Shown piece by piece: positions 1-64,000 of a stretch of 64,000 nt of DNA. The stretch is taken from NCBI GenBank assembly GCA_016213665.1, contig JACQZX010000035.1, forward strand, positions 1,037 through 65,036, written 5' to 3'. Numbering within the stretch: position 1 is the first letter of the stretch; each line of letters opens with the position of its first letter. The translations under genes and the position numbers were made by a program. Source of the DNA: Actinomycetota bacterium. GTDB lineage: Bacteria > Actinomycetota > Acidimicrobiia > Acidimicrobiales > Ilumatobacteraceae. The notes under the pieces are model-generated. The model searched no databases. It was not told the DNA's origin and saw only the letters and a program-made list of their open reading frames with translations.

Positions 1-110
1 GCGGTCGCGCGGTCGCAACGTTGGATACCAGACCTTTCGGCGCTGGACTTCTAGAGTTGCTCCGCGCACCCGCCGCCGGGAAAGCTACGAATGAGTGCAA
101 GCCGAAGGGA

Positions 111-170
111 AGTCGTTAAGTGACAAGTCGTGCAGTAACAAGTCGACTAGTGAATAGTCGTTCAGCAAGC
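111..170. repeat. Four tandem imperfect 15-bp units, each beginning AGTCG
   Basis: AGTCG occurs at 111, 126, 141 and 156 in exact 15-bp phase. Units are agtcgttaagtgaca / agtcgtgcagtaaca / agtcgactagtgaat / agtcgttcagcaagc. The stretch is visibly more A/T-rich than its flanks and lies over the 5' end of the first gene. Confidence 0.7.
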
Positions 171-776
171 GACCGCCGGGCGTTGCTCCGCGCCGGCGTA
201 GGGCTGGGTGTCAGTGGTGCCGCGGTCTCGCTGCTGCCGCTGCCTATCGGCAGCGCGGTCGCATCATCGGGCACCGACGGAACCACGACCACCGCGCCGC
301 CTCGCCGCCCGACCGACGACGATGTCGCGCTGCTCGCCGCCGCGCAGCAGATCGAACTCACCGCTCGCGAGTTGTACGACGTGGCACTGGCCGCGGGCGG
401 TTGGTCCGAAGTCGAGACGACGGTGATCACCACCATTCGCGAGGCGCACGAGGCGGTGGCACAGGCACTTGCCGGCATGCTCGGTGGTGATGCCCCCGGC
501 GAGATCTCACAACCGCTGTTCGAGTCGCTGAGTGGCGGCTTCGAAGGTTCCCTCGGCGATCGACTCGCCGCCGCCTACTCTTTGGAGTCCGCAATCGTGG
601 CGACACACGGCGCCGCCCTCGCGGCACTTACCGGCATCGACGGTGCGACTCTTGTCGCCGCCGCCCAGTCGGCCGAAGCCCGACACGGAACCGTGCTCGC
701 CGATCTCGCCGGTGACACCGACCTGGCAACGCTTCTCGTGTGGAACGAGCAAGCCGAATTGGAAGTGTCGGCATGA
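150..776 (+). CDS. Ferritin-like domain protein with twin-arginine signal
   Basis: Tat-like SDRRALLRAGVGLGVSG is followed by helical ferritin-like repeats (LLAAAQQIELTARELY, AYSLESAIVATHGAALA, SAEARHGTVLA). The ORF opens at 120; GTG 150 is the in-frame start nearest the RR motif. The stop overlaps the next start as ATGA. Confidence 0.6.
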   Translation: MNSRSASDRRALLRAGVGLGVSGAAVSLLPLPIGSAVASSGTDGTTTTAPPRRPTDDDVALLAAAQQIELTARELYDVALAAGGWSEVETTVITTIREAHEAVAQALAGMLGGDAPGEISQPLFESLSGGFEGSLGDRLAAAYSLESAIVATHGAALAALTGIDGATLVAAAQSAEARHGTVLADLAGDTDLATLLVWNEQAELEVSA

Positions 777-1753
777 GTCCGAACAACGATCTCCATCCCG
801 TCACTGCCACACCGGTTGCTCGCCGACAACTGTTTCGTCTTGGTGGCGTAACGGTGGCATCCGCGGTAGCGCTCGCCGCCTGCGGCAAGAGCGAGGCAGG
901 GGCGCCCGGCCGTGTCGGTGTCGGCGAAGAAACCCCCAAGCTCGCCGACCCGGTGGTCAACAACGGCGTGCACATGCGCACGATGGCCGGGATCGAACAA
1001 TCGATCGCCGCGGCGTACACGCGCATGATCGACGAAGAGCTGCTGGCAGTGCCCAGTTCCACCTTTCCGAACGTCGGCGATCTCAGCGATGTCGTCACCG
1101 CCTTTCTCGAACACCACTCCGCCGCGGCCACCACCTTCAACGAGCTGGCCGTCGGTCAAAATGCCGAGCCGTGGGAGTGCGGTAACACCCGCCTCGATGA
1201 CGCTTTCATCAGCGTGGTCTTCGACCGGGTGGAGAACGGGGCGGAAGCCTCCGACGCGGCCGGCGCCATCGCCGCCAGTGACGACCCAACCCGCGACATG
1301 CTCAACCTCGTGCACACACTCGAGTCGTTGTCCGCGGCGTCGTGTCAAGGGCTCGCTTCCCAGGTCACCGAACCGGCTTTGCGCGCGGCGGCCGCAACCA
1401 TCGGCGTCGCCTCCGCTCGCCAGGCGGCACTGATCGCGTTGCGGCTCAACCCCGGCGGCTACGTCTCGGCGACCGATGCCGAGAGTGCGCAGCCAGCCGT
1501 TGTTGCCACCACGGCCGCGCCGACCACGACTCAGAACATCGCCGCCCCGGCCGACGACAGCAACGCTGACGCAACGGCGACGCCGCCGCTCACCGAGGTC
1601 CCGCTGCCGGTGGCCATTCCCGCTCAGTTCGGCTCGCTTGCCCCGATCGGCTACGTGGGTGGTGCCGGCGACGAGAACGGGGTGCGGCTGAAGCTGAACT
1701 TCGAAACGCCGAGCCTCAACTCGTTCGCATACCCATTCGACGTGTGCTCATAG
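773..1753 (+). CDS. Ferritin-like domain lipoprotein (Tat signal plus lipobox)
   Basis: ARRQLFRLGGVTVASAVALAACG gives an RR motif and a lipobox. The body is ferritin-like helical with an Ala/Thr-rich linker. It is translationally coupled (ATGA) to the upstream paralogue. Confidence 0.6.
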   Translation: MSPNNDLHPVTATPVARRQLFRLGGVTVASAVALAACGKSEAGAPGRVGVGEETPKLADPVVNNGVHMRTMAGIEQSIAAAYTRMIDEELLAVPSSTFPNVGDLSDVVTAFLEHHSAAATTFNELAVGQNAEPWECGNTRLDDAFISVVFDRVENGAEASDAAGAIAASDDPTRDMLNLVHTLESLSAASCQGLASQVTEPALRAAAATIGVASARQAALIALRLNPGGYVSATDAESAQPAVVATTAAPTTTQNIAAPADDSNADATATPPLTEVPLPVAIPAQFGSLAPIGYVGGAGDENGVRLKLNFETPSLNSFAYPFDVCS

Positions 1754-1796
1754 CCCGCGCGTAGAGCACCGCACCCGTAGACTTCACGATGGTGGT

Positions 1797-2172
1797 GAGT
1801 CGGCCGGGTGGCCGCGGTACGGCTTGACCGTATCGAGGAAAGTCGGGACTCCACAGAGCAGAGTGCTGGCGTGAGCCAGGTCGGGGCGACCTGACGGAAG
1901 TGCAACAGAGAGAGACCGCCGATGGGCTGTTGGTCCTTGGACCGACAGCCACAGGTAAGGGTGCAACGGTGCGGTAAGAGCGCACCAGCGTGCGAGGCGA
2001 CTCGCACGGCTCGGTAAACCCCACTCGGAGCAAGGCCAAGCAGAGAGAACGGACTGCTCGTTCGCCGGCCCCGGTCGGCAACTCTCGGGTAGGCCGCATA
2101 GAGGGATGGTCACCGTCGACTCGCTTCGGCGATGGCGACACAGAATCCCGCTTACAGGCCGACTCACTACCG
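1797..2172 (+). ncRNA. rnpB: RNase P RNA, bacterial type A
   Basis: Universal motifs are present: GAGGAAAGTCGGGACTCCACAGAGCA, GTGCAACAGAGAG, GGTAAGGGTGCAACGGTGCGGTAAGAGCGCACCAG, GGTAAACCCCACTCGGAGCAAGGCCAAG and ACAGAATCCCGCTTA. P1 pairs 5' GAGTCGGCC (1797-) with 3' GGCCGACTC (2157-2165). The ends are good to a few nt. Confidence 0.9.
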
Positions 2173-2176
2173 CTAC
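2146..2176. repeat. attL: 31-bp direct repeat overlapping the 3' end of rnpB
   Basis: tcccgcttacaggccgactcactaccgctac is identical to 9786-9816. Confidence 0.85.
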
Positions 2177-2251
2177 CCCGCTGACCAGGGGAAACGCGGC
2201 CCGCCGGTCGGGTCGTGGACACATTCACGACACACGGCGTCACCAGCGTGC

Positions 2252-3406
2252 CTACAACGCCGCCTCCGAGCGCGGTAGCCACGACGCCGACGCCGCCTCA
2301 ATCGCGTCGCGCGTCCGCTCCTCGTCGGTCGGCCAAAGGTGCGTGTAGACGTCCAGGGTTTCGGCTGGCGAGGCATGACCCAGCACCGCTTGCACGGCGG
2401 CCACCGACAGCCCGGCGGCGATGAGCGACGATGCCGCAACGTGTCGCAGGTCGTGTGTTCGGGTGCGGTCGAGCCCCGCGGTCGCGCACGCCTGCCGGTA
2501 GTGATCCGACCAGTTCGACCGCGGCACCGGCCCGCCGCGCGTCGTCGTGAAGATCAACCCCTGGTCGCCAGCGGGGAACTCGGCCAAGTGCGCGGCGAGT
2601 AGCTCGACGACGCGCACCGGCACCGGGATGGTGCGTATGCCCGCTTTCGTCTTGGGCGATGCGAACCCGGTTTGGCCCGCGACGTTCGCGAGCTGGCGAT
2701 CGACGCGGATCGACCGTCGCAGGAAGTCGACACGATCGACGGTCAGCCCGAGGCACTCCCCCAGCCTGAGCCCCACCGTCGCCATGAGTAGGACACCGGC
2801 GCTCCATCGCGGCGGCATTCCCTCTGCCAGCTCGGGCACCTTGCCCGCCACCTGCGCGATGTGTCGTGGGTCGACTCGTCGCTCGGTCTTCGCGCCGACC
2901 TTGACGCGCTCCGCGGGATTCTTCACGATGCGCCCATCGTCGACCGCTTCACGCAGCACGGCGGCGAGCGTGAACACGACGGCGCGCGCGGTCGTCGACG
3001 CGACCGCCTTGCTTCCCGCGCCCGAGGCTGTGGTCGTGTCGCGCTGCAACGATCCAGCGAACTGCTTGACTGCCTCGCGGTCGATCGTGGAGAGTTGGCG
3101 TCGACCGAACGCGGGCACTAGGTGCTTCCTAATGTGCGCAGCAAAAGTCTCGGCCGTCGTTGGCTTCACGGTCTGGCGCTTCCGATCTAGCCATCGCTCG
3201 GCGTACTCAGCAAACGTCATCTTGCCCGCGGACGGGTCGACATACTCGCCGCTGTTCTTGCGATGTTCGATCGATGTGAGGAAGGCGTCAGCCTCCTCCT
3301 TCTTCTTGAACGTCTTGGAGCGTTGCGCGCCATCCGGCGTCCGGTATCGCACGCGATGCTGAACCGCCCGGCCGTTCTTGTCCCTGGTCGTGTCGATGCT
3401 TGCCAC
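2252..3406 (-). CDS. Tyrosine recombinase / phage-type integrase
   Basis: The C-terminal catalytic signature is present: THDLRHVAASSLIAAG ... LGHASPAETLDVYTHLW. An N-terminal SAM-like core-binding region is also present. Start set to GTG 3406, preceded by AAGGAGG with a 7-nt spacer (the ORF opens at 3454). Confidence 0.9.
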   Translation of the reverse strand: MASIDTTRDKNGRAVQHRVRYRTPDGAQRSKTFKKKEEADAFLTSIEHRKNSGEYVDPSAGKMTFAEYAERWLDRKRQTVKPTTAETFAAHIRKHLVPAFGRRQLSTIDREAVKQFAGSLQRDTTTASGAGSKAVASTTARAVVFTLAAVLREAVDDGRIVKNPAERVKVGAKTERRVDPRHIAQVAGKVPELAEGMPPRWSAGVLLMATVGLRLGECLGLTVDRVDFLRRSIRVDRQLANVAGQTGFASPKTKAGIRTIPVPVRVVELLAAHLAEFPAGDQGLIFTTTRGGPVPRSNWSDHYRQACATAGLDRTRTHDLRHVAASSLIAAGLSVAAVQAVLGHASPAETLDVYTHLWPTDEERTRDAIEAASASWLPRSEAAL

Positions 3407-3408
3407 TG

Positions 3409-3984
3409 TCAGCCCTCCTTGTTGTCGAGACTGCCGGCGAGAAGTCGCCGACACTTTGCAGTCATGCGGCCGCCGGTTCGGCCCTCACTCTGATCCGGTC
3501 GGTCGGTTATCAGGCCGCGGCGTTCCGCCTCAGCGAGCCACGTTCGCCATGTCTTTTCCGACGGCCGCGAATTCGTCGGCGACTCACCCTCCTCGACGAG
3601 CCAGCGAATCGGTGTGCGCGGTTCGTGCTTCATCGCCGCCACGAACTCGGCTACCCGCTCCGCGTAAAACTCATCGCCCCGACCCCGTCGACCCGGCCGC
3701 GACCGCACGACCTCGCGGCGAAGCGACGGCGGCAACAGGAACCGCAACGGCGACGTCGTGAGCAGCTCCTCAATCCGGTCGTTGAGCTCGCCCATATTCA
3801 ACGTGCGGAGCACCGTCGCGGGCAGCGGTCGCGGCAGACCGTCCGACGACTCGACGGCCACGCGCCGCAGCCCCGCGCGTGCACCGTCGGAAACGACCTC
3901 AACGCGCAGATCCCAGCCCGGCAAGTACTCGCGTTGCACGCCCTCAATGCCGACTACTGGCCGACCGATGTGTCGCCACTCCAT
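3409..3984 (-). CDS. Hypothetical protein upstream of the integrase (possible element regulator)
   Basis: ATG 3984 is preceded by GGAGGGTAGGAAA. The stop lies 2 nt before the integrase start. No domain recognised. Confidence 0.5.
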   Translation of the reverse strand: MEWRHIGRPVVGIEGVQREYLPGWDLRVEVVSDGARAGLRRVAVESSDGLPRPLPATVLRTLNMGELNDRIEELLTTSPLRFLLPPSLRREVVRSRPGRRGRGDEFYAERVAEFVAAMKHEPRTPIRWLVEEGESPTNSRPSEKTWRTWLAEAERRGLITDRPDQSEGRTGGRMTAKCRRLLAGSLDNKEG

Positions 3985-3988
3985 TTTC

Positions 3989-4034
3989 CTACCCTCCGAA
4001 CAATGCAGACATCGTTGACAAGACGGGAGGGTAG
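3989..4034. promoter_or_regulatory. Divergent control region: 9-bp inverted repeat with an embedded TTGACA
   Basis: ctaccctcc (3989-3997) and ggagggtag (4026-4034) flank a consensus -35 hexamer TTGACA (4015-4020). The site lies between the leftward regulator/int genes and the rightward xis-rep operon. Confidence 0.4.
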
Positions 4035-4086
4035 CAGAGTACAACGGGAACTATCCACGTTTCAGACGATCATGGAGGAACAAGAG

Positions 4087-4278
4087 ATGGTTGAGAACCT
4101 CCTCACCTGCACCGAAACCGCCGAGCATCTCGGCGTCCCAGAAAAGACACTCGCCCAGTGGCGCTATCACGGCAAGGGTCCGGCCTACGTGAAGATCGGC
4201 AAATACGTGCGCTACCGCCCCGGCGACGTCGCGGCGTACCTCGCCGAAAACACCGTGCAACCGCGACCCGCGGCGTGA
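4087..4278 (+). CDS. Excisionase-like (MerR/Xis-type) helix-turn-helix protein
   Basis: LTCTETAEHLGVPEKTLAQWRYHGKGPAYVKIGKYVRYRPGDVAAYL is the classic excisionase-family HTH. ATG 4087 is preceded by GGAGGA; an alternative ATG lies at 4072. Confidence 0.8.
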   Translation: MVENLLTCTETAEHLGVPEKTLAQWRYHGKGPAYVKIGKYVRYRPGDVAAYLAENTVQPRPAA

Positions 4279-4411
4279 CCCGCTCGCGAACGAGGCCAGC
4301 CGAAGGGCTGGCCCCGCTGGTCGAATCGCCGCCACAGCGCACCGACAGCTGGCACGTTACCGCGGCAGCTGCGAGCTGGCGCGCCATCGACGCACTCGAC
4401 GCGGGGCGCTG

Positions 4412-5824
4412 ATGGCCGCGCAGCGCACAAAACCTGCGGTCGCGCAGCGGCCGATTCCGCACAACCTCCCAGCGGAAGAAAGCACACTCGGCACGATGCT
4501 CCTGTCGCTGGACGCAGCCCGCGCCGTCGTCGAGCTGGTGACCGCCGCCGACTTTTTCAAGCCCGCCCACGGTCACATTTTCCACGCGATCACGCAGCTC
4601 CTCGCCAAGCCTGACCCGCGCGTCGACGTCGTGCTGGTCGACGAACAGCTGCGCCAGAACGGGCTACATGATGAGGCTGGCGGATCGCAGTTCCTCATGG
4701 AGCTAACGACCGCGACCACGTCGATCGGAAGCGCGGCGAAGTACGCGGCCATCGTTAGGAACACCGCGGTCCAGCGCCGGATGATCGCGACCGCTGCGCA
4801 GATCACCGACCTCGGCTACATGACCGACGACCCGACGACGGCGATCACGCGTGCGCGCCAGCTCGTCGCCGACCTCGACGCGACACGGATGATCCACGCC
4901 GACGAGCCGATCGAACTGATCGACTGGTCAACGCTTCACGACCGCGGTGACGAGTACATCGACGGCGTGCTCATGCCCGCCCGCTGGTCCGCGTGGTGTG
5001 CCAGCGCGAAAGTGGGCAAGAGCACCCTCGCGGTGTGCCTGACGACTTCCGTCTCGAAAGGGATCAGCCCGCTCGACGGCACTCGCCGCGACCCGCTGAC
5101 CGTGCTGTACATCGACGCCGAGATGGGCCGACACGACCTGCACGAACGACTTGTCGACCTCGGCCACGACCCGGCGAAGCTCACCCGCTGGCACGCCAGT
5201 GACCTCCCCCCGAAGCTCGACACAGCCGAGGGTGGAAACGCGATCGTCGCCGCCACGCGTCAGCTCAGTGCCGCCATCGTCGTCATCGACGGCATCAACG
5301 GCGTCGTCTCGGGTGCCGAGAAGGACGACACCACCTGGCGCGCGTTCTACGACTGCACGGTCCGACCGCTGAAGCGCGACGGCGTCGCAGTGCTGACGCT
5401 CGACAACCTCGGCAAAGACCACACGCTCGGCCCACGCGGCTCGTCCGTCAAACTCGACAAGGCCGACGCCATCGTCCGACTCACCCGCACCGACAACGGC
5501 ATCCGACTGCAAGCAACCCACCGCCGATCCACCGCGTTCGACGCCGAACTCACCCTCACCGCGTACGGACTCGACGGCACCGAGGCGGTCGCGTTCCGCA
5601 GGACGTCATCGGCATGGCCCGACGGAACCAGCGACGCCGTCGCACTCCTCGACCAGCTCGGCCTACCCGCTGACGCCGGCCGCAACCGCGCCCGGCAGAT
5701 CCTCAAGGACGCCGGTCGACCGATGAGCGACAACCTGCTCAAAGCCGCGCTGCGCTACCGCAAATCCCACGTCGAAACCATCCCGCTGCCGCTGGAAGAA
5801 GGCCCACAAGATGAGACGTTCTGA
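4412..5824 (+). CDS. Replication protein: DnaB-N-terminal-like domain fused to a RecA-fold (RepA/AAA_25-like) ATPase
   Basis: The N-terminus PHNLPAEESTLGTMLLSLDAARAVVELVTAADFFKPAHGHIF resembles the DnaB N-domain. A Walker A motif is present (SAKVGKSTLAV), and VIDGING resembles Walker B. Confidence 0.7.
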   Translation: MAAQRTKPAVAQRPIPHNLPAEESTLGTMLLSLDAARAVVELVTAADFFKPAHGHIFHAITQLLAKPDPRVDVVLVDEQLRQNGLHDEAGGSQFLMELTTATTSIGSAAKYAAIVRNTAVQRRMIATAAQITDLGYMTDDPTTAITRARQLVADLDATRMIHADEPIELIDWSTLHDRGDEYIDGVLMPARWSAWCASAKVGKSTLAVCLTTSVSKGISPLDGTRRDPLTVLYIDAEMGRHDLHERLVDLGHDPAKLTRWHASDLPPKLDTAEGGNAIVAATRQLSAAIVVIDGINGVVSGAEKDDTTWRAFYDCTVRPLKRDGVAVLTLDNLGKDHTLGPRGSSVKLDKADAIVRLTRTDNGIRLQATHRRSTAFDAELTLTAYGLDGTEAVAFRRTSSAWPDGTSDAVALLDQLGLPADAGRNRARQILKDAGRPMSDNLLKAALRYRKSHVETIPLPLEEGPQDETF

Positions 5825-5852
5825 CGACCCAAAACCTGGGCGAGCTTTCCCC

Positions 5853-5951
5853 CGCCCAGCTTGTCCGACCATTTCGCCCAGGCCCGACGCCCAGCCCGAC
5901 GAAACCCACACGACCAACGGCTCGCCCAGCCCTGCGCCCAGGTTCGCCCAG
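5853..5951. repeat. Iteron-like array: six copies of CGCCCAG
   Basis: CGCCCAG starts at 5853, 5875, 5888, 5923, 5935 and 5945. Longer forms are tTCGCCCAGG at 5874 and 5944, and cTCGCCCAGc at 5922. The array lies immediately downstream of the replication gene. Confidence 0.6.
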
Positions 5952-5981
5952 GTACCCGCGGCTGAAGGGGGTGGCGGGGGT

Positions 5982-6146
5982 GTGGTGCGTAGCCCACCCC
6001 CGCAACCCAGCCCAGAGCCCGGCGGCTGCGACCACTGCAACGCGTACCAAACCGTCACCGCCGACCCTCAACTGCCGGGCCTATGGCACAACCGCATCCA
6101 CCACGACGACTGGTGCCCGTGGCTCGCGAGCAAGGAGCACCGATGA
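5982..6146 (+). CDS. Small Cys/His-containing hypothetical protein
   Basis: GGCDHCNAYQ...WHNRIHHDDWCPW. GTG 5982/5985 follows a G-rich SD-like stretch. The Pro-rich N-terminal part of the longer ORF (from 5811) coincides with the iteron DNA and is probably non-coding. Confidence 0.35.
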   Translation: MVRSPPPQPSPEPGGCDHCNAYQTVTADPQLPGLWHNRIHHDDWCPWLASKEHR

Positions 6147-6173
6147 CAACCCACCACGCGAGGAACCCCCACC

Positions 6174-6422
6174 GTGATCGACACCTACCGGCCCCAGTGG
6201 CACCGAAACGCCGCATGCCACGGCCAAACGTCGAGCTTCTTCCCGAAGCGCGGCCAGCCCATCGACGACGCCCGCGCCATCTGCGCAGCTTGCCCAGTAC
6301 TCGACCAATGCCGCGAGTACGTCACCCGCGTCGCCGCGCCCGAGATGTACGGCGTGTGGGCAGGACTCAGCGAACGACAACGACGACAGCTGCGCCGCGC
6401 TCGACGCGCCAGCTCGACGTGA
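6174..6422 (+). CDS. WhiB-family transcription factor (Fe-S, Wbl)
   Basis: Four Cys are present (AACHG ... ICAACPVLDQC). The GVWAG turn and an Arg-rich C-terminal tail (SERQRRQLRRARR) follow. Confidence 0.85.
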   Translation: MIDTYRPQWHRNAACHGQTSSFFPKRGQPIDDARAICAACPVLDQCREYVTRVAAPEMYGVWAGLSERQRRQLRRARRASST

Positions 6423-6587
6423 CGCCCACCCCCCCAGGGGTACCAACGCGGGCGGTCGGGCGGTCAGGGTCAAAGGGGGCTGCGCGGTGACGTGAGGATG
6501 AATTGCGCGCTCGTTTTTAGCGCTCCCCGAGTGCAACCAATCGACCCGCCCCCCAAGGGCAAAACCAGAGCAGAAGGAGACCAACGA

Positions 6588-6857
6588 ATGAGCAACGACG
6601 ACGACACGACTGAGGGTTTCGACGGCGAGCATCGCTTCGAGCTGAACGGTGACGAGCTGACCACGTCGGCACCGGCGGTGCTGGTGGTGCTGGATGAGGA
6701 CTGGTGGCGCAAGCTGGTCGCGCAGCTCGACGATGTCGGCATCGACAAGCTGCTGGCTGGTGAGCTGCGGTACACCGCGTTCGCTGACGACGGGGTGGCA
6801 TCGTTGCCGCTGGTCCCGCCGCAATGGCTCCGCGATGAAATCGAGTCGGAGTTGTAG
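6588..6857 (+). CDS. Acidic hypothetical protein upstream of the capsid gene
   Basis: ATG 6588 is preceded by GAAGGAGA. The product is 89 aa and acidic, with no domain recognised. Confidence 0.5.
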   Translation: MSNDDDTTEGFDGEHRFELNGDELTTSAPAVLVVLDEDWWRKLVAQLDDVGIDKLLAGELRYTAFADDGVASLPLVPPQWLRDEIESEL

Positions 6858-6995
6858 AGTGCCCCTGTTCGGTCGAGCGATTCGATCGGGCGGAACTCCA
6901 GGGCGCGATGCCCACCCGTCCAGAGGTGCAGGCGCGAGGCCGCACGACTTGCCGGTGACTTCCCCGCATCGACTAGCCCAGGAGGCTTCACGCAC

Positions 6996-7811
6996 ATGCC
7001 CGTAACCACTGAAAGTTTCGACGGCTTCACTTGCCGCGATGACCTTGCGACGTTCGTCGCCAACGCGGCGGTAGGTGGCGCGCCGTTCGCGCGTTCACTC
7101 ACGCCGCTGCCAACTGAACGCGGTGGTGTCGCGTTCCCGACCGTCGCGCCCGACGGATTCGATTGGGTGAGCGAAGGCGCGCCGATTCCCGAGGTCGATC
7201 TGCACGACGACGCGAATGTTGTCGCCGTCGCCAAGCTCGCCGGCCTCGTGAAGATGAGCAACGAGTTCGTTGGCGACAACGAGCTGCCGATCTCGAACCT
7301 GCTGCGCGACGCCGTAGCGGACTCGATGGGTCCAAAGCTCGACGTCGGTCTGCTGTTCGGCGGCGGAGCACCCGAGCCGAACGGGATCCTCGCGCTCGCC
7401 GCCGAGTCAGTGATCGGCCCCGACTTTCGTTCGTCGATCATCGGCGCGTGGGGTGAGCTCGTCGATGCAGGCGCGAACCCGGAGAGCATCGTCGCGTTCG
7501 CGAGCGCGGGCGTCGTCGCATGGGAACTCGGCCGCACGAACGACCAGGGCACACCGGTGCACGCCGACGGCGCGGCCGCGATGGTCGGGCCGGGCATCAA
7601 GCTGGTAGCTGTTCCGTCGTTGTCGGCCGGTGCAACGCTGGTCGCTGACGTGTCGCGGTTGTTCCTCGTCTTGCGCGACGACTTCGAGGCGAAGTTCAGC
7701 GAGCACGCTGCGTTCGCCAACGACCAGACGGTCATGCGCGTGAAGGGTCGATTCGCGATCGCGTGCCCGACACCGGGCAAGGCGTTGCGCGTCATTCCGA
7801 ACGCGTCCTAA
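6996..7811 (+). CDS. HK97-type phage major capsid protein, short form (271 aa, no N-terminal delta/scaffold domain)
   Basis: The Phage_capsid-like pattern is VAVAKLAGLVKMSNEFVGDN...LLRDAVADSMGPKLDVGLLFGGGAPEPNGIL ... KLVAVPSL...LVADVSRLFLVLRDD...DQTVMRVKGRFA. The ATG is preceded by AGGAGG. Confidence 0.75.
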   Translation: MPVTTESFDGFTCRDDLATFVANAAVGGAPFARSLTPLPTERGGVAFPTVAPDGFDWVSEGAPIPEVDLHDDANVVAVAKLAGLVKMSNEFVGDNELPISNLLRDAVADSMGPKLDVGLLFGGGAPEPNGILALAAESVIGPDFRSSIIGAWGELVDAGANPESIVAFASAGVVAWELGRTNDQGTPVHADGAAAMVGPGIKLVAVPSLSAGATLVADVSRLFLVLRDDFEAKFSEHAAFANDQTVMRVKGRFAIACPTPGKALRVIPNAS

Positions 7812-8023
7812 GCGTTCCTTGATCGTCTCTTCAAGCCCGGCGATCGAGGGGCGACGGTCGCGCTGCTCGATCTTTCGGGCGAGCTGCGCGACTACCCCCG
7901 GTGCGTTCCCCATCCGCGTTTTTCTTCGTCGTTGAGCGCGGACGGGGGGCGGCCACCGTCACCAAAATGAGAACGGGACCGACCCGGCAAAGTCGGCCCC
8001 GATCCACACAACGAAGGAGCGTC

Positions 8024-8188
8024 ATGGTCTCCAGCGCAGAAGGCCCGCACGGTAGCGCGTGCGAAGTGATCGAGAAGCGGTCGTCGTTCGAGACTGCCGA
8101 CATCGGCGAAGTGCTCAACGAACTGACAGCGATGACCGCGGCCGAACGTCGCCAGCTCGCATGGTCGCGGTTCGATCGCGTCCCCTGA
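8024..8188 (+). CDS. Small hypothetical protein (54 aa)
   Basis: A strong SD (GAAGGAG) lies 5 nt upstream of ATG 8024. No domain recognised. Confidence 0.45.
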   Translation: MVSSAEGPHGSACEVIEKRSSFETADIGEVLNELTAMTAAERRQLAWSRFDRVP

Positions 8189-8290
8189 CTTAGGTCCCCC
8201 CGCCGCTAGAAATCCACCACAGCCGCTACACGTTCCCCCCGGCAGCGGACGAGCGCTCTCGAGTGCCTGGCTGCGCTCTACGCTGGAATC

Positions 8291-8515
8291 GTGTCCCTGT
8301 TGATTGAACCGCGGCCGTCGCGTCGAGCTGGTGCCAGCCGCGACCTGCTCGACGAGTGGGAAGCCAACGCGTACGCGGTGCGCCGCCACCACCTCGCAAC
8401 CGCGGCGAACACTCGTTTCGACGACGACCTTCCCCAGCAACCGTGGCGACACATAGCCGAAACTCGCGCAGCGCTCCACGCCCTCTCGTCTGGCACAGTT
8501 TGGGCCACAATATGA
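8291..8515 (+). CDS. Hypothetical protein (74 aa)
   Basis: GTG start. The stop overlaps the next ATG as ATGA (8512-8515). No domain recognised. Confidence 0.3.
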   Translation: MSLLIEPRPSRRAGASRDLLDEWEANAYAVRRHHLATAANTRFDDDLPQQPWRHIAETRAALHALSSGTVWATI

Positions 8516-9117
8516 ACGGCGCTCTGCTTGTGGCGTCGATCGCGACCGCCCTGTTCACGGCAGTACTCGCGTGGGTGACTTGGCAGCTTGTCAAATCCAC
8601 GAAGGAGATGGCCGACGCATCGAAGCTGATGGTGCGCGTCACGCAGGACGCCGCACCTCGGCCCGCCCTCGTTCCGTACCTGTTCATCTACGCCGACAAC
8701 GTCTTCCTCGATCTGCTCAACGCCGGCGACGGCGCAGCGATCGATGTCGACATCAAGATCACGTGGAACCGTCGGGACGACGCCGTGACGGTACTCCGGT
8801 CGAGCGAGACCCGCTGGCGTGCGTCCGTCCTTCCCGCCGGGAAGCGCGTGCGATTCAACCCCAAGGTGGGCGGCGAGGGTTGGCTTACCGTCAAAGCACT
8901 CGGTGTCCTAGAAAGCGTGACCGTCGTCGGCACGATGAAGGATGCGCGTGGGGACGGGCTCACGGTCAACGCGTCGATCGACGAGCCGGGCAAGCTGCAC
9001 GACTTCGAGGTCGAAGCACAACGCCAATACCCGTCGAACTACGAACCCGACGAAATCGTCGCGGCGTCACTCCAGAAGATCGCCAACGTCATCGAGAAGC
9101 GACTCCCTCAGAGCTGA
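8512..9117 (+). CDS. N-terminally membrane-anchored hypothetical protein (201 aa)
   Basis: One N-terminal TM helix (LLVASIATALFTAVLAWVTWQLV) is followed by a beta-rich soluble domain (LLNAGDGAAIDVDIKITW...). No family recognised. Confidence 0.5.
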   Translation: MNGALLVASIATALFTAVLAWVTWQLVKSTKEMADASKLMVRVTQDAAPRPALVPYLFIYADNVFLDLLNAGDGAAIDVDIKITWNRRDDAVTVLRSSETRWRASVLPAGKRVRFNPKVGGEGWLTVKALGVLESVTVVGTMKDARGDGLTVNASIDEPGKLHDFEVEAQRQYPSNYEPDEIVAASLQKIANVIEKRLPQS

Positions 9118-9123
9118 CGGTTG

Positions 9124-9627
9124 CTACGGAAGCTTGTCGGGGCAGAAGGTCGACAGCGCTAATTCCTGGAAGCTGCCCGCAAAGTCGTCGCCGAGCGTCG
9201 CGATCATGTCCGTCACGTCGCCCGCGCACAACGTCCGGGCGAAAGCCACAGCGTCGATCGCCGAGCCGTCCGACTCGGGCACGCCGATCTGGAAGCGTTC
9301 TATCGCCTCGGCGCGGAACGCGTCTTCGTCGATGCCGTCACCGACGGGCGGCAGCGTTGTCACTCCGAGCTCGATCGCCAGGTCGGTCGTGCAGTAACTC
9401 GCTACGACCCTGTCGATCTCATCGGGCGTCGCCGGCGTTCCCACGGCCAACGACTGGCAGTAGTTCTTGAGATAGCCGAGCGCGGCGTCGTCATTGACGA
9501 ACGCATCAGCGTCAACCGCTCGCCAGTCCTTAAGGAACCGTTCCCGAGTCGATGGCTCGTCTGAAGTGCTGGAGCAACCCGCGAGCGCGGTCAGCGCCAC
9601 GCCGATGAGTACGAAGGTCTTGGTCAT
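9124..9627 (-). CDS. Putative secreted lipoprotein
   Basis: MTKTFVLIGVALTALAGCSS gives a signal peptide plus lipobox. The mature domain contains 4 Cys. It lies inside the element, next to attR. Confidence 0.6.
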   Translation of the reverse strand: MTKTFVLIGVALTALAGCSSTSDEPSTRERFLKDWRAVDADAFVNDDAALGYLKNYCQSLAVGTPATPDEIDRVVASYCTTDLAIELGVTTLPPVGDGIDEDAFRAEAIERFQIGVPESDGSAIDAVAFARTLCAGDVTDMIATLGDDFAGSFQELALSTFCPDKLP

Positions 9628-9785
9628 CGCCAGGACGCTACATGTCGTGGTCGCGACCGTGACACAAGAAAGACACAGCGTGTCGGGAAGTGGCAGGAAA
9701 TAACGGGAACCACGAGGATGCATCGCCGCAGGTAGTCGGCCCTTTCGATGAATCACCGCAGGTCGTCGATGGTGCCTCAATCGTT

Positions 9786-9816
9786 TCCCGCTTACAGGCC
9801 GACTCACTACCGCTAC
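9786..9816. repeat. attR: displaced copy of the rnpB 3' end
   Basis: 31/31 identity with 2146-2176. No rnpB body lies upstream of it. Confidence 0.85.
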
Positions 9817-9930
9817 ATACCCTGGCCTGACCTCCAAGGACGTCGCCGGTCGGTATGTCCGAGGGGGAAGTCGAAACGTTGTACGTTTTGTTTCAGCAGG
9901 TAACCGGCCTGCGAGAGCAGAGGGGAAAGC

Positions 9931-10239
9931 ATGTACACACTTGGGGCAATCTTGTTGTTGGCAGTCTTGTTGGGGGCCGTGGTCGCAGTAATCGACTCGG
10001 TGCTTGACGTTGCCAAGCTCAAGGACGTTGTCGCGAAAATACCAGTGATCGGGGCTCATTGGGGTCTCGGCATCAGCATCCTCATGATCTGGCTTCTCGA
10101 TCTGGCGCCAGCCGCCGGATGGGGAGTCTGGATGAAGGACGACTGGATGAACATTGTGGCCAATGGCGCCATCGTCTACGGGGCTATCCCGTTGAAGGAT
10201 GCCGTCGTGTCAATGGTCAATAAGGGCCTTCGCGCCTAA
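9931..10239 (+). CDS. Small multi-pass membrane protein (102 aa)
   Basis: Three hydrophobic segments are present. An SD-like GAGAGGGGAAAG precedes the ATG. Codon usage is more A/T-rich than in neighbouring genes, and a strong terminator follows. Confidence 0.6.
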   Translation: MYTLGAILLLAVLLGAVVAVIDSVLDVAKLKDVVAKIPVIGAHWGLGISILMIWLLDLAPAAGWGVWMKDDWMNIVANGAIVYGAIPLKDAVVSMVNKGLRA

Positions 10240-10272
10240 CCCAACGACGGCCGCAAACGGCCGGACCGTATT

Positions 10273-10310
10273 GCAGAAGGGGCCACCCGCAAGGTGGCCC
10301 CTTCTGCTTT
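10273..10310 (+). terminator. Intrinsic terminator hairpin
   Basis: A perfect 15-bp stem (gcagaaggggccacc / ggtggccccttctgc) encloses the loop cgcaa and is followed by TTT. Confidence 0.8.
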
Positions 10311-10354
10311 CCCCCGGAAGAGTGCCCCCAAACGGCGAGGCTAAGTTGGCGCCC

Positions 10355-10810
10355 ATGAAATCTGTCGAGCAATACGCCGCCGAATACCGCGACAAGGTCC
10401 AGCTGGAAGTACACGACGAGCAGGTGCTCGCAGTCGGCGTGCTCAGCCGCCCGGGAAGCCTCGGCAGCGTGGCGCTGATGAAGGTCAGCCCACTGGCCGG
10501 GCTGATCAAGAGCCACTCGGGCAAGTCGGCATCGGCAGACCTGCCGCCCAACGTTGTTGTCGCCGCCACCGCCACGCGGGTGCTGTTCTTCGCGTTCAAG
10601 CCGAAGATGACTTCCATTGTCCTCAAAGGTCTCGTGCGTGCACTGCCGCGGGCGGGTTTGCAGCTGACAACCGAGTCAGGTTCGCTGGCGACGCGGGTCA
10701 CGTTCGTGTCAGCCGACGGCTCGTCGTTCCAGCTCGACAGCAATCGCAGCATCGGTCAGTACCAACGACTCAACGACGGCCTGCTGGCCACACTCGGCGC
10801 CACCGCCTAG
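10355..10810 (+). CDS. Hypothetical protein (151 aa)
   Basis: ATG 10355 within a longer ORF; coding-like composition. No domain recognised. Confidence 0.45.
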   Translation: MKSVEQYAAEYRDKVQLEVHDEQVLAVGVLSRPGSLGSVALMKVSPLAGLIKSHSGKSASADLPPNVVVAATATRVLFFAFKPKMTSIVLKGLVRALPRAGLQLTTESGSLATRVTFVSADGSSFQLDSNRSIGQYQRLNDGLLATLGATA

Positions 10811-10919
10811 CCGAAGCGAGATCTGGGTGCGTTCCGTTCCGGTTTCCGCAACGAAATAGCCCCAGAAGCCAGTTTGAGACGATTCAGCCCCAGAAACCGG
10901 TGGCGCACGAGACGGTGTG

Positions 10920-11492
10920 TCAGCGCGACGGGGCGACGTTGAAACCGGCGAGAGCAGGCCCTCGGTCTCCGACCGTCAGCGTCGTGATGCGGGCGTGGTC
11001 GACCTGGCTACGCCACACGATGTCGGCGCCGACGCCAAGGGCCCACGCCATGGCCACCTTGATCGGCGTCGCATGCGTCACCACCACTATCACCTGATCG
11101 CGCGCTGCCACCGCCAGTTCATCACATGCCGAGTTCACTCTCGCGGCGAGCGCGCTGAGCGACTCACCACCCTCGGGCGTGAAGTCGGGGCTCGTCATCC
11201 ACCGTCGCAGCACCTCACGCGGCAACTCCGACATCTGCGCCCCATCGAACTCGCCGAAGTCCATCTCCAACCAACGCTCATCAAGTTCCACGTCGACACC
11301 GAACACCGCCGCCGTTTGGCGAGCACGCAACGACGGCGAACTGATCAGGCGATCAATACGCGCAAACGCGGCCGACAGCGCCGCCACCTGCGTCTCGCCG
11401 ACATCGTCGATCGGCAGATCGAGGCGACCCTGCAGGCGGCCGCCGGCGTTGGCCGCGGTGCGGCCGTGGCGCACGAGGTGGATCACGGTCAC
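10920..11492 (-). CDS. Histidine phosphatase family protein (CobC/PhoE-like)
   Basis: VIHLVRHGRTAAN carries the RHG motif, and VVVTHATPIK is present. GTG start overlaps the upstream stop as GTGA. Confidence 0.75.
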   Translation of the reverse strand: MTVIHLVRHGRTAANAGGRLQGRLDLPIDDVGETQVAALSAAFARIDRLISSPSLRARQTAAVFGVDVELDERWLEMDFGEFDGAQMSELPREVLRRWMTSPDFTPEGGESLSALAARVNSACDELAVAARDQVIVVVTHATPIKVAMAWALGVGADIVWRSQVDHARITTLTVGDRGPALAGFNVAPSR

Positions 11493-11998
11493 GCCACCTT
11501 GCCGTCGGTGAGAACGCCCGACCGCAGAAACTCGCGCCGCCGCGTCGGGTCGCCAAGCCCGAAGCGTCGCCCCGCCCAAACCAACATCGCCGCACCCAAG
11601 ACCTCGAGCACCGCGTTCAGCCACCCGCGTTCCAGAGCAGGCACCTCCGTATGCCCCCACGAACCGGCGAATGGCCACCAGAAAACAGCGGTGGCGGTGA
11701 AGGCACCGTCCCAGACGAGATGCAGCATCATGCCGATCGGCAGACCGAGCAATAGCCGACGAATCGGCTTGCGGCCGGCGGTGATCAGCATCACCGCCAT
11801 CAAGGCGGCGACTGCGACGGTGAGGCTGTGTGCCCAGTGGGCGTCACCGCCCGGCACGTCAACGACGTCGGGTAGCAACCCACCGACAAGCAGTAATCTG
11901 TAGTCGAAGCGTGGGTCGGTGAACACGAACCAGACCGACACCAAGGCCGTGCCGAGGAACCACAGGAACACGGCGCTACCGAACCAGCATGCGACCAC
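11489..11998 (-). CDS. Membrane-bound metal-dependent hydrolase (YdjM/DUF457-like)
   Basis: Polytopic membrane protein with conserved His (HWAHSL, MMLHLVWD). Confidence 0.5.
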   Translation of the reverse strand: MVACWFGSAVFLWFLGTALVSVWFVFTDPRFDYRLLLVGGLLPDVVDVPGGDAHWAHSLTVAVAALMAVMLITAGRKPIRRLLLGLPIGMMLHLVWDGAFTATAVFWWPFAGSWGHTEVPALERGWLNAVLEVLGAAMLVWAGRRFGLGDPTRRREFLRSGVLTDGKVA

Positions 11999-12680
11999 AT
12001 TGCGGACACTCGGCGACCTCGCCGGCCGCGACCGACTTCACGCCGTCGAGTTCGGCCGGCGAGAGATCCATGTGACAGCCGCTGCAATGCGACCCCTGCA
12101 AGCGCGCCACCGCGATTCCGTGAAACTGCGTGCGAACATGTTCGTAGCGGCTCAGCTCGTCTGGTGACAATTGCTCGATGGCCGATCGGCGGGCGACTGC
12201 GAGCGCCGCGGCTTCGGCATCGAGCGCCGTCGCTGCCGTCGCCAATGCGGAAGCCGCCGCCGTCAGCTCCGCTTCGCAGTTCGGCAACTCGGCTAGCCGT
12301 GCGGCCAATTCGGCTTGGCCTTCGCCGAACACTTCCAGCGCCGCCAATTCGTCGTCGTCGAGTTCACCGCGTCTGGCGTTGATGGTCGCGATCTCGTGCA
12401 TCAGCGCTTCCGCTTCGCGTGGTGCGATCACGGTCTTCAGTTGCGACTCGAGCCGTGAGCGCTTGGTCGTCAGGTCGGCCGCGGCATGCTCGGCGGCATC
12501 GATGGCCGACTGGGCCGCCGTCACCCGCCGCTCGGCGTCGGCGACTTGCGAGCGCAGCCCTGCGAGCGCGTCGGCCGCCACCTTGTGCACCGCAACCTCG
12601 GGCAGCCGGGGGCGCTTGTTGGCGATTGCGTCGAGTGCGGAATCTATTTCCTGCAATGCGGAGAGCGCAGCAGCATTCAT
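11976..12680 (-). CDS. Coiled-coil protein with C-terminal C4 zinc ribbon (COG1579-type)
   Basis: A long Ala/Glu coiled coil is followed by CSGCHMDLS...CPQCGRMLV. Confidence 0.7.
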   Translation of the reverse strand: MNAAALSALQEIDSALDAIANKRPRLPEVAVHKVAADALAGLRSQVADAERRVTAAQSAIDAAEHAAADLTTKRSRLESQLKTVIAPREAEALMHEIATINARRGELDDDELAALEVFGEGQAELAARLAELPNCEAELTAAASALATAATALDAEAAALAVARRSAIEQLSPDELSRYEHVRTQFHGIAVARLQGSHCSGCHMDLSPAELDGVKSVAAGEVAECPQCGRMLVR

Positions 12681-15007
12681 GGTTTCTCGTCGATGAAATC
12701 GATATCGGTCGGCGGTTTCTCACATAGATACACGAACACCTTCTCCGGGTCGATCGATGGTACCGGAGCACGCGGGTCGAGCACCTCTGGCGGAACCGCC
12801 GTGCCATTGCGCAGTATCTCGACCACCGGGCGGGCGGCGGTTGCCGGCGGGGTCGTGTTTATCGGTGTCGTGTCGCCGACGACCGTCGACGGCGGCTCCG
12901 TTGGCGGTGGCGGTGCCACGGTCGTCGTCGTGTACTCCTCGGCAATCGTTATGCCCGGAATGTCTCCGCTGACCAGTTCGGCCAAGCACTCCTCACGTGG
13001 CACGTAGACCCGCCGCGACTTGCGCGGGTTCTTCGGCGGATCCGGCCAATCGAGCTCAGGTAAGAAGGTATGCGCCGCCTCCATGTATGCACCCCAGATG
13101 CGCGATGGATAGTCGGCGCCTTGCACCTTGCCGCCACGACCCATCTCGGCAGCGAATTCGGGGATTCCCACCATTGGTGTATAGCCGCTCGGATCGCCGA
13201 CCCATACAGCGGTCGTGTACTGCGGCGTACCGCCGACGAACCAGGCGTTGGTGTTGTCGTCCTGCGTCCCGGTCTTGCCGGCCGCAGGGCGAGAAAAGTT
13301 CTTCAGGTTCCGAGCACCTGTGCCCTTGCGAATCACACCCTTCAGCGTTTGGACAGTGGCGTTGGCCACGCCGACGTCGAGCACCTGAGTGCCTGGGTCG
13401 GCATGCGTATAGCTGCGGGCACCGTCGGGGCCGTCGATGTACTCGACGTAGTACGGATCGTGGTGCAAGCCCTGGTTGGTGATGGTCTGCATGCCGGCGG
13501 CCATATCCATCGCCGACATTGCGTTGTTGCCGGTGGCGGTGAGACCGAGAGGAAGGAAGGGCTCGTGCTCGCCTTCGGGTTGGCCCTGATAGAAGTACGT
13601 GGAGTGTGACAGTCGGTAGACGGAATCGACGACGCGGTGGAGCCCGACTGCATAACTCAGCCGAACGAAGCCGCAGTCGGTCGACCGCCAGGTATTCGGC
13701 CCGTTGAACGGTCCCAACACCCCGTACCCGGAGTTCACCGTCTTGGTCGTCTGACGACCATCACGAAAGTCGGGAACCGTACAGGGCCGCACACCGTTGA
13801 TCTCGTCGTTGGGCTGCACACCAGCCTGGTAGGCGGCGGCCAGGATGAAGGCCTTGATGCTCGATCCGGTCTGGCGTGGCACGAGTGCCATGTTGATCTC
13901 CCCTGCCGCCACATCCGAGCGCAACCCGCTGCCGCCCACCATCGCTCGAATCGCGCCAGTCGTGGTGTCGAGTGAAACCACCGCCGCGTCGAACTGGTGA
14001 GCGGGTGTCTCCGGAAGGATGTTGCGCGCACTCTCCGCCACTAACTGCAGCGCCGGATCGAGTGTTGTGTGGATTCGCAACCCGCCGCGGTAGAGCAGGT
14101 TGGCGCGCTCCTGCTCGGTGGCCCCGAGGATGTTCGACTTCGTCAGCAGGTAGTCCCGAAGCGCGACCGTGTAGTACGTCGGCACGGTAGTCAGTGTGGC
14201 GATAGAACGCACCTGGTCGGGTATCGGCCAGGTCGCAATCAACGCTTCGCCCCGAAGCGGCGTCATCAACTCGACGTCGACCAATCGATTGATCACCTGC
14301 TCGAAGCGTCGCTGCGACACCTCCGGCTCGGTGATCGGATCGAGGCTCGACGGCGACCGCACCAAGCCGGCAAGAAAAGCGCCCTCCACCATCGACAGCT
14401 CCGACGCGGACTTGCCGAAGTAGACCTCCGCCGCTGCCTGCAACCCGTAGGCGTTGTTGCCGAAGAAAACCGTGTTGATGTAACGCTCAAGAATCTCGTC
14501 CTTGCTCTTCTCTTTCTCGAGCATCGTGGCGTAGTGAGCCTGCAGCGCCTTGTAGCGCCCATCGCGGGGCAGCCCGGCGAGGAACTCGTTCTTCACGACC
14601 TGTTGCGTGATCGTGCTCGCTCCTTGCGTCGGCGCGTCGCTGGCGAAGTTGGAGAGCAATGCACGGAGGAATCCACGCAGGTTGACTCCGTGGTGGAAGT
14701 AGAACTCGCTGTCCTCGACGGCAAGCAAGGCGTCGATCACTCCACTGGGGACCTGATCGATCTTGATCGGTTGCTGGTTCTCGCGTTCGAACACGGCGAT
14801 CACATTGTCGGCCACGTCATACACCAACGACCGTTGCGACAACGATTGGAACTCGGGAAGCGTGACGGGCAGTTCTTGGTGCGCGTTCGCAATGTGCCAC
14901 AACCGCGGTGCAATGGCCAGCACAACGGCCGTGCTCAGCAGGGCGCCGGCGAGGATGATCGCGACGAAGCGGAGGGGCCAGGCGATGCGGTGCACGTTGC
15001 ACCGCAC
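12677..15007 (-). CDS. Class A penicillin-binding protein (transglycosylase/transpeptidase)
   Basis: Transglycosylase motifs EDSEFYFHHG and GASTITQQ are present. Transpeptidase motifs are SSIK (SxxK) and KTGT. An N-terminal TM anchor and a Pro/Thr-rich C-terminus are present. Confidence 0.9.
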   Translation of the reverse strand: MRCNVHRIAWPLRFVAIILAGALLSTAVVLAIAPRLWHIANAHQELPVTLPEFQSLSQRSLVYDVADNVIAVFERENQQPIKIDQVPSGVIDALLAVEDSEFYFHHGVNLRGFLRALLSNFASDAPTQGASTITQQVVKNEFLAGLPRDGRYKALQAHYATMLEKEKSKDEILERYINTVFFGNNAYGLQAAAEVYFGKSASELSMVEGAFLAGLVRSPSSLDPITEPEVSQRRFEQVINRLVDVELMTPLRGEALIATWPIPDQVRSIATLTTVPTYYTVALRDYLLTKSNILGATEQERANLLYRGGLRIHTTLDPALQLVAESARNILPETPAHQFDAAVVSLDTTTGAIRAMVGGSGLRSDVAAGEINMALVPRQTGSSIKAFILAAAYQAGVQPNDEINGVRPCTVPDFRDGRQTTKTVNSGYGVLGPFNGPNTWRSTDCGFVRLSYAVGLHRVVDSVYRLSHSTYFYQGQPEGEHEPFLPLGLTATGNNAMSAMDMAAGMQTITNQGLHHDPYYVEYIDGPDGARSYTHADPGTQVLDVGVANATVQTLKGVIRKGTGARNLKNFSRPAAGKTGTQDDNTNAWFVGGTPQYTTAVWVGDPSGYTPMVGIPEFAAEMGRGGKVQGADYPSRIWGAYMEAAHTFLPELDWPDPPKNPRKSRRVYVPREECLAELVSGDIPGITIAEEYTTTTVAPPPPTEPPSTVVGDTTPINTTPPATAARPVVEILRNGTAVPPEVLDPRAPVPSIDPEKVFVYLCEKPPTDIDFIDEKP

Positions 15008-15055
15008 GCTAGTTGCGATGTGCCGTGCGCAGGCAGCACCCGTTACCGTTCCCGC

Positions 15056-15994
15056 ATGTCAAAACCACGCCCCTTCCGCTTCGGTATCCAAACGTCGGCC
15101 CCCAAGAGCCGCACCGATTGGGCCGAGCTGGCGCGCCGCGCCGAGGGACAGGGCTTCTCGTGCCTGACGATGCCCGATCACTTCGGCAACCAGATGGCGC
15201 CGATGCCGGCGCTGATGGCGGCGGCCGCAGCAACCGAGAAACTACGGGTTGGTGCGCTCGTGTTCGACAACGACTTCAAGCACCCGGTGGTCCTGGCCAA
15301 GGAGTTGGCGACAATGGATCTGCTGAGCGACGGTCGGCTGGAGATCGGACTCGGCGCCGGTTGGCTGAAGAGCGACTACCAGCAGTCCGGAATTCCGTTC
15401 GACTCCGCCGGCGTGCGCATCGATCGTTTCGTGGAAGCCCTGCACATCATCAAGCGGGCAATGCAACCAGGCAAGTTCTCATTCGGCGGCGACCACTACA
15501 CAATCACCGATTACGAGGGACACCCACAACCGGTGCAGGACAATCCCCCGATAATGATCGGCGGCGGCGGCAAGCGAGTGCTTGCGATCGCCGCGCGAGA
15601 GGCCGACATCGTCGGTATCAACGCCAGCATGCACGCGGGAACCATTGGCCCTGAGACCTTCGCCGACATGACCGCCCGCGCCGTCGACGAGAAGATCGCG
15701 ATTGTTCGCGCCGCGGCCGGTGACCGCCTCAGCGAGATCGAGCTGAGCGTGCCGGCGTTCATGTTCAACGTCACCGACGGCGACGGGGCGCAGGCGCGCA
15801 GTCGTCTTGCCGAGAACCTCAATGTCGATGCGGAGATGTTGCAGACCTCACCGTTCTCACTGATCGGTTCGCCACCCGAGTTGATCGAGAGATTGCTCGA
15901 GCGACGCGAAAGATGGGGCTTCTCGTACGTGATCATCGCCAGCACAGACGTCGAAAAGTTCGCACCGGTCGTGGCCGCCCTCGCCGGCACCTGA
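15056..15994 (+). CDS. LLM-class (luciferase-like, probably F420-dependent) oxidoreductase
   Basis: FRFGIQTS...MPDHF...LEIGLGAGW. ATG 15056; the upstream 330 codons of the 641-aa ORF are antisense to the PBP. Confidence 0.75.
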   Translation: MSKPRPFRFGIQTSAPKSRTDWAELARRAEGQGFSCLTMPDHFGNQMAPMPALMAAAAATEKLRVGALVFDNDFKHPVVLAKELATMDLLSDGRLEIGLGAGWLKSDYQQSGIPFDSAGVRIDRFVEALHIIKRAMQPGKFSFGGDHYTITDYEGHPQPVQDNPPIMIGGGGKRVLAIAAREADIVGINASMHAGTIGPETFADMTARAVDEKIAIVRAAAGDRLSEIELSVPAFMFNVTDGDGAQARSRLAENLNVDAEMLQTSPFSLIGSPPELIERLLERRERWGFSYVIIASTDVEKFAPVVAALAGT

Positions 15995-16020
15995 GCGATC
16001 ATCCGATAGTCGGCGCGCCG

Positions 16021-16054
16021 AAATGCGGGCGCGCCAAGGCGCGCCGAAATTAGC
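16021..16054. terminator. Three GGCGCGCC palindromes between convergent genes (possible bidirectional terminator)
   Basis: GGCGCGCC at 16021, 16037 and 16047. ggcgcgccgaaat is duplicated. Confidence 0.4.
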
Positions 16055-16101
16055 TCGTTGTGGTTGCTACGCCCCGGCCGGTCGCCAGCGGCGTGGGCCG
16101 G

Positions 16102-16302
16102 TCAGAGAGCGCGAACCTTGAGAGCCTCGTCGCCCTTCTTGCCCTGGCCGATTTCGAACTCGACGGTCTGGCCCTCTTCGAGAGAGCGGTAGCCCGAGCC
16201 TTCGATGTTCGAGAAGTGTACGAACACGTCGTCGCCGCCCTCGCGGGCGATGAATCCATAGCCCTTCTGGGCATTGAAAAACTTGACTGTTCCTGTGGTC
16301 AT
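16102..16302 (-). CDS. cspA: Cold-shock protein (CSD)
   Basis: [15 protein letters not shown] ... DVFVHFS are the RNP1/RNP2 motifs. Confidence 0.95.
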
Positions 16303-16405
16303 TTTGATGTACCTCTAATTCCGAGACGCCCATGTGGCGAATCGGGTATCACGTTAGCCGCGAATGACGGCGATCGGTGCCATGTCTGGCGCAAGTGCCA
16401 GCGCG

Positions 16406-17257
16406 TCACCGCAGTGGATCCGGCGAAATCAACGCCAGCGAGAAAGTCTCCTTGTAGGTCACCCCACCGACGACGGTGTCGGCAAGGGTCTCTTTCGCCA
16501 ACTCCGCGGCAATCAGTAGTCCATGATCGTCGAGAAACCAGTCGAGCGTGATGTGCTCGTGGTATTGGTCTTCGTCGGTCACGGTCATCTGCACGTGCTG
16601 AACGGCGACGTCGGTGCCCTGAACCGTGCGTGTCGTTCGCTCCAGCACTTGCCAGACCGGAAACCAAGGAGCGCCGCCGATCGTGCATGTGAGCGGTGCC
16701 GGCTCCGACGATGTAGTGGCCGGGGGCTCGGCGGCGATGAGCAACACCGAGCGATCACAGGCAAGATCTTCGACCTTTTCCTGACCGAAGAACACGTGGT
16801 ACGCCCCGCCGGTCGGCTGCAGCTCGATTCCCTCTGAGGTGATGCAGAGCCGCCAAACGTCGTGGCGTTCCTTGAGAGCGTCCCACTGCAACTGCACGCC
16901 ACAGTCGGCGGACGTGTATGTGATCGTCGTCTCGTCGGGGTAGACGTGCTCCGCGCCGTCGAGTGCATCGATGCTCTCCCGACCGACTGTGGCATAGCGA
17001 TAGACACCGAGTGCCGGCAGGGTTTGCTGCCGCCGTGCCGTCGTGAGTGGGGCGGTCGTGGTGGTCGTGCCGGGAGCGCTCGGCGCCGAGTCGCGGAAGC
17101 GATCGAGCGCTTCGGCGGTCGTCAACTGATGCGTCACGTCGTTGAGGACCAGTACCCTCACAACCACGAGTGCGGCACCGATCAGGACAACCGCGATCGC
17201 CAGCGCCCACCAACGGCGTCGACGTGTTCGCGAACCCTCGGTCGCCACGGTCGACAC
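16406..17257 (-). CDS. Membrane-anchored hypothetical protein
   Basis: An N-terminal RRRRWWALAIAVVLIGAALVVV anchor is followed by an extracytoplasmic domain. No family recognised. Confidence 0.5.
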   Translation of the reverse strand: MSTVATEGSRTRRRRWWALAIAVVLIGAALVVVRVLVLNDVTHQLTTAEALDRFRDSAPSAPGTTTTTAPLTTARRQQTLPALGVYRYATVGRESIDALDGAEHVYPDETTITYTSADCGVQLQWDALKERHDVWRLCITSEGIELQPTGGAYHVFFGQEKVEDLACDRSVLLIAAEPPATTSSEPAPLTCTIGGAPWFPVWQVLERTTRTVQGTDVAVQHVQMTVTDEDQYHEHITLDWFLDDHGLLIAAELAKETLADTVVGGVTYKETFSLALISPDPLR

Positions 17258-17265
17258 ACTAGCCG

Positions 17266-18039
17266 TCAGAACGGGACGATGGTCGAGAGCAGACCGGCAC
17301 CTGCCGCGCGGCCGGCAAGGGTGCGGCAGAACTCAACCGCGTCAAGTTCGAGCGTAACGATCGGAGCGGCGCTGTCACCGGACCCGTGGAAGGCGAAGGT
17401 GCCGCCGGCTGCACCGGTGAGAGTGATTGCAACAGCTTGGCCGTGGCGACGCGCCCACTCGGCGGCCACATCGGCGACGACACGACCATCGTGATCGGCG
17501 GTGAGCACGAGCTGTCGGCCGGTCGCCCGCGCGGCATCGACGCGATGCATCCATAGATCACGGAGGTAGATGGTGTCGACCAGGTAGCCGAGCGACCACT
17601 TCTCGGCCACCGGCCCATCGACCTTCATCTTCAGACGGCGCACAACAGCGGGCAGCTTGGTGCGCTTGCGCACGGTAATCGGTGCGACGACAATCAGGCG
17701 GTCGACCAGGTCGGCGGGTGCAATGTGCAAACGTTCCGCGACCTGAACCGAGGAAAGCGCGGCTTCGAGTGCGCCGCCGACCGACTTCTGCCGCCGCTTC
17801 GCGGCACGTAATTGATGAAGGTTCTGCTTCACAGAGGTAGCGGCTTCGCATGCCGCGAGAACGTGGAGGTACATGTGATGCACGTTCCACGCCGGGCAAT
17901 CGGTGGCGGCCGACCAGTCGGCATCGCTGAGCGACGTCAGGAGGTCGATTGTCCGTTGCAGTTCGACGCGTTGCAGTTGCATCGCTGCCTCGTGAGCCAG
18001 CGGCCCGCGTGCGACGGCAGCGGTGGTGTCAGTGCTCAC
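17266..18039 (-). CDS. Maleylpyruvate-isomerase-family (MDMPI/DinB, mycothiol-dependent type) protein
   Basis: The N-terminal DinB-like helix bundle contains LTSLSDADWSAATDCPAWNVHHMYLHV. Confidence 0.65.
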   Translation of the reverse strand: MSTDTTAAVARGPLAHEAAMQLQRVELQRTIDLLTSLSDADWSAATDCPAWNVHHMYLHVLAACEAATSVKQNLHQLRAAKRRQKSVGGALEAALSSVQVAERLHIAPADLVDRLIVVAPITVRKRTKLPAVVRRLKMKVDGPVAEKWSLGYLVDTIYLRDLWMHRVDAARATGRQLVLTADHDGRVVADVAAEWARRHGQAVAITLTGAAGGTFAFHGSGDSAAPIVTLELDAVEFCRTLAGRAAGAGLLSTIVPF

Positions 18040-18054
18040 CGTTGATCGCCCGGA

Positions 18055-18417
18055 TCAGAAAGTGACGACTTGACCGGCTGCCGCGATCAGTTCCGCGGCG
18101 GCGGTCGGTGTCATCCAGGTGCCTGCCACTCTTGCAAGATCGTCCTCGGTGACCCCACGGGCCACTGCGCAACCCTTTCAAACGAAGACCGGTATTGCGT
18201 GCTCACGAACCTTGGCGATCAGGTCCCGCAGCGGAGCAAATCCGACGCCCTCGAGTCGATCGCCGACATCGGCTCGCAGAACCTCCGACGAGTCGCCGAC
18301 GAGCATGATGCCGGTACTCTGTCCCGCTTCGAACGAGCCGTTGGCCGCAAGGTGCCACGGGATCGTCGCGCGGGTCGGATCGGATTTTCCACTGGCAGCG
18401 ATGTAGAGGATGTCCAT
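18055..18417 (-). CDS. DsrE-family protein interrupted by one in-frame TGA (18178-18180): candidate UxxC selenoprotein or recent nonsense pseudogene
   Basis: The 5' part is MDILYIAASGK...IPVFV, then TGA, then 40 further in-frame codons: KGCAVARGVTEDDLARVAGTWMTPTAAAELIAAAGQVVTF. The product is colinear with the paralogue at 23569-23931 (..YFVCPICFNTKKLD...ATTFSY), and the TGA sits on its first Cys. Start could also be TTG 18441. Confidence 0.5.
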
Positions 18418-18499
18418 GTCGCGACGATAGCCCAGCGCCAATTACCCCCGCGCCGAACCATCACGATTACGGTGGGGCGACTTCGCCGACCGAGGGGGT

Positions 18500-19327
18500 G
18501 TGATGGCGCGGATACTCGACTACAACGGCCGCGACGCCGATCGGACAGTGACCGTCGCATCCATCATCGCGCTCAGGAACTCGGGGCAGCAGTTGGCGCA
18601 GGTAACTGCGGCGACTGCCGACGAGTCTGCGGCCGCAGAGGCTGCAGGCATCGAAATGGTCGTTTGTATGGGGGCTTCGGTTGCGGCTGTGCGCCGCGGG
18701 TCGGCGCGGGTGTTCGTCACGGCGGCGATCGACTTCGGTGGTGCGGTCACACTCGACGAGCTACTAGCGGCCGCCTTGCAGGCCCTCACCGACGGTGCCG
18801 ACGCCGTCATCACTGCCCGGCGGCTCGACTGCGTACGCCGACTGGCCGAGGAAGACATACCCGTGATGGGCCACCTCGGCTTCGTTCCCAAGAAGTCGAC
18901 GTTGTACGGCGGCGTGAGAGCCGTCGGCAAGACCGCCGACGAGGCAACTGCTTTGTGGAAACAGTTTCGACGACTCGAGGAGGCCGGTGCCTTCGCAGTG
19001 GAATGCGAATTGATCCCAGCGAAGGTGATGGCGGAGATCAATCAACGAACCGGGATGGTGACTATTTCGCTGGGCTCCGGACCCGACGCCGACGTGCTCT
19101 TCCTGTTCAGTTCCGACATCTGCGGCGAGAGTCCGCGAAAGCCGCGCCACGCGCGGGCATACGGCAATCTCGCGGCGCTGTACTCACAGGTCACCGCCGA
19201 GCGCGTGCGTGCGCTCTCGGCTTTTCGTGCCGATGTCGCTTCCGGGAGATTCCCCGACGAGTCCGAGGTCGGCCAGATCGCTCCGGCCGAGTTGGAGCGA
19301 TTTCTGAAATCACTCGCCGACGGCTGA
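18500..19327 (+). CDS. 3-methyl-2-oxobutanoate hydroxymethyltransferase (PanB)-like protein
   Basis: Ketopantoate hydroxymethyltransferase-like pattern: GIEMVVC ... IPVMGHLGFVPKKS...GG ... AFAVECELIP ... ISLGSGPDADV. Confidence 0.6.
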   Translation: MMARILDYNGRDADRTVTVASIIALRNSGQQLAQVTAATADESAAAEAAGIEMVVCMGASVAAVRRGSARVFVTAAIDFGGAVTLDELLAAALQALTDGADAVITARRLDCVRRLAEEDIPVMGHLGFVPKKSTLYGGVRAVGKTADEATALWKQFRRLEEAGAFAVECELIPAKVMAEINQRTGMVTISLGSGPDADVLFLFSSDICGESPRKPRHARAYGNLAALYSQVTAERVRALSAFRADVASGRFPDESEVGQIAPAELERFLKSLADG

Positions 19328-19398
19328 TCGACGGACGGCGGGATTGACGAACCAGCCCGCAACCGACGAGGCAGCCGTTCGCTAAGGTCATCCCTTCA

Positions 19399-21057
19399 GT
19401 GGCCAAGCCGACGATTCTCGCTGTTGACGACGATCCGCAGGTACTCAGCGCGGTTCGACGCGATCTGCAACGACAGTACGGCGACAGGTACCGGGTGGTC
19501 GCCGCCCCCGGCGGGCCGGAAGGACTACAGGCAGCGCAGCAGCTCCGCGAACGTGGTGACGACATCGCACTGTTTCTTGTCGATCAACGAATGCCGACGC
19601 TGCAGGGCACCGAGTTACTTGAAAAAGCCGCACCGCTCTTTCCGATGGCGAAGACCGTGCTGCTCACCGCCTACGCGGATACTGAGGCAGCAATTGCTGC
19701 CATCAATGACATCGGGCTCGACCATTACCTGAGGAAACCGTGGGATCCGCCGGAGCAACACCTGTACCCCGTGCTCGACGACCTGCTCGACTCGTGGTAT
19801 CGCGAGGCACAACCGCCCTACGACGGCATACGCGTAATGGGTACCCGCCAGTCCCCTGCCTCGTTCGCGGTCAAGGACTTCCTCGCTCGTAACCAGATTC
19901 CATATGCATGGGAGGACGTACAACGCGATCGTGCGGCTCGTACGTGGTTCGAGAACAGTGTGCACGACGAAGGCGACCTGCCGTTGGTCTTCGTCGACGG
20001 AGAAGTGCTCGTCGGTCCCGACATCGCCACGCTCGCCGCGCGACTTCATCGACAGACCGGCGCTCGACTGCCGATGTACGACCTCGTGATCATCGGCGGT
20101 GGCCCCGCCGGGCTGGGCGCCGCGGTCTACGGAGCGTCGGAAGGGCTCAGCACGGTGCTCATCGATCGTCACGCCACCGGCGGTCAAGCGGGCACCAGCT
20201 CGCGCATCGAGAACTACCTCGGATTCCCGAAAGGCCTCACCGGTGCCGACCTCGCCCAACGCGCCACCACGCAGGTTCTCCGTTTCGGCGCGGAAGTGCT
20301 GTGTCCCGCCGAGGTCACCGGCATTCGCTCCGAGGAGATCTACAAATACGTGAAGCTCAGCGACGGAAGCGAGTTGGCCTGCCGAGCGCTGCTGATCGCA
20401 TCGGGGATGATGACGCGCACCCTCGAAAAACCCGGCGTCGAGCAATTCACCGGTCGCGGGGTGTACTACGGCGCGGCGCTCACCGAGGCTGTCACCTACC
20501 GCGACGAGCACGTAGTCGTCGTCGGCGGCGCCAACTCGGCAGGTCAAGGAGCGATGCTCTTCTCGCGGTACGCATCGAAGGTCACCATCCTCATCCGCGG
20601 CAACGACATCGCAGCCAAGATGAGCGACTACCTGGTGAAACAGATTGCCGCCACCTCGAACATCGAGATTCGCCCGAACACCGAGATCGCGGAGGTGCGC
20701 GGCGGCGACTCCCTGACAGAGGTATTGGTGCTCGACCGCGTCAGTGGCGACATCGAGGTAACCGACGCGCGTGCCGTCTTCGTGTTCGTGGGTACCGCCC
20801 CACATTCCGATCTGCTCCGCGGTGTCGTTGAACTGGACCCGCAAGGCTTCGTGCTCACCGGACCCGACCTGATCGTCGATGGCAAACCGCCGAAGGGCTG
20901 GACCCTTCCTCGTGCGCCCCACTTGCTCGAGACGAGCGTTCCTGGAATTTTCGCCGCCGGCGACATCCTTCACGGGGCCGTCCGACGCATCGCATCGGCG
21001 GTAGGCATGGGAGCGATCGCGGTCACGCTCGTGCACCAATACCTCGACGAAGTCTGA
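19399..21057 (+). CDS. Response-regulator receiver + glutaredoxin-like + thioredoxin-reductase-like flavoprotein fusion (redox cysteines absent)
   Basis: REC domain: ILAVDDDP ... LFLVDQRMP ... LLTAY. Grx-fold segment has SPAS where CPxC is expected. FAD motifs are VIIGGGPAGL and GIFAAGD, and the NAD(P)H motif is VVVGGANSA. GAALTEA replaces the CATCDG active site. Confidence 0.8.
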   Translation: MAKPTILAVDDDPQVLSAVRRDLQRQYGDRYRVVAAPGGPEGLQAAQQLRERGDDIALFLVDQRMPTLQGTELLEKAAPLFPMAKTVLLTAYADTEAAIAAINDIGLDHYLRKPWDPPEQHLYPVLDDLLDSWYREAQPPYDGIRVMGTRQSPASFAVKDFLARNQIPYAWEDVQRDRAARTWFENSVHDEGDLPLVFVDGEVLVGPDIATLAARLHRQTGARLPMYDLVIIGGGPAGLGAAVYGASEGLSTVLIDRHATGGQAGTSSRIENYLGFPKGLTGADLAQRATTQVLRFGAEVLCPAEVTGIRSEEIYKYVKLSDGSELACRALLIASGMMTRTLEKPGVEQFTGRGVYYGAALTEAVTYRDEHVVVVGGANSAGQGAMLFSRYASKVTILIRGNDIAAKMSDYLVKQIAATSNIEIRPNTEIAEVRGGDSLTEVLVLDRVSGDIEVTDARAVFVFVGTAPHSDLLRGVVELDPQGFVLTGPDLIVDGKPPKGWTLPRAPHLLETSVPGIFAAGDILHGAVRRIASAVGMGAIAVTLVHQYLDEV

Positions 21058-21080
21058 GCAGGACAGACGTTAGGCACTCG

Positions 21081-22484
21081 ATGCTGATCGACGACCTACG
21101 CAGCAACTTTCTCACCGGAGGTCTGAGCGAAACCCAATTGGAGGAACTCGCCGCCGCCGGCGAGGAAATTTTGTTCGGCGCCGGAGTAGAGGTGTTCCGC
21201 GACAACGGCCACGCGGAACACTTTTGGATCCTGCTCGAGGGGCATGTCGAGCTGGTGCGTGACTCCGACCTGCTCTTCACCATGAACACCCCGGGTCAGT
21301 GGGCCGGCGGCTGGCACGCCTGGGACGCGACATCGCCCACAGGCGAATCGCGTTCGTTGCATCCAAGCCGGCACCCGTCACAGGGAATCAGCGTGCTCTC
21401 GGTCACCGGCGGACGCATGTTTCGAGTGCCGTCGGCGACGCTGAGCCGTCTCGCGGGTGATTGGTTCCCCTTCGCCAAGCACCTGATCATGGGCATCTAC
21501 CAGAACGTTCGACGAATCGAAACAGACCACCGCGAACGCGAGTCGCTCGTCGCGCTAGGCACGATCGCTGCCGGGCTGGCCCACGAGATCAACAACCCAG
21601 CGGCAGCCGCGCTGCGCGCAGTGGGATCGCTGCGCGAGACCGTCGACGAGATACTCGGCGAACTCGCGATCCAAACGATCGGAGTCGAACAGCGCGCCGC
21701 CCTCGATGAGTTGCGACACGCGCTCAGCGAGCGACCCGTTGCCGACGGTGGACCACTCGACAAGTTGGACCGAGAGGATGCTGTGGCGGCGTGGCTGGAG
21801 GGGCGCGGCGTAGGGCGGGCGTGGCAGATCGCACCCAGCCTGGCGGCGGCCGGCGGTGACCCAGAGTGGTTGTCGGAAGTGGAGACAGCCATCGGTGGCG
21901 AGCCGCTGGAACCCGGCCTTCGTTGGGTCGCGACCGCGATCACAGCGGCGGCCCTGCTGGCCGAATTGTCCGAGGCCACGAGTCGCATCTCCACACTTGT
22001 CGCGGACGTCAAGTCGTACTCGCAAATGGACCGAGCCGCACTGCAGCGAACCGACATCCGCGTCGGAATCGAAAGCACATTGGTGATACTTGCCCGCAAA
22101 CTCGAAGAAGTGGACGTGCAGCGAGCCTTCGATGCCGAGCTTCCACTCATCGAGGCCTACGCCGCCGAATTGAACCAGGTGTGGACGAACTTGATCGACA
22201 ATGCGATCGATGCCATGGACGGACGTGGCACGTTGCGCCTGGCCGCCCGCGCCGACGGTGACGCGGTCGTTGTCGACGTCACCGACAGCGGCCACGGCAT
22301 GTCGCTGGAAGTGCAGACACGCGCTTTCGAGCCCTTCTTCACGACCAAGGACGTGGGCAAGGGCACCGGTTTGGGCCTCGACATGGTGCGAAGAATCGTG
22401 GTCGACCACCACGGCGGCGAGATCACGTTCGACTCGACCCCGGCCGGAACAACAGCGCACGTACGGCTACCCATCACTCATTGA
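21081..22484 (+). CDS. Cyclic-nucleotide-binding-domain histidine kinase
   Basis: An N-terminal cNMP-binding-like domain is present. H-box is LAHEINNPAAAAL, N-box is NLIDNAIDAM, and G-boxes are DSGHGM and GTGLGL. Confidence 0.8.
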   Translation: MLIDDLRSNFLTGGLSETQLEELAAAGEEILFGAGVEVFRDNGHAEHFWILLEGHVELVRDSDLLFTMNTPGQWAGGWHAWDATSPTGESRSLHPSRHPSQGISVLSVTGGRMFRVPSATLSRLAGDWFPFAKHLIMGIYQNVRRIETDHRERESLVALGTIAAGLAHEINNPAAAALRAVGSLRETVDEILGELAIQTIGVEQRAALDELRHALSERPVADGGPLDKLDREDAVAAWLEGRGVGRAWQIAPSLAAAGGDPEWLSEVETAIGGEPLEPGLRWVATAITAAALLAELSEATSRISTLVADVKSYSQMDRAALQRTDIRVGIESTLVILARKLEEVDVQRAFDAELPLIEAYAAELNQVWTNLIDNAIDAMDGRGTLRLAARADGDAVVVDVTDSGHGMSLEVQTRAFEPFFTTKDVGKGTGLGLDMVRRIVVDHHGGEITFDSTPAGTTAHVRLPITH

Positions 22485-22514
22485 GCAGCACTAAATGCCG
22501 CGGTGGTCAGGTGT

Positions 22515-23000
22515 TCAACTCGACGAGCCGGTTTGGCGGGAGGCGTCGTTGAGTAGCTTGCGCAGATAACCCAGCACGTGGATGTGCTTCTTGGTGTCCA
22601 TCTCGGCTGTCCTGACCAGCAACGCCCACAGTTTCCGTTCGCCCTTGGCGCGCTGCCATGTGCGCCGTAATTGTCGGAGGCTCTTGAGGTCGGCTTTCTC
22701 GAGGCGGAGAAGTTCCTCGGTCGTTGCCAGGAGTGCGTCGAGGTCGCCTGTGATGTGGCCAGACGGGACATGTGACTTGACCTCGCGCCATTGGATCGAG
22801 CGCTCCAGCGTTCCCTGCATGTCGGCGAACATCTGGTGGTGGCGCTTCTCGTCGCTCAGGACCAGGTTGATCAGGTAGCTCGCCACGTCGTCGGCACGAT
22901 CCTCGAGGAGATTCTCGTAAGCCTGCAAGGCGTGAGCTTCCGCCCTGACGTGCTCGCCGAGATAACCGGACAACGCGGCATAGTGGGTTGGTACGGCCAC
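22515..23000 (-). CDS. Ferritin-like / di-iron four-helix-bundle protein
   Basis: ExxH-type motifs are present (DEKRHHQMF, EMDTKKHIHVL). GTG 23000 is preceded by AGGAGG. Confidence 0.5.
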   Translation of the reverse strand: MAVPTHYAALSGYLGEHVRAEAHALQAYENLLEDRADDVASYLINLVLSDEKRHHQMFADMQGTLERSIQWREVKSHVPSGHITGDLDALLATTEELLRLEKADLKSLRQLRRTWQRAKGERKLWALLVRTAEMDTKKHIHVLGYLRKLLNDASRQTGSSS

Positions 23001-23082
23001 AGCTAAACCTCCTGACGCGACTGTTTCGAACCCTAGCGCCGAGCCATGCCAGGAATCCGCTCGACTGCACAACCGGAAAGGA

Positions 23083-23562
23083 CTACCTGGCGGGCGCAGA
23101 ACGCTGTGCCCTCGCATCGAGAGCGACGAGTGACTCCACGAGTTCCCTGCGTGCGAGTTGGAAGGATCGGATGCGGACCAGCAGAGCGCGTCGCCAGAAC
23201 GTGGCTGGGTGCAGTTCGCAAGCGACAGTGACGAGGGCGCCGGCCGCATGGTCCGCCACCACCCAGGTCCACAGCGCGTAGGAGGGGTTGCCGTCGTCGG
23301 TTGCGGACCTGTAGGCGAAGCACCGACCGACCGGGTCGAGCACTTCGACCTCCGAACGGCTATGCCACCGCTGACCGAGAGCGCTCATCTCGACTGTCCA
23401 TCGGTCGCCGACTGTGATGCGATCCGGTCGTTCGATCACGGCCGTGATCGCCCGGTTCCACTCTGCGAGTCGGGCGATGTCGGTGACAATGTGGAACACT
23501 TCGTCGGCCGATGCGTCGATGACCCTCGACGCCGAGACATGTCCGGTCATGGTGCGTGCCAT
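23083..23562 (-). CDS. SRPBCC (polyketide cyclase/START-like) family protein
   Basis: VSASRVIDASADEVFHIVTDIARLAEWN is the typical SRPBCC N-terminus. Confidence 0.7.
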   Translation of the reverse strand: MARTMTGHVSASRVIDASADEVFHIVTDIARLAEWNRAITAVIERPDRITVGDRWTVEMSALGQRWHSRSEVEVLDPVGRCFAYRSATDDGNPSYALWTWVVADHAAGALVTVACELHPATFWRRALLVRIRSFQLARRELVESLVALDARAQRSAPAR

Positions 23563-23568
23563 TCCTTG

Positions 23569-23931
23569 TCAGTAGCTGAACGTCGTTGCGCCGTCGCCGA
23601 TCCATTCCCACATCGGGACGGTGCCTTGAAGTTCGGCGCCGGCGATGAGTGCCGCAGAGTCGAGCTTCTTTGTGTTGAAGCAGATCGGGCAGACGAAGTA
23701 CCGGCCGCCAGCGGCCTGGTAGCGCTTGACCAGGTCGGCGAGAGACGGGCAGCCCTCGCAGGCGACGCCAGTAGCGACGCCTTCGAGTGTGAGTCGGACG
23801 GCTTCTTTGGTGAGGAACATGAGGGTCGGGCGCCCGGACTCTGCTGCTCCGACAGCGACGAGGTACGCGACCGTGACCTTCTCGGCGTCCTCGAGACCAG
23901 TGGAGAGAGAGACGACAGCTTTGCTGGACAT
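23569..23931 (-). CDS. DsrE-family sulfur-relay-like protein with CxxC
   Basis: KAVVSLSTGLED...MFLTKEAV...YFVCPICFNTKKLD. ATG 23931 within a longer ORF. Confidence 0.7.
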   Translation of the reverse strand: MSSKAVVSLSTGLEDAEKVTVAYLVAVGAAESGRPTLMFLTKEAVRLTLEGVATGVACEGCPSLADLVKRYQAAGGRYFVCPICFNTKKLDSAALIAGAELQGTVPMWEWIGDGATTFSY

Positions 23932-24015
23932 AGTTGAGCCTTTCGAGCGCGGGCTGGATTGCCCGTCTTGGGTCAACCTACAGAGCGGGCCGCGGTAGGT
24001 CGTCCGGTGTTCGCC

Positions 24016-25590
24016 CTACAACTGGAGGGGTGTGAACGAGTCGAGCAGGCCGTTCTGCATGGCGAACAGAGTCGCTGTCGACCGGGTCGACGCGCCGATC
24101 TTGGTGTAGATCCGTTCGATGTGGGTGCCCGCCGTCTTGGTGGAAATGCCGAGGGCGCGCGCCACCTGCTTGTTGGAAGCCCCCCGCGCAATAAGCGTGA
24201 GCACCTCAACCTCTCGTGGAGTGAGCCCCGCGGGGCCCGAGGCGCGTCTCGGTCGATCCCGACCTGCGGCGGACAGCACCGCGTCAACGGCGTTACCGGC
24301 AAGACGCCCTGCACGGACTTCATTGCGGAGCTCGCTGGCAGCATCCTTGGGAGTACGAGCCGCGCGGTACGCACGTGGTTCGGTCATCGCCTGGAATGCG
24401 CAAGCGGCGGCGAGGATCCGGCCAGCCGCAGGGATCGCTGACCCGGAGAGACCTCGGTGATAGCCAGATCCGTCGAGGCGTTCGTTCGCCAGCGACGCCA
24501 CGGCGCCGATGCGTGCTAGGGCTGGGGGGCGGGCCAGTGTGCGCTCGGTGTAGTAGGAGTGCATCCGCATCCGCTCAGACTCCGTCGACGTGAGCCGCCC
24601 CGGCTTCTCAAGGATCGTGGCGGCCACACCGTGCATGCCGACGTCATGCACCCACGCCGCACGGCGAAGAATCACGACATCATCGTCGGAGAGACCGCAC
24701 AGCGCACCCGCCCGGGCTGCCAGATCCGCAACCGCGCGTGAGTGGCCCGATCGTGCCCGTGACCGCAGATCGGTGAAGTCGGCGATCGCCTCCAGCGCCG
24801 CGTCGAAAGCGGACTCGGTAAGCCGTTGCTGCAGCCGCGGATCATGGGCGATGAGGGCCGGCCAATCGGTCGCCTCGTCCAAACCTTCGAACAGGTCGAC
24901 CGCCAGTGCGCAGAACACATCCACCACCTCCGGGTCGAACTGCCTGCCCCTCCGTGAGCGAGCCACCTCGATGGCCGCCGCTGTTCCACCCCGGCGGTGA
25001 GCCGCCTCCGCGAGATCAGCGAGATGGAAAAGCCGAACAGAACGCGCGACGTGCTCACCACCGAGTCCGTCCGGCACGCCACTTCCGTCCCAGCGCGTGA
25101 ACCACTGCTGCAACGGCTCACACACCTCGGCACCGAAGCCCAGGCGCTCGGCCATGTGGACGGTGCTCAAGCAATGCGACATGAGTCCCCGCTCGACAGG
25201 CTTGCCCCCAGTCATGATGAGAGTGCCGGCCAGCCGCAGCCGCTTCATCGCCGGGCTCCCGGCACCGACTCGCGCCAGCGCGTACTTGAACATCGGCAGA
25301 CCGGCCAGATCCACTTCGTAACTGCCTCGCCGGAAGGCGATGTCGTCGCCAAACCAGTTCGCAACCTCGGGTGTGTCGGCCACGCATCCGACCCAAGCGA
25401 GCATCGCCACGTAGTAAAGCTCTGCGGCGCCCTCGCCGTCGACACCCATGTGCTCTCCGAGGCGCGTCGCGATCGCCCAGGATCGCAATACATGCTCCAT
25501 CGGCTGACCCAACCCGAGGTCGGTCGCCAGCGAGAAGGCCGCGACCAACTCGGCGAGACTTAATCCAGAGTCGCGATCACCGGGCGACAT
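24016..25590 (-). CDS. Tandem HD/HD-GYP-like domains fused to a C-terminal LuxR-type HTH
   Basis: The HD-GYP signature is NERLDGSGYHRGLSG; a degenerate first copy reads RWDGSGVPDGLGG. The LuxR HTH is LTPREVEVLTLIARGASNKQVARALGISTKTAGTHIERIYTKIG. Confidence 0.75.
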   Translation of the reverse strand: MSPGDRDSGLSLAELVAAFSLATDLGLGQPMEHVLRSWAIATRLGEHMGVDGEGAAELYYVAMLAWVGCVADTPEVANWFGDDIAFRRGSYEVDLAGLPMFKYALARVGAGSPAMKRLRLAGTLIMTGGKPVERGLMSHCLSTVHMAERLGFGAEVCEPLQQWFTRWDGSGVPDGLGGEHVARSVRLFHLADLAEAAHRRGGTAAAIEVARSRRGRQFDPEVVDVFCALAVDLFEGLDEATDWPALIAHDPRLQQRLTESAFDAALEAIADFTDLRSRARSGHSRAVADLAARAGALCGLSDDDVVILRRAAWVHDVGMHGVAATILEKPGRLTSTESERMRMHSYYTERTLARPPALARIGAVASLANERLDGSGYHRGLSGSAIPAAGRILAAACAFQAMTEPRAYRAARTPKDAASELRNEVRAGRLAGNAVDAVLSAAGRDRPRRASGPAGLTPREVEVLTLIARGASNKQVARALGISTKTAGTHIERIYTKIGASTRSTATLFAMQNGLLDSFTPLQL

Positions 25591-25752
25591 CCAGACCCTC
25601 CCGCGAATTCTTCCCGCGTGCCATCCCCACAGCACTCGACGCAGACCAGCGTGGCATCGAGGAAACCGTAGCGTGGCTAGTTCGCCACTGCCTGAGACCT
25701 AATGCAGCAAGTAGACCACCGCCGCCCAACGGCTCGACAAGTCGGTATCAGG

Positions 25753-26553
25753 TCACTCGACGGTTGCAAGTGGACCGGCGCCTCTTCCGCGTGCGTCCAG
25801 CGCTGGCTCGCGCGACATTGCCAAGCCGAGGGTCATGAACGCGCCGAACGTCAGGACCGCGGCAAGGGCCACGTCGATCCCCTTCTTGTCGAGGCCAGCG
25901 GCCTCGAGCACCAACCAGACCAGCGCCCAGGCTGGCAACGTGAACGCGAACAGGGCGACGGGAACCCGCGGCAGGATCCGTGCGCGATGCATCCCGACGC
26001 CGATGAGCACAACAACGAGACCGACCTCGACGGCGAGCACGACGATGCCCGCGTAGGCGAACGGCAAAGCCACCGGGATCGCGACCACGCCGAGCCAGAA
26101 CGCGACGCGACCGAACATCCCGAGACCACCGTGGCGAACTCGCAGACCGATCAGGCCGTACACGAACGCCACGGTGGCAGCCGTGCAGAGGGCGACGCCG
26201 ATGCCTGACAGCGGTTGCTCGCTCTTACCCGCATTCGCGGCGATCCCGCCCACGAGCATCATCGGCGGTGCGAGCATCGCGGCGAACCCGGCGCGACGGG
26301 TGAGTGTTGTAGACACGGCTCCTCCTCGTTTTTCTTGTTCGATGAACACGCGTGCGACGAGCTCCGCAGAGCCGAACCGCGCCAGCGCCTCCGCCTCCGC
26401 CTCCGCTGGTGTCTGACCGCGTGCGATGTTGGCTGCGACCGTCATGAGCAGGTGGTCCTCGACCTCGGCGACGATGTCGTCGAGGTCGGGGAGCTTTGAG
26501 GTCGAGTACCTCAGCTCGGTCAGGTACGCCGCAATCAGGCCGGGTTCGGCCAT
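25753..26553 (-). CDS. Polytopic membrane protein co-transcribed with a PadR regulator
   Basis: The N-terminal cytoplasmic helix region (LTELRYSTSKLPD...) is typical of PadR-associated membrane partners. Several TM segments follow. Confidence 0.55.
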   Translation of the reverse strand: MAEPGLIAAYLTELRYSTSKLPDLDDIVAEVEDHLLMTVAANIARGQTPAEAEAEALARFGSAELVARVFIEQEKRGGAVSTTLTRRAGFAAMLAPPMMLVGGIAANAGKSEQPLSGIGVALCTAATVAFVYGLIGLRVRHGGLGMFGRVAFWLGVVAIPVALPFAYAGIVVLAVEVGLVVVLIGVGMHRARILPRVPVALFAFTLPAWALVWLVLEAAGLDKKGIDVALAAVLTFGAFMTLGLAMSREPALDARGRGAGPLATVE

Positions 26554-26879
26554 GGCTCCACCTTCGGTCCGAGCACCCCTTGAACTGCGAGCGCGAATGC
26601 TTGCCAGTCGCGGCGCTTCTCTTCGACTGTGCCCTTGCCGTGCGACGTGAGCTCGTACACGCGCCGGCGCCGGCCGCCCACCTCGGTCCATTTCGATGCC
26701 AGCAGCCCGGCCCGCTCGAGGCGGTGCAGAGCCGGATAGATCGTGCCCTCGGGCAGGTCGAGGGCGTCGGCGGTGCGGATACGTAACTCCTCCATCAGCG
26801 CGTAGCCGTGGCGCGGTCCGTCCTCCACCACGGCCAACAACAGCAGATCGAGATGACCTTTCAGCGCCTCAGCCTTCAT
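26535..26879 (-). CDS. PadR-family transcriptional regulator
   Basis: LLLLAVVEDGPRHGYALMEEL ... GTIYPALHRLERAGLL. Confidence 0.9.
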   Translation of the reverse strand: MKAEALKGHLDLLLLAVVEDGPRHGYALMEELRIRTADALDLPEGTIYPALHRLERAGLLASKWTEVGGRRRRVYELTSHGKGTVEEKRRDWQAFALAVQGVLGPKVEPWPNPA

Positions 26880-26978
26880 ACCTAGCTACCCTATGCCTCG
26901 CAACGCGATCCGTCAAGGCAAGATTCCCCGCTCCAGCGTGACGATCCAACGCAACAGGGGCGGAGCGTCTTTCCTCGC

Positions 26979-27279
26979 CTACTCTGCGTCCTCCACAAGG
27001 GAAGCCAACACGGTCTCGATGCTGGCCTGGAATGACGGCAGGTCGTCGCGTGCGGTTGCGTATCCGGCTCGCATCCGTCCACGGGATGGCCGTGTGGTCG
27101 GCTTTGAGGCCAGCGGAGAGTTGGCTGACCGCCTCGCCCAGTACCGTGAAGTTCCAGAGGAGCGAGTCGCGGCGGTCGGGGACAGCTTCGAGCTCGGTTG
27201 GAGACATCGCCGCGGTGAGGTTGAGGATTCGCTCTACCGCGTTGACGATCTCGGCGAGCAGCACGGCGTCACGCCGCAT
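26979..27279 (-). pseudogene. HepT (DUF86) toxin remnant lacking the Rx4HxY catalytic motif
   Basis: The N-terminal part (AVLLAEIVNAVERI...LGEAVSQL...IPWTDASRIRNR) stops matching after RNR. The expected xxHxY block is missing. The C-terminal RDDLPSFQASIETVLASLVEDAE continues in another frame. Confidence 0.6.
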
Positions 27280-27586
27280 ACAACGTCCGAGCCTCCGCCA
27301 GCACGTTGTCGCGCAGCATCCGGTGGACGGCGCGCTTGGCAACGAGTTCGACTCGACGCCCAAAGACCTCGGCGAGTTCATCCTCGAGCCGGTTGATCGC
27401 AAAGCCAAGCGAGCGCTCAGGTGCCATCACATAGAGCAGATCAACGTCACTCGTCGGGGTCGCCACTCCTCGCGCGACGGATCCAAAGACTGCGAGCTCA
27501 GCGAGCCCATACCGCTCGCAGATATCCACGAGGCGGGTCGCGTCAACGGCGAACTCACCAACTACGTCGAGCGCGACGCGAGACAT
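27269..27586 (-). CDS. MNT-type nucleotidyltransferase antitoxin
   Basis: FGSVARG...TSDVDLL is the GSxxRG ... DxD motif. It overlaps the HepT remnant start. Confidence 0.8.
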   Translation of the reverse strand: MSRVALDVVGEFAVDATRLVDICERYGLAELAVFGSVARGVATPTSDVDLLYVMAPERSLGFAINRLEDELAEVFGRRVELVAKRAVHRMLRDNVLAEARTLYAA

Positions 27587-27648
27587 GGACTCATTCTGCC
27601 ACCAAGTGACCGACACGCAGTGTCTGTTGTCGAATTCGCAACAGCCAA

Positions 27649-28077
27649 GTGGACCTCAGTGGACTGCTCTCAAACCTTTCACCACAGGTGTTGGACCTTT
27701 GGAAACAGCCGATTCCGACCACTCCCCCGAGTCCATCACGTCCTGCAAGAAAGTTGCAGCGACAAAGACGTCTACCGAATGACATTGTACAACAGCTCGT
27801 TTTTCGCTACCAGAGTGGAAGCTCTGTCGTGCAGATAGCCAAAGAGTTCGGCATCAACCGCGAGACAGCTCTCGAACACCTCAAACGAGCCGGCATTGCA
27901 CGGAGGCCGCACGTCCGCAAGCTGACCGACGAACTCGTTCAAGAAGCCAGACAGCTCTACGCCACAGGGTTGTCACTGAAAAATGTCGCGGCACACTTCA
28001 ACGTCAACGAGACCACGATCCGCAACGAGCTCACCCGCGCCGGTATCCGAGTGCGACCAAGACGCGGCTGGAGCTGA
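27649..28077 (+). CDS. Tandem helix-turn-helix (resolvase/sigma-r4-like) protein
   Basis: Two HTH repeats are present: VQQLVFRYQSGSSVVQIAKEFGINRETALEHLKRAGI and VQEARQLYATGLSLKNVAAHFNVNETTIRNELTRAGI. Confidence 0.6.
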   Translation: MDLSGLLSNLSPQVLDLWKQPIPTTPPSPSRPARKLQRQRRLPNDIVQQLVFRYQSGSSVVQIAKEFGINRETALEHLKRAGIARRPHVRKLTDELVQEARQLYATGLSLKNVAAHFNVNETTIRNELTRAGIRVRPRRGWS

Positions 28078-28358
28078 ATCGAACCTGTAATTCACGACCG
28101 TCACGGCCCATCCTCACCGGTAGGGTTGCCGCATGAGTGACGCGGCATCCACTCCAACCGAAGCGCCGCAAGGCACCGGATTGTTGCCGCGCGACTGCTC
28201 CGCCGACGAACTCTCCGCCGCCCCCGTACTCACCTCCCAGCGCGGCCCTCAGTCGCCGCCGTCGCCCATCGTTGGAGCGCCATGTCAACAGCCTGGCAGG
28301 CCACCAACTCTTCCTCTCCGTCGTCACCGTCGCAGAACTCCAATGGTCAGTGTGTCTT

Positions 28359-30251
28359 TCACCCGAGGAGTGACATCGTCACGTCGACGATGTCGGCGGG
28401 TGTGACCTGCCCGGCTGCGATAATGAGCCGACTTGAGGTTGACAACGCGGCTTGTTCACGCCGCAAGACTTCGAGCAGTTGACTGATCGCCTCGGATTCG
28501 GCGACTGTCAGGAGCGGATCGCTGTTCGCCGCCGTGATGACTGGATCAGGCGATGCATCCCCGAGGACGACTAGGGGGAGGTCACCGAATCCTCCGATCG
28601 CGGCTACCTGAGTGCTGCTCTCATAGAGTCGTTTCGCTTCGGGTTGGTCGCGAAGCGTCTGGTCCATCTGTTCGAGGGCGTCGGTGGGCAACAGCAATCG
28701 AACGCGCTCGAGGTAGTCCGAGCTCATGCCGTTCACCAGCACCAAGCCGACCACTTCGTCGCGGTGGGTGGCCGCGAACATCTGCGCATCGAGGCCGCCG
28801 GTCCATTCGCCGATCACCACGAACGGACCGCGCTCGCCGATCGTATCGAGGGTCTCGGCAAGGTCATCGGCGACGGTCGCGGCGGGGCCGGCGAGCCCGG
28901 CTTCGGCGGGATCGGCGATGCCCACCGGCTCGTAGGCGCATACCCGCGTGATGCGCGACAGTCGCGCCTCGACGACGGCCCACGGAGCTCCATCGTCGCT
29001 GTTGCGTTCCAACACAACCGTCACCCTGCCGCTCCCGGAGCAGCGAACGTACGTGGTTCCCATACGGACGTCGATTCTGCGCGCGACATCGGGCACGGCT
29101 GCGGCCTCCAGGGGCTTCGTCGGATCGATTCGCAGCAGGACGTTTCTGCGGTGCGGTGTGATCCAGACCGAACCGCGCCCGATTGCCACTCCACCGGGCC
29201 GGTTGCCGATCGGGGACGTCGCCACCACACGTGCACTCCGGGTGTCGATGAGCGAGATGGTGCCGTCGAGGAAGTTGGTGGCCCAGACCGCGTCGTCGCC
29301 GGCAGCCAGCGAGTGGATCCAGCGACCGGTCACGACGGTGGCGGTCACCTCCGCGGTGGTCGGATCGATCCTGACGACCGACCCGGTCTGCTCAGTACCG
29401 GTCCTGTTGACCGCGACCCAGATCGACCCTGCGGCCACGACCACGCTTCGTGGTTCGCCGCCGACATCGATGACAGCCGCCACCCGGCCCTCGGCGAGAT
29501 CGACCCGACTGACGGTCGTGCTGCCCATGTTCGCGACCCACAGGCTGTCACCGTCGATCGTGGCAAACCCAGGTCGGGCGCCAAGCGGGATCTCGCCGAC
29601 CTCCGCCGCCGTGCCCGGATCAATCTCGACGACCTGGCTCTCGCCGCCGCGCTCGGCGATGACCCACAGTCGCTCACCGTCACTCGCAAGGTTCGGTTGG
29701 CTATCGAAGCCGAGACGGTCCGTCAACGCACCGGTAGCCGGATCGACACGAATCACCTCGTTGGGCTCGTAGCGCGAGAGCCACAGCCAGCCTCCCACCT
29801 CACGGACACCTTCGATGTGGTCCGGGATCGAAAACGTGTCGACGACGCGGTCGGTCGTCGGATCGACGCGATACAACTCCTCGTCGAATTGCGACGTCAC
29901 CCAGACGGCGTCCTCGGTCACATCCAAGCCACGGACACCGAACGAGTAACCAATCGGAATCTCCGTGATGCCCGACGGGGCCGATCCGATGTCGGCCACA
30001 GTCGCAGGCTTGTCCGACCAGATCACTGCAATGGCCGCCATCCCGACCAGGACCACCGCGGCAGCCGCGGCAACCAACCACGCGCTGCGCCGCCGGTGCA
30101 TCGGTGTCGGCGGCGACAGCTCGACCAGCGTCATCGGGGTCCGCTGAACCCGCGCCGTCAGCACTGGCTCCTCGGGCACCGGCTCCTCGTCCGCCCAACT
30201 CGACAGAGCTTCTCGAATGCGGTCGATGACCTCTTCGTCCGACAACTTCAT
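28359..30251 (-). CDS. Anti-sigma-like single-pass membrane protein with 7-bladed beta-propeller and C-terminal alpha/beta-hydrolase fold lacking the nucleophile
   Basis: ATGA-coupled to the ECF sigma gene. One TM helix is present (AWLVAAAAAVVLVGMAAIAVIW). Seven repeats of the type xxWV...V.RVDPxT follow. The hydrolase elbow reads GEWTG instead of GxSxG. Confidence 0.65.
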   Translation of the reverse strand: MKLSDEEVIDRIREALSSWADEEPVPEEPVLTARVQRTPMTLVELSPPTPMHRRRSAWLVAAAAAVVLVGMAAIAVIWSDKPATVADIGSAPSGITEIPIGYSFGVRGLDVTEDAVWVTSQFDEELYRVDPTTDRVVDTFSIPDHIEGVREVGGWLWLSRYEPNEVIRVDPATGALTDRLGFDSQPNLASDGERLWVIAERGGESQVVEIDPGTAAEVGEIPLGARPGFATIDGDSLWVANMGSTTVSRVDLAEGRVAAVIDVGGEPRSVVVAAGSIWVAVNRTGTEQTGSVVRIDPTTAEVTATVVTGRWIHSLAAGDDAVWATNFLDGTISLIDTRSARVVATSPIGNRPGGVAIGRGSVWITPHRRNVLLRIDPTKPLEAAAVPDVARRIDVRMGTTYVRCSGSGRVTVVLERNSDDGAPWAVVEARLSRITRVCAYEPVGIADPAEAGLAGPAATVADDLAETLDTIGERGPFVVIGEWTGGLDAQMFAATHRDEVVGLVLVNGMSSDYLERVRLLLPTDALEQMDQTLRDQPEAKRLYESSTQVAAIGGFGDLPLVVLGDASPDPVITAANSDPLLTVAESEAISQLLEVLRREQAALSTSSRLIIAAGQVTPADIVDVTMSLLG

Positions 30252-30754
30252 CGCTCGATCACCTTTCGCAGATCCTGCACCGCACGGTGCAGGAGGGACT
30301 TGACCGCTGGCACCGAGCAATCAAGCAGCTCGGCGATCTCGGCCTCCGGCAGGTCTTCGTAGTAGCGCAACACAACCGCCGACCGCTGCCGCACAGGCAG
30401 CGCTTCGAGCGCGCCACGCAGCTCGAAGCGATCATCATCCGCCACACCAGCCGCTGGGATCTCACGACGCTCGATCTTCCGGCGACGCTGATGATTGCGA
30501 CACCCATTGACGACAGCTGCGCGCAAGTACGAAACGGGATTCTCGATCACGTCCCACCGCGGCCCGACCCTCAAGAACGCGTCCTGCACCAGTTCCTCCG
30601 CCGCTGGATCGGTCCCGGTCAACAGCCGGGCCAATCGAACCATAGGCGCCCATCGAAACCGATACATGTCGACGAAACCCTGCGGCCAGATGCCGACAGC
30701 CTCGGACTGTTCGACCCAGGCACCGTCCTTGTCGGCCATCGTCCTCATCTTCAT
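30248..30754 (-). CDS. ECF-type sigma-70 family factor
   Basis: Region 2: ELVQDAFLRV ... YLRAAVVNGCRNHQRR. Region 4: LPVRQRSAVVLRYYEDLPEAEIAELLDCSVPAVKSLLHRA. Start is 30754 or 30739. Confidence 0.85.
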   Translation of the reverse strand: MKMRTMADKDGAWVEQSEAVGIWPQGFVDMYRFRWAPMVRLARLLTGTDPAAEELVQDAFLRVGPRWDVIENPVSYLRAAVVNGCRNHQRRRKIERREIPAAGVADDDRFELRGALEALPVRQRSAVVLRYYEDLPEAEIAELLDCSVPAVKSLLHRAVQDLRKVIER

Positions 30755-30950
30755 ACACCAAAGACACCCACCACCGCCGAAAGGTCGCGGTCGGCAGGCA
30801 TCCGAGCCGTGCAAGCTCTGGTCACGAGCTCATTCCCGCGGACAGCGCGTTCCCAGGCCATCCCCTGATCGCCGACCCGCGGGATCGAGCCGCCCGAGAC
30901 ATGCCGAGCACTGGTCGGGGTTTGAGAGTGGACTACTTGGTGGTGAAGGA

Positions 30951-31200
30951 GTGGACCTCAGCGCACAGCTCTCAAACCTCTCGCCCGCCCTACTGGGAGT
31001 TCTCTCGCGGGCTTCGGCCGCCTGCGCTCGGACATCAGGTCCAAAGGCTATTCGCCGAGTTCTTCAGCGACAGATTCGACTCAACGAGAAGCAAGTTGAT
31101 GATCTTGTTCAACGACACCTGCGGGCGATCGGGTTCACCAACTTGCTGCTCTGTACGGCATCCATCGAACCACCGTCGCCCAACACTTGAGTCGTCGTGG
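30951..31200 (+). pseudogene. Frameshifted paralogue of the HTH gene at 27649
   Basis: It opens with the same motif (VDLSAQLSNLSP vs VDLSGLLSNLSP, and LQRQIRL vs LQRQRRL). The HTH (AGDRVHQLAALYGIHRTTVAQHLSRRGI) is readable only after a frame change near 31125. Confidence 0.5.
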
Positions 31201-31215
31201 CATCACGAAGAAGGA

Positions 31216-31440
31216 TCAGCGCATTAAGGAGACGAAGCGGTCGACATCGAGACCCGCCTGACGAATGATCGACCGGAGCGTGCCCGGCGCCAGTTCCCGA
31301 TGCATCGGGACGATCACAGTCAGCCCGGCCTCCGATCGAAGCTTGACGTGACTGCCACGTTGGCTGATCTGTACGAAACCGGCGCGGCCCAAGGCCGACA
31401 CAACCCCTTGGCCGGAGACCTGCGGCAGCGGTGGACTCAC
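31216..31440 (-). CDS. hicA: HicA-family mRNA interferase toxin
   Basis: GFVQISQRGSHVKL...VPMHRELAPGTLRSIIRQAG. Confidence 0.8.
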   Translation of the reverse strand: MSPPLPQVSGQGVVSALGRAGFVQISQRGSHVKLRSEAGLTVIVPMHRELAPGTLRSIIRQAGLDVDRFVSLMR

Positions 31441-31661
31441 ACCGCCACGTCGAGGGAAACGATGATAGGCGACTCGTTCACAACGATTTCGGATTCGTCC
31501 TCGAAATAGAGTTCAAGCGCCTCGACCAGGTTTCGTCGCGCTTCCTCCAGCGATTCGCCTTGACTTGTGACCTCAACTTCGAGGCAGCGCGCCACGAACC
31601 AGCCGGAGTCCTCGGAGACAGCCGCAGTCAATCGCATTGCTTTGATTGTAACGCCGTCCAC
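31437..31661 (-). CDS. hicB: HicB-family antitoxin (UPF0150 fold)
   Basis: WFVARCLEVEVTSQGESLEEARRNLVEALELYFE. It overlaps hicA by 4 nt. Confidence 0.75.
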   Translation of the reverse strand: MDGVTIKAMRLTAAVSEDSGWFVARCLEVEVTSQGESLEEARRNLVEALELYFEDESEIVVNESPIIVSLDVAV

Positions 31662-31777
31662 GATCGGGGCGCTTGCCAGGTCCTGAGTGGAAGTACGTTG
31701 TCCGCCAGACAGCGCCGGTATTGCGCAGCGTCAGCCATGCATAGAATCGCGTCGACGATCCATGCCGAGGAGAGCGT

Positions 31778-32926
31778 GTGCGAGTGCTGGTGCTGGGTTC
31801 CACAGGGCGCGTCGCGGGAATGGCGATCCCGCTCCTCGCGACGGTGGCGTCCGTCGATGACATCGTGGTAGCCGGGCGTGATCGCGATCGAGTCGCACAA
31901 CGCTTGGCCGAGCTGGGCATTTCGGCGCAGATAGCTCAAGCGGACGCGACCGACGCGTCGGAGGTCGCGGCAGCTGCGACTGACTGTGACCTCGTGATGA
32001 ACCTCGCTGGCCTTGACAACATCACGCCGCTCAGCGCTGCTGCTGGCGCTTTGCGCGCGGGCTGCCACTACGTCGATATCGGCGCATCGCCCACCGCCAT
32101 GCGCGAGCTGCTCGGGCAGTCCGCCGCATTCGCCGCGGCAGGGCTGTCGTGCGTTCCATCCGCGGGCACCGCGCCGGGCGTCTCTGGCATGCTCGGCACC
32201 CATGCTGCCTCGCTGCTCGATGAGTGCGACCGCATCACGATCAATCTCGGCGTGCCGTTCCTGCGGTGGGGTGACCCCGCCGAGATCCACGCTGGCCTGC
32301 GCGACGGTGCCGCCGTGCTGCAGACCCATGCGGCCGTTCTCGCCTGGTTCGTCCGTCCCGCGCCGGTGGTGCGCGGCGGTCAGCTCGCGTTCGTGCGGCC
32401 GGGCGACAATGTCGTTGCTGCCACCGCACCCGACGGCCGCTCCTACGAGATGATGCCGATCCACTCGACCGAAGCGCTGACGGTTCCACTCGCCGTGCCG
32501 CGCACGACGGGGGTGGAGTCGCGGTGCGCCCTGTGGCCGAATGAGATTATGGAGATGATCGCGGGACACCCGGCTGACGCCGACCTTGAAGAGCTGACAC
32601 GAACCGTCTTCGCCGAACTCGCGACATGGGAGCCACAGCGGTTGCAGCCACCGCCGGATTTCCCCGAGGTGGTGTTCTGGGCTCAGGCGGACGGCAGGAT
32701 CGAGGGTCACGAACGGTCAGTGCGCTGTACGCGCAACACCGCGTTCACAACGGCCGGAGCGGTCGTGACTGCAGGGATTCTCGCAGCGACGGACCCGACC
32801 ACTCCGCGAGGGGTGCACCCATCTGAGGTCTGCTTTGATGTCGTGTCGTTCCTGCAGCGCGTCGCCGAAACGGAGCACACATCAATCGACGGGCCTCCCG
32901 TTACGGTGACGATCACCGATCAATGA
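31778..32926 (+). CDS. Saccharopine dehydrogenase-like NAD(P)-binding protein
   Basis: MRVLVLGSTGRVAG Rossmann start. Length and pattern fit the saccharopine dehydrogenase family. Confidence 0.6.
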   Translation: MRVLVLGSTGRVAGMAIPLLATVASVDDIVVAGRDRDRVAQRLAELGISAQIAQADATDASEVAAAATDCDLVMNLAGLDNITPLSAAAGALRAGCHYVDIGASPTAMRELLGQSAAFAAAGLSCVPSAGTAPGVSGMLGTHAASLLDECDRITINLGVPFLRWGDPAEIHAGLRDGAAVLQTHAAVLAWFVRPAPVVRGGQLAFVRPGDNVVAATAPDGRSYEMMPIHSTEALTVPLAVPRTTGVESRCALWPNEIMEMIAGHPADADLEELTRTVFAELATWEPQRLQPPPDFPEVVFWAQADGRIEGHERSVRCTRNTAFTTAGAVVTAGILAATDPTTPRGVHPSEVCFDVVSFLQRVAETEHTSIDGPPVTVTITDQ

Positions 32927-32945
32927 ACCGTTGATAGTGACGCAG

Positions 32946-33019
32946 TGGGCGCAGAGGGACTCGAACCCCCGACATCTTCCTTGTAAGGGAAGCGCTCTAA
33001 CCAACTGAGCTATGCGCCC
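32946..33019 (-). tRNA. tRNA-Val (anticodon TAC)
   Basis: Cloverleaf: GGGCGCA/TGCGCCC acceptor stem, anticodon loop CTTACAA, T-arm GGGGGTTCGAGTCCCTC. Confidence 0.9.
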
Positions 33020-33774
33020 TCAATTGGTCGCTCAGCGTATCCGCGGCGGGCCGTTGTGAGTTGAGCCAATAGATCCGGTGTCGCGGCAGCAATCGGGGTG
33101 CGGCGGGCAGCGTGATCGAGCACGACCAAGTCGCGTCCGTGAAGGTCGGCGACCTCGGCGCCAGCCTCGCGACAGACCAACACCGCCGCCAGGTAATCCC
33201 ACACACCGTGCGCCTCGTCGACGCAATCGACGTATCCGTCGAGCACGCCAGCCGAGACGTGGCACAGATCGAGCGCGACAGCGCCGAGCGCTCGGAACTG
33301 GCTGTAGCCGAGCGGCGAGGGCGGCATGCCGTTGAGCCCGATGATCGCATCACTCACGTCGCAGCAGTGGGAGGGATGAAGCCGCGCGCCGTCACACCAG
33401 GCTCCCCCGCCTCGTTGCGCCCAGTACCGCTCGCCGGTGGCCTGGTTGGCCACCAGCGCAACAGCCGGACCGTCGGCGTCGACCAGACACAACGCAGTCG
33501 CGAAGTAGCGCACGCCGCGACTGGCGTTGGTGCTGCCGTCGATGGGGTCGATCACGACCACCTCACCAGTCAGGCCGGGTTCGAACTCGCTCTCCTCGGA
33601 GAGCGCCCCCACACCTGCCCGCCGCAACACTGCGAGGGCCGCCTGATTGGCAACGACATCGAGTCCATATTGGCCGCGGCGGCCGCCCGATGGCCCGAAA
33701 TCGGTGACGCCTGCAAGGGCTGCGGCAACGGAATCGGCGACCTCGTGCAGCAGGCTCAAACGATCAGGCTTCAT
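33010..33774 (-). CDS. Inositol monophosphatase family protein
   Basis: VIDPIDGSTN and WDYLAAVLVCREAG motifs. The stop codon TAG is the U8-A9-G10 of the downstream tRNA-Val. Confidence 0.8.
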   Translation of the reverse strand: MKPDRLSLLHEVADSVAAALAGVTDFGPSGGRRGQYGLDVVANQAALAVLRRAGVGALSEESEFEPGLTGEVVVIDPIDGSTNASRGVRYFATALCLVDADGPAVALVANQATGERYWAQRGGGAWCDGARLHPSHCCDVSDAIIGLNGMPPSPLGYSQFRALGAVALDLCHVSAGVLDGYVDCVDEAHGVWDYLAAVLVCREAGAEVADLHGRDLVVLDHAARRTPIAAATPDLLAQLTTARRGYAERPIEGA

Positions 33775-33830
33775 CGGCCTTGCACGGTAGTGTCGCTGGC
33801 AGCCCACCCGTCTCACCCGAAAGGATCGTT

Positions 33831-34400
33831 TTGGCCGTCATCGATGTCGCCGGCTTCGTGGCCGATCTCAAGGGTCACGCGGTCGATCACGGTTTTCATG
33901 TGCACGACGAACGGCATTTCGTGGAGACGTACTCGTTGCGCCAATTGTGGGAAGTCGATTTGCACCCCGAGGAAGCGTGCAACGGCCCTATCGACCTACA
34001 CCTTTCGCTGGAAGTCGACCCCCGTGCGCTGCTCGGCTTCGAGGACGAGGTGGTGAAACTCGACGATCCCGACGACGACCCACCGACGGGCTTCAGTTTC
34101 CCGTTGATCTTCACCTGGACACTGCCGCCACTGCCGCATCCCCCAGATCTGCTCGTGCTCGCCACCGAACTCGCCGGGGTCGGCGGCGTGTCACTTCCGC
34201 TGGAGGTGTCGGCTATCGATTCCTTTGCCAGCGTCACCGACGCCCCCGAGCGCAGTCTGTCGATCGTCTCGCGCATACCGGTCGATCTCGCCGACGTGTA
34301 CGGAGCCGACGACAAGGTCTTCTGCGACACGCTCGATAAATGCCGCGAAGCAAGCCTGTTCCTGCTCGAAAGAGCCGGCCACTGGCTGGGCGACGACTGA
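33831..34400 (+). CDS. Acidic hypothetical protein
   Basis: TTG 33831 follows GAAAGGA (the ORF opens at 33780). No domain recognised. Confidence 0.4.
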   Translation: MAVIDVAGFVADLKGHAVDHGFHVHDERHFVETYSLRQLWEVDLHPEEACNGPIDLHLSLEVDPRALLGFEDEVVKLDDPDDDPPTGFSFPLIFTWTLPPLPHPPDLLVLATELAGVGGVSLPLEVSAIDSFASVTDAPERSLSIVSRIPVDLADVYGADDKVFCDTLDKCREASLFLLERAGHWLGDD

Positions 34401-34419
34401 CTGGCGTGTCGACGTCGCG

Positions 34420-35601
34420 TCAGGCGCGCGCCCTACTTATCGCCTTCAGCAGCAGTCCATCGAAGTCGGACTCGTTCGCCGAATCCTCCTTGGCAGCATC
34501 GCCCTGCCGAGCGACAACCAAGCCAGTGCTCACCGAGACGTAGATCTTCTGATCCTGGGCACCGAGTGCAGCGACTAGGTCGGCAGGAGCGCCCTTGTTA
34601 CCCAGGCGCCCCCGGCCGAGTAACCACCACAGGTAGCCGTAATCCCGCTTCAACGACGTTGCAGTCCATGCCTGCGCGAACCACGCCGGTTCGGTGACTT
34701 GCGCCCCATCCCAGAAACCATTGCGAGCCGCGAAGAGGCCGTACCTTGCCATTTCCCGCGCAGTCAATCGCAACCCCCACTGGTGGTCGCCGACGGCATC
34801 AACCACACCGGCTCGATCAACCCACGAACTACCCGTGCTCAAACCAATGGTCGCGAACAACCAGTCGTTGCTGATGGAGTTGATGTCGGTTGCGGCAGCC
34901 ACTTCCAACACGCGCCGAAGTTTCTGGTACGCATCCGTGTTGTAGTCCCACACAGTGCCGGGGGCCGCCACTTTGCGAAGGTTGGTCGGGCTTAAGCCAC
35001 TACTCATCGTCATCAGGTGCAACAGCGTGATCAGCGCTTCATCACTTGGTGCGGCCGCGCTCCACCCGACGCCGAGATAGCTGGTCACCGTGTCGTCGAA
35101 GGCCAACAACCCGCGATCACGGGCGAGGCCAAGCAAGGTTGATGTGATCGATTTCTGGGCCGAGGCAACATCACGAACAGTTGTTGCCGTCGCGCCCTGC
35201 CAGTACTGCTCGGCCACAATACGACCCTCGAAAAGCATGATGAATGACTGGCCGTAGGTCTCACCTACAAGCTCGAGTACGTCAGCAATGCCGCCGTCGG
35301 TGAAGCCGGCGGCGGACGGACTTAACGTCTCCCACTCGCCGTCGGCGGGCGGAAAGTACGTCGATGTTCCGCTTGGCGCCGTCGTCGCAGCCGTAGTTGA
35401 AGTCGTAGTTGAAGTCGTAGTCGAAGCCGTAGTCGAAGCCGTAGTCGGTTGAAGCACGGTGGTGGACTCGTCAGTGACGGTCGGCGAAGTGTTGGCGGTG
35501 CCATCGCGCCGATCACCCTGGCACGCGGTCATGCCGCCGATCAGCACCGACGCTGTCCCGGCTAACACGGCGCGGCGCGACACGACCTGAGCTGCCTGCA
35601 T
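34420..35601 (-). CDS. Serine hydrolase (beta-lactamase family) lipoprotein with Thr/Ser-rich linker
   Basis: The signal and lipobox are GGMTACQG. The SxxK motif reads SAQK. The linker is TTASTTASTTTSTTTSTTAATT. Confidence 0.75.
   Translation of the reverse strand: MQAAQVVSRRAVLAGTASVLIGGMTACQGDRRDGTANTSPTVTDESTTVLQPTTASTTASTTTSTTTSTTAATTAPSGTSTYFPPADGEWETLSPSAAGFTDGGIADVLELVGETYGQSFIMLFEGRIVAEQYWQGATATTVRDVASAQKSITSTLLGLARDRGLLAFDDTVTSYLGVGWSAAAPSDEALITLLHLMTMSSGLSPTNLRKVAAPGTVWDYNTDAYQKLRRVLEVAAATDINSISNDWLFATIGLSTGSSWVDRAGVVDAVGDHQWGLRLTAREMARYGLFAARNGFWDGAQVTEPAWFAQAWTATSLKRDYGYLWWLLGRGRLGNKGAPADLVAALGAQDQKIYVSVSTGLVVARQGDAAKEDSANESDFDGLLLKAISRARA
35389..35448. repeat. Five tandem 12-bp units encoding the Thr/Ser linker
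   Basis: agccgtagttga / agtcgtagttga / agtcgtagtcga / agccgtagtcga / agccgtagtcgg. Confidence 0.85.
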
Positions 35602-35693
35602 TGATTTAGTCTAGTTGAACCGGCCTGCCCCGGTCGGAACGACCGTCCAACAATCAAACCGCGGTGAGCGGTACAACCTGAAAGACTGACTCA

Positions 35694-35945
35694 ATGCGCG
35701 TGAGCGAACTGATCGAGATGCTCAAGGACCAGCCGCCCGACGCAGAGGTGGAGTTGGCCGTGGTCGCGCCTGTTGGCGGCGAGGACGACGACGACATCAC
35801 CGTCGACCGCTACAGCGTGGAAGGCATGCTTCCCTGGCGCGACGAGGACGAGGCCGGCAACGAGGAAGAACTTGTGATCTGGCTGGTGGGCGGCGAGGAC
35901 GACGACGTCGAAGCATTTCTCGATGCCGTCGAGCACCAGGAATGA
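35694..35945 (+). CDS. Small highly acidic hypothetical protein
   Basis: 83 aa and Asp/Glu-rich. ATGA-coupled to the next gene. Confidence 0.45.
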   Translation: MRVSELIEMLKDQPPDAEVELAVVAPVGGEDDDDITVDRYSVEGMLPWRDEDEAGNEEELVIWLVGGEDDDVEAFLDAVEHQE

Positions 35946-37360
35946 CCAAGCGCGCTGTTGCGCTGGTTGCCGCGCTCGCAACCGTCTACGCCGCCATGTG
36001 GGGACTCGCCCGCTGGCGACCGTTCGAACACAACCGGGCAGCGATCGAGTGGCCCGAGAATGTCGCGCCGCTGGTCACGTACCTCGAAGAGATCAGCGAG
36101 CTTCAGTTCCGCGAGCCGATCAACTTCGAGTTCATCGCCCAAGTGACTGAGTACAGCGATCGCGTGCGCGATCCCGCGCCGGAACTGTCGGTTTCAGCGC
36201 TCGCCGCGAGCGATGTCGACGAGGCCATCGGCAGAGCGTTGGGTCTGTGGACCGGCGATGCGTCGCTGGTTGAAACCCTCGAAACCGTCAATAGTGCGAG
36301 TCCCCGCCCCGTGCGCTGGTTGCCAGACGACAACCTGGTCATAGTCAATGCACGCGACGCAGAGTCGTTCCTGCCTGCAAGCACTCGCGCAGACCTGCTC
36401 GTTTACCTCACGCAGGCCCTCATCGACCAGAACTTCGGCATTGTCGAGCGTTTGCGCGCCACGGCCACCTCGCAGGAGTACGACGCGATCGCAGCGCTTC
36501 ATCTCGGCTACGCGCTGTGGGTTCACGACGAGTACGTCGCCGACTTGGGCGACAGCGACCAACAAAGTTACGAATACCAAACGCGAACGCAGAGCGAACG
36601 CTACAGCGATGAAGTCGCCTCGGTTCCGGCGACGTTCCGAGCGATTCGCATCGCGTTCCAAGTTCTCGCGCCGACCTTTATAACCGCGCTCATCGAGCAG
36701 GACCCCGCGCTGGTCGTGCAGGCCTTCGCCGGTGACTTCCCCGATGCGCTCGACCAAATCAGTCTGCCGACCGCGAAGTACGTGCACGACGACCCTGTCG
36801 AAGCGGTCGATTCTCCTCCCGGTCCGCGCGGTGCATCGATTCACTACAGCGAGCAGCTCGGGCCATTTCGGTTGTTCCTGATGTTCACAACCGGGTTGCC
36901 CGCCAACGAAGCACTCACCGCCAGCGATGGCTGGGGCAATGATCGATTCACAGCTTATGAACTGAACGGCAGCGAATGCATCGACGTTCACATCGTCGCC
37001 GACAGCCCGGCGGATGCCGATCGCATAGACCGTGCAGTGAACCGTTGGGCGGCTACTCGACCGGCGGCCGCCAAGGCCTTGGTCGCCCGCGACGGAGTGC
37101 ACCTCTACGCCTCGGTGTGTGACCCGGGGGTCGACGCGACGCAGGCCGTGATCGCCGACAACGAGATCGAGCAGTACTTCGCCCGCGCTGACCTATTGCG
37201 CCAGCAAGCAGTCGACACCGGCGAACCGGCGCTGGCAGAGTGCATTGCCACCGACTTCTACGCGCGGTTCACGGTCGATCAGATCGCCACCAACTCAGCA
37301 GGCGTCGATCTCGAAGCCGAGTTCGCCGCTATCCAAGACGACTGCCGCAGCACCCTGTAG
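35942..37360 (+). CDS. Membrane-anchored/secreted hypothetical protein (472 aa)
   Basis: N-terminal hydrophobic anchor VALVAALATVYAAMWGL. No family recognised. Confidence 0.5.
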   Translation: MTKRAVALVAALATVYAAMWGLARWRPFEHNRAAIEWPENVAPLVTYLEEISELQFREPINFEFIAQVTEYSDRVRDPAPELSVSALAASDVDEAIGRALGLWTGDASLVETLETVNSASPRPVRWLPDDNLVIVNARDAESFLPASTRADLLVYLTQALIDQNFGIVERLRATATSQEYDAIAALHLGYALWVHDEYVADLGDSDQQSYEYQTRTQSERYSDEVASVPATFRAIRIAFQVLAPTFITALIEQDPALVVQAFAGDFPDALDQISLPTAKYVHDDPVEAVDSPPGPRGASIHYSEQLGPFRLFLMFTTGLPANEALTASDGWGNDRFTAYELNGSECIDVHIVADSPADADRIDRAVNRWAATRPAAAKALVARDGVHLYASVCDPGVDATQAVIADNEIEQYFARADLLRQQAVDTGEPALAECIATDFYARFTVDQIATNSAGVDLEAEFAAIQDDCRSTL

Positions 37361-37365
37361 CAAGT

Positions 37366-38685
37366 TCACGGACCGGTGAATAGTGCGCCACGCGAACCGT
37401 GGTTGCCGGCAGGACCGACCACCAGATCGGACTGCCGGTTCTTGACCTCGGCGCGCGCTACCACTTGGTGATGCACTTCGTCGGGTCCATCGGCCAGGCG
37501 AATAGTGCGCAGGCTGTGCCACATGTCGGCCAGCGGGAACCACTGCGAGATTCCTGCCGCGCCGTGTATCTGGATTGCTTTATCGACGATGTCGCAACAC
37601 TTCTCCGGCACCATCGCCTTCACCGCACTCACCCAAACGCGTGCTTCGGCGTTGCCGAGGGTGTCCATTGCCTTGGCGGCGCGCAGCACCATCAACCTCA
37701 TCGCCTCGACCTCGATACGGGCACGCGAAACGACCTCCATGTTCTTGCCGAGGTTGATCAACTTCTTGCCGAAGCCTTCGCGACTGAGACCGCGGTCGAC
37801 CATCATCTCGATGGCTCGTTCGGCGGAGCCGATCGAGCGCATGCAATGGTGAATGCGACCTGGCCCGAGCCGCAACTGCGAGATCTCAAACCCACGTCCC
37901 TCGCCGAGAAGAATGTTCTCCTTCGGCACGCGCACGTCGGTGAAACGAATGTGCATGTGACCGTGAGGTGCATCGTCGGAACCGAACACTTCCATTCCCG
38001 TGACGATCTCGACGCCCGGCGTATCCATCGGCACGAGAATCTGTGACTGCTGCTTGTAGGCATCGGCCTGCGGACTGGTGCGCACCATCGTGATCATGAT
38101 CTTGCAACGCGGGTCGCCGGCGCCGGAGATGTAGAACTTCTCACCGTTGATCAACCACTCGTCGCCGTCGAGGACGGCGCTTGTCTGAATCTGGCGTGCG
38201 TCGCTGCTCATGACACCGGGCTCGGTCATCGCGTAGGCCGACCTGATCTCACCGCGTAGCAGCGGCTCGAGCCATTGCCGCTTCTGCTCGGGGGTGCCAA
38301 CACGTTCGATCACTTCCATGTTGCCGGTGTCGGGCGCAGAGCAGTTGAGGCATTCGGACGCGAGACGGTTCTTGCCGAGCTCGGTGGCGATGTAGGCATA
38401 GTCGAGGTTGCTCAACCCCTCGCCCGTCTCGGCGTTGGGCAGGAAGAAGTTCCAGAGTCCCAAGGAGCGAGCCTTCACCTTGGCGGTCTCCAGCAGTTCC
38501 AGCTGGCCGGGTGCCCAACTCCATCGATCGGCACGACCTTCGCCAAGCCGATAGAACTCCTCGGTAATCGGGTCGACCTCGTCGACAATGAACGCCTTCA
38601 CCGCCTCGTAGAGCGGCCGCGCCTTCTCCGACATGCGCAGGTCGAAATCGTCCATGCTTGCCGCCTTCAATGCACCACCAGCCAT
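37366..38685 (-). CDS. Acyl-CoA dehydrogenase
   Basis: The ACAD pattern runs throughout (YAMTEPGVMSSDA, FYISGAGD, GPDEVH). Confidence 0.85.
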   Translation of the reverse strand: MAGGALKAASMDDFDLRMSEKARPLYEAVKAFIVDEVDPITEEFYRLGEGRADRWSWAPGQLELLETAKVKARSLGLWNFFLPNAETGEGLSNLDYAYIATELGKNRLASECLNCSAPDTGNMEVIERVGTPEQKRQWLEPLLRGEIRSAYAMTEPGVMSSDARQIQTSAVLDGDEWLINGEKFYISGAGDPRCKIMITMVRTSPQADAYKQQSQILVPMDTPGVEIVTGMEVFGSDDAPHGHMHIRFTDVRVPKENILLGEGRGFEISQLRLGPGRIHHCMRSIGSAERAIEMMVDRGLSREGFGKKLINLGKNMEVVSRARIEVEAMRLMVLRAAKAMDTLGNAEARVWVSAVKAMVPEKCCDIVDKAIQIHGAAGISQWFPLADMWHSLRTIRLADGPDEVHHQVVARAEVKNRQSDLVVGPAGNHGSRGALFTGP

Positions 38686-38775
38686 TACGTGTTCCTCTCG
38701 ATCGTCGCTCCTGCACTGCCACCTGCGTCCACTCTGCCACAGGACGGTGGTTTCTATGGAGTGCCTAAGGTCCCG

Positions 38776-39618
38776 TCATCGCTTGTGAGCAGTGATGAAC
38801 CAAGTCGCCGATTTGAACAGCACTCCATCGGAGGTCTCGTGCGACCGCATGGCATCGTGCAACGCGGCGAGGGCTGTCTCCTTGGTCGCATCGTCGAGAC
38901 CACCGAGCAGCCCACGCGCCACAGAAGTTTGACACGCGAACGCGAGGGCCTCGGCGGCGTTGGCCCCGAAGTAGAAATCGCCGGTCACCGGCTCGTGCTT
39001 GATGTCGCTGAAACCGGCGTCGGTCAACCAGCCGCGCCCGAGTTCGGGGTCGGCGAACGCGAACGGGCTTGGAGCCGTCGGGGGCGGTTTCGGCAAATCG
39101 CGGCCTGCAGACAACGTCTCGCTCATTGTCCGGAACTGCTCGTTGACAGCGATCGACTGCCAAACGACAAGCAGTAACCGCCCGCCCGGACGCAGGGCGC
39201 GGGCGATGTTTGCGAAGGCAGCGACTTTGTCGGCGAAGAACATCGACCCGAATCGACTCATCGCCAAGTCGAAGGTGCCGTCACCGAATCGGTGTACCTG
39301 AGCGTCAGCTTGGACGTATTCCACGTTGCGCAACCCTGCGGCCTCGGTCAGTTCTCGGCCCTTGGCGAGCATCTGCGACGACAGATCGACGCCAAGCACT
39401 GAGCCCGAAGGGGTAGCGGTCGCCATATCGCGCGTCGATTGGCCGTTGCCGCAACCCACGTCAAGCACGCGCTCGCCGTCGGTAATCGCCGCCGCGGTCA
39501 AGATTGGGCCGCGATAACTCTGTAGGGAGCGGTCGTAGTGCTCCCAGTTAGCGGCCCACCCCGCGCCCTCGTCGCCATCCCATGCGGCTGCCTGCTCGAC
39601 ATTCACGATCTCGTGCAT
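38776..39618 (-). CDS. Class I SAM-dependent methyltransferase
   Basis: VLDVGCGNG motif I and LRPGGRLLLVV. Confidence 0.8.
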   Translation of the reverse strand: MHEIVNVEQAAAWDGDEGAGWAANWEHYDRSLQSYRGPILTAAAITDGERVLDVGCGNGQSTRDMATATPSGSVLGVDLSSQMLAKGRELTEAAGLRNVEYVQADAQVHRFGDGTFDLAMSRFGSMFFADKVAAFANIARALRPGGRLLLVVWQSIAVNEQFRTMSETLSAGRDLPKPPPTAPSPFAFADPELGRGWLTDAGFSDIKHEPVTGDFYFGANAAEALAFACQTSVARGLLGGLDDATKETALAALHDAMRSHETSDGVLFKSATWFITAHKR

Positions 39619-39699
39619 GTGGTCCTCCGTCGGTATTCAATGCCGAGATGCGACGATAGTCCTTTTCCAAATATGTCGGCGTCGCGTCGCGCGTGTCCG

Positions 39700-40317
39700 C
39701 TAGGAAGCCAGCGGCACCGGCTTGGCAACCTGCAGTACCGTCACGGCATCCATTGTCCGGGTACGCGACGTGATCGGGATATCCGAGACAGCAAGATTCG
39801 CGGACGCCGCCAGCGAGCCAGTCTCGACACCGACCAAGTGACCGCGCTCGACAACCGCAGTGATCGCCATCATCTTCAACGACATGACCACAGACATCGG
39901 GATCTTGTTGAGCTCGAGGCCATCGACGGTGAGTGCGACGTGCGGCGAGTGCGTGGAACTGATGATGTGATCGGCCAACTGCACCACCTCGCGGCCGCCG
40001 GCGACCGTGCGGCGACCGGCAGCAAGCAAGGAGCCGTGTTGCTGCCAGGCGCGATACACGACCGCTGTCAGACCGATGTCCAGTAGATCGAGCAGCGCAT
40101 TCCGAACCTCGCGCTGAGCCACCTTGCGCACCACCGAGGGCAGGTTGTCGTAATCACCCCCCTTGTCGGCGAGCGCTGCCGCCGCTTGCTCGGGCGTGTC
40201 GAAGAGCAGCGTCTTGACTGTCGACTCCGCGGGCGGCGCCACGACAGCCGTCGGTGGCGACCAAGTCGCTGCCGCACCGACATTGGCGCCGCCGACATTG
40301 GGTGGGGGCAGACTCAT
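39700..40317 (-). CDS. Hypothetical protein (205 aa)
   Basis: ATGA-coupled to the upstream gene. No domain recognised. Confidence 0.45.
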   Translation of the reverse strand: MSLPPPNVGGANVGAAATWSPPTAVVAPPAESTVKTLLFDTPEQAAAALADKGGDYDNLPSVVRKVAQREVRNALLDLLDIGLTAVVYRAWQQHGSLLAAGRRTVAGGREVVQLADHIISSTHSPHVALTVDGLELNKIPMSVVMSLKMMAITAVVERGHLVGVETGSLAASANLAVSDIPITSRTRTMDAVTVLQVAKPVPLAS

Positions 40318-41204
40318 TCCATGGCCTCCGATATCTGTTGGGTGCCGATCGCGTCGGGCCAGGCGCGCACGCCGAGCGCAATCGAGTGCCGCTGATTCGG
40401 ATCGGGGGTTTGTGTAACACCGGCGCCACCGTCGTCCGGCACCCGCCGGACGGATACTCGACGGCGAGCCCGGCGCACGCGCACCCGTTGCCCGGCCGTC
40501 GCCGCGACCACTACCGCGAGCGCGGCGCCAGCAGCCGGGACAAGCACCTCGGTGACTGCGTCCCCGTCGCTCGCTTGCCCCGCCCCACCGGTTGTGGCCT
40601 CAGCGACGATCGCCGTCGGCACCTCATCGACGGAGGTGCCGCAGCGCGGCGCGCTCGCGCCGTTTAGGTCCAACCACCCCCCGCGGACTGCCGTGTCGTC
40701 CTGCAGCATCATGTTCAGCACGCCCGACGCGAGTGCGGCAACGACCGCCGCCTGCCGCGCGGCATCGACGGCTGGCGCGGCAGGGTCGCAGGCGATGTTG
40801 AGCAAATCGACTACCAAACTGCGCTCCCCACCGCTGAAGCCACCGTGGACGACGACACAACCGGGCATGCCACCCTGAGCCCAGGCACAGTCCTCGAAGG
40901 GTTCATCGACGGCGACGACCAACGAGTCGGTGTCCTGCAAGCTGTCAGTGGGCGCTTCAATTTCAAGATACAGCACTGCGCTCAGCATCTGCTCAGGTGG
41001 TTCGAACCGAAAGGTCAAACAGCGGAGCATGTCCTCGCCCTCGTCGCCGAGCGTCACTCGACGGCTCGCACATTCCCACAAGGAGTTGTCGGCATCGTTG
41101 TCGACCGCCTCATGAACGTCGGCGCGCGCCGTGCTCGACATCAGTCCCACCATCCCGATGGCGGCGACCACCGCCGCTGCGCAACGGCTGTACCCGTTCA
41201 TCAA
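40314..41204 (-). CDS. Secreted, C-terminally membrane-anchored Cys-containing hypothetical protein
   Basis: The signal peptide ends ...LMSSTARA. A TM helix near the C-terminus (VLVPAAGAALAVVVAATAG) is followed by RVRVRRARRR. Confidence 0.5.
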   Translation of the reverse strand: MMNGYSRCAAAVVAAIGMVGLMSSTARADVHEAVDNDADNSLWECASRRVTLGDEGEDMLRCLTFRFEPPEQMLSAVLYLEIEAPTDSLQDTDSLVVAVDEPFEDCAWAQGGMPGCVVVHGGFSGGERSLVVDLLNIACDPAAPAVDAARQAAVVAALASGVLNMMLQDDTAVRGGWLDLNGASAPRCGTSVDEVPTAIVAEATTGGAGQASDGDAVTEVLVPAAGAALAVVVAATAGQRVRVRRARRRVSVRRVPDDGGAGVTQTPDPNQRHSIALGVRAWPDAIGTQQISEAME

Positions 41205-41261
41205 AGCATTATCGCATCAATACAAACAGCCACTATCCAATCGCTCCTCGGTAGGAGTAAG

Positions 41262-41738
41262 GTCCGCGCCACGGAAACCGAACGAGGCGTTGAGCGCCGT
41301 GAGTTCATTCGAACGGCCGCGGGCGGCACTATTGGCGTGGTGCTCGGCGGCGAGGGGTTACTTTCCGCCTGCACCAGCAACGCGACCGAAGCTAGTCAGG
41401 TCACCGCTCACGCCGACACGATCGACACCACCAGCGTCCTCGGCTCGGCCTCATCGGTCGCGTCAACGACGCCGCCGACTCCAGCGACAGCAGTCGACGC
41501 TACCGTTGAGGCGTTTGTGTGGAGGTTGTCGACGCGTAGCCAGCGCGCCCCGTGCACAGCGTGCAAGGCCCATGCAGCTCACCGGTACTTCACCTCCGAT
41601 GTCGCCGCCGATTCCGGGCGGGCACATCCGGGGTGCTCGTGCGAGGTGCGCGAGCAGCGCACAACTGTTGGGCAGCTAGCGACCTGGTTTGCCCCAGTCG
41701 GCGGCGAAGTATTCGACGATCGTTGGCCGACTGGGTAG
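41262..41738 (+). CDS. Tat-signal lipoprotein with Cys/His-rich C-terminal part (start unresolved)
   Basis: ERREFIRTAAGGTIGVVLGGEGLLSAC gives an RR motif plus lipobox. The C-terminal part reads CTACKAHAAHRYF...HPGCSCEV. The SD-like GGTAGGAG (41249-41256) is not followed by a canonical start codon before the RR motif. Confidence 0.4.
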   Translation, partial: VRATETERGVERREFIRTAAGGTIGVVLGGEGLLSACTSNATEASQVTAHADTIDTTSVLGSASSVASTTPPTPATAVDATVEAFVWRLSTRSQRAPCTACKAHAAHRYFTSDVAADSGRAHPGCSCEVREQRTTVGQLATWFAPVGGEVFDDRWPTG

Positions 41739-41875
41739 GGAGGACACGACGACGAGCGGAGCATCGAGGAAGGGGAATCGGCTACCACCGATGAGCAGGC
41801 CGCTCATGCGTGCCTTCCAGGAGGCCCTCCTCCTCCCCTCCCTGGGTGCTCCGCCCGCTCGTCACAACGATTCGG

Positions 41876-41948
<73 letters not shown>

Positions 41949-42043
41949 GAAAATCGGGAAGTCGCCACCGCTTCCCGGCTCTGTGTCAGCTCACAGACGT
42001 TGTGTCGCTCTGTGCGCTGACACAGAGATCGAACGGCCGCGCT

Positions 42044-42119
42044 TGGCTCCGAGAGCAGGGCTCGAACCTGCGACCCGCTGATTAACAGTCAGCTGCTCTG
42101 CCAACTGAGCTATCTCGGA
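42044..42119 (-). tRNA. tRNA-Asn (anticodon GTT), CCA encoded
   Basis: Acceptor stem TCCGAGA/TCTCGGA, anticodon loop CTGTTAA, T-arm GCAGGTTCGAGCCCTGC, 3' GCCA. Confidence 0.9.
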
Positions 42120-42150
42120 AAGGCGAGTTGAGGATAGCAAAATCGCCAAG

Positions 42151-43443
42151 TCACTCCTCCTCCAGAAACTCCTTCAAACGTTGGCTGCGCATCGGGTGTC
42201 GCAGCTTGGCGAGCGTCTTGGCCTCAATTTGGCGCACTCGCTCGCGGGTGACCTGAAACTCCTTGCCGACGTCCTCCAGCGTGCGCGCCTGCCCGTCATC
42301 GAGACCGAATCGCATGCGAACGATCTCGCGCTCGCGCTCGCTCAGCTCGCCCAACGCTTCCTCCACCGCTTGCGTGAGCATGCTGCGGGTGGCCATGTCG
42401 GCCGGAACATCCGCAGACAGATCGGGAATGAAGTCGGCGAAGTTGCTGTCGTCCTCCTCGCCCACCGGTGAGTCGAGCGACAGCGGATCTTGCGAGATAC
42501 GAAGAATCTCACGAACGCGATCGACGGTGACACCGCACCGGTCGGCGACCTCGTCGAGTGTCGGCTCGCGTTCGAGTTCCTGATGCATCTGGCGCTGCAT
42601 ACGCAACACGCGGTTCATGCTCTCCACCATGTGCACCGGGATGCGAATTGTGCGCGCCTGATCGGCGATGCTGCGCGTGATCGCCTGTCGAATCCACCAG
42701 GTTGCGTAAGTCGAGAACTTGAAGCCCTTGGTGTGGTCGAACTTGTCGACCGCGCGCATCAGACCCATGTTGCCTTCTTGAATCAGGTCAAGGAACTGCA
42801 TGCCGCGTCCGCTGTATCGCTTGGCGATGCTCACCACCAATCGCAAGTTGGCCTGGATGAGTTCGCTCTTGGCCAGTTGCCCACCCGTGACCTGGCGCAT
42901 CAGTTGCCGCCGCGTGTCGCCCTTGATGACCTTGCCCTGGTGCTCGGCATCGAGCTTCATCGCCGCTTGGTTGCCGATGACGATCGCCTGTGCCAGAGCC
43001 CGCTCGTCGTTGGTGGTGAGCAGGTCGACTCGCCCAATCTCCTTGAGATACATCCTCACCGTGTCGGCGGTATTGCCCATGTCGCTGCCGTCGGCGCTCA
43101 ATCGTTCGCTACGTCGCTTGCGACGGCGGCTGAGTAGGCCTTCGGTGTCTTCCACCTCGACCGCGGGCTTGCGCTCGGCGCCAGCGGGAGGGGTCTCGTC
43201 GGTGAGTTCGTCGACAACGTCGTCGATGGTGATGCCGCGGGCCGCGAGAATGTTGGTGACGTCGAGCAACACGTCGGTTGTCAGTTCGATATCGCGGAAC
43301 ACGTGAGTGATGTCTTCGGCGTGCAGCACCCCCCGCACAGCTCCGCGAGTCACCATCGCCTGCCATTCGCCGGCATCGACACCCACGTATGGGGTCGACC
43401 CGACAGTTGTCTCAGCCGTGCGCTTGCTCACTCGATCCCTCAC
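42151..43443 (-). CDS. rpoD: Principal RNA polymerase sigma factor
   Basis: Regions 2-4 are present: [48 protein letters not shown] and [23 protein letters not shown]. Start uncertain (in-frame GTG 43443, GTG 43386 or ATG 43356). Confidence 0.9.
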
Positions 43444-45175
43444 TCGCCGCTTGCAGCCACCCTAGCAATGCCTCCGCACCGGCATCGCCAGCGTCGGTCT
43501 GCTCGATCTCCTCCAGCGCGAGCCGTGCATCGCGAATCGCACGAACCGCCTCGGGATCTGTGACTGTCACCAGCGTCGCCAGCCGTCGCCGCGTCGCGGC
43601 CGCAATCAGATTCCGCGCTTCCAGCACAGGATCGGCTTCGACATCAGCGACCGCTGCCCGCTCGAGGAACTCACGCGCTTCGGGGTCGGCGAGATCCAAC
43701 GCGGCTTCGACCGCGCCTGCCGAGTCGGCGACGGCAAGGAAGGCGCGTCTGGCCACCTCGTCGACGAACAGCTCCTCCATCAGCCAGGGAGCGATGTCGT
43801 CCCATCGCTGCAGCAACATCGCGATTGCAACGAACTCGGCGTTCTCGGGGCTTCCGATCTTGCGCAGTGGAGTCACTCGCACAACCGGCGACTTCGCCCC
43901 GCGGTCGGCCAGCGCCACGAGATCGCCGGGAGGAATCGCAACATGCGAAGCAACCTGCCCGGCATACAGCTTGCGTACCTCACGATTCGGGTGTTCGTTG
44001 ATTACGGCCATCGCTTGCCCTGCGACTTGCGCACGATCTTCCGGCGACCGCAACTTGCGACTGTTCAGCACTCGATTGACGCGGAAGCCGAGAAACGGCA
44101 GGGCTTGATCGACCGCCTGGCGCAGCGCATCGGGGTCGTTGATACTCAGATCGCCGGGATCCTGATCCTTGGGAAACTGGGCGACGCCGACACTCACCTG
44201 GTAGCGCTCCTCCCACTCGTAGAAGCGTTGTGCCGCACCCTGGCCGGCAGCATCGGCATCGAAGGCCAGCACCACCTGCGTCGCATAGCGCTTGAGCAGG
44301 CGGACGTGATCCTCGGTTAGCGCGGTGCCGCACGTCGCCACCGCGCGCTTGATTCCCGCACGATGAAAACCGATGACGTCGGTGTAACCCTCACACACGA
44401 TCACCTGATCGGCGGCAACAATGTCGGCCTTGGCCCAATTGAGGCCGTACAGAGTCTTGGACTTGGCATAGATCGCAGTCTCGGACGAGTTCTTGTACTT
44501 GGCCGGATCGGAACTGCCGGGAAGAACGCGACCGCCGAAGGCCACCGGGTCTCCGTTCTCACCGTAGATCGGGAACAGAACCCGCGCGCGAAACGAATCC
44601 TGAACGCGACCGGCCTTGTTCGTGAAGGCCAGGCCGACGTCGCGCAGTAGTTCGGACGGCACACCGATGTCCTTGGACATCGCATCCCAGTCATCGGGTG
44701 CCCACCCGAGCTTGAACGTGCGAGCGACATCACCGGCCAGACCTCGTCGGCGCAGGTAGTCACGCGCGCCACGCGCATCGGGACTTTCGAGTAGTCGCTG
44801 GTGATACCACTCCACCGCCTTACCCATCGACTCGATCAACTGCCTACGCTTCTGGCGCTGCCGATCGCCGACCTCGCCCGTGGTGTAGCGCAATTGCACG
44901 TTTGCCTTGGCAGCAAGCGATTCGACTGCGGCCACGAAGTCGACATGCTCGATCTCCTGAACGAACTTGAATGCATCGCCACCAGCGCCACATCCGAAAC
45001 ACTTGTAACGGCCGGTCTCGTCGCGCACGTTGAAAGAACCGGTGCGCTCGGCATGGAAAGGGCACAGTCCGACCCAGTTGCGGCCGACTCGGCGCAGCGC
45101 AACATATTGCTGAACAACATCGGACAAGACGAGCGAGGCCCGCAGCAGTTCGAGATCCTCGTCGACAATCGCCAT
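43412..45175 (-). CDS. dnaG: DNA primase
   Basis: Zinc finger: [13 protein letters not shown]...[17 protein letters not shown]: [14 protein letters not shown] 45175 within a longer ORF. Confidence 0.9.
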
Positions 45176-45209
45176 TGGGCAGCACTGTACTTGCGACGGT
45201 GTCGGGTGC

Positions 45210-46220
45210 TCACCGCTCGTCGGACGGCGGCATTTCCTCCGGAATCGAAATCGTGTCGCGACGGGTGTCGCGCAGAGAGAATCCAACCGAAGCCAGCAGC
45301 ACTATTGCAATCACCAGTAGCGAGATCCAGGTGGCGATGTGCACATCAAAGAACGTCAGGATCATCTTGACGCCGACGAACGCAAGAATGGTTGCCAGAC
45401 CCTGCTGCAGAAAGCTGAACCGCGCCCGCATGTCAGCCAGCAGGAAGTACAGGGAACGCAGACCCATGATCGCGAACGCGTTCGAGGTGAAAACGATGAA
45501 CTGCTCACCGCTCACTGCGAGCACTGCCGGCACCGAGTCGACGGCAAACAACACATCGGTGAGTTCGACCAGCACGAGAACCGCGAACAGTGGCGTCGCC
45601 AGGCGACGGCCACCAATGCGCGTGAACAACTTCTGGCCGTCGAGTTGGTCAGTACTGGGAACGAACCGATGGACGAGCCTCATGAATTTGCTGTCGGCCG
45701 GATTGCTTTCGTCGTCGCCGTCGAGCACCAGCCTGACGGCGGTATAGAGCAGGAATGCTCCGAACACCACCAACGTGATATCGAACCTGTTCACCAGCGC
45801 GACCCCGGCGAAGATGAATCCGGCACGCATCACCAACGCTCCGAAAACACCCCAGAAGAGAACGCGGTGCTGGTATGCCATCGGCACCTTGAAGTGACTG
45901 AGGATCAGGGCCCACACGAAGACGTTGTCGATCGACAGGCTGTATTCGATGAGGTAGCCGGAGAACCACTCGCCGCCGGCAGATCCACCCCACCTCGCCA
46001 GCACCAGCACACCGAAGACAACGCCGACCAACAGCCATGACACCGTCTCCAGCGCCGCCCGCTGCACCGTCGGCTCCTTCGGTGTGCGATGGAGCACGAG
46101 TATGTCGAACAGCAAGAGAACCGCGATGGCGATCAGTGCCGCCACCCACGCCAGAACCGACACGTCGAGATCGACGAAGTTGCGGCTCGACGTCGACCCC
46201 AGCAGCGTCAACGCGCTCAA
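45210..46220 (-). CDS. TerC-family integral membrane protein
   Basis: Polytopic, with TerC-like repeats (EYSLSIDNVFV, ELTDVLFAVDSVPAV). TTG 46220 overlaps the upstream stop. Confidence 0.75.
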   Translation of the reverse strand: MSALTLLGSTSSRNFVDLDVSVLAWVAALIAIAVLLLFDILVLHRTPKEPTVQRAALETVSWLLVGVVFGVLVLARWGGSAGGEWFSGYLIEYSLSIDNVFVWALILSHFKVPMAYQHRVLFWGVFGALVMRAGFIFAGVALVNRFDITLVVFGAFLLYTAVRLVLDGDDESNPADSKFMRLVHRFVPSTDQLDGQKLFTRIGGRRLATPLFAVLVLVELTDVLFAVDSVPAVLAVSGEQFIVFTSNAFAIMGLRSLYFLLADMRARFSFLQQGLATILAFVGVKMILTFFDVHIATWISLLVIAIVLLASVGFSLRDTRRDTISIPEEMPPSDER

Positions 46221-46948
46221 TCGCGGCCGAGCAAGCCGCCGGCGATGCCGCCGAGCCCACTGCCCGAGTTGCCCGTGCCGACGAAGCTGGAGATCCACGT
46301 CATCAGCTCTGTCGGGTTGCGAGTTTGTGTCCAGACGCGGCCGGGGCCGGTGAAGTCGAATACGAATCCCTCACCGCTCTTGAAGCTCTGCACCAACCCA
46401 CCGCCGCTTGCCTTGCGCATGCCCATCGTGATCGAGTCTTCGTAGGCCACCATGTGCCCGGTGTCGACCGTGATGCCCTGCCCGGCGGCGAGGTTCCAAA
46501 CCTCGAGGGCGCCGTAACAAGCGAACACGACCGTGCCCTGACCATCAGCGCGGACGATGAAACCACCTTCCCCGCCGAACATGTTCTTGAAGCCGCCCCA
46601 CTTGGCATCGAGGTTGATCGTGACATCGTTGGCCAACCACGACCCCTTCTGGATGAACAGCGCGCGACCCGGCAGGACGTCGTAGGTGGTGATGTCGCCG
46701 GGCAGTCGCGCCGCCACGTCGACGAAGCCGCCGGCGGGAGGAGCGGTGTAAGTGCTGACGAAGAAACTCTCACCACCGAGCGCGGCCCGCTTGAGCGACT
46801 TCATGATGCCACCCTCTGCCTTCGCCGAAAGGGTGACGTCGGTCGACATCGCCATCATTGCGCCTGATTCGACCCGCACCGGCTCGTTGGGTGCGAGCGT
46901 GAGACGAGCCACACCGTAAGCCGGGCCCTGCCTTGTCTGAACTTGCAT
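46217..46948 (-). CDS. TIGR00266/AIM24 (DUF124) family protein
   Basis: GESFFVSTYT...GGEGGFIVRADGQGTVVFACYGA...VDTGHMVAYE. ATG 46948 follows GGAGAG. Confidence 0.7.
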   Translation of the reverse strand: MQVQTRQGPAYGVARLTLAPNEPVRVESGAMMAMSTDVTLSAKAEGGIMKSLKRAALGGESFFVSTYTAPPAGGFVDVAARLPGDITTYDVLPGRALFIQKGSWLANDVTINLDAKWGGFKNMFGGEGGFIVRADGQGTVVFACYGALEVWNLAAGQGITVDTGHMVAYEDSITMGMRKASGGGLVQSFKSGEGFVFDFTGPGRVWTQTRNPTELMTWISSFVGTGNSGSGLGGIAGGLLGRD

Positions 46949-46991
46949 ACTGCTCTCCGTTCTTCGAGCCGCCTGGTGAGACGGCAACCTG

Positions 46992-49670
46992 CTACTTCGT
47001 TTCGCTGTGCGAACCGCCGATGATCGCCTGCGCGGCTGCCAGCCGTGCGATCGGCACGCGGAATGGACTGCAACTGACATAGTCGAGGCCGGCCTCGTAG
47101 AACAGTTGGATGCTCTCGGGGTCGCCACCGTGCTCGCCGCAAACGCCGATCTTCAGACGGGGTTTCACCGAACGACCGCGAGCCACGCCGATACTGACAA
47201 GTTCGCCGACCCCGCCGCGGTCGATCGTCTCGAACGGGTTGCGCTTGAGCAGACCCTGCTCGATGTAAGCGGGCATCATCTTGCTCTCCACATCGTCGCG
47301 GCTGAAGCCGAACGTCATCTGGGTGAGGTCGTTGGTGCCGAAGCTGAAGAAATCGGACTCTTCCGCGATCTCGTCGGCGCGCAACGCCGCGCGCGGAGTC
47401 TCGATCATGGTTCCGATGGTGACGTTCGGTTTGCGAGTGAGGCCCTGTACGGCAGTGTCGATCTCGGTTTGCACCCAGCCCCGCGCCAACGACATCTCCT
47501 CGCGGGTGACGGTGAGCGGGATCATCACCTCCACGATCGGGTTCTTGCCTTTCTTGCGCAAGGCTGCGGCCGCGGCCATCAGCGCTTTCACTTGCATCGC
47601 ATAGAGACCCGGCTTCAACACTCCCAGGCGAACACCGCGAACGCCGATCATCGGGTTGTGCTCCGACCACTCCTCGGCGGCGGCGAGCTCCGCGGTCTCC
47701 GCCTTCGAAAGTGCGCCAGATCGCCACCAACGGCGTCGCTTCGACGCGCGTTTGATACGCAGTTCTTCAACGGACGGCAAGAACTCGTGTAGCGGTGGAT
47801 CGAGCAGTCGTACCGTGACAGGCAATCCATCCATCGCCGCAAGGATCTGCTCGAAGTCGATCTGTTGCACGCGGCCAAGTTCAAGCAACGCGGCAGTCTC
47901 CTCGGCGGCTGTCTCGGCCAGAATCATCCGACGAACCACCGGCAGCCGATCGGGTGCCAGGAACATGTGCTCTGTTCGGCACAGGCCGATTCCTTCTGCA
48001 CCCAGTTTGCGGGCGTTGGTTGCATCTTCACCGGTGTCGGCGTTGGTGCGCACGCCGAGCTTGCCCTTTCGAACCGCATCGGCCCACGCAAGTATCTCGT
48101 GGAACTCGGGCGGAGGCTTCGCCGCCGCCAGCGCCATCTCGCCGAGCATCACCTCGCCGGTGCTGCCATCGATGCTGATGACATCGCCCTCTTGGACAGT
48201 CACATCGCCGACGTGGAACTGCTTGCCATCGATCTTGATCGCGTCGGCACCGACGATCGCAGGGGTACCCCAGCCGCGGGCCACGACCGCCGCGTGGCTG
48301 ACGAGCCCTCCGCGGGCGGTGAGGATGCCCTGGCTGACCATCATGCCGTGCACATCCTCGGGACTGGTCTCGTTGCGAACCAGCACGACCTTCTCGCCGC
48401 GCTCGTCGGCATTCACCGCATCTTCGGCCGTGAAGTACACCTTGCCCACGGCTGCCCCCGGTGAGGCTGCCAGCCCCTTGGCCAGCGCCTTGCCTGTCTT
48501 GGCGAACTGCGGGTGGAGCACCTGATCGAGATGATCGGCGGCGACACGCATGATCGCCTCGTGCTTGGAGATCTTCCACTTGGCGGCGCCCTTGCCCTGC
48601 GGCGATGTCATCTCCACCGCCATCTTCAGCGCTGCCGCCCCGGTGCGTTTGCCGACGCGAGTCTGCAGCATCCACAACTTGCCTTGCTCGATGGTGAACT
48701 CGGTGTCGCACATGTCTTGGTAGTGACGCTCGAGTCGTGCGAAAATGACGAGTAGCTCGGCATGAATCTTCGGAAAGTGAAGCTTCATGTGGTCGAGATC
48801 CTCGGTGATGCGGATACCTGCCACAACGTCCTCGCCCTGCGCGTTGATCAGGAAGTCGCCATACGGTTTGTTCTGGCCAGTGGCGGCGTTGCGCGTGAAT
48901 CCGACGCCGGTACCACTATTCTCGTCGCGGTTCCCGAACACCATTACCTGCACGTTCACCGCCGTGCCGAGATCGTGGCTGATGCGTTCGCGCACGCGAT
49001 AGGCGATCGCTCGCGCACCGTTCCAGCTGGCGAACACAGCCTCGACCGCGCCGCGTAGCTGTTTGCGAGGTTGCTGCGGGAATGGCTTACCAGTTACCTT
49101 CTCGATCACGGACTTGTACTGCTCGCACAGATCCTTGAGTGCGGCGGCGGTCAGTTCCGCATCAGTCTTCGCGCCCACGACTTGCTTGGCCTTCGCCAGT
49201 GGACCCTCGAACAGGTCACCTTCAATTCCGAGAACGATGCGTCCGTACATCGCGATGAAACGGCGATAGCTGTCGAACGCGAAACGCTCGTCGCCGGTGA
49301 CTTTGGCAAGACCCTTCACGCTCTGGTCGTTGAGACCAAGGTTGAGGACTGTGTCCATCATGCCCGGCATCGAGAACTTCGCACCCGAACGCACCGACAC
49401 GAGCAGCGGATCGGAAGCGTCGCCGAGCCTGCGACGCATCGCCTTCTCGAGCTTGGCGACATGACCGGAGATCTCGTCGTCGAGCCCCTTGGGCCAGCCA
49501 CCGTGCATGTAGGCGCGGCAGGCATCGGTGCTGATCGTGAAGCCGGGGGGCACGGGCAACTGCAGCACACTGGTCATCTCGGCGAGGTTGGCACCCTTTC
49601 CGCCGAGCAGATCCTTGTACTGCATCGGAGGGCGGCGGTGCTTGTGATTGAAGGAGTAGACGTATGGCAC
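46992..49670 (-). CDS. ppdK: Pyruvate, phosphate dikinase
   Basis: KGANLAEM, the phospho-His loop GGLVSHAAVVARGWG, and the PEP-utilizing C-terminus CRTEHMF. Confidence 0.95.
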   Translation of the reverse strand: MPYVYSFNHKHRRPPMQYKDLLGGKGANLAEMTSVLQLPVPPGFTISTDACRAYMHGGWPKGLDDEISGHVAKLEKAMRRRLGDASDPLLVSVRSGAKFSMPGMMDTVLNLGLNDQSVKGLAKVTGDERFAFDSYRRFIAMYGRIVLGIEGDLFEGPLAKAKQVVGAKTDAELTAAALKDLCEQYKSVIEKVTGKPFPQQPRKQLRGAVEAVFASWNGARAIAYRVRERISHDLGTAVNVQVMVFGNRDENSGTGVGFTRNAATGQNKPYGDFLINAQGEDVVAGIRITEDLDHMKLHFPKIHAELLVIFARLERHYQDMCDTEFTIEQGKLWMLQTRVGKRTGAAALKMAVEMTSPQGKGAAKWKISKHEAIMRVAADHLDQVLHPQFAKTGKALAKGLAASPGAAVGKVYFTAEDAVNADERGEKVVLVRNETSPEDVHGMMVSQGILTARGGLVSHAAVVARGWGTPAIVGADAIKIDGKQFHVGDVTVQEGDVISIDGSTGEVMLGEMALAAAKPPPEFHEILAWADAVRKGKLGVRTNADTGEDATNARKLGAEGIGLCRTEHMFLAPDRLPVVRRMILAETAAEETAALLELGRVQQIDFEQILAAMDGLPVTVRLLDPPLHEFLPSVEELRIKRASKRRRWWRSGALSKAETAELAAAEEWSEHNPMIGVRGVRLGVLKPGLYAMQVKALMAAAAALRKKGKNPIVEVMIPLTVTREEMSLARGWVQTEIDTAVQGLTRKPNVTIGTMIETPRAALRADEIAEESDFFSFGTNDLTQMTFGFSRDDVESKMMPAYIEQGLLKRNPFETIDRGGVGELVSIGVARGRSVKPRLKIGVCGEHGGDPESIQLFYEAGLDYVSCSPFRVPIARLAAAQAIIGGSHSETK

Positions 49671-49744
49671 GGGGCGAGTCTACGGGTAGAGGTCGTCTCC
49701 ACGTATCGGTCCCGACCGACAGGCGTTGCCCGTAGGCTCGCCAC

Positions 49745-50956
49745 ATGCCAACCGCCGCGCCGCCGCGCTTGTTCGGCTTTCCTTTGCACGTCGGCTCCGG
49801 ATTCTGGCTGTTCATGGGCCTGATCGCCTTCGCCAACTCGTCCTACCTCGGGCTTGACGGGGCTGTGGTGTTTGCAGCGCTGATCGCCGGGCTAACCGTG
49901 GTCCACGAACTTGGCCATGCGTTCGCAGCTCGCGCCACCGGTGCCCGGGCCGAGATCTCGCTCGCATTCATGGTCGGTTACGCATCGTTCACCCCTACAC
50001 GAAAGCTGTCGCGTTGGGAGCACGTCGGCATCTCGTTCGCGGGGCCGGCGACGCAGATCATCGTCGGCGGCGCCGTTTACCTCGCGCTCGGCGGTCCCGT
50101 GTGGCCGTTGGAGGGACTGACGAACACGCAATTCTCGGCGCTCTGGGCCGGCCCGGTGATCGGGCTGTTCAACCTGTTGCCGATACTTCCATTCGACGGC
50201 GGCAACATCCTCGAACAAGCGGTCGGGGCGTTGCTACCCAAGCACGCTCGGCCGGTGATGTTGTGGTTCTCGGTCGTCCTCAGCGTCGTCGGCATTGTCG
50301 TGTTGTCGAGCAGGCCGGAACTGCGCGGATTCGTGATCTTCATGATGATTCCGTTGTTGACGGTCGGTCAGATGCTGTTCAGCGGTCGTGCCGCACGCAA
50401 CCACGCCAGCAGCCGCGAAGCCTTCGCGCGCGCCGAGGCTCTGGCGTGGGCGACGGGAGACGTATCGGGTTTCACTTCCGAACACTTGCCGTCGCCATGG
50501 TTTCGCGCCCACCAACAACTACAGCAGGGCCATCCAGATGTCGCTCGCCAGGTCTTGCTCGCCGACTTCGCCGATTCGTCGGCCGTCAACTGGTGGCCGC
50601 CAGACGCGGCATCTGTGCGCGACCTGGAGGCATTGATCAACTTGCTCGGCAGCCCACTGCCGCACGGTCGAGCCTTCAGCGACTTCGTGCTCTCGGGAAT
50701 CCTGCTGCGCTTGGGCAGGTACGAAGCGGCCGGCGCCTACGCGGCCACTGCCTATCAAGCTGCGCGACCGGCGATGTTGGCTGTGCACGTAGCGCGTGCG
50801 GCCGCCGCCTTGGGCGACAATGCGATGGCTGCGGCCTGGCTGCGCGCCGCCGCCAACACTGCCCCGGCAGAGGCGTTGCAGGTGGCCATTGCCGCCGCGC
50901 CCGAGTTTCAACGGATGCGCAACGACCCTGAATTCACGCAAGCTCTAGCGCCGTAA
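49745..50956 (+). CDS. Site-2 protease (M50) family membrane metalloprotease with C-terminal helical-repeat domain
   Basis: HELGHAF (HExxH), NLLPILPFDGG, multiple TM segments. Confidence 0.75.
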   Translation: MPTAAPPRLFGFPLHVGSGFWLFMGLIAFANSSYLGLDGAVVFAALIAGLTVVHELGHAFAARATGARAEISLAFMVGYASFTPTRKLSRWEHVGISFAGPATQIIVGGAVYLALGGPVWPLEGLTNTQFSALWAGPVIGLFNLLPILPFDGGNILEQAVGALLPKHARPVMLWFSVVLSVVGIVVLSSRPELRGFVIFMMIPLLTVGQMLFSGRAARNHASSREAFARAEALAWATGDVSGFTSEHLPSPWFRAHQQLQQGHPDVARQVLLADFADSSAVNWWPPDAASVRDLEALINLLGSPLPHGRAFSDFVLSGILLRLGRYEAAGAYAATAYQAARPAMLAVHVARAAAALGDNAMAAAWLRAAANTAPAEALQVAIAAAPEFQRMRNDPEFTQALAP

Positions 50957-50974
50957 CCGCGGCCTCGAGTCCGG

Positions 50975-51742
50975 TCAGCCGGTGAGGGCGCTCCGCTTCA
51001 CCATCGCCAGCGCGGTTTCGCCGAGCACACTGGTCACCACGCCAACCGAATTACCGTTCACGATGTACGCATCACCGGCGACTGTTCCGGACTCGACGAC
51101 GACGCGTCGTAGCAACCGCGGCCCTGAGGCACCACGACTGTCCATTCGTTCAACGAGCTCCTGACCCGGATAGCAGCCCTTGGTGAAGCAGACCGCCACC
51201 GGTATCACGCCGGTTTCGATCGGGATGGTTTCGCCCCCAACGATCTCGATCCCCATCGCCGGCCACGCCGAAGCAATTCGAGCCGCCAACAATTCATCAG
51301 ACGTGCCCTCGCGCGCGCCGGGCGGCGCGGTTGGAGCCGAACCGAGTAGATCGAATCCACCGACGTCACCGCCCCAACCGACGACACCGTTCAAGCCGAC
51401 GACATCGTTCAGCCCGACCGCATCGGAACTGATGCCCCGGATCGCAAGGCAACGCCAGGGCAGAATGCTGATCTCGGCCCGTACCCGAATCTTGAAGCGA
51501 TTCAGACGAGCAACCATGGTTTCACCGAAACCGGCGTCGGTGTCGAGCACGAACGTTTCTTCGGCCGTCCGCCACAGTCGCAGAAGAACCTCGACCCGCC
51601 CGCCCGGCTGCAAGAGGAAACTCCACGCCGATCCGCCGATCGGCAGCGGGCGAATGTCCTGCGACAGCTGCGAGTGCAGGAAGGTCGCAGCATCGGGCCC
51701 GGAAACCTGCACGACATCGCGAGGTACTTCGATCCAGAACAC
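50975..51742 (-). CDS. ygfZ: Folate-binding protein YgfZ (GcvT-like)
   Basis: KGCYPGQELVERM signature. Confidence 0.8.
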   Translation of the reverse strand: MFWIEVPRDVVQVSGPDAATFLHSQLSQDIRPLPIGGSAWSFLLQPGGRVEVLLRLWRTAEETFVLDTDAGFGETMVARLNRFKIRVRAEISILPWRCLAIRGISSDAVGLNDVVGLNGVVGWGGDVGGFDLLGSAPTAPPGAREGTSDELLAARIASAWPAMGIEIVGGETIPIETGVIPVAVCFTKGCYPGQELVERMDSRGASGPRLLRRVVVESGTVAGDAYIVNGNSVGVVTSVLGETALAMVKRSALTG

Positions 51743-51787
51743 TCACCCAGTGTCGCACCAGGGCGGACACATGCAACACTGTTTGAT

Positions 51788-52315
51788 ATGGAAACCGAAG
51801 TCGTTGTGCGCCGCGTCAGCGACGCCTTGCAGCAGACTTTTCGTCGACTCAGCACGCTCGCCACCGGTGTCGGCATCCTGGCCTTCCTCATCGGCGCGGC
51901 AACCTTCGCGACCGGACTGTGGATTTTCGACGAGAGCCGCGGCACGTGGGCTGTCATCGGCGGAGCGTTGTGCGGAATTCCGTTGCTGGCAGCACTTCTC
52001 GGCCGCCACCTGGTGCGCCGCACCGCCAAGCACGCACCAGAGTTGGTCGCCGACGTCCGCTCCTTTCTGGATACCTCGGTGAAGTCGGCGCAGGTCCTGA
52101 TCGATCACGACAGTGGCACGCCGATCGCCGGCTACGTGAAGAGCTTCGGTGAACTGCGCCGAGAGCTGCGAGACAGGCGCAAGGAACTACCGGCGTTGTT
52201 CGCCGGAGTCAAAGTGATCACGAGTGTGCCGGGCATCGCCGCCATCGCGGTGCTGGGCACCCTCATCGTCGGCGGATTGGGAACCGTGCTGCTCGTCGGC
52301 GGCATCATCGATTGA
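51788..52315 (+). CDS. Membrane protein, hypothetical
   Basis: Three to four TM segments. ATG 51788 within a longer ORF. Confidence 0.45.
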   Translation: METEVVVRRVSDALQQTFRRLSTLATGVGILAFLIGAATFATGLWIFDESRGTWAVIGGALCGIPLLAALLGRHLVRRTAKHAPELVADVRSFLDTSVKSAQVLIDHDSGTPIAGYVKSFGELRRELRDRRKELPALFAGVKVITSVPGIAAIAVLGTLIVGGLGTVLLVGGIID

Positions 52316-52337
52316 GGAACGCGGCAGAAGCCTTGAA

Positions 52338-52664
52338 CTACAGGTAGAGCCCGGTGCTGGCTTCGATGCGGCTGGCAGCGACCGCGTGCAGATCGCGTTC
52401 TCGCAGCATGATGAAGTCGGCGCCGCCGACCTCGACCTCGTAACGATCCTCTGGGCTGAACAACACGCGGTCGCCCACCTCCGCACTGCGGACGTTCTGG
52501 CCGAGAGCCACGACTTCGGCCCAGACCAGCCGCTTGGAAATCTGGGCGGTGGCGGGAATCAGAATGCCGCCGGTGGAACGACGTTCGCCATCACGCTCAG
52601 GAATGCGCACCAGCAGCCGATCATTGAGCATCTTGATCGGAAGCTTCTGATCGTCCAACTCCAC
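52338..52664 (-). CDS. GroES/Cpn10-family protein (divergent)
   Basis: KMLNDRLLV...GGILIP...GDRVLF pattern. Confidence 0.6.
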   Translation of the reverse strand: MELDDQKLPIKMLNDRLLVRIPERDGERRSTGGILIPATAQISKRLVWAEVVALGQNVRSAEVGDRVLFSPEDRYEVEVGGADFIMLRERDLHAVAASRIEASTGLYL

Positions 52665-52720
52665 GTCGGCAGGGTACCGTCGGGGGTATCACGTCCCCAA
52701 CGGGACCGGAAGGGATCTCA

Positions 52721-53281
52721 ATGGTGCATCAACACCGCTTCAACCGCCGGGCGGCAGTGAGTGCCGGGGTGTTGCTCAGCGTCATCGGCGTCGCCGCGTG
52801 CACCGACGACAGCGGTGGCGGCAGCAACTCGGCGTCGACCACGCTCCCGGGCGCCACCGGACCGGCGGCATCGACGACAATCCCGTTAGCGCCTCCAACC
52901 ACCTTCATCAGCGACTGCTCGGCGATGCCGGCAGCAACCGGCATCGCCACCATCGTCGGCTTTCCCATGGGTGAAGGGCAGGTGATCGGTGCCGGCACGT
53001 GCGAGTTCCGCGGACTCAACGAGCAAACACGAGTCGTCACCCTGAGCTTGTTCACCGATCCAGGTGATCAGGCCACCTTCACCGACCTACAAACGTCACT
53101 CGGCGCGGCCGCGCCGCTCAACGATCCCGCACTACCGAGCGCCCTCGTCGACGCTTCCTCGCTCGTCTACACCCCGGCCAACGGTGCCATCTACACGGTG
53201 AGAGTGCTTGTCACCGACGGCACGGCCGCCGAGCAGGTACCGCTGGCGGCGGCGATACTTCGCCTCTGGTTGGGCGTCTAG
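52721..53281 (+). CDS. Putative lipoprotein
   Basis: AGVLLSVIGVAACTDD lipobox. Confidence 0.55.
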   Translation: MVHQHRFNRRAAVSAGVLLSVIGVAACTDDSGGGSNSASTTLPGATGPAASTTIPLAPPTTFISDCSAMPAATGIATIVGFPMGEGQVIGAGTCEFRGLNEQTRVVTLSLFTDPGDQATFTDLQTSLGAAAPLNDPALPSALVDASSLVYTPANGAIYTVRVLVTDGTAAEQVPLAAAILRLWLGV

Positions 53282-53362
53282 GGCATCAATTGCAAGGGAA
53301 TTGGGGCGTTGGTGGCAGCGGGGCGAACTTAAGTCACCTCCCCGCAATACCGATACCAAAGG

Positions 53363-55861
53363 GTGAAGAAGCGGCGGTTCGATAGGGACCAATCGGCCGC
53401 GTCCATCGACGTGGCTGAAATCGCGCGGACGCTGGCAGATCCGGCGCTGTTGATCGACAACAGCGCGACTGTCCTGTGGGCGAACGCGGCCGCCGAGCGA
53501 CTGTTCGGCCTGCCGATCGGCGCCGGGATCGGGTTGAACAGCCTCGACTTCGTGCACCCGGACGATGTTCAGTTGGCGGCGCTGTCGATGGTGAGCGTGC
53601 GGTCCAAGGAGGTCGGCACACTGATCGAACTTCGGCTACGCGGCGACGACGGATGGCGACTGGTGGAAGTTCACGGCGCACCCGTCGGCGACAACCTGCT
53701 GCTCAGCCTGCGCGACCTCACCGAGCGGCGGCGTTGGGAGGTCGCCGGTGATGCGACTGCCCGCTTTCGATCGATCGTGCACAACGCCGCCTCCGTGCTG
53801 CTGTTGGTCACACCTGAGGGAGAAGTGGCCGCATCGTCGGGAGCGCTCACCAGACTGCTCGGCCACGACCAGGAGTGGCTCGAGCATCGTCCGCTTCTCG
53901 AACTGGTCGACGACAGCGACCGACCGCTGGTCGCAGAGCTGCTCGACAACATTGCCCCCGGACCCGGGGACGACCGGGTAGCGACGGCGGTCGACGTGCG
54001 CCTGCGACACGCCGCCGGATTTTCGGTTCCCTTCGCCCTCACCTTCGTGAACCTGATCGATGATCCCACCGTTGAGGGTCTGATCGTCAGCGGTCACGAC
54101 ATAACCGATCGACTGTTGGTGGAAGAAGACCTGCGCCAGGCGAACTCGCTGCTGTCGGCGACTCTCCAGTCCACCAACGACGGCATTCTCGTCGTCAATC
54201 TCCTCGGCAGAATCACCAGCTTCAACGACAAGTTCGCCCAACTCTGGAGCATTCCTGCCGACACACTGCACGCAGGACAGGACGACCAGGCCATCGCCTG
54301 CGTTCTCGATCAACTCGCCGACCCGAAGGCATTCGTCAGCAGAATCCAAGACCTTTACGCAAAGCCAGATGCGGAGAGCCACGACATCCTTCAGTTCAAG
54401 GATGGGCGTGTCTTCGAGCGCGACTCGCTGCCTCAGCGCATCAGTGGCGAAATCGTCGGGCGCGTGTGGAGTTTCCGCGACGTTACCGAGAATCGCAGAC
54501 TGGAGGGGGAACTAGTCCATCAGGCATTTCATGACTCACTGACGGGCCTGGCCAACCGTGCCCTGTTCTGCGATCGCGTCGAACACTCGGGAGCCCGGAT
54601 CGTGCGCAGCGGCGGCCAGCAGGCCGTGCTGTTCATCGACGTCGATGACTTCAAGCGCGTCAACGACAGCCTTGGGCACTCCGCGGGCGACTCGCTGCTC
54701 ATCGCCGTTGGCGAGCGCCTCGTCCACTGTCTCCGCCCAGGTGACACCGTCGCCCGCTTCGGCGGCGACGAATTCGCGGTCCTGGTCGAGGGTTTCGACG
54801 ATCCGTCGGCGGCCACGGATATTGCCGACCGAATTGTCAATGCGTTGCGTGAGCCGGTCGTCATCGATGGTCGCGACATGCCCGCGACCGTGAGCGTCGG
54901 CATCGCCTTCGATTCGGTGGGAGCTCCTGCCGATGAGCTCCTACGCAACGCCGACCTGGCGATGTACACCGCGAAGGCAAGCGGCAAGAACTGCGCTCGC
55001 GTCTTCGCCCGCGAGATGCACGATGCGACGATGCGACGACTCGACCTCGAGGCGCGTCTACGCGGCGCCGTAAGACGCGACGAACTCATCCTTCACTATC
55101 AGCCGATCGTCGAGTTGAGCACGGGACACATTCACGGCTTCGAGGCGCTCGTGCGCTGGCAGCACCCCGATGGTGACATGCTCCTACCTGCCGCTTTCAT
55201 CCCGCTCGCCGAGGAGAGCGAATTGATCAACGAAATCGGAGATCACGTACTCGCGGTCGCGTGCGAGCAAATGGCGAAATGGTGCTCGCTCGGCCACGGT
55301 CTGCCCCCGACGATGTCCGTCAACGTCTCACCACGCCAACTGCTCGACCGGAACTTCCCGGGCAGAGTCGAATCGATTCTCTCGTTCCATGGCCTCGACC
55401 CCGCGCAGCTGACACTGGAGATAACCGAGGGTGCCCTCATTCGCGATCCGGAAGCGGCCGCTCGGCGACTCAAGCAGCTCCGTCGGCTCGGCGTACGCAT
55501 CGCCGTCGACGACTTTGGAACGGGCTACTCGTCGCTCGCGTACCTGCAGCAGTTCCCCATCGACCAACTGAAGATCGACCGCTCGTTCGTTGCGAGCATG
55601 CTTGCCAGACCGGGTCTGTCGCTCGCCGGTGCGGTCGTACAGATCGCGCACTCGCTGGACATCGTTCCGATCGCCGAGGGCGTGGAGAACGAGGGACAGG
55701 TCGACCTATTACGCGTGCTCGGTTGCGACCTCGGGCAGGGTTACCACCTTGGAAGACCACTTGCCGAGGCAGCCGCGACCGAACTGTTGCACCGACAATG
55801 GGCCACAAGCGTCGAAGACGGCGCTATCCCTGTGCGCGCCGCGAGCGCCGCTCGGCTGTAG
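53363..55861 (+). CDS. PAS-PAS-PAS-GGDEF-EAL signalling protein
   Basis: RFGGDEFAVL (GGDEF), EALVRW (EAL), DDFGTGYSSL, and N-terminal PAS repeats. Confidence 0.9.
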   Translation: MKKRRFDRDQSAASIDVAEIARTLADPALLIDNSATVLWANAAAERLFGLPIGAGIGLNSLDFVHPDDVQLAALSMVSVRSKEVGTLIELRLRGDDGWRLVEVHGAPVGDNLLLSLRDLTERRRWEVAGDATARFRSIVHNAASVLLLVTPEGEVAASSGALTRLLGHDQEWLEHRPLLELVDDSDRPLVAELLDNIAPGPGDDRVATAVDVRLRHAAGFSVPFALTFVNLIDDPTVEGLIVSGHDITDRLLVEEDLRQANSLLSATLQSTNDGILVVNLLGRITSFNDKFAQLWSIPADTLHAGQDDQAIACVLDQLADPKAFVSRIQDLYAKPDAESHDILQFKDGRVFERDSLPQRISGEIVGRVWSFRDVTENRRLEGELVHQAFHDSLTGLANRALFCDRVEHSGARIVRSGGQQAVLFIDVDDFKRVNDSLGHSAGDSLLIAVGERLVHCLRPGDTVARFGGDEFAVLVEGFDDPSAATDIADRIVNALREPVVIDGRDMPATVSVGIAFDSVGAPADELLRNADLAMYTAKASGKNCARVFAREMHDATMRRLDLEARLRGAVRRDELILHYQPIVELSTGHIHGFEALVRWQHPDGDMLLPAAFIPLAEESELINEIGDHVLAVACEQMAKWCSLGHGLPPTMSVNVSPRQLLDRNFPGRVESILSFHGLDPAQLTLEITEGALIRDPEAAARRLKQLRRLGVRIAVDDFGTGYSSLAYLQQFPIDQLKIDRSFVASMLARPGLSLAGAVVQIAHSLDIVPIAEGVENEGQVDLLRVLGCDLGQGYHLGRPLAEAAATELLHRQWATSVEDGAIPVRAASAARL

Positions 55862-56816
55862 CTGTCGGCGCGGCGTTGGTCAGTTCGCCGACCAGTTCCA
55901 CAATCGTCTCCAGCGTGGGCGGGCGCCCGCGTGTATGTGCATCCATCGCTTCACGCATCGCAGCCACGTGCGCGGGCGTTGTGCCGCAACAGCCACCGAC
56001 GATCTGCGCACCGGCGTCGATCGCAGTGGTGGCGTAGCGCCCCATCAGTTCGGGTGTGCCCGAGTAGACGATCTCGGTACCGACGAAGTGCGGCACGCCG
56101 CAATTTCCCTTGACGACCAACGGGTGACGGCTGCCTGCCATCTCCATCAACGACACCAGGATGTCGGGGGCACCGACGCCGCAGTTGGCGCCCATCGCCA
56201 GCGGCGGTTGCTCCTCGCCGTCGAACACCTCGGCGAGACTCCCCGGCAACAGACCCATCATCGTGCGGCCGGCCGTATCGAACGAGCAGGTCACGACATA
56301 CGGAAGACCAACGGCGATGGCCGCGGTCGCAGCCGCATGCACTTCCTCGGTCGCTGACATCGTTTCGATCCAGGCGACGTTGGCGCCACCGTCCTTGAGA
56401 CCTCTGATCTGTTCGCTGAAGGAGGCAACAGCGTCGTCATGTGTGAGCTGGCCGAGCGGCTCGAAGAGTTCGCCGGTTGGCCCAACCGAGCCCGCCACCA
56501 CGACCGGGCGATCGAACGAGTCGGCGACCTTGCACGCCAACTCGGCGGCAGCACGCGCCAGTTCGTAGGTGCGGTCCTGCGCCTTGTGCAGCTTGAGCCG
56601 CTGCCGGTTGCAGCCGAAGGTGTTGGTGAGGATGATGTCGCTGCCCGCCTCGACGAACCGGCGGTGCAGGCCCATGACCTCGTCGGGCCGCTCGACCGTC
56701 CAGAACTCGGGGGGATCACCGGACATCAGCCCCGCCGCGAAGTAGTTGGTGCCGGTTGCTCCATCAGCAAGTAGCACCTTGCCTGTGGCAAGTAGGTCGG
56801 ACAGTGAAGCTCGCAT
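55824..56816 (-). CDS. Homocysteine S-methyltransferase domain protein
   Basis: LLADGATGT...NTFG...GANCG...GGCCGTTPAHV zinc-binding Cys pattern. Confidence 0.8.
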   Translation of the reverse strand: MRASLSDLLATGKVLLADGATGTNYFAAGLMSGDPPEFWTVERPDEVMGLHRRFVEAGSDIILTNTFGCNRQRLKLHKAQDRTYELARAAAELACKVADSFDRPVVVAGSVGPTGELFEPLGQLTHDDAVASFSEQIRGLKDGGANVAWIETMSATEEVHAAATAAIAVGLPYVVTCSFDTAGRTMMGLLPGSLAEVFDGEEQPPLAMGANCGVGAPDILVSLMEMAGSRHPLVVKGNCGVPHFVGTEIVYSGTPELMGRYATTAIDAGAQIVGGCCGTTPAHVAAMREAMDAHTRGRPPTLETIVELVGELTNAAPTATAERRSRRAQG

Positions 56817-56843
56817 TCGTGCAACGATACCGCAGGCGTTGGC

Positions 56844-57818
56844 TCAGGTGACGATGGCTTCGATGCGCTCCTTGACCTCGGGAGTCATCCTCGCGACGAC
56901 GTCGATCGCCGCGAAGTTCTCGATCACCTGGGCAACTCGGCTGGCCCCGGTGAGCACGGTGGAAACCCGCGGGTTGGCTGCGCACCAGGCGATCGCCAGC
57001 TGCGCCAGTGTGCAGTCCAACTCGCGGGCGATCGGGCGTAGACGTTCGACCTTCTGGAGCGCATCGGGGTCGGTGACTCGCTCGGCCAGCCACTCGTACC
57101 CAGGCAGGGCACCGCGACTGTCGTCGGGCACGCCGTCTTTGTACTTGCCGGTGAGCAACCCGCTCGCGAGCGGACTCCAGATGGTGGTGCCGAGTCCGAT
57201 GTCGTCGTACAGGCGGGCGTACTCGTGTTCCACCCGCGCGCGCGAGAACAAGTTGTACTGCGGCTGCTCCATTACAGGTTTGTGCAGGTGATGCCGGTCG
57301 GCGATCAGCCACGCAGCGCGAATCTCGTCAGCCGACCACTCGCTGGTACCCCAATACAACGCCTTGCCCTGGCTGACCATGTCGCTCATCGCCCAGACGG
57401 TTTCCTCGATCGGCGTGTTCGGATCGGGGCGGTGACAGAACACGAGGTCGAGGAAATCGAGTTGCATGCGCTCGAGAGAGTTGTCGATCGCCTGTGCGAG
57501 GTACTTGCGATTGAGCGTGTTGCGCATGTTGCGCACGTTGCCGTGCACACCCCAGAAAAATTTGGTGCTGACGATGTATTCGTGGCGCGGCCAACCGAGC
57601 TGCTCGAGAACCCGCCCCATCTGCGCCTCACTGCCACCGCCGGCGTAGACCTCGGCGTTGTCGAAGAAGTTGCACCCGCTGTCGTGGGCGGCCTGCATGC
57701 ATTCGAGAGCCATGTCGTCGCCCAACTGGTTGTCGAAGGTGACCCAGCTGCCAAAAGACAACACGGACACCTGCAAGCCGCTGCGACCGAGCCGACGATA
57801 TTGCATCTTGGAAGCCAT
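56844..57818 (-). CDS. Aldo/keto reductase (Kv-beta-like)
   Basis: [19 protein letters not shown]...FDNAEVYA...HRPD... Confidence 0.85.
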
Positions 57819-57903
57819 TTCCGCAGCGTAGCGGTCGCCTACCGCGACGCTGTGTGGGGCAAACTGTCGCATGCCGACTAACGCATCCGCAGCTCTTTCC
57901 GTT

Positions 57904-58074
57904 ATGGCCGACCACGTCGAGCGCTACCAGCAAGAGGTCGGCGAACTGGTGCCGGACTACCAACTGCGCGGGCGCGACGACATCGTGACCGCTCTCGTCG
58001 AGGCCGAACGCGCGCTGCGAAATGCGACGCGCTCGATACGCCGGTCGGCAAAGTTGACGACGGAAGCCCACTGA
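57904..58074 (+). CDS. Small helical hypothetical protein
   Basis: 56 aa from ATG 57904 (the ORF opens at 57871). Divergent from the AKR gene and followed by a perfect hairpin. Confidence 0.35.
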
Positions 58075-58121
58075 TCGGCGAGCCCGCGCCCCGGCGAAGC
58101 GGCCACTGTCGGTGAAACGCG

Positions 58122-58147
58122 GCGACGGCCCCTCGCGGGGCCGTCGC
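58122..58147. terminator. Perfect 11-bp hairpin between convergent genes
   Basis: gcgacggcccc tcgc ggggccgtcgc. A second 8-bp inverted repeat (aaccaggt/acctggtt) lies at about 58187-58209. There is no U-tract. Confidence 0.5.
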
Positions 58148-58287
58148 TCAGCGACGCCAGGCGGCGGATCCCGGCATCGCACGCAAACCAGGTGGCGGGA
58201 ACCTGGTTGGTGAGGTCACTATACACCGTGCTCAAAACGGCGCAACCGCCCACGCTGCGTGGTAATTCTGTGATCCCGAACCGTGGC

Positions 58288-58950
58288 TTACCGGGGCCGC
58301 GTTGGCAGTGTTGACGATGGGCAAACGTCTTCGAGCACGCACTCCGCGCAACTCGGCTTCTTCGCGGCACACACACGACGGCCGTGAAGAATCATCCGCA
58401 AACTGAAGTCACCCCACGCGGCCGACGGCAATTGGTCACCCAGCTCTGCCTCCACCTTCACCGGATCTGTCTCGACCGTCAGTCCGAGGCGACGGCTCAG
58501 GCGACCGACATGCGTGTCGACCGGCAGTCCCGGCAAGCCGAACGCGACGCTGCGCACCACGTTCGCCGTCTTGCGACCGACGCCGGCGAGCGTCACCAAC
58601 TCCTCCAACGACTCGGGCACCCGTGCATCGAAGCGCTCGACCAGAGTCGTGGCCATCGCGATCAGATTGCGCGCTTTGCTCTGGTAGAACCCGGTCGACT
58701 TCACGATCGACTCAACCGCGGCCTGATCGGCTCCGGAAAGTGCAACCGCATCGGTATACCGCGCGAAAAGCTCTGGCGTAACCATGTTGACGCGCGCGTC
58801 GGTGGTCTGCGCGGACAGGATCGTTGCGACGAGTAACTGGAACGGGTTGCAATGATCGAGTTCGCAGACTGCTTGCGGATAGGCGGTAGCCAACCTGGCC
58901 GCAACGACACCGGCACTATGCGCGCGCTGTGCTGAGTTCTCTGCCACCAC
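58288..58950 (-). CDS. nth: Endonuclease III
   Basis: HhH motif LVTLAGVGRKTANVV, catalytic D, and Fe-S cluster Cys motif CAAKKPSCAECVLEDVC. Confidence 0.9.
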   Translation of the reverse strand: MVAENSAQRAHSAGVVAARLATAYPQAVCELDHCNPFQLLVATILSAQTTDARVNMVTPELFARYTDAVALSGADQAAVESIVKSTGFYQSKARNLIAMATTLVERFDARVPESLEELVTLAGVGRKTANVVRSVAFGLPGLPVDTHVGRLSRRLGLTVETDPVKVEAELGDQLPSAAWGDFSLRMILHGRRVCAAKKPSCAECVLEDVCPSSTLPTRPR

Positions 58951-58986
58951 CGGAGACTAGAACGGGCAACCGCTAGCCTCGGTCGA

Positions 58987-59856
58987 ATGGTGCGGTTACG
59001 TACGGTCAATTCCCTCTCCGGCGGCGACCGGCAAGCGGTTGCAAACCTGCTGGCGACAACCCGCGCCGGCGGCTGTGCGCGCCTCACCGAGGCAGCTCAC
59101 TCCCACCACCCGGTGCAACCGGTGACGATGACGATCGCCGAGACAATCCCAGACTCCGACCACTCCATCGTCGGCTACGCCCAGGCCAGCGAGGAAGCCG
59201 ACGGTTACATCATCGACAGCGCCGCCGACGACTCGGCCATTCATGCACAAGTTGTGCGCGAGCTTGCTGCGAAACTGCCAACCGACGTTGCACTTACTTG
59301 GTGGACGCACGAATGTCACGACACCGCGTCGGTGGCGGCCTCCCTTGGTCTGCGACCGCAACCGCGGCGGTTGCTCAACATGAGCCGATCACTGCCGATC
59401 GAGGCAGCCACCGACACCGTGAAAACCAGGCCGTTCGTCGTCGGACGCGACGAGGCGGAATGGCTGCGCGTGAACAACGCGGCGTTCATCTGGCATGGTG
59501 AGCAGGGCGAGTGGGAACCGGCCACCCTGAGCCGACGAATATCCGAGCCGTGGTTCGATCCGGCAGGCTTTCTGCTCCATGAACGCGACGGCCACCTTGC
59601 CGCCTTCTGTTGGACAAAGGTGCACAACCCGCCCACCCTCGGCGAGATCTACGTGATCGCAGTCCACCCCGACTACCACGGCCTCGGTCTCGGCAGATCT
59701 CTCACCGTCGCCGGGCTGCGGCACTTGGGCAGCGTCGGCTCAACGACGGCGATGTTGTACGTCGAGTCCGACAACACGGCGGCAGTTCGTCTCTACGAAT
59801 CACTCGGCTTCACCGTCACCCACACCGACCTCGCCTATCAGAACTCAAGAAAGTAG
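58987..59856 (+). CDS. mshD: Mycothiol synthase (tandem GNAT)
   Basis: Two GNAT halves are present. The C-terminal half reads GEIYVIAVHPDYHGLGLGRSLT...YVESDNTAAVRLYESLGF. Confidence 0.65.
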   Translation: MVRLRTVNSLSGGDRQAVANLLATTRAGGCARLTEAAHSHHPVQPVTMTIAETIPDSDHSIVGYAQASEEADGYIIDSAADDSAIHAQVVRELAAKLPTDVALTWWTHECHDTASVAASLGLRPQPRRLLNMSRSLPIEAATDTVKTRPFVVGRDEAEWLRVNNAAFIWHGEQGEWEPATLSRRISEPWFDPAGFLLHERDGHLAAFCWTKVHNPPTLGEIYVIAVHPDYHGLGLGRSLTVAGLRHLGSVGSTTAMLYVESDNTAAVRLYESLGFTVTHTDLAYQNSRK

Positions 59857-59864
59857 CGGCACCG

Positions 59865-61709
59865 ATGACCACAATCGAAGAGCGAGCGACCGACGACCAA
59901 GAGCTACCCCGCTGGAGTGTCGCCGACGTGCACGAGTCGTTCCAAGCACGATCGTTCGGCGATGCAATGGACCGCTGCGGCGCCGACATGTCGCGATTGG
60001 AGGCGTTGTTCGAGGAACACGGCATCCGCGCCACCGAGCCACGGGCCGTCACCGCCACCGATGGCCGTGCTGCCGATGCGGTGATAACAGCCATCAATCG
60101 CATGCGTGACCACGCCGATGAGACGGCGGCGTACATCCTGGCCACCACCACGACCGACAGCTACGACGAAACAGCAGAAGGACTCCTCGGCGAGTTCGAA
60201 ATGGTCGATGTCCGCCAACGACCGCTGACTGCTCGGCTTGCCGACTGGGTCAGTTCGCTGGGCGTAGAGGCGCTGGCCGAGCACAGTACGCAGGTCGCCG
60301 AACACCGCGGACCGCTGGAGAAGCTGGCCCGCCGTGCGGCCCACCAGATGAACGAGGCCGAGGAGGGATTGTACGCCGATCTGGTGAGCACCGGATCGTC
60401 GGCGTGGGACACCCTGCACGGCGTCGTCACCTCGCAGCTGACCGCAACAGTGACAATGCCCGACGGAACCACGCCGGCAATGCCGATGGCCGCGATTCGC
60501 GGCCTCGCCACCCACGCCGATCCGGCGGTGCGCCGGGCCGCTTACGAAGCAGAACTCGCCAGTTGGCCCACCGTCGCACCCGTGTGCGCAGCCGCCATGA
60601 ACGCCGTCAAGGGCGAGGCCAACGTCGTCAATCGTCGCCGTGGATGGGAATCGGCGCTCGCAGCATCCTTGTTCGCCAACAGCGTCAGCCGTGAGACGTT
60701 CGACGCCATGCAGCACGCGATCACCGACTCGCTCGGCGACCTCCGTGGCTGGATGCACTCGAAGGCTCGCCTACACGGCCACTCCGGGGCGTTGCCGTGG
60801 CATGACCTTGTCGCGCCGCTTCCCTTCGCCGCCTCGGCGGTCACGTGGGATGAAGGAGTCGACATCGTCCGCAACGCGTTTGGCGCATACGGAGGCGGAC
60901 TCGCCGGCATCGTCGATCGTGCGCTCGACGGACGCTGGATCGATGCCGGACCGCGGGCCGGCAAGCTGGGTGGCGCGTTCTGCATGTCGCTCTCGGGAGA
61001 TCGCTCGCTGGTCTTTCTCAACTGGAGCGGCAGCGTCAGCTCAGCACAGACGACCGCCCACGAACTAGGCCACGCCTACCACAACGTGCAACTGGCGCAG
61101 CGCACACCGATGCAGCGGTCGCTACCGATGGCCTTGGCCGAGACAGCAAGCATCTTCTGTGAGACGTTGGTGGTCGAGGAGGGCCTGCAACGACTCGCCG
61201 GCGGCGATCGCCTGGCGTTGCTCGATGTCGATCTTCAGGGCGCGCTGCAAGTTGTCGTCGACATCCGCAGCCGCTTCCTGTTCGAGACGGAGGTGTTCAC
61301 CCGGCGGCAGCGTCGCACGCTTGGTGTAGGCGAGTTGAACGAGTTGATGCTGCAAGCACAAGCCGATGCCTACGGCGACGGCCTCGATCAGTCGACGGCT
61401 CACCGATACATGTGGGCGGTGAAGCCGCACTATTACAGTTCGCATTTCTACAACTGGCCGTACGCGTATGGCTTGCTGTTCGGTCTCGGACTGTTCGCGC
61501 AGTACAAGCAGGATCCGGAACGGTTCAAGTCGCACTATGACGATGCGCTGTCGCGCGCAGGCATCAACTCGGCCGAGGAGCTAGGGGCGGTCTTCGGCTT
61601 CGACGTCAGCGACCAGGCGTTCTGGACAGCAAGCCTCGACGTCATTCGAGATCGCATTGCCGACTACGACGCGCTCGCTGTCGACGTAACGGCTGTCGAC
61701 CGCGCGTGA
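59865..61709 (+). CDS. M3-family oligoendopeptidase (PepF-like)
   Basis: HELGHAYH zinc motif; the length and helical architecture fit M3B. ATG 59865 within a longer ORF. Confidence 0.8.
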   Translation: MTTIEERATDDQELPRWSVADVHESFQARSFGDAMDRCGADMSRLEALFEEHGIRATEPRAVTATDGRAADAVITAINRMRDHADETAAYILATTTTDSYDETAEGLLGEFEMVDVRQRPLTARLADWVSSLGVEALAEHSTQVAEHRGPLEKLARRAAHQMNEAEEGLYADLVSTGSSAWDTLHGVVTSQLTATVTMPDGTTPAMPMAAIRGLATHADPAVRRAAYEAELASWPTVAPVCAAAMNAVKGEANVVNRRRGWESALAASLFANSVSRETFDAMQHAITDSLGDLRGWMHSKARLHGHSGALPWHDLVAPLPFAASAVTWDEGVDIVRNAFGAYGGGLAGIVDRALDGRWIDAGPRAGKLGGAFCMSLSGDRSLVFLNWSGSVSSAQTTAHELGHAYHNVQLAQRTPMQRSLPMALAETASIFCETLVVEEGLQRLAGGDRLALLDVDLQGALQVVVDIRSRFLFETEVFTRRQRRTLGVGELNELMLQAQADAYGDGLDQSTAHRYMWAVKPHYYSSHFYNWPYAYGLLFGLGLFAQYKQDPERFKSHYDDALSRAGINSAEELGAVFGFDVSDQAFWTASLDVIRDRIADYDALAVDVTAVDRA

Positions 61710-62782
61710 ACACGCTGTACGCGCCGACACGCGAGTCGCTCGCCGCGCTTCTCGTCGGCGAACCCAGCTACCGGCTCGACCAGCTCTGGAATGGCCTGTA
61801 CACACAGTTGGCCGCGCCCGCCGACATCACGAATGTGCCCAAGGGCTTGCGCGATCGACTCACCGCCGAACTCCCATGTGCATTGAGACAACAGGCACGC
61901 CGCGTCAGCGACGGCGGTGACACCGTGAAATACCTGTGGTCGTTGAGCGACGGAACCCGCATCGAAACGGTGTTGATGCTGTACCCCGACCGCGTCACAG
62001 TCTGTGTCAGCAGCCAGGTTGGCTGCGCGATGGCATGCGGTTTCTGCGCGACCGGCCAAGCCGGCTTCTCACGCCAACTGTCGGTCGGAGAGATCGTGGA
62101 ACAGGTGGTACTGGCAGCACGCGATGCCCGCGCGCTGGGCCGGCGACTGGCCAATGTCGTCTATATGGGAATGGGTGAACCAATGGCCAACGAAGCTGCC
62201 GTGTGGGCTTCGGTGGAACGCCTCCATGATGCGGTCGGCCTTTCTGCTCGTCACATAACGATCAGCACTGTCGGTCTGCCACCCGGTATTCGCACTCTCA
62301 GCCAACGCCCGCTGCCGGTGAATCTGGCCGTGTCGCTGCACGCCGCAAACGACGAACTGCGCGACGAACTGGTGCCGATCAACAAGCGCTACCCGATCGA
62401 CGAATTGATGAAGGCGTGCAGCGAGTACCTGGCCGCAAAGGGTCGACGCCTCAGCTTCGAATGGGCGCTGATCGACGGAATCAATGATCGGGCGACCGAT
62501 GCCGACGAGTTGGCAACACTGTGTCGACGATTTCATCTCCCCGCGCACGTCAACCTGATTCCGTTGAACCCGACACCCGGCTATCCAACGGTCGGCTCGT
62601 CGGCAACCAAGGTCGCCCGCTTCCATCGCCAACTGACCGATCTCGGCGTTAACGCAACTATTCGCAAGAACCGCGGCAACGACATCGACGCCGCGTGCGG
62701 TCAACTCGCCGCCGGACACCCGGTGACGCTGAGGAGTTCGGTCGGCCTCAGCAGTGAGCGCGCACGGTCGTATAAGGATTGA
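61706..62782 (+). CDS. rlmN: 23S rRNA/tRNA adenine-C2 methyltransferase RlmN (radical SAM)
   Basis: SSQVGCAMACGFCATG (CxxxCxxC), GMGEP, the NLAVSLHA pattern, and the conserved C-terminal Cys (DIDAACGQL). Confidence 0.9.
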   Translation: MNTLYAPTRESLAALLVGEPSYRLDQLWNGLYTQLAAPADITNVPKGLRDRLTAELPCALRQQARRVSDGGDTVKYLWSLSDGTRIETVLMLYPDRVTVCVSSQVGCAMACGFCATGQAGFSRQLSVGEIVEQVVLAARDARALGRRLANVVYMGMGEPMANEAAVWASVERLHDAVGLSARHITISTVGLPPGIRTLSQRPLPVNLAVSLHAANDELRDELVPINKRYPIDELMKACSEYLAAKGRRLSFEWALIDGINDRATDADELATLCRRFHLPAHVNLIPLNPTPGYPTVGSSATKVARFHRQLTDLGVNATIRKNRGNDIDAACGQLAAGHPVTLRSSVGLSSERARSYKD

Positions 62783-63998
62783 CCGCCCCCGCACCAGACG
62801 GGTGGATCTCGAAGTGGAGATGCGGTGTGCTGAAGATGGCGTTACCCGTGTCGCCGAGGAACCCAATGACGTCACCCGCGTGCACCGCGCCGAGCTTGGC
62901 GATCGAATCGAGATGGCCGTAGTAGTAGTGGATGCCGTCGACACCGTCGAACCCGATGTTGATGCCACCCATGACGCTGCCGGCTTCCTTGGCAAAGCCG
63001 TCGACCACAGCCAGAATCGGCGTGCCGCGGGTGCCGATCATGTCGACGCCCTGGTGCCGACGGCCACCGCTGCGCGGCGCTCCCCATGTGTCGCCGAATC
63101 CAACGGCTACGTCGCCGGTCGGGCACACCCAATCAACGCCGCCGTAATCTTCGCCGACACCGCCGCCGGGTCGACCCCCGGTACCACCCGCCCCGGTCTG
63201 GCCACCACTTCCTGAAACAGAACCGGACGCAGCTCCGGTTGTCGGAGCTGGTCCCCCGCCATCGTCGATATCAAACGCACCCGCGTCGTCGCTGACACCT
63301 GGCGCGACGGAGGTGTCCGTCGTTTCCGACTCGAAGACCGCCGCCCGGGCGGCGTCGGCTGCCCGTGCGCGCTCTTCGGCCACCAACGCCTTGCGCACTG
63401 CTTCATCCTTGAGCCGGCCGGCCTCGACCACCTTGAGGTTCTCAACCTCGGCCATCGCCTGATCGCGCAAGAGCTGCGCATTCGCCGTCGCCGTCGCCGC
63501 CTCCTGCTGGGTTGCGGCCAGCTCGCGTTTCTTTTCCTCGACTTCAAGGGTGAGCGAGTCGAAGACGTCGAAGTCTTCCTCGGACGTGTCGGTGATGACC
63601 GCAGTAAGAGCCGCGACCTGCATCTGTTCTTCGGCGCTTGCGAACCCGTTGAGCAAAGGCGAGCCGGCGCTGCTGGAGCGGGTGAACCGATTAACCGCTA
63701 TCTGCTGTACTCGCTTGTGGAGCGCGGCTCGCTTCTTGCGCAGCTCGGCGATCTCGGCCTCGAGCAACTGCGTCTCGACTTCGACCGAATCGAGCCGTGA
63801 TTCTGCTGCGAAGTAGGCGTCGGCGGCGGCGTTGGCACGTTCGCGCGCATCGGCAATCTCGCGGGCGGCCTGCTGCGCTTCGGACTCATCGGCAACGGCC
63901 ACCCGTCCCGGCCCCGTTGGGACGAGCGCGCACACGAGCAGCAACACGGCGAAGAGGCGACGCATCGAGGTGGAAGCTAACAGGTGGTTCATTTTCAA
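62748..63998 (-). CDS. M23-family peptidase with N-terminal coiled coil
   Basis: A signal peptide and a long coiled coil are followed by HQGVDM...YYYGHL...STPHLHFEIH. Confidence 0.85.
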   Translation of the reverse strand: MKMNHLLASTSMRRLFAVLLLVCALVPTGPGRVAVADESEAQQAAREIADARERANAAADAYFAAESRLDSVEVETQLLEAEIAELRKKRAALHKRVQQIAVNRFTRSSSAGSPLLNGFASAEEQMQVAALTAVITDTSEEDFDVFDSLTLEVEEKKRELAATQQEAATATANAQLLRDQAMAEVENLKVVEAGRLKDEAVRKALVAEERARAADAARAAVFESETTDTSVAPGVSDDAGAFDIDDGGGPAPTTGAASGSVSGSGGQTGAGGTGGRPGGGVGEDYGGVDWVCPTGDVAVGFGDTWGAPRSGGRRHQGVDMIGTRGTPILAVVDGFAKEAGSVMGGINIGFDGVDGIHYYYGHLDSIAKLGAVHAGDVIGFLGDTGNAIFSTPHLHFEIHPSGAGAVNPYTTVRAHC

Positions 63999-64000
63999 TA

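What the first reader, a model, noticed from the sequence alone, without database searches (positions are those of the whole stretch)
2146..9816. Integrative element that uses the 3' end of the RNase P RNA gene (rnpB) as its attachment site
The 31-mer tcccgcttacaggccgactcactaccgctac occurs twice in direct orientation. At 2146-2176 it forms the last ~27 nt of a complete type-A rnpB, including the 3' strand of P1. At 9786-9816 it is not preceded by any rnpB body. A tyrosine integrase gene starts 76 bp inside the left copy, and an Xis-like gene lies 1.9 kb in. This is the architecture of tRNA/tmRNA 3'-end integration, in which the element supplies a replacement 3' end so that the essential RNA stays intact. 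Here it is applied to rnpB. tRNA and tmRNA genes are the textbook RNA-gene targets; to my knowledge rnpB is at most sparsely documented as an attB. The perfect 31/31 identity suggests a recent or still mobile element.
Basis: partly seen in the sequence, partly recalled or inferred. Interest (0 to 1): 0.8.

Follow-up and report, generated by a model that had tools for sequence, protein, structure and literature searches.

The report
Mobile element inserted in RNase P gene
A 7.6-kb virus-like mobile element sits in the end of the essential RNase P RNA gene and carries its own copy of that end so the gene stays whole; related elements do the same in many actinobacteria, a target I could not find described in the searchable literature.

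Summary
An exact 31-bp direct repeat (2146-2176, 9786-9816) brackets 7,640 bp. The left copy is the last 25 nt of a complete type-A rnpB (Rfam, 1796-2170) plus 6 nt. An intact tyrosine integrase ends 75 nt inside the left copy.

Relatives with the same flanking gene order lack the insert. No same-species genome was available, so the empty site is shown by gene order, not nucleotide by nucleotide.

The pattern recurs. Of 171 related integrase loci, 116 carry rnpB or its 3' fragment, and none has a tRNA or tmRNA near int. In the window and ten other bounded elements (2-10.6 kb) the repeat starts at the same base, directly after ACAGAA, where the 3' strand of the catalytic P4 helix begins. One lineage occurs both integrated (L078) and as a free circle (L086). 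The two are 98% identical and diverge exactly at that base.

The cargo (Xis-like HTH, DnaB/AAA_25, WhiB, a 271-aa HK97 capsid protein) matches a family of roughly 8-kb satellite-like elements with swappable recombinases.

This is a new variant of tRNA/tmRNA-type integration. Ten full-text literature searches found no report of rnpB as an attB.

The parts
1796..2170 (+). rnpB, RNase P RNA type A, complete. Its last 25 nt (2146-2170: the P4 3' strand, a linker and the P1 3' strand) lie inside the attL core.
   Evidence: Rfam RF00010 scores 218.8 bits, E = 1.2e-69, over model positions 1-367 of 367. All 8 P4 pairs are intact.
2146..2176 (+). attL core: the left copy of the 31-bp identity block.
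   Evidence: Exact repeat with 0 expected by chance. It starts at ACAGAA+6, the same base as in ten other bounded elements.
2181..2188 (+). Conserved element-side motif CTGACCAG (family pattern YT[GAT]ACYWG), 35 nt from the core start. Candidate integrase recognition site in the P' arm.
   Evidence: The motif sits at +35/36 in 51 convergent-type loci and at +57/58 in 10 tandem-type loci. That is 61 of 99 loci against 0.94 expected from shuffles. It is absent at that position in empty sites.
2252..3454 (-). Tyrosine integrase, a 400-aa ORF (called as 384 aa by NCBI), intact, convergent with rnpB.
   Evidence: PF00589 scores 7e-23; PF14659 and PF22022 also match; phrog_1 scores 1e-67. R230, K268, H334, R337, H360 and Y370 are invariant across 25 homologues. 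P0001 is 100% identical.
3409..4044 (-). orf211, a conserved partner of int. It has a weak HTH match and may be a regulator or repressor.
   Evidence: phrog_11473 scores 1.7e-4. Homologues at 67-72% identity lie next to int in L001, L002, L105 and L106. The codon-position GC pattern supports coding.
4078..4278 (+). HTH_17 protein: candidate excisionase (recombination directionality factor) or regulator.
   Evidence: PF12728 scores 9.5e-11 and phrog_66 (excisionase) scores 3.6e-11. A homologue lies near int in 41 of the first 97 loci.
4412..5824 (+). Replication protein with a DnaB N-terminal domain and an AAA_25 ATPase domain, 470 aa.
   Evidence: PF00772 scores 1.4e-21 and PF13481 scores 1.8e-16. 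Homologues occur in 21 integrase loci and in L187, L189 and L190.
5811..6146 (+). orf111, an uncertain gene call.
   Evidence: No family match. The codon GC pattern is ambiguous.
6174..6422 (+). WhiB-family regulator.
   Evidence: PF02467 scores 9.4e-18. It occupies the same position in L106, L187, L188 and L189.
6492..6857 (+). orf121, a conserved gene immediately upstream of the capsid gene. It may be a scaffold or packaging accessory.
   Evidence: Homologues lie directly upstream of the capsid gene in L106, L187, L188 and L189. No family match.
6996..7811 (+). HK97-fold major capsid protein, 271 aa, lacking the N-terminal delta (scaffolding) domain.
   Evidence: PF05065 scores 4.2e-15 (56.3 bits against a cutoff of 24.2). 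TIGR01554 scores 45.1 bits against a cutoff of 27.5 and aligns to positions 113-373 of 385. 79 homologues were found, many on 7.6-9.4 kb contigs.
7901..8515 (+). Two small ORFs, orf95 (7901-8188) and orf74 (8291-8515), function unknown.
   Evidence: Homologues lie after the capsid gene in L190 and L106. Coding signal is weak.
8506..9117 (+). orf203, a predicted membrane protein of unknown function (cargo).
   Evidence: Strong codon-position GC pattern. No family or defence-system match.
9124..9627 (-). Putative lipoprotein, 167 aa (cargo).
   Evidence: The N-terminus has a signal peptide and lipobox-like sequence (LAGCSS). A 68% identical homologue lies after the capsid gene in L189.
9722..9768 (+). 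Two 17-bp direct repeats, ATCGCCGCAGGTAGTCG (9722-9738) and ATCACCGCAGGTCGTCG (9752-9768), spaced 30 bp apart. Candidate arm-type integrase sites in the P arm.
   Evidence: Repeat scan of the reconstructed attP. Analogous repeats flank the cores of L086, L087 and L088.
9786..9816 (+). attR core: the right copy of the identity block, an orphan rnpB 3' fragment.
   Evidence: Exact copy. No rnpB body precedes it.

Best explanation
Region 2177-9816 is a 7.64-kb integrative element inserted by site-specific recombination into the 3' end of the single rnpB gene of an Ilumatobacteraceae-like (Acidimicrobiia) genome.

How it works:
- The element's attP carries a 31-bp mimic of the rnpB 3' end. The mimic covers the 3' strand of helix P4 (the catalytic-core pseudoknot), the 3' strand of P1 and 6 nt of trailer.
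- Its tyrosine integrase recombines this with the identical sequence in rnpB. Crossover probably occurs at or shortly after the first base following ACAGAA.
- After integration, the 5' 350 nt of rnpB are host DNA. The 3' portion of the last 25 nt, downstream of the crossover point, is supplied by the element, so the essential ribozyme gene stays intact. The displaced host copy becomes the orphan fragment at attR.
- Excision, presumably helped by the HTH_17 protein, would restore attB and yield a 7.64-kb circle.

The element itself is most likely a phage satellite. It has integration, regulation, replication and one delta-less HK97 capsid gene, but no portal, large terminase, tail or lysis genes, so it would need a helper phage to spread.

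Shown: the anatomy; intact rnpB and integrase; recurrence of the same site in many lineages; circular relatives with attP; an integrated/free pair of one lineage.

Inferred: the exact crossover position, the roles of the HTH_17 protein and the repeats, current mobility of this particular copy, and helper dependence.
For: - Exact repeat and rnpB coordinates.
- The integrase is intact, with invariant catalytic residues.
- Flanking gene order is conserved in relatives that lack the insert. rnpB to His_Phos_1 is 1.1-1.4 kb in L098 and L104, against 8.75 kb in the window.
- Family census: 38 of 58 informative metagenome loci have rnpB. 60 of 80 species-representative genomes have rnpB in the locus, 46 of them within 240 bp of int. 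Overall, 116 of 171 loci carry rnpB or its 3' fragment, and no locus has a tRNA or tmRNA within 500-600 bp of int.
- All 12 close relatives (59-77% identical) have rnpB within about 0.5 kb of int.
- The repeat starts at ACAGAA+6 in L064, L106, L109, L114, L117, L128, L141, L143, L148 and L154 as well as the window.
- Contigs L086 and L092 are circular and carry int plus only the rnpB 3' fragment; Rfam finds no rnpB body.
- L078 (integrated) and L086 (circular) are 97.9% identical over 1,204 bp and diverge exactly at the core's 5' edge.
- P4 pairing is intact in 43 of 44 occupied sites, across four covarying variants.
- Rfam confirms a full rnpB convergent with int in five cultured isolates.
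- Satellite reading: the same backbone occurs in L086, L106, L187 (circular), L188, L189 and L190, some with HNH and Terminase_4 genes. IMG/VR files relatives as viral contigs.
Against: - No same-species genome was available, so a base-exact empty site for this element was not shown.
- There is no direct evidence that this copy excises. The 31-mer is absent from IMG/VR and no reads were available.
- G+C content gives no contrast with the flanks.
- Several close relatives have frameshifted int genes (L106, L112, L114, L127), so many copies of this family are decaying.
- No inverted-repeat core sites could be recognised, so the crossover position is not fixed by sequence.
- The satellite reading rests on gene content alone. 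No helper phage is known, and the window's copy has no recognisable small terminase or HNH gene.
Confidence: 0.9

Rival explanations
1. The element did integrate at rnpB by the same mechanism, but this copy is now a fixed, immobile remnant (a defective prophage or satellite) rather than an active element.
For: Close relatives show decay: split int genes in L106, L112, L114 and L127, a deleted rep gene in L106, a 2.1-kb remnant in L128, and an integrase-less scar in L103. G+C content is indistinguishable from the host. No excision product of this copy was found.
Against: The window's int is a single intact ORF with all catalytic residues. The HTH_17, rep, WhiB and capsid genes are intact with good coding signal. 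Both cores are perfect. Candidate arm repeats are present.
Confidence: 0.3
2. The element is an integrative plasmid of the actinomycete type (AICE-like) that spreads by conjugation, and the capsid-like gene is an encapsulin or a leftover.
For: Its size (7.6 kb), its int, xis and rep genes, its integration into a stable RNA gene and its actinobacterial host all resemble AICEs such as pSAM2 (from my own knowledge). The capsid-like protein of relative L086 also has a weak Linocin_M18/encapsulin match at 2.5e-5.
Against: No FtsK/TraB-type translocase, Spd or relaxase domain appears in any ORF. The capsid protein passes the curated HK97 major-capsid model. Backbone relatives carry HNH and Terminase_4 packaging genes next to the capsid gene. 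geNomad-based IMG/VR files relatives as viral.
Confidence: 0.12
3. The integrated arrangement is an assembly artefact. A free circular element whose attP shares 31 bp with rnpB was joined into the chromosome contig by the assembler.
For: The window comes from a metagenome-assembled genome. Free circular relatives exist. In MAG GCA_965610865.1 a related element ends a contig while that MAG's rnpB site is empty.
Against: A 31-bp repeat is shorter than the k-mers usually used in the last assembly rounds. For example, 127-bp and 123-bp terminal overlaps are seen in related contigs. The same integrated arrangement occurs in dozens of independent assemblies, including cultured isolates and multi-megabase contigs. 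Even if this rival were true, the attP/attB relationship to rnpB would stand.
Confidence: 0.04
4. The repeat is a chance or duplication event unrelated to site-specific recombination, and the integrase lies next to rnpB by coincidence.
For: None beyond the bare possibility.
Against: No copies are expected by chance. rnpB is a single-copy gene, yet it lies within 240 bp of int in 46 of 80 species genomes. The repeat boundary is identical in eleven elements with different sequences. A matched attP/attL pair exists.
Confidence: 0.01

Closest known systems
Genomic islands and prophages that integrate into the 3' ends of tRNA and tmRNA genes (Williams 2002 scheme, cited in PMC12540744 and PMC12884075; examples such as mycobacteriophage L5 at tRNA-Gly and ssrA islands are from my own knowledge)
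   Same: A tyrosine integrase gene lies next to the RNA gene. The identity block runs from a fixed internal point to just past the 3' end, so the gene is rebuilt from element DNA. An orphan 3' fragment sits at the far end. A small HTH protein serves as the likely excision factor.
   Different: The target is rnpB, a roughly 375-nt ribozyme, not a tRNA-shaped RNA. The block starts in the 3' strand of the P4 pseudoknot, whose partner strand lies about 300 nt upstream. There is no local stem-loop symmetry like the anticodon or T arm, and no inverted core repeats were recognised.
Enterococcus phage phiEf11 integration into ffs (4.5S RNA), reported as a novel attachment site in 2025 (PMC12540744)
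   Same: Integration is into a housekeeping non-coding RNA gene other than tRNA or tmRNA. The core is 27 nt, and attP lies about 74 nt from the end of the integrase gene. Here the core is 31 nt and the gap is 75 nt.
   Different: The RNA, the host phylum and the integrase lineage all differ. phiEf11 is a complete phage with experimental confirmation. The present case is a mini-element, known only from sequence, but found across many genera.
Phage satellites: PICI and capsid-forming PICI (cf-PICI) (PMC10111431 for PICIs; the cf-PICI description is from my own knowledge)
   Same: It is a small integrated element with int, regulators, its own replication protein and capsid or packaging genes, but no tail or lysis genes. 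A variable cargo slot follows the structural gene (a TIR protein in L189).
   Different: It is smaller (about 7.6-8 kb) and has a single delta-less capsid gene with no portal, protease or connector genes. The host phylum is Actinomycetota. No helper phage or induction is known. No sequence membership in any PICI family was tested or found.
Actinomycete integrative and conjugative elements (AICEs, e.g. pSAM2, SLP1) (from my own knowledge)
   Same: The host phylum, the size range, the int-xis-rep module and integration into the 3' end of a stable RNA gene.
   Different: No conjugation genes were found. A phage capsid gene is present instead, and the target is rnpB rather than a tRNA.

Membership tests
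Bacterial RNase P RNA, type A (RF00010) | Score above the Rfam gathering threshold over the full model with P1 paired | tested here: met
   218.8 bits against a threshold of 100, model positions 1-367 of 367.
Bacterial RNase P RNA, type A (RF00010) | Intact P4 pseudoknot between the 5' GGAAAGUC... strand and the 3' ACAGAA-proximal strand | tested here: met
   8 of 8 pairs in the window (AAGUCGGGA with UCCCGCUU, with the usual bulged U). 43 of 44 occupied sites are intact.
RNA-gene 3'-end integrating elements (tRNA/tmRNA class) | A tyrosine integrase is encoded next to the att site that overlaps the RNA gene | tested here: met
   The int stop codon is 75 nt from the core. The same arrangement holds in 46 of 80 species genomes.
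RNA-gene 3'-end integrating elements (tRNA/tmRNA class) | A direct-repeat identity block covers the 3' end of the gene, so the gene is reconstituted | tested here: met
   The 31-bp block is 25 nt of rnpB plus 6 nt. Ten other bounded elements have the same start point.
RNA-gene 3'-end integrating elements (tRNA/tmRNA class) | The target gene is a tRNA or tmRNA | tested here: not met
   The target is rnpB. ARAGORN finds no tRNA or tmRNA within 500-600 bp of int in any of the 177 loci scanned.
RNA-gene 3'-end integrating elements (tRNA/tmRNA class) | An empty site exists in relatives (sporadic occurrence) | tested here: met
   Shown at gene-order level in L098, L104, L100 and L102. Not shown base by base, because the nearest relatives are only about 70% identical in protein sequence.
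RNA-gene 3'-end integrating elements (tRNA/tmRNA class) | Excised circular form with attP | tested here: inconclusive
   Not found for this copy. Found for relatives: L086 and L092 are circular with only the rnpB fragment, and L078/L086 form a matched pair.
Heterobivalent (lambda/L5-type) tyrosine integrases | Catalytic R-K-H-R-H/W-Y residues | tested here: met
   R230, K268, H334, R337, H360 and Y370 are invariant in the 25-sequence alignment. PF00589 scores 7e-23.
Heterobivalent (lambda/L5-type) tyrosine integrases | An N-terminal arm-binding domain and arm-type repeats in attP | tested here: inconclusive
   About 80 residues precede the SAM-like domain, but Pfam detected no arm-domain model here. 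Candidate 17-bp direct repeats lie at 9722-9768, and repeats flank the cores in L086-L088. Binding was not tested.
Phage satellites (PICI / cf-PICI-like) | A small integrated element with int, regulators and its own replication gene, lacking tail and lysis genes | tested here: met
   Gene content. No tail, portal, large terminase or lysin family was detected.
Phage satellites (PICI / cf-PICI-like) | Genes that redirect or build capsids or packaging | tested here: met
   An HK97 capsid protein is present. Backbone relatives add HNH and Terminase_4 genes. The window copy has only the capsid gene and the conserved orf121.
Phage satellites (PICI / cf-PICI-like) | Induction and packaging depend on a helper phage | not testable with these tools
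   This needs experiments or a virome with particle-associated reads.
AICE (actinomycete integrative and conjugative elements) | An FtsK/TraB-type DNA translocase and spread genes | tested here: not met
   No such domain appears in any element ORF.

The most novel reading that the evidence does not exclude
Two linked claims remain open. First, Actinomycetota, especially Acidimicrobiia, host a widespread and undescribed family of roughly 8-kb capsid-encoding phage satellites with interchangeable recombinase modules. Second, a large tyrosine-integrase lineage has specialised on the RNase P RNA gene and crosses over inside the 3' strand of the catalytic P4 helix. Because that strand must pair with the host-encoded 5' strand, the att core has to co-vary with the host ribozyme (four variants were seen). 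That would make the rnpB sequence itself a determinant of host range for the element.
Probability: 0.45. Interest if true: 0.75.

Novelty: new variant of a known kind. Interest (0 to 1): 0.62.

Why it matters
- It adds rnpB, a universal and essential ribozyme gene, to the short list of stable-RNA genes used as chromosomal landing sites. It also shows this is a common habit of a large integrase lineage across Actinomycetota, not a one-off.
- The integrases and their roughly 30-bp cores are candidates for single-copy integration vectors in actinobacteria that are hard to engineer, because every genome has the target.
- The element-supplied segment includes one strand of the catalytic P4 helix. 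This is a natural experiment on how much of RNase P RNA can be swapped, and a possible link between ribozyme sequence and element host range.
- The roughly 8-kb capsid-encoding backbone may be a first glimpse of integrating phage satellites in Acidimicrobiia.
- Annotation pipelines that look only at tRNA and tmRNA genes will miss these islands.

Tried and rejected
- **Exact-sequence look-up of the 400-aa integrase:** nothing found, because the deposited gene call starts later (384 aa).
- **The 31-mer in IMG/VR:** absent.
- **Megablast of the element against 50,697 phage records:** no match.
- **Nearest integrases in cultured phages and plasmids:** at most 34% identical. Gordonia phages Finkle and Schmidt have no rnpB fragment or tRNA near int, so no cultured phage could be tied to this att site.
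- **Same-species empty site:** not obtainable. The closest orthologues of the upstream gene are at most 74% identical.
- **Inverted-repeat core sites around the crossover region:** only direct similarities were seen (ACAGAA versus ACAGGC; CTTACAGG versus CTGACCAGG). I did not build on them.
- **L103 scar as a crossover map:** the scar would place the crossover between +8 and +24 of the core. This rests on one decayed locus, so I treat it as a hint only.
- **Defence-system search of the cargo (PADLOC):** nothing.
- **Bounded 6-kb element of Geodermatophilus (L141):** only a transposase fragment was recognised.
- **Twenty integrase loci with enough flank but no rnpB:** Rfam showed no adjacent RNA gene. 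Their target remains unknown.
- **Literature:** ten full-text searches and eleven papers opened without finding rnpB described as an attB. The key TIGER paper (Mageeney 2020) is not in the library. One search was badly designed and uninformative.

Full report
**1. The observation**

The 31-mer TCCCGCTTACAGGCCGACTCACTACCGCTAC occurs exactly twice in the window, at 2146-2176 and 9786-9816, in direct orientation. None was expected in 100 shuffles. No third copy appears even with 9 mismatches allowed.

The Rfam model for bacterial type-A RNase P RNA matches 1796-2170 on the + strand at 218.8 bits over the whole model, with P1 fully paired. The left copy is therefore the last 25 nt of rnpB plus 6 nt of trailer. 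The right copy is not preceded by any rnpB body.

Between the two copies lie 7,640 bp. Their G+C content does not differ from the flanks.

**2. What lies between the repeats**

ORF listing, Pfam, PHROGs, NCBIfam and codon-position G+C give this gene map:

| Coordinates (strand) | Gene | Notes |
|---|---|---|
| 2252-3454 (-) | Tyrosine integrase | Intact; stop codon 75 nt from the core |
| 3409-4044 (-) | orf211 | Conserved partner of int, weak HTH match |
| 4078-4278 (+) | HTH_17 protein | Excisionase-like |
| 4412-5824 (+) | DnaB-N + AAA_25 replication protein | 470 aa |
| 6174-6422 (+) | WhiB regulator | |
| 6492-6857 (+) | orf121 | Conserved, unknown function |
| 6996-7811 (+) | HK97 major capsid protein | 271 aa; passes NCBI's curated model; lacks the delta domain |
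| 7901-8515 (+) | Two small ORFs | Weak coding signal |
| 8506-9117 (+) | Membrane protein | Cargo |
| 9124-9627 (-) | Lipoprotein | Cargo |

The integrase catalytic residues (R230, K268, H334, R337, H360, Y370) are invariant across 25 homologues. No portal, large terminase, tail, lysis or conjugation gene was detected.

**3. Is it an insertion?**

The source is a metagenome-assembled actinobacterial genome, and its nearest relatives are Ilumatobacter and Ilumatobacteraceae.

Orthologues of the gene just upstream of rnpB were traced to contigs of related genomes. L098 and L104 share this order: Ferritin_2, Ferritin_2, rnpB, one or two small variable genes, His_Phos_1, a 156-158-aa gene, CT398/Zn-ribbon, PBP. 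They have no integrase or capsid gene. The window has the same order with 7.6 kb extra.

Their rnpB 3' ends read AATCCCGCTTACAGGCCGACTCAC and then diverge. These relatives are only about 70% identical in protein sequence. The empty site is therefore shown at the level of gene order, not base by base.

L103 carries an integrase-less scar. A displaced copy of the rnpB 3' end matches the window's core at 30 of 31 positions and lies 1.9 kb downstream of L103's rnpB.

**4. The same site is used again and again**

Scans with an integrase alignment gave 80 metagenome loci, 17 IMG/VR loci and 80 species-representative genome loci.

- **Metagenome set.** 38 loci carry rnpB right after int. Twenty loci with enough flank have none.
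- **Genome set.** 60 of 80 carry rnpB, 46 of them within 240 bp of int. All 12 close relatives (59-77% identical) have rnpB within about 0.5 kb of int.
- **Alternative targets.** No tRNA or tmRNA lies within 500-600 bp of int in any locus.

Two layouts exist. In one, int converges on rnpB with a gap of about 50-170 bp, as in the window. In the other, rnpB is followed by int in tandem with a gap of about 150-240 bp.

In a neighbour-joining tree of 174 integrases:
- the window's clade is entirely convergent-type;
- the tandem type forms one clade;
- loci without rnpB fall into a few separate clades.

Rfam confirmed a full-length rnpB next to int in five cultured strains: Janibacter hoylei PVAS-1, Modestobacter sp. 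DSM 44400, Aeromicrobium sp. Root495, Myceligenerans indicum I2 and Geodermatophilus maliterrae WL48A.

**5. A fixed boundary**

Wherever the far end lies within the fetched DNA, a second partial copy of the rnpB 3' end bounds the element.

- In L064, L106, L109, L114, L117, L128, L141, L143, L148 and L154, as in the window, the repeat starts at exactly the first base after ACAGAA. The core sequences themselves differ between loci.
- Repeat lengths are 16-51 bp, usually 28-32 bp.
- Element sizes are 2.1-10.6 kb, mostly 6-10 kb.

That first base is the start of the 3' strand of P4, the catalytic-core pseudoknot. Its 5' strand (GGAAAGUC...) lies about 300 nt upstream, on the host side.

All eight P4 pairs are intact in 43 of 44 scorable occupied sites. 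Four covarying versions occur: CGGGA/TCCCG, CCGGA/TCCGG, CCGGG/CCCGG and CGGGG/CCCCG. Each element's core therefore matches its host's ribozyme.

**6. Free forms**

Several IMG/VR contigs have int followed about 100 bp later by only the rnpB 3' fragment, starting at the same base. Rfam finds no rnpB body in them.

Two of them, L086 (8,186 bp) and L092 (15,101 bp), have 127-bp terminal repeats, which indicates circular assemblies.

L086 and the integrated locus L078 are 97.9% identical over 1,204 bp covering int, the adjoining arm and the core. They part exactly at the 5' edge of the core, where L078 continues into the rnpB body and L086 into unrelated element DNA. This is an attL/attP pair of one lineage, and it is the best evidence that the site is used for integration and excision.

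No such pair was found for the window's own element.

**7. Likely recognition signals**

- An element-side motif, YT[GAT]ACYWG (CTGACCAG at 2181-2188), lies 35-36 nt from the core start in 51 convergent-type loci and 57-58 nt from it in 10 tandem-type loci. That is 61 of 99 loci against about 1 expected by chance. The motif is missing at that position in empty sites.
- The other arm of the window's reconstructed attP has two 17-bp direct repeats 30 bp apart (9722-9738 and 9752-9768). Similar repeats flank the cores of L086-L088.

These fit core-proximal and arm-type integrase sites, but binding has not been tested. I could not recognise inverted core repeats, so the exact crossover point is inferred only from the fixed boundary.

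**8. What kind of element**

The int plus HTH_17 pair is the conserved unit, found in 41 of the first 97 loci. The cargo varies.

The window's cargo belongs to a recognisable backbone: HTH, DnaB/AAA_25, WhiB, orf121, a 271-aa capsid protein, then small ORFs and variable cargo.

| Locus | Features |
|---|---|
| L106 | Same gene order as the window; int 77% identical; 6.6 kb |
| L187 | Circular, 7.9 kb; capsid 77% identical; serine recombinase instead of a tyrosine integrase |
| L188 | Large serine recombinase |
| L189 | TIR-domain protein as cargo |
| L190 | Carries HNH and Terminase_4 genes |

Capsid homologues sit repeatedly on contigs of 7.6-9.4 kb.

This gene content, the absence of tail and lysis genes, and the swappable recombinases fit a phage satellite best. 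An AICE-like plasmid is less likely because no transfer genes were found.

A 94-kb viral contig (L087) with phage-type replication genes has the same int/attP arrangement, so larger phages may use the site too.

**9. Comparison with what is known, and novelty**

The mechanism is the familiar one for tRNA and tmRNA genes. What differs is the target and the fact that the replaced segment includes a strand of a long-range catalytic helix.

Ten full-text searches of about 8 million papers, and eleven papers opened, gave no description of rnpB as an attachment site. A 2025 paper presents integration into ffs as novel and lists only tRNA, tmRNA and csRNA as RNA targets.

The large island databases could not be queried, and one key paper is not in the library. 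Such islands may therefore already be catalogued without having been discussed.

I rate the finding a new variant of a known kind.

**10. Verdict**

| Question | Assessment |
|---|---|
| Observation | Confirmed |
| 7.64-kb element integrated at the rnpB 3' end by a tyrosine integrase | Confidence about 0.9 |
| This copy is still mobile | About even odds |
| It is a helper-dependent satellite | Somewhat better than even |

Noticed in passing
L103:7746-10113 (ENA ERZ27315236 k141_49727): A relative's rnpB is followed 1.9 kb later by a displaced copy of the rnpB 3' end. The copy matches the window's core at 30 of 31 positions, which is closer than it matches L103's own rnpB end. No integrase lies between them. 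The interval holds a GNAT gene, a 102-aa membrane protein 76% identical to window 9931-10239, and a His_Phos_1 fragment. This looks like the scar of an older integration. It also hints that the 102-aa gene just outside the window's attR may itself be an element remnant.
   Followed up: partly
window 2181-2188; equivalent positions in 61 of 99 related loci: The conserved element-side motif YT[GAT]ACYWG sits at a fixed distance from the core: +35/36 in convergent-type elements and +57/58 in tandem-type elements. In tandem-type elements a TAAAAT box lies just upstream of it. The function is unknown; it could be an integrase site or a promoter element.
   Followed up: partly
L190:1-4900 and L104:11017-12500 (both from MAG GCA_965610865.1): The same MAG has an empty rnpB site on one contig. 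On another contig, a backbone relative of the window's element (capsid 79% identical, plus HNH and Terminase_4) runs off the contig end with no integrase visible. It may be integrated elsewhere, episomal, or polymorphic in the population.
   Followed up: no
L187:766-2169; L188:1579-2979: Elements with the same replication, WhiB and capsid backbone carry serine recombinases instead of the tyrosine integrase. L187 is a circular contig and L188 is integrated next to host genes. The integration module is therefore exchangeable.
   Followed up: partly
L189:6514-7554: A TIR-domain protein (346 aa) occupies the cargo slot after the capsid gene in a backbone relative. This suggests anti-phage defence cargo, as in other satellites. 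No known defence protein was detected in the window's cargo.
   Followed up: partly
L007, L008, L010, L012, L015, L023, L029, L031, L032, L034, L036, L044, L052, L057, L061, L063, L068, L073, L076, L077; also L136 (Nocardioides psychrotolerans), L138 (Parafrankia colletiae), L147 (Mumia xiangluensis): Several clades of the same integrase family are not next to rnpB or any other Rfam RNA gene. Their target is unknown. L031 and L034 have tRNA clusters about 0.7 kb downstream of int.
   Followed up: no
L106, L112, L114, L127 (int genes); L128: Close relatives of the window's integrase are split by frameshifts, or reduced to a fragment inside a 2.1-kb remnant that still has a perfect 28-bp repeat. 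Repeat perfection therefore does not indicate an active element.
   Followed up: partly
L169 and L172 (Promicromonospora spp.); also L117, L139, L144, L158, L166: In these loci rnpB lies 1-8 kb from int rather than adjacent. This could reflect tandem or nested elements at the same site.
   Followed up: no
L141:11772-11933: In Geodermatophilus maliterrae a c-di-AMP riboswitch lies about 240 bp beyond the 5' end of rnpB, on the side away from the element.
   Followed up: no
window 32946-33019, 41876-41948, 42047-42119 (- strand): Three tRNA genes lie elsewhere in the window. I did not examine them for neighbouring integrases or repeats.
   Followed up: no

What the first reader, a model, noticed from the sequence alone, without database searches (positions are those of the whole stretch)
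4087..7811. A lone, short HK97-type capsid gene in a 7.6-kb element with its own replication module: phage-satellite-like architecture in an actinobacterium
The rightward operon encodes Xis, a DnaB-N/RecA-fold replication protein, WhiB, an acidic 89-aa protein and a 271-aa HK97-type major capsid protein. That capsid protein has no N-terminal delta/scaffold domain. I recognise no terminase, portal, prohead protease, head-tail, tail or lysis gene. At 7.6 kb the element is far too small for an autonomous tailed phage. The combination of integration, own replication, own capsid subunit and nothing else resembles capsid-encoding phage satellites. It also resembles the ~10-kb phiRv1/phiRv2-type mini-prophage-like elements of Mycobacterium. 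Integrated, capsid-encoding satellites are poorly described in Actinomycetota. The acidic protein just upstream of the capsid gene could be an external scaffold or size-determination factor; this is inference only.
Basis: partly seen in the sequence, partly recalled or inferred. Interest (0 to 1): 0.75.

Follow-up and report, generated by a model that had tools for sequence, protein, structure and literature searches.

The report
Lone-capsid mini phage satellite at rnpB
A 7.6-kb mobile element inserted in the RNase P RNA gene of an uncultured actinobacterium carries its own integration and replication genes plus one phage capsid gene, and belongs to a previously undescribed family of uniformly small, probably phage-parasitising elements that also carry anti-phage defence genes.

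Summary
A perfect 31-nt direct repeat (2146-2176 / 9786-9816) bounds a 7,640-bp element in the 3' end of rnpB. It encodes a tyrosine integrase, a divergent putative regulator, Xis, a DnaB_N/AAA_25 Rep followed by seven iterons, WhiB, an acidic 89-aa protein and a 271-aa HK97-fold capsid protein with no delta domain. Two conserved small ORFs and two cargo genes follow. I found no terminase, portal, protease, tail or lysis gene.

About 20 related loci, mostly Acidimicrobiia MAGs or unbinned contigs, share this plan. They differ in recombinase (Tyr or Ser), att site (rnpB, tRNAs) and cargo, which is often a defence gene. Seven of the eight measured unit sizes are 7.64-8.08 kb. One relative is a circular 7.9-kb contig and another is circularly permuted. 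Two lineages add a small terminase, and two have an HNH nuclease. The capsid gene is the best-conserved gene and is under strong purifying selection.

Best reading: a PICI-like, helper-dependent phage satellite whose single capsid homologue builds or redirects small capsids, as Ccm does in SaPIbov5. No helper was found, and packaging is inferred. The scaffold role proposed for the acidic protein is unsupported. Verdict: new variant of a known kind, interest about 0.6.

The parts
1796..2170 (+). rnpB (RNase P RNA, class A), the host target gene; its 3' end contains the attachment core
   Evidence: Rfam RF00010, 218.8 bits. The same site is occupied by a related element in L014, where rnpB lies at 1-352 and the att repeat starts at 328.
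2146..2176 (.). attL core, the left copy of a perfect 31-nt direct repeat
   Evidence: family D5
2252..3454 (-). Tyrosine integrase
   Evidence: PF00589 E=7e-23 and phrog_1 E=1e-67. It is 77% identical to the integrase of the syntenic L014 element.
3409..4044 (-). 211-aa putative regulator (candidate master repressor), next to int and divergent from the xis operon
   Evidence: Only a weak match to HTH phrog_11473, E=1.7e-4. It is 71% identical to the ORF at the same position in L014. In the L071/L072 relatives this position holds a cI-like HTH_31 repressor. The repressor role is inferred from position.
3989..4034 (.). Operator-like inverted repeat CTACCCTCC / GGAGGGTAG. It brackets a TTGACA hexamer in the divergent promoter region.
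   Evidence: sequence read. Function inferred.
4087..4278 (+). Xis / AlpA-like HTH_17 DNA-binding protein
   Evidence: PF12728 E=8e-11; phrog_66 excisionase E=1e-10
4412..5824 (+). Replication initiator/helicase: DnaB N-terminal domain plus an AAA_25 RecA-fold ATPase
   Evidence: PF00772 E=1e-21 and PF13481 E=2e-16; NCBIfam DnaB models match the N-terminal part only
5836..5951 (.). Iteron cluster, the putative origin of replication: seven copies of CGCCCAG (one inverted) directly after the rep stop codon
   Evidence: Seven of the 21 copies in the whole 64-kb window fall within 116 nt. Every relative examined has its own, different repeated motif at the same place (3-18 copies, clearest in L007, L002, L067 and L001). 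This makes the N-terminal part of ORF 5811-6146 doubtful as a gene.
6174..6422 (+). WhiB-family transcription factor
   Evidence: PF02467 E=9e-18. Present in most relatives, but replaced by HNH plus small terminase in L007.
6588..6857 (+). Acidic 89-aa protein: a disordered acidic N-terminus followed by a small helix-helix-strand-strand-helix domain. Function unknown.
   Evidence: Homologues lie directly upstream of the capsid gene in most relatives. The family has 26 short proteins and no Pfam domain. The AF2 single-sequence model has pLDDT 70, and Foldseek found no match.
6996..7811 (+). HK97-fold major capsid protein homologue, 271 aa, with no delta domain
   Evidence: Family and fold. Selection: dN/dS 0.15-0.40 against relatives. 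In L067 versus L068, all 24 differences are synonymous.
7908..7947 (+). Conserved stem-loop about 100 nt after the capsid stop codon. The stem shows compensatory changes relative to L007, and the 18-nt loop is conserved.
   Evidence: -30.2 kcal/mol, z -4.5 in the window; -28.6 kcal/mol, z -4.8 in L007. Function unknown; it could be a terminator, an RNA stabiliser or a packaging signal.
7974..8001 (-). 12-bp hairpin followed by a T-run, terminator-like on the minus strand. The same motif with its flanks occurs in a phage contig (L015/L016).
   Evidence: -24.1 kcal/mol on the minus strand against -16.6 on the plus strand
8024..8188 (+). Conserved 54-aa ORF (orf54), function unknown
   Evidence: The motif LDV.AALAALDELTPEQ-like is present downstream of the capsid gene in L001, L002, L005, L006, L007, L012, L014 and L061. 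A short ORF (56-62 aa) was called at the same position in L067-L072, but I did not compare its sequence.
8291..8515 (+). Conserved 74-aa ORF (orf74), function unknown. In relatives it lies next to the att or recombinase end.
   Evidence: tblastn hits in L007 (66% identity), L014, L012, L068, L005, L006 and L063. DNA similarity to L007 runs through it.
8509..9117 (+). Cargo: 202-aa protein with an N-terminal transmembrane segment, no family match
   Evidence: Coding-type GC3; no Pfam, PHROG, PADLOC or NCBIfam hit
9124..9627 (-). Cargo: 167-aa predicted lipoprotein (signal peptide plus Cys). Candidate superinfection-exclusion factor; this role is inferred.
   Evidence: The N-terminus reads MTKTFVLIGVALTALAGCSS. 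It is 68% identical to a gene in the cargo slot of relative L002. No family hit.
9786..9816 (.). attR core, the right copy of the 31-nt direct repeat

Best explanation
The element is an integrated, self-replicating phage satellite of the PICI type. It belongs to a previously undescribed family of mostly 7.6-8.1 kb elements found mainly in Acidimicrobiia.

Proposed cycle, with each step marked shown or inferred:
1. It sits in rnpB under a repressor encoded next to int (inferred).
2. On infection or induction of a helper phage it is derepressed (inferred).
3. Xis and Int excise it. The att repeats are shown here, and circular or permuted copies are shown in relatives.
4. Rep fires the adjacent iteron origin. 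The rep-iteron module is shown; its activity is inferred.
5. Its single HK97-fold capsid protein either co-assembles with or replaces the helper's capsid protein on the helper's portal. This would give small heads sized for about 7.7 kb, a T=3-like capacity by volume scaling (inferred).
6. These heads are filled by the helper's terminase and receive the helper's tails (inferred).
7. Some relatives add their own small terminase, with or without an HNH nuclease, to redirect packaging (the genes are shown).
8. The att-proximal slot carries host-benefiting cargo. In relatives this is anti-phage defence genes. Here it is a membrane protein and a lipoprotein.
For: 1. Precise mobile element: a 31-nt perfect att repeat in rnpB.

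2. SaPI-like layout: int and a regulator on one strand; xis, rep, ori, a morphogenesis module and accessory genes on the other.

3. About 20 related loci share the core but have no large terminase, portal, protease or tail genes.

4. Modules are exchanged between members.
- Recombinases are Tyr or Ser.
- Att sites are rnpB, tRNA-Gly, tRNA-Met and others.
- An identical capsid protein sits with a Tyr integrase in L067 and with a Ser recombinase in L068.

5. Unit sizes are 7640, 7690, 7729, 7733, 7908, 7933 and 8078 bp despite different cargo. The only outlier is 6577 bp, in a copy with a degraded rep gene.

6. Free or tandem forms exist. IMG/VR contig L005 is circular, with a 123-nt overlap and an ORF spanning the junction. 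L068 is circularly permuted across attP.

7. Packaging genes occur in relatives.
- HNH plus a Terminase_4 small terminase in L007 (phrog_83, E=3e-25).
- A small-terminase-like ORF in L071-L079 (phrog_1496 and phrog_83, E about 3e-7; called in L072-L079).
- HNH in L011.

8. The capsid is the most conserved gene: 68-79% amino-acid identity, against 31-35% for Rep. Its dN/dS is 0.15-0.40. One pair shows 24 of 24 differences synonymous.

9. The cargo slot in relatives holds PADLOC defence genes: a TIR protein, PD-Lambda-2, PD-T7-4/DUF4145 and Mrr. This matches P4-like and PICI satellites.

10. There is precedent for a satellite that uses a single capsid homologue. SaPIbov5 Ccm forms the pentamers of small T=4 heads (PMC8569155).
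Against: - No helper phage was identified. The capsid and the whole element have no match in 50,697 phage records. Only one IMG/VR contig, itself an element copy, carries a related capsid.
- No particle-derived DNA was examined, so packaging is not shown.
- This particular element has no small terminase, and no cos or pac site has been demonstrated.
- A delta-less capsid normally needs a separate scaffold. The only candidate, the acidic protein, is short, has no structural match and is deleted in L067.
- The repressor assignment rests on a weak HTH hit.
- 7.6 kb is smaller than classical PICIs.
Confidence: 0.6

Rival explanations
1. The element is an integrative, self-replicating element that is not packaged. 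Its capsid homologue works as an anti-phage weapon: a dominant-negative or decoy subunit that poisons capsid assembly of infecting phages. The element spreads by other means or mainly vertically.
For: - Relatives carry defence cargo.
- The capsid is under purifying selection, as any functional protein would be.
- No helper was found, and this copy has no packaging gene.
- Ccm-type capsid homologues do interfere strongly with helpers (PMC8569155).
Against: - It does not explain the narrow 7.6-8.1 kb size class across different cargo and recombinases.
- It does not explain the small-terminase and HNH genes in relatives.
- No PADLOC model matches the core genes.
- Interference and satellite transfer are not mutually exclusive.
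Confidence: 0.15
2. The element is a self-sufficient minimal capsid-forming element. The capsid protein assembles a small shell on its own, and element-encoded functions (Rep ATPase, small ORFs) load the 7.7-kb DNA or a protein cargo. This would be a tail-less virus-like or encapsulin-like particle that needs no helper.
For: - The protein has the size of a mature HK97 subunit and of encapsulins, and encapsulin shells appear among the Foldseek hits.
- Unit size is uniform.
- Three conserved small proteins of unknown function flank the capsid gene.
Against: - The best fold and profile matches are phage and GTA capsids, not encapsulins, and there is no Linocin_M18 hit.
- No portal or packaging ATPase of any known type is present.
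- Small-terminase and HNH genes in relatives imply use of a phage large terminase that the elements lack.
- No known dsDNA packaging works without a portal and terminase.
Confidence: 0.07
3. The element is a decaying remnant of a normal temperate phage that has lost its other structural genes.
For: - Integrase, Xis, WhiB and capsid genes are all common in actinobacterial prophages (PMC10023795).
- Some relatives are visibly degraded. L014 has a split rep gene, and L012 has a fragmented integrase and a fused capsid.
Against: - The same minimal gene set recurs in about 20 loci whose capsids are 36-79% identical, and most have intact ORFs.
- The att repeats are perfect.
- Each Rep has a matching iteron set.
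- Circular copies exist.
- The capsid is under purifying selection.
- No frameshifted terminase or portal remnants were found, and there is no DNA similarity to phages.
Confidence: 0.03

Closest known systems
cos-type SaPIs, prototype SaPIbov5 with Ccm (PICI family)
   Same: - Integrated island with int and a regulator divergent from an xis-rep-ori operon.
- No own terminase, portal or tail.
- Its only HK97-fold capsid-protein gene is a single homologue, used to make small capsids and interfere with the helper (PMC8569155, PMC5052747).
- Accessory genes at the end of the element.
   Different: - No sequence relationship.
- Host is an actinobacterium of class Acidimicrobiia rather than a Firmicute.
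- About 7.7 kb rather than about 14 kb.
- The capsid homologue has no delta domain, whereas Ccm has one that is cleaved.
- Here the capsid is the most conserved gene of the family.
- Helper, cos site and induction are unknown.
Candidate Mycobacterium PICIs, including phiRv1/phiRv2 (PMC10654092; filed as PICI by SatelliteFinder, PMC10085698)
   Same: - Actinomycetota.
- Small integrated elements defined by an integrase plus a major capsid protein.
- Tyr or Ser integrases at tRNA or other sites.
- Some carry helicase or replication genes.
- Some carry host-benefit cargo.
   Different: - From my own knowledge, not tested here: phiRv1/2 are about 10 kb and also encode a prohead protease and a terminase.
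- The paper says some Mycobacterium candidates have terminase and scaffold genes.
- The present family has the capsid as its only head gene, with a small terminase in two lineages and an HNH nuclease in two.
- I could not fetch those sequences, so capsid homology between the two groups was not tested.
Capsid-forming satellites: cfPICI, and Streptomyces MulchRoom, MiniFlayer and Ando (PMC10085698, PMC10690885, PMC13587820)
   Same: - Satellites that encode their own HK97-type capsid protein and depend on a helper for tails.
- Ando and MulchRoom are integrase-bearing satellites of Actinomycetota that make small (47 nm) heads.
   Different: - Those encode a full head and packaging set: portal, scaffold or protease, adaptor, small terminase and in some cases large terminase. 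They are 13-17 kb, and Ando has no replication genes.
- The present element has none of these head and packaging genes, but does have its own replicon.
P4-like satellites and PLE (external scaffolds Sid, TcaP)
   Same: - Integrated or episomal satellites with their own replication.
- Helper capsid size reduction.
- Defence-gene hotspots.
   Different: - Size reduction there uses non-capsid external scaffolds.
- No homologous core genes (psu, delta, sid, eps) are present here.
Encapsulins (HK97-fold nanocompartments)
   Same: About 270-aa HK97-fold protein without a delta domain; structural hits to encapsulin shells.
   Different: - Pfam places the protein in Phage_capsid, not Linocin_M18.
- It is embedded in a mobile int/xis/rep element, and relatives carry terminase-related genes.
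- No cargo enzyme is encoded alongside it.

Membership tests
PICI (phage-inducible chromosomal island) | Site-specific integration with an integrase at one end and short att direct repeats | tested here: met
   31-nt perfect repeat in rnpB; tyrosine integrase at 2252-3454
PICI (phage-inducible chromosomal island) | Divergent regulatory module: a master repressor next to int, facing the xis/rep operon | tested here: inconclusive
   The ORF at 3409-4044 is in the right place and orientation but gives only a weak HTH hit. There is an operator-like inverted repeat. Relatives L071/L072 have a clear cI-like HTH_31 repressor at this position.
PICI (phage-inducible chromosomal island) | Own replication module: an initiator/helicase with an adjacent iteron origin | tested here: met
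   DnaB_N+AAA_25 Rep. Seven CGCCCAG iterons lie directly after it, and element-specific iterons are found in the relatives examined.
PICI (phage-inducible chromosomal island) | Packaging or capsid-interference module (small terminase, cpm/ppi or a capsid homologue) without other phage structural or lysis genes | tested here: met
   A capsid homologue only in this element. Small terminase and HNH genes occur in some relatives. No other structural genes were found in about 20 loci.
PICI (phage-inducible chromosomal island) | Induction by, and high-frequency packaging and transfer by, a specific helper phage | not testable with these tools
   No helper was identified. Only indirect signs exist: a circular copy (L005), a permuted copy (L068) and the narrow size class.
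PICI (phage-inducible chromosomal island) | Typical size of about 10-15 kb | tested here: not met
   7.64 kb here, and 7.6-8.1 kb across the family
cfPICI (capsid-forming PICI) | Encodes a full head set: capsid, portal, protease, head-tail adaptor and connector, small terminase (plus large terminase and HNH) | tested here: not met
   Only the capsid is present. No portal, protease or connector was found in any Pfam or PHROG search.
P4-like satellite | Core genes psu, delta, sid, epsilon and an alpha primase | tested here: not met
   No such hits in Pfam or PHROG. A P4 cII-like cargo gene occurs only in relative L003.
phiRv1/phiRv2-type elements | Capsid plus prohead protease plus terminase plus primase plus serine integrase, about 10 kb (feature list recalled from my own knowledge) | tested here: not met
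   No protease or terminase; a tyrosine integrase; 7.6 kb. Direct sequence comparison with phiRv1/2 was not possible.
HK97-fold major capsid protein (Pfam PF05065 / TIGR01554) | Profile match above the curated cut-off, and an HK97 fold with N-arm, E-loop, P-domain spine helix and A-domain | tested here: met
   PF05065 scored 56.3 bits against a cut-off of 24.2. TIGR01554 scored 45.1 bits against 27.5. The AF2 model with Foldseek gave probability 1.0 to HK97 gp5.
Encapsulin (family 1) | Linocin_M18 (PF04454) shell protein next to a cargo protein that carries a targeting peptide | tested here: not met
   Pfam hit to Phage_capsid only; the neighbours are mobile-element genes

The most novel reading that the evidence does not exclude
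These mostly 7.6-8.1 kb elements might not be satellites at all. They could be the smallest self-sufficient HK97-capsid mobile elements. In that reading the lone delta-less capsid protein forms a T=3-size shell. The element's own Rep-type ATPase and the three conserved small proteins (acidic, orf54, orf74) load the genome without a portal-terminase machine. The result would be a tail-less, virus-like transfer particle of a kind not known among dsDNA elements.
Probability: 0.05. Interest if true: 0.9.

Novelty: new variant of a known kind. Interest (0 to 1): 0.6.

Why it matters
If these elements are satellites, three things follow.

First, satellite biology would extend to Acidimicrobiia, an abundant and mostly uncultured group of freshwater, marine and soil actinobacteria. 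The searches I ran found no paper describing satellites integrated in Acidimicrobiia genomes.

Second, the family would be a minimal design: an integration module, a replicon, one capsid gene and a defence slot in 7.6-8.1 kb. The tight size class, together with a delta-less capsid as the best-conserved gene, gives a testable prediction. The elements should be packaged in very small heads (T=3-like), or as fixed multiples in helper-sized heads. That would be among the smallest DNA-filled HK97-type capsids.

Third, the cargo slot is a practical place to look for new defence genes. The two uncharacterised cargo genes in this window are candidates.

The gene-order signature (recombinase, HTH_17, Rep with iterons, short Phage_capsid protein) could also be added to satellite finders, which probably do not detect these elements at present (I could not run one).

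Tried and rejected
- **Helper search by capsid.** tblastn of the capsid against 50,697 phage records gave no match. blastn of the whole element gave no match. The IMG/VR scan returned only another element copy, L005.
- **Genome and metagenome scans with the capsid alignment.** These gave one locus and six short loci, because the back-translated patterns were too narrow. They were of little use for a census.
- **Helper search by DNA motif.**
  - The 17-mer from the loop of hairpin 1 gave 44 IMG/VR hits, which I estimate (own calculation) is about what chance would give. None of these contigs encodes a relative of the capsid or other core proteins, bar one weak integrase match.
  - The hairpin 2 motif hit one phage type (L015/L016), about 1.4 kb upstream of its large terminase. 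That phage has 58% GC and an unrelated capsid, so it remains only a lead.
- **Acidic protein.**
  - A single-sequence homologue search returned only the query itself.
  - A profile search found only short proteins from the same elements.
  - The single-sequence model had no Foldseek match at E<1.
  - The scaffold idea is therefore neither confirmed nor excluded.
- **Contig lengths of 7.6-8.0 kb as evidence of free circles.** I rejected this for L001, L002, L003 and L072, which are host-flanked or are unitigs ending in the att repeats. I accepted it only for L005 and, as a permuted copy, L068.
- **ORF 5811-6146.** I considered it as an HNH or zinc-finger gene. It has no family hit, and its 5' part is the iteron array.
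- **Defence role for core genes.** There was no PADLOC hit apart from a weak mad1-like match of Xis.
- **Second copy or helper prophage in the window.** None was found by tblastn with the element's own proteins.

Full report
**1. What is in the sequence**

The window carries a class-A RNase P RNA gene at 1796-2170. A perfect 31-nt direct repeat, TCCCGCTTACAGGCCGACTCACTACCGCTAC, lies at 2146-2176 and again at 9786-9816. The left copy overlaps the last 25 nt of rnpB. The spacing is 7,640 bp. This is the signature of a site-specific insertion that rebuilds the 3' end of its target.

The ORFs with coding-type third-position GC and family hits are listed below.

| Coordinates | Strand | Product | Key evidence |
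|---|---|---|---|
| 2252-3454 | - | Tyrosine integrase | PF00589; phrog_1 E=1e-67 |
| 3409-4044 | - | 211-aa ORF | Weak HTH hit only |
| 4087-4278 | + | Xis-type protein | HTH_17 |
| 4412-5824 | + | 470-aa Rep | DnaB N-terminal domain plus AAA_25 ATPase |
| 6174-6422 | + | WhiB | PF02467 |
| 6588-6857 | + | Acidic 89-aa ORF | No family hit |
| 6996-7811 | + | 271-aa capsid protein | PF05065 E=4e-15; TIGR01554 45 bits against a 27.5-bit cut-off |

**2. The capsid protein**

- An AlphaFold2 model built on 34 homologues has pLDDT 77 and pTM 0.76. It shows an N-arm helix, E-loop strands, a long spine helix and an A-domain.
- Foldseek places it with HK97 gp5, the Rhodobacter GTA capsid and actinophage capsids (Oxtober96, Adephagia, Bobi, Muddy, Bxb1) at probability 1.0. 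Encapsulin shells rank lower.
- A profile search of PDB sequences gives Mycobacterium phage Bobi as the best match, E=1e-8.
- There is no delta domain. TIGR01554 aligns only from profile position 113 of 385. HK97 gp5 residues 158-372 align to residues 53-259. The protein therefore corresponds to the mature, cleaved HK97 subunit.
- Many actinophage capsids of about 300 aa likewise lack a delta domain. From my own knowledge they use a separate scaffold, so this feature alone is not unusual.

**3. Nothing else structural**

No ORF of the element matches terminase, portal, protease, connector, tail or lysis families in Pfam or PHROGs. The element has no nucleotide similarity to 50,697 phage records, and the capsid has no tblastn match there.

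The right-hand 2 kb holds:
- two conserved small ORFs, orf54 at 8024-8188 and orf74 at 8291-8515;
- a 202-aa membrane protein at 8509-9117;
- a 167-aa lipoprotein on the minus strand at 9124-9627.

None of these has a family match.

**4. A replicon, not just a rep gene**

Directly after the rep stop codon, CGCCCAG occurs seven times within 116 nt (5836-5951, one copy inverted). The whole 64-kb window has only 21 copies on both strands.

Every relative I examined has a cluster of a different short repeat at the same position:
- GGGAACAGGT, 11 copies, in L007;
- CCACCGC, 10 copies, in L002;
- CCACCGCGG, 9 copies, in L067;
- CGTGGACAC, 8 copies, in L001.

L005, L068 and L072 also have such clusters, the last a weak one.

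Element-specific iterons next to rep are the arrangement I recall for SaPI replication modules (own knowledge). They make the 5' part of ORF 5811-6146 unlikely to be a gene.

Between the divergent 211-aa ORF and xis, a 9-bp inverted repeat (3989-3997 / 4026-4034) brackets a TTGACA hexamer. This is a plausible operator, but that is inference.

**5. The family**

The capsid has about 80 homologues in the 5.8-billion-protein collection. Nearly all are 268-290 aa, and all come from metagenomes or MAGs. Most named MAGs are Ilumatobacter, Ilumatobacteraceae, Acidimicrobiaceae or Acidimicrobiales. One member is labelled Dehalococcoidia, and most contigs are unbinned. A profile search of 1.84 billion representatives finds 99 clusters at E<=1e-30, and the full-length ones are again mostly 258-306 aa.

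I looked at about 20 genomic contexts. Nearly all show the same order:
1. a recombinase;
2. often a regulator;
3. an HTH_17, HTH_3 or HTH_31 protein;
4. a Rep;
5. one to three small ORFs, usually including WhiB;
6. usually the acidic ORF;
7. the capsid;
8. an orf54-like ORF;
9. variable cargo.

None has a large terminase, portal, protease or tail gene.

The modules are shuffled between members:
- Recombinases are tyrosine or serine type.
- Targets are rnpB (window and L014), tRNA-Gly (L007 and L067), tRNA-Met (L012), another tRNA 3' end (L003) and non-tRNA sites.
- L067 and L068 encode the same capsid protein. L067 has a tyrosine integrase, and L068 has a serine recombinase.

**6. Signs of a packaged life cycle**

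(a) *Size.* Units defined by att repeats or by circular assembly measure 7640, 7690, 7729, 7733, 7908, 7933 and 8078 bp, despite different recombinases and cargo. The only outlier is L014 at 6577 bp, and its rep gene is broken.

(b) *Free or tandem forms.* IMG/VR contig L005 has a 123-nt terminal overlap, and an ORF runs across the junction. It is therefore a circular 7,908-bp assembly. L068 is circularly permuted, with cargo adjacent to the recombinase, so it spans attP.

(c) *Packaging genes in relatives.*
- L007, the closest relative (79% capsid identity), has an HNH nuclease and a Terminase_4 small terminase (phrog_83, E=3e-25) where the window has WhiB.
- The widespread L071-L079 lineage has a 101-aa small-terminase-like ORF, called in L072-L079 (phrog_1496 and phrog_83, E about 3e-7).
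- L011 has an HNH nuclease after its capsid gene.
- A small terminase or HNH nuclease is useful only with a large terminase, which these elements lack. This points to a helper phage.

(d) *Selection.*
- The capsid is 68-79% identical between elements whose Rep proteins are 31-35% identical and whose WhiB proteins are 33-46% identical.
- Capsid dN/dS is 0.15-0.40.
- Between L067 and L068 all 24 nucleotide differences are third-position and synonymous.

(e) *Cargo.* The slot near att holds known defence genes in relatives: a TIR protein, PD-Lambda-2 with a P4 cII-like gene, and PD-T7-4/DUF4145, plus Mrr. The window's lipoprotein recurs at 68% identity in L002.

**7. Mechanism**

The layout is that of a SaPI or PICI. 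The nearest functional precedent is the cos-type SaPIbov5. Its only capsid-related gene, ccm, is a capsid homologue that occupies the pentamers and forces small T=4 heads (PMC8569155).

I therefore propose helper-induced excision, rep-ori replication, and use of the lone capsid protein to make or redirect small heads on the helper's portal. The helper's terminase would fill them, assisted by an element-encoded small terminase in some lineages.

The following is my own calculation and is inference. Scaling head radius as the square root of T from HK97 (T=7, 39.7 kb), with packing densities of 0.37-0.45 bp per cubic nm, gives about 7.6-9.3 kb for a T=3 head and 14-17 kb for a T=4 head. The 7.6-8.1 kb class therefore fits a filled T=3-like head. 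Packaging of a fixed multiple in helper-sized heads would fit equally well.

**8. What is not supported**

- The acidic protein is conserved in position. However, it evolves fast, with dN/dS 0.6-0.8. It has a disordered N-terminus and a small domain with no structural match. It is mostly deleted in L067 although that capsid is intact. A scaffold or size-determining role is only a guess.
- No helper was found.
- Two conserved hairpins lie between the capsid gene and orf54. The stem at 7908-7947 has compensatory changes and a conserved loop. The stem at 7974-8001 is stronger on the minus strand. These may be terminators or a packaging signal.
- The second hairpin, with its flanks, recurs in a phage contig (L015/L016) about 1.4 kb upstream of that phage's large terminase. 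This is a lead and not evidence.

**9. Comparison and novelty**

Satellites that carry a capsid gene are already described in Actinomycetota:
- candidate Mycobacterium PICIs, defined as integrase plus capsid and including phiRv1/2 (PMC10654092, PMC10085698);
- the isolated Streptomyces satellites MulchRoom, MiniFlayer and Ando, which encode portal, scaffold and terminase genes and are 13-17 kb (PMC10690885, PMC13587820).

The present family differs in four ways. Its hosts are mostly Acidimicrobiia. It is about half the size. It has its own replicon. It has a single structural gene. It meets most of the structural criteria for a PICI but not the usual size. It fails the cfPICI and P4-like criteria, and helper induction cannot be tested here.

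Literature searches found no paper describing such elements in Acidimicrobiia genomes or at rnpB.

I rate it a new variant of a known kind, with interest about 0.6.

Noticed in passing
window 7908-7947 and 7974-8001: Two conserved hairpins lie between the capsid gene and orf54. The first has compensatory stem changes relative to L007 and a conserved 18-nt loop. The second folds better on the minus strand, is followed there by a T-run, and has no obvious minus-strand gene to terminate. The second hairpin with its flanks also occurs in phage contigs L015 and L016, about 1.4 kb upstream of the large terminase gene.
   Followed up: partly
window 8291-8515: A 74-aa ORF (motif ASR..L.EWE..A...DD.LP) is conserved in at least seven relatives. 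It always lies near the att or recombinase end, but on either strand. It might be a directionality factor or a regulator. No family hit.
   Followed up: partly
window 5811-6146: This 111-aa ORF overlaps the iteron array in its proline-rich 5' half. Its 3' end encodes a Cys/His-rich stretch (CDHC...HNRIHHDDWC) with no family match. It is unclear whether any part is translated.
   Followed up: partly
window 9500-10250: GC content drops to 0.57-0.59, against about 0.65 elsewhere. The dip spans attR and continues outside the element, where a 102-aa hydrophobic ORF lies at 9931-10239. It may be the trace of an older insertion at the same site.
   Followed up: no
window 41874-42119: tRNA-Met and tRNA-Asn lie side by side, as they do in L012, where a family member is integrated in tRNA-Met. 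I found no second capsid or integrase copy in the window, so this potential site appears empty here.
   Followed up: partly
L067 5132-6004 versus L068 404-1276: The capsid proteins are identical although the genes differ at 24 synonymous sites. The two elements carry different recombinases (Tyr versus Ser). The acidic gene is deleted in L067. This indicates recent module exchange around a conserved capsid gene.
   Followed up: yes
L014 (Ilumatobacteraceae MAG GCA_039921745.1) 328-6934: A related element occupies the same rnpB site, next to the same host genes as in the window. Its integrase is 77% identical, but its capsid is only 52% identical, its rep gene is split and its orf54 lacks a start codon. 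It looks like a decaying or replaced copy.
   Followed up: partly
L008 8976-9779: In a distant family member, a 267-aa ORF sits just upstream of the capsid gene. It has no family hit but lies where a prohead protease or scaffold gene would be expected.
   Followed up: no
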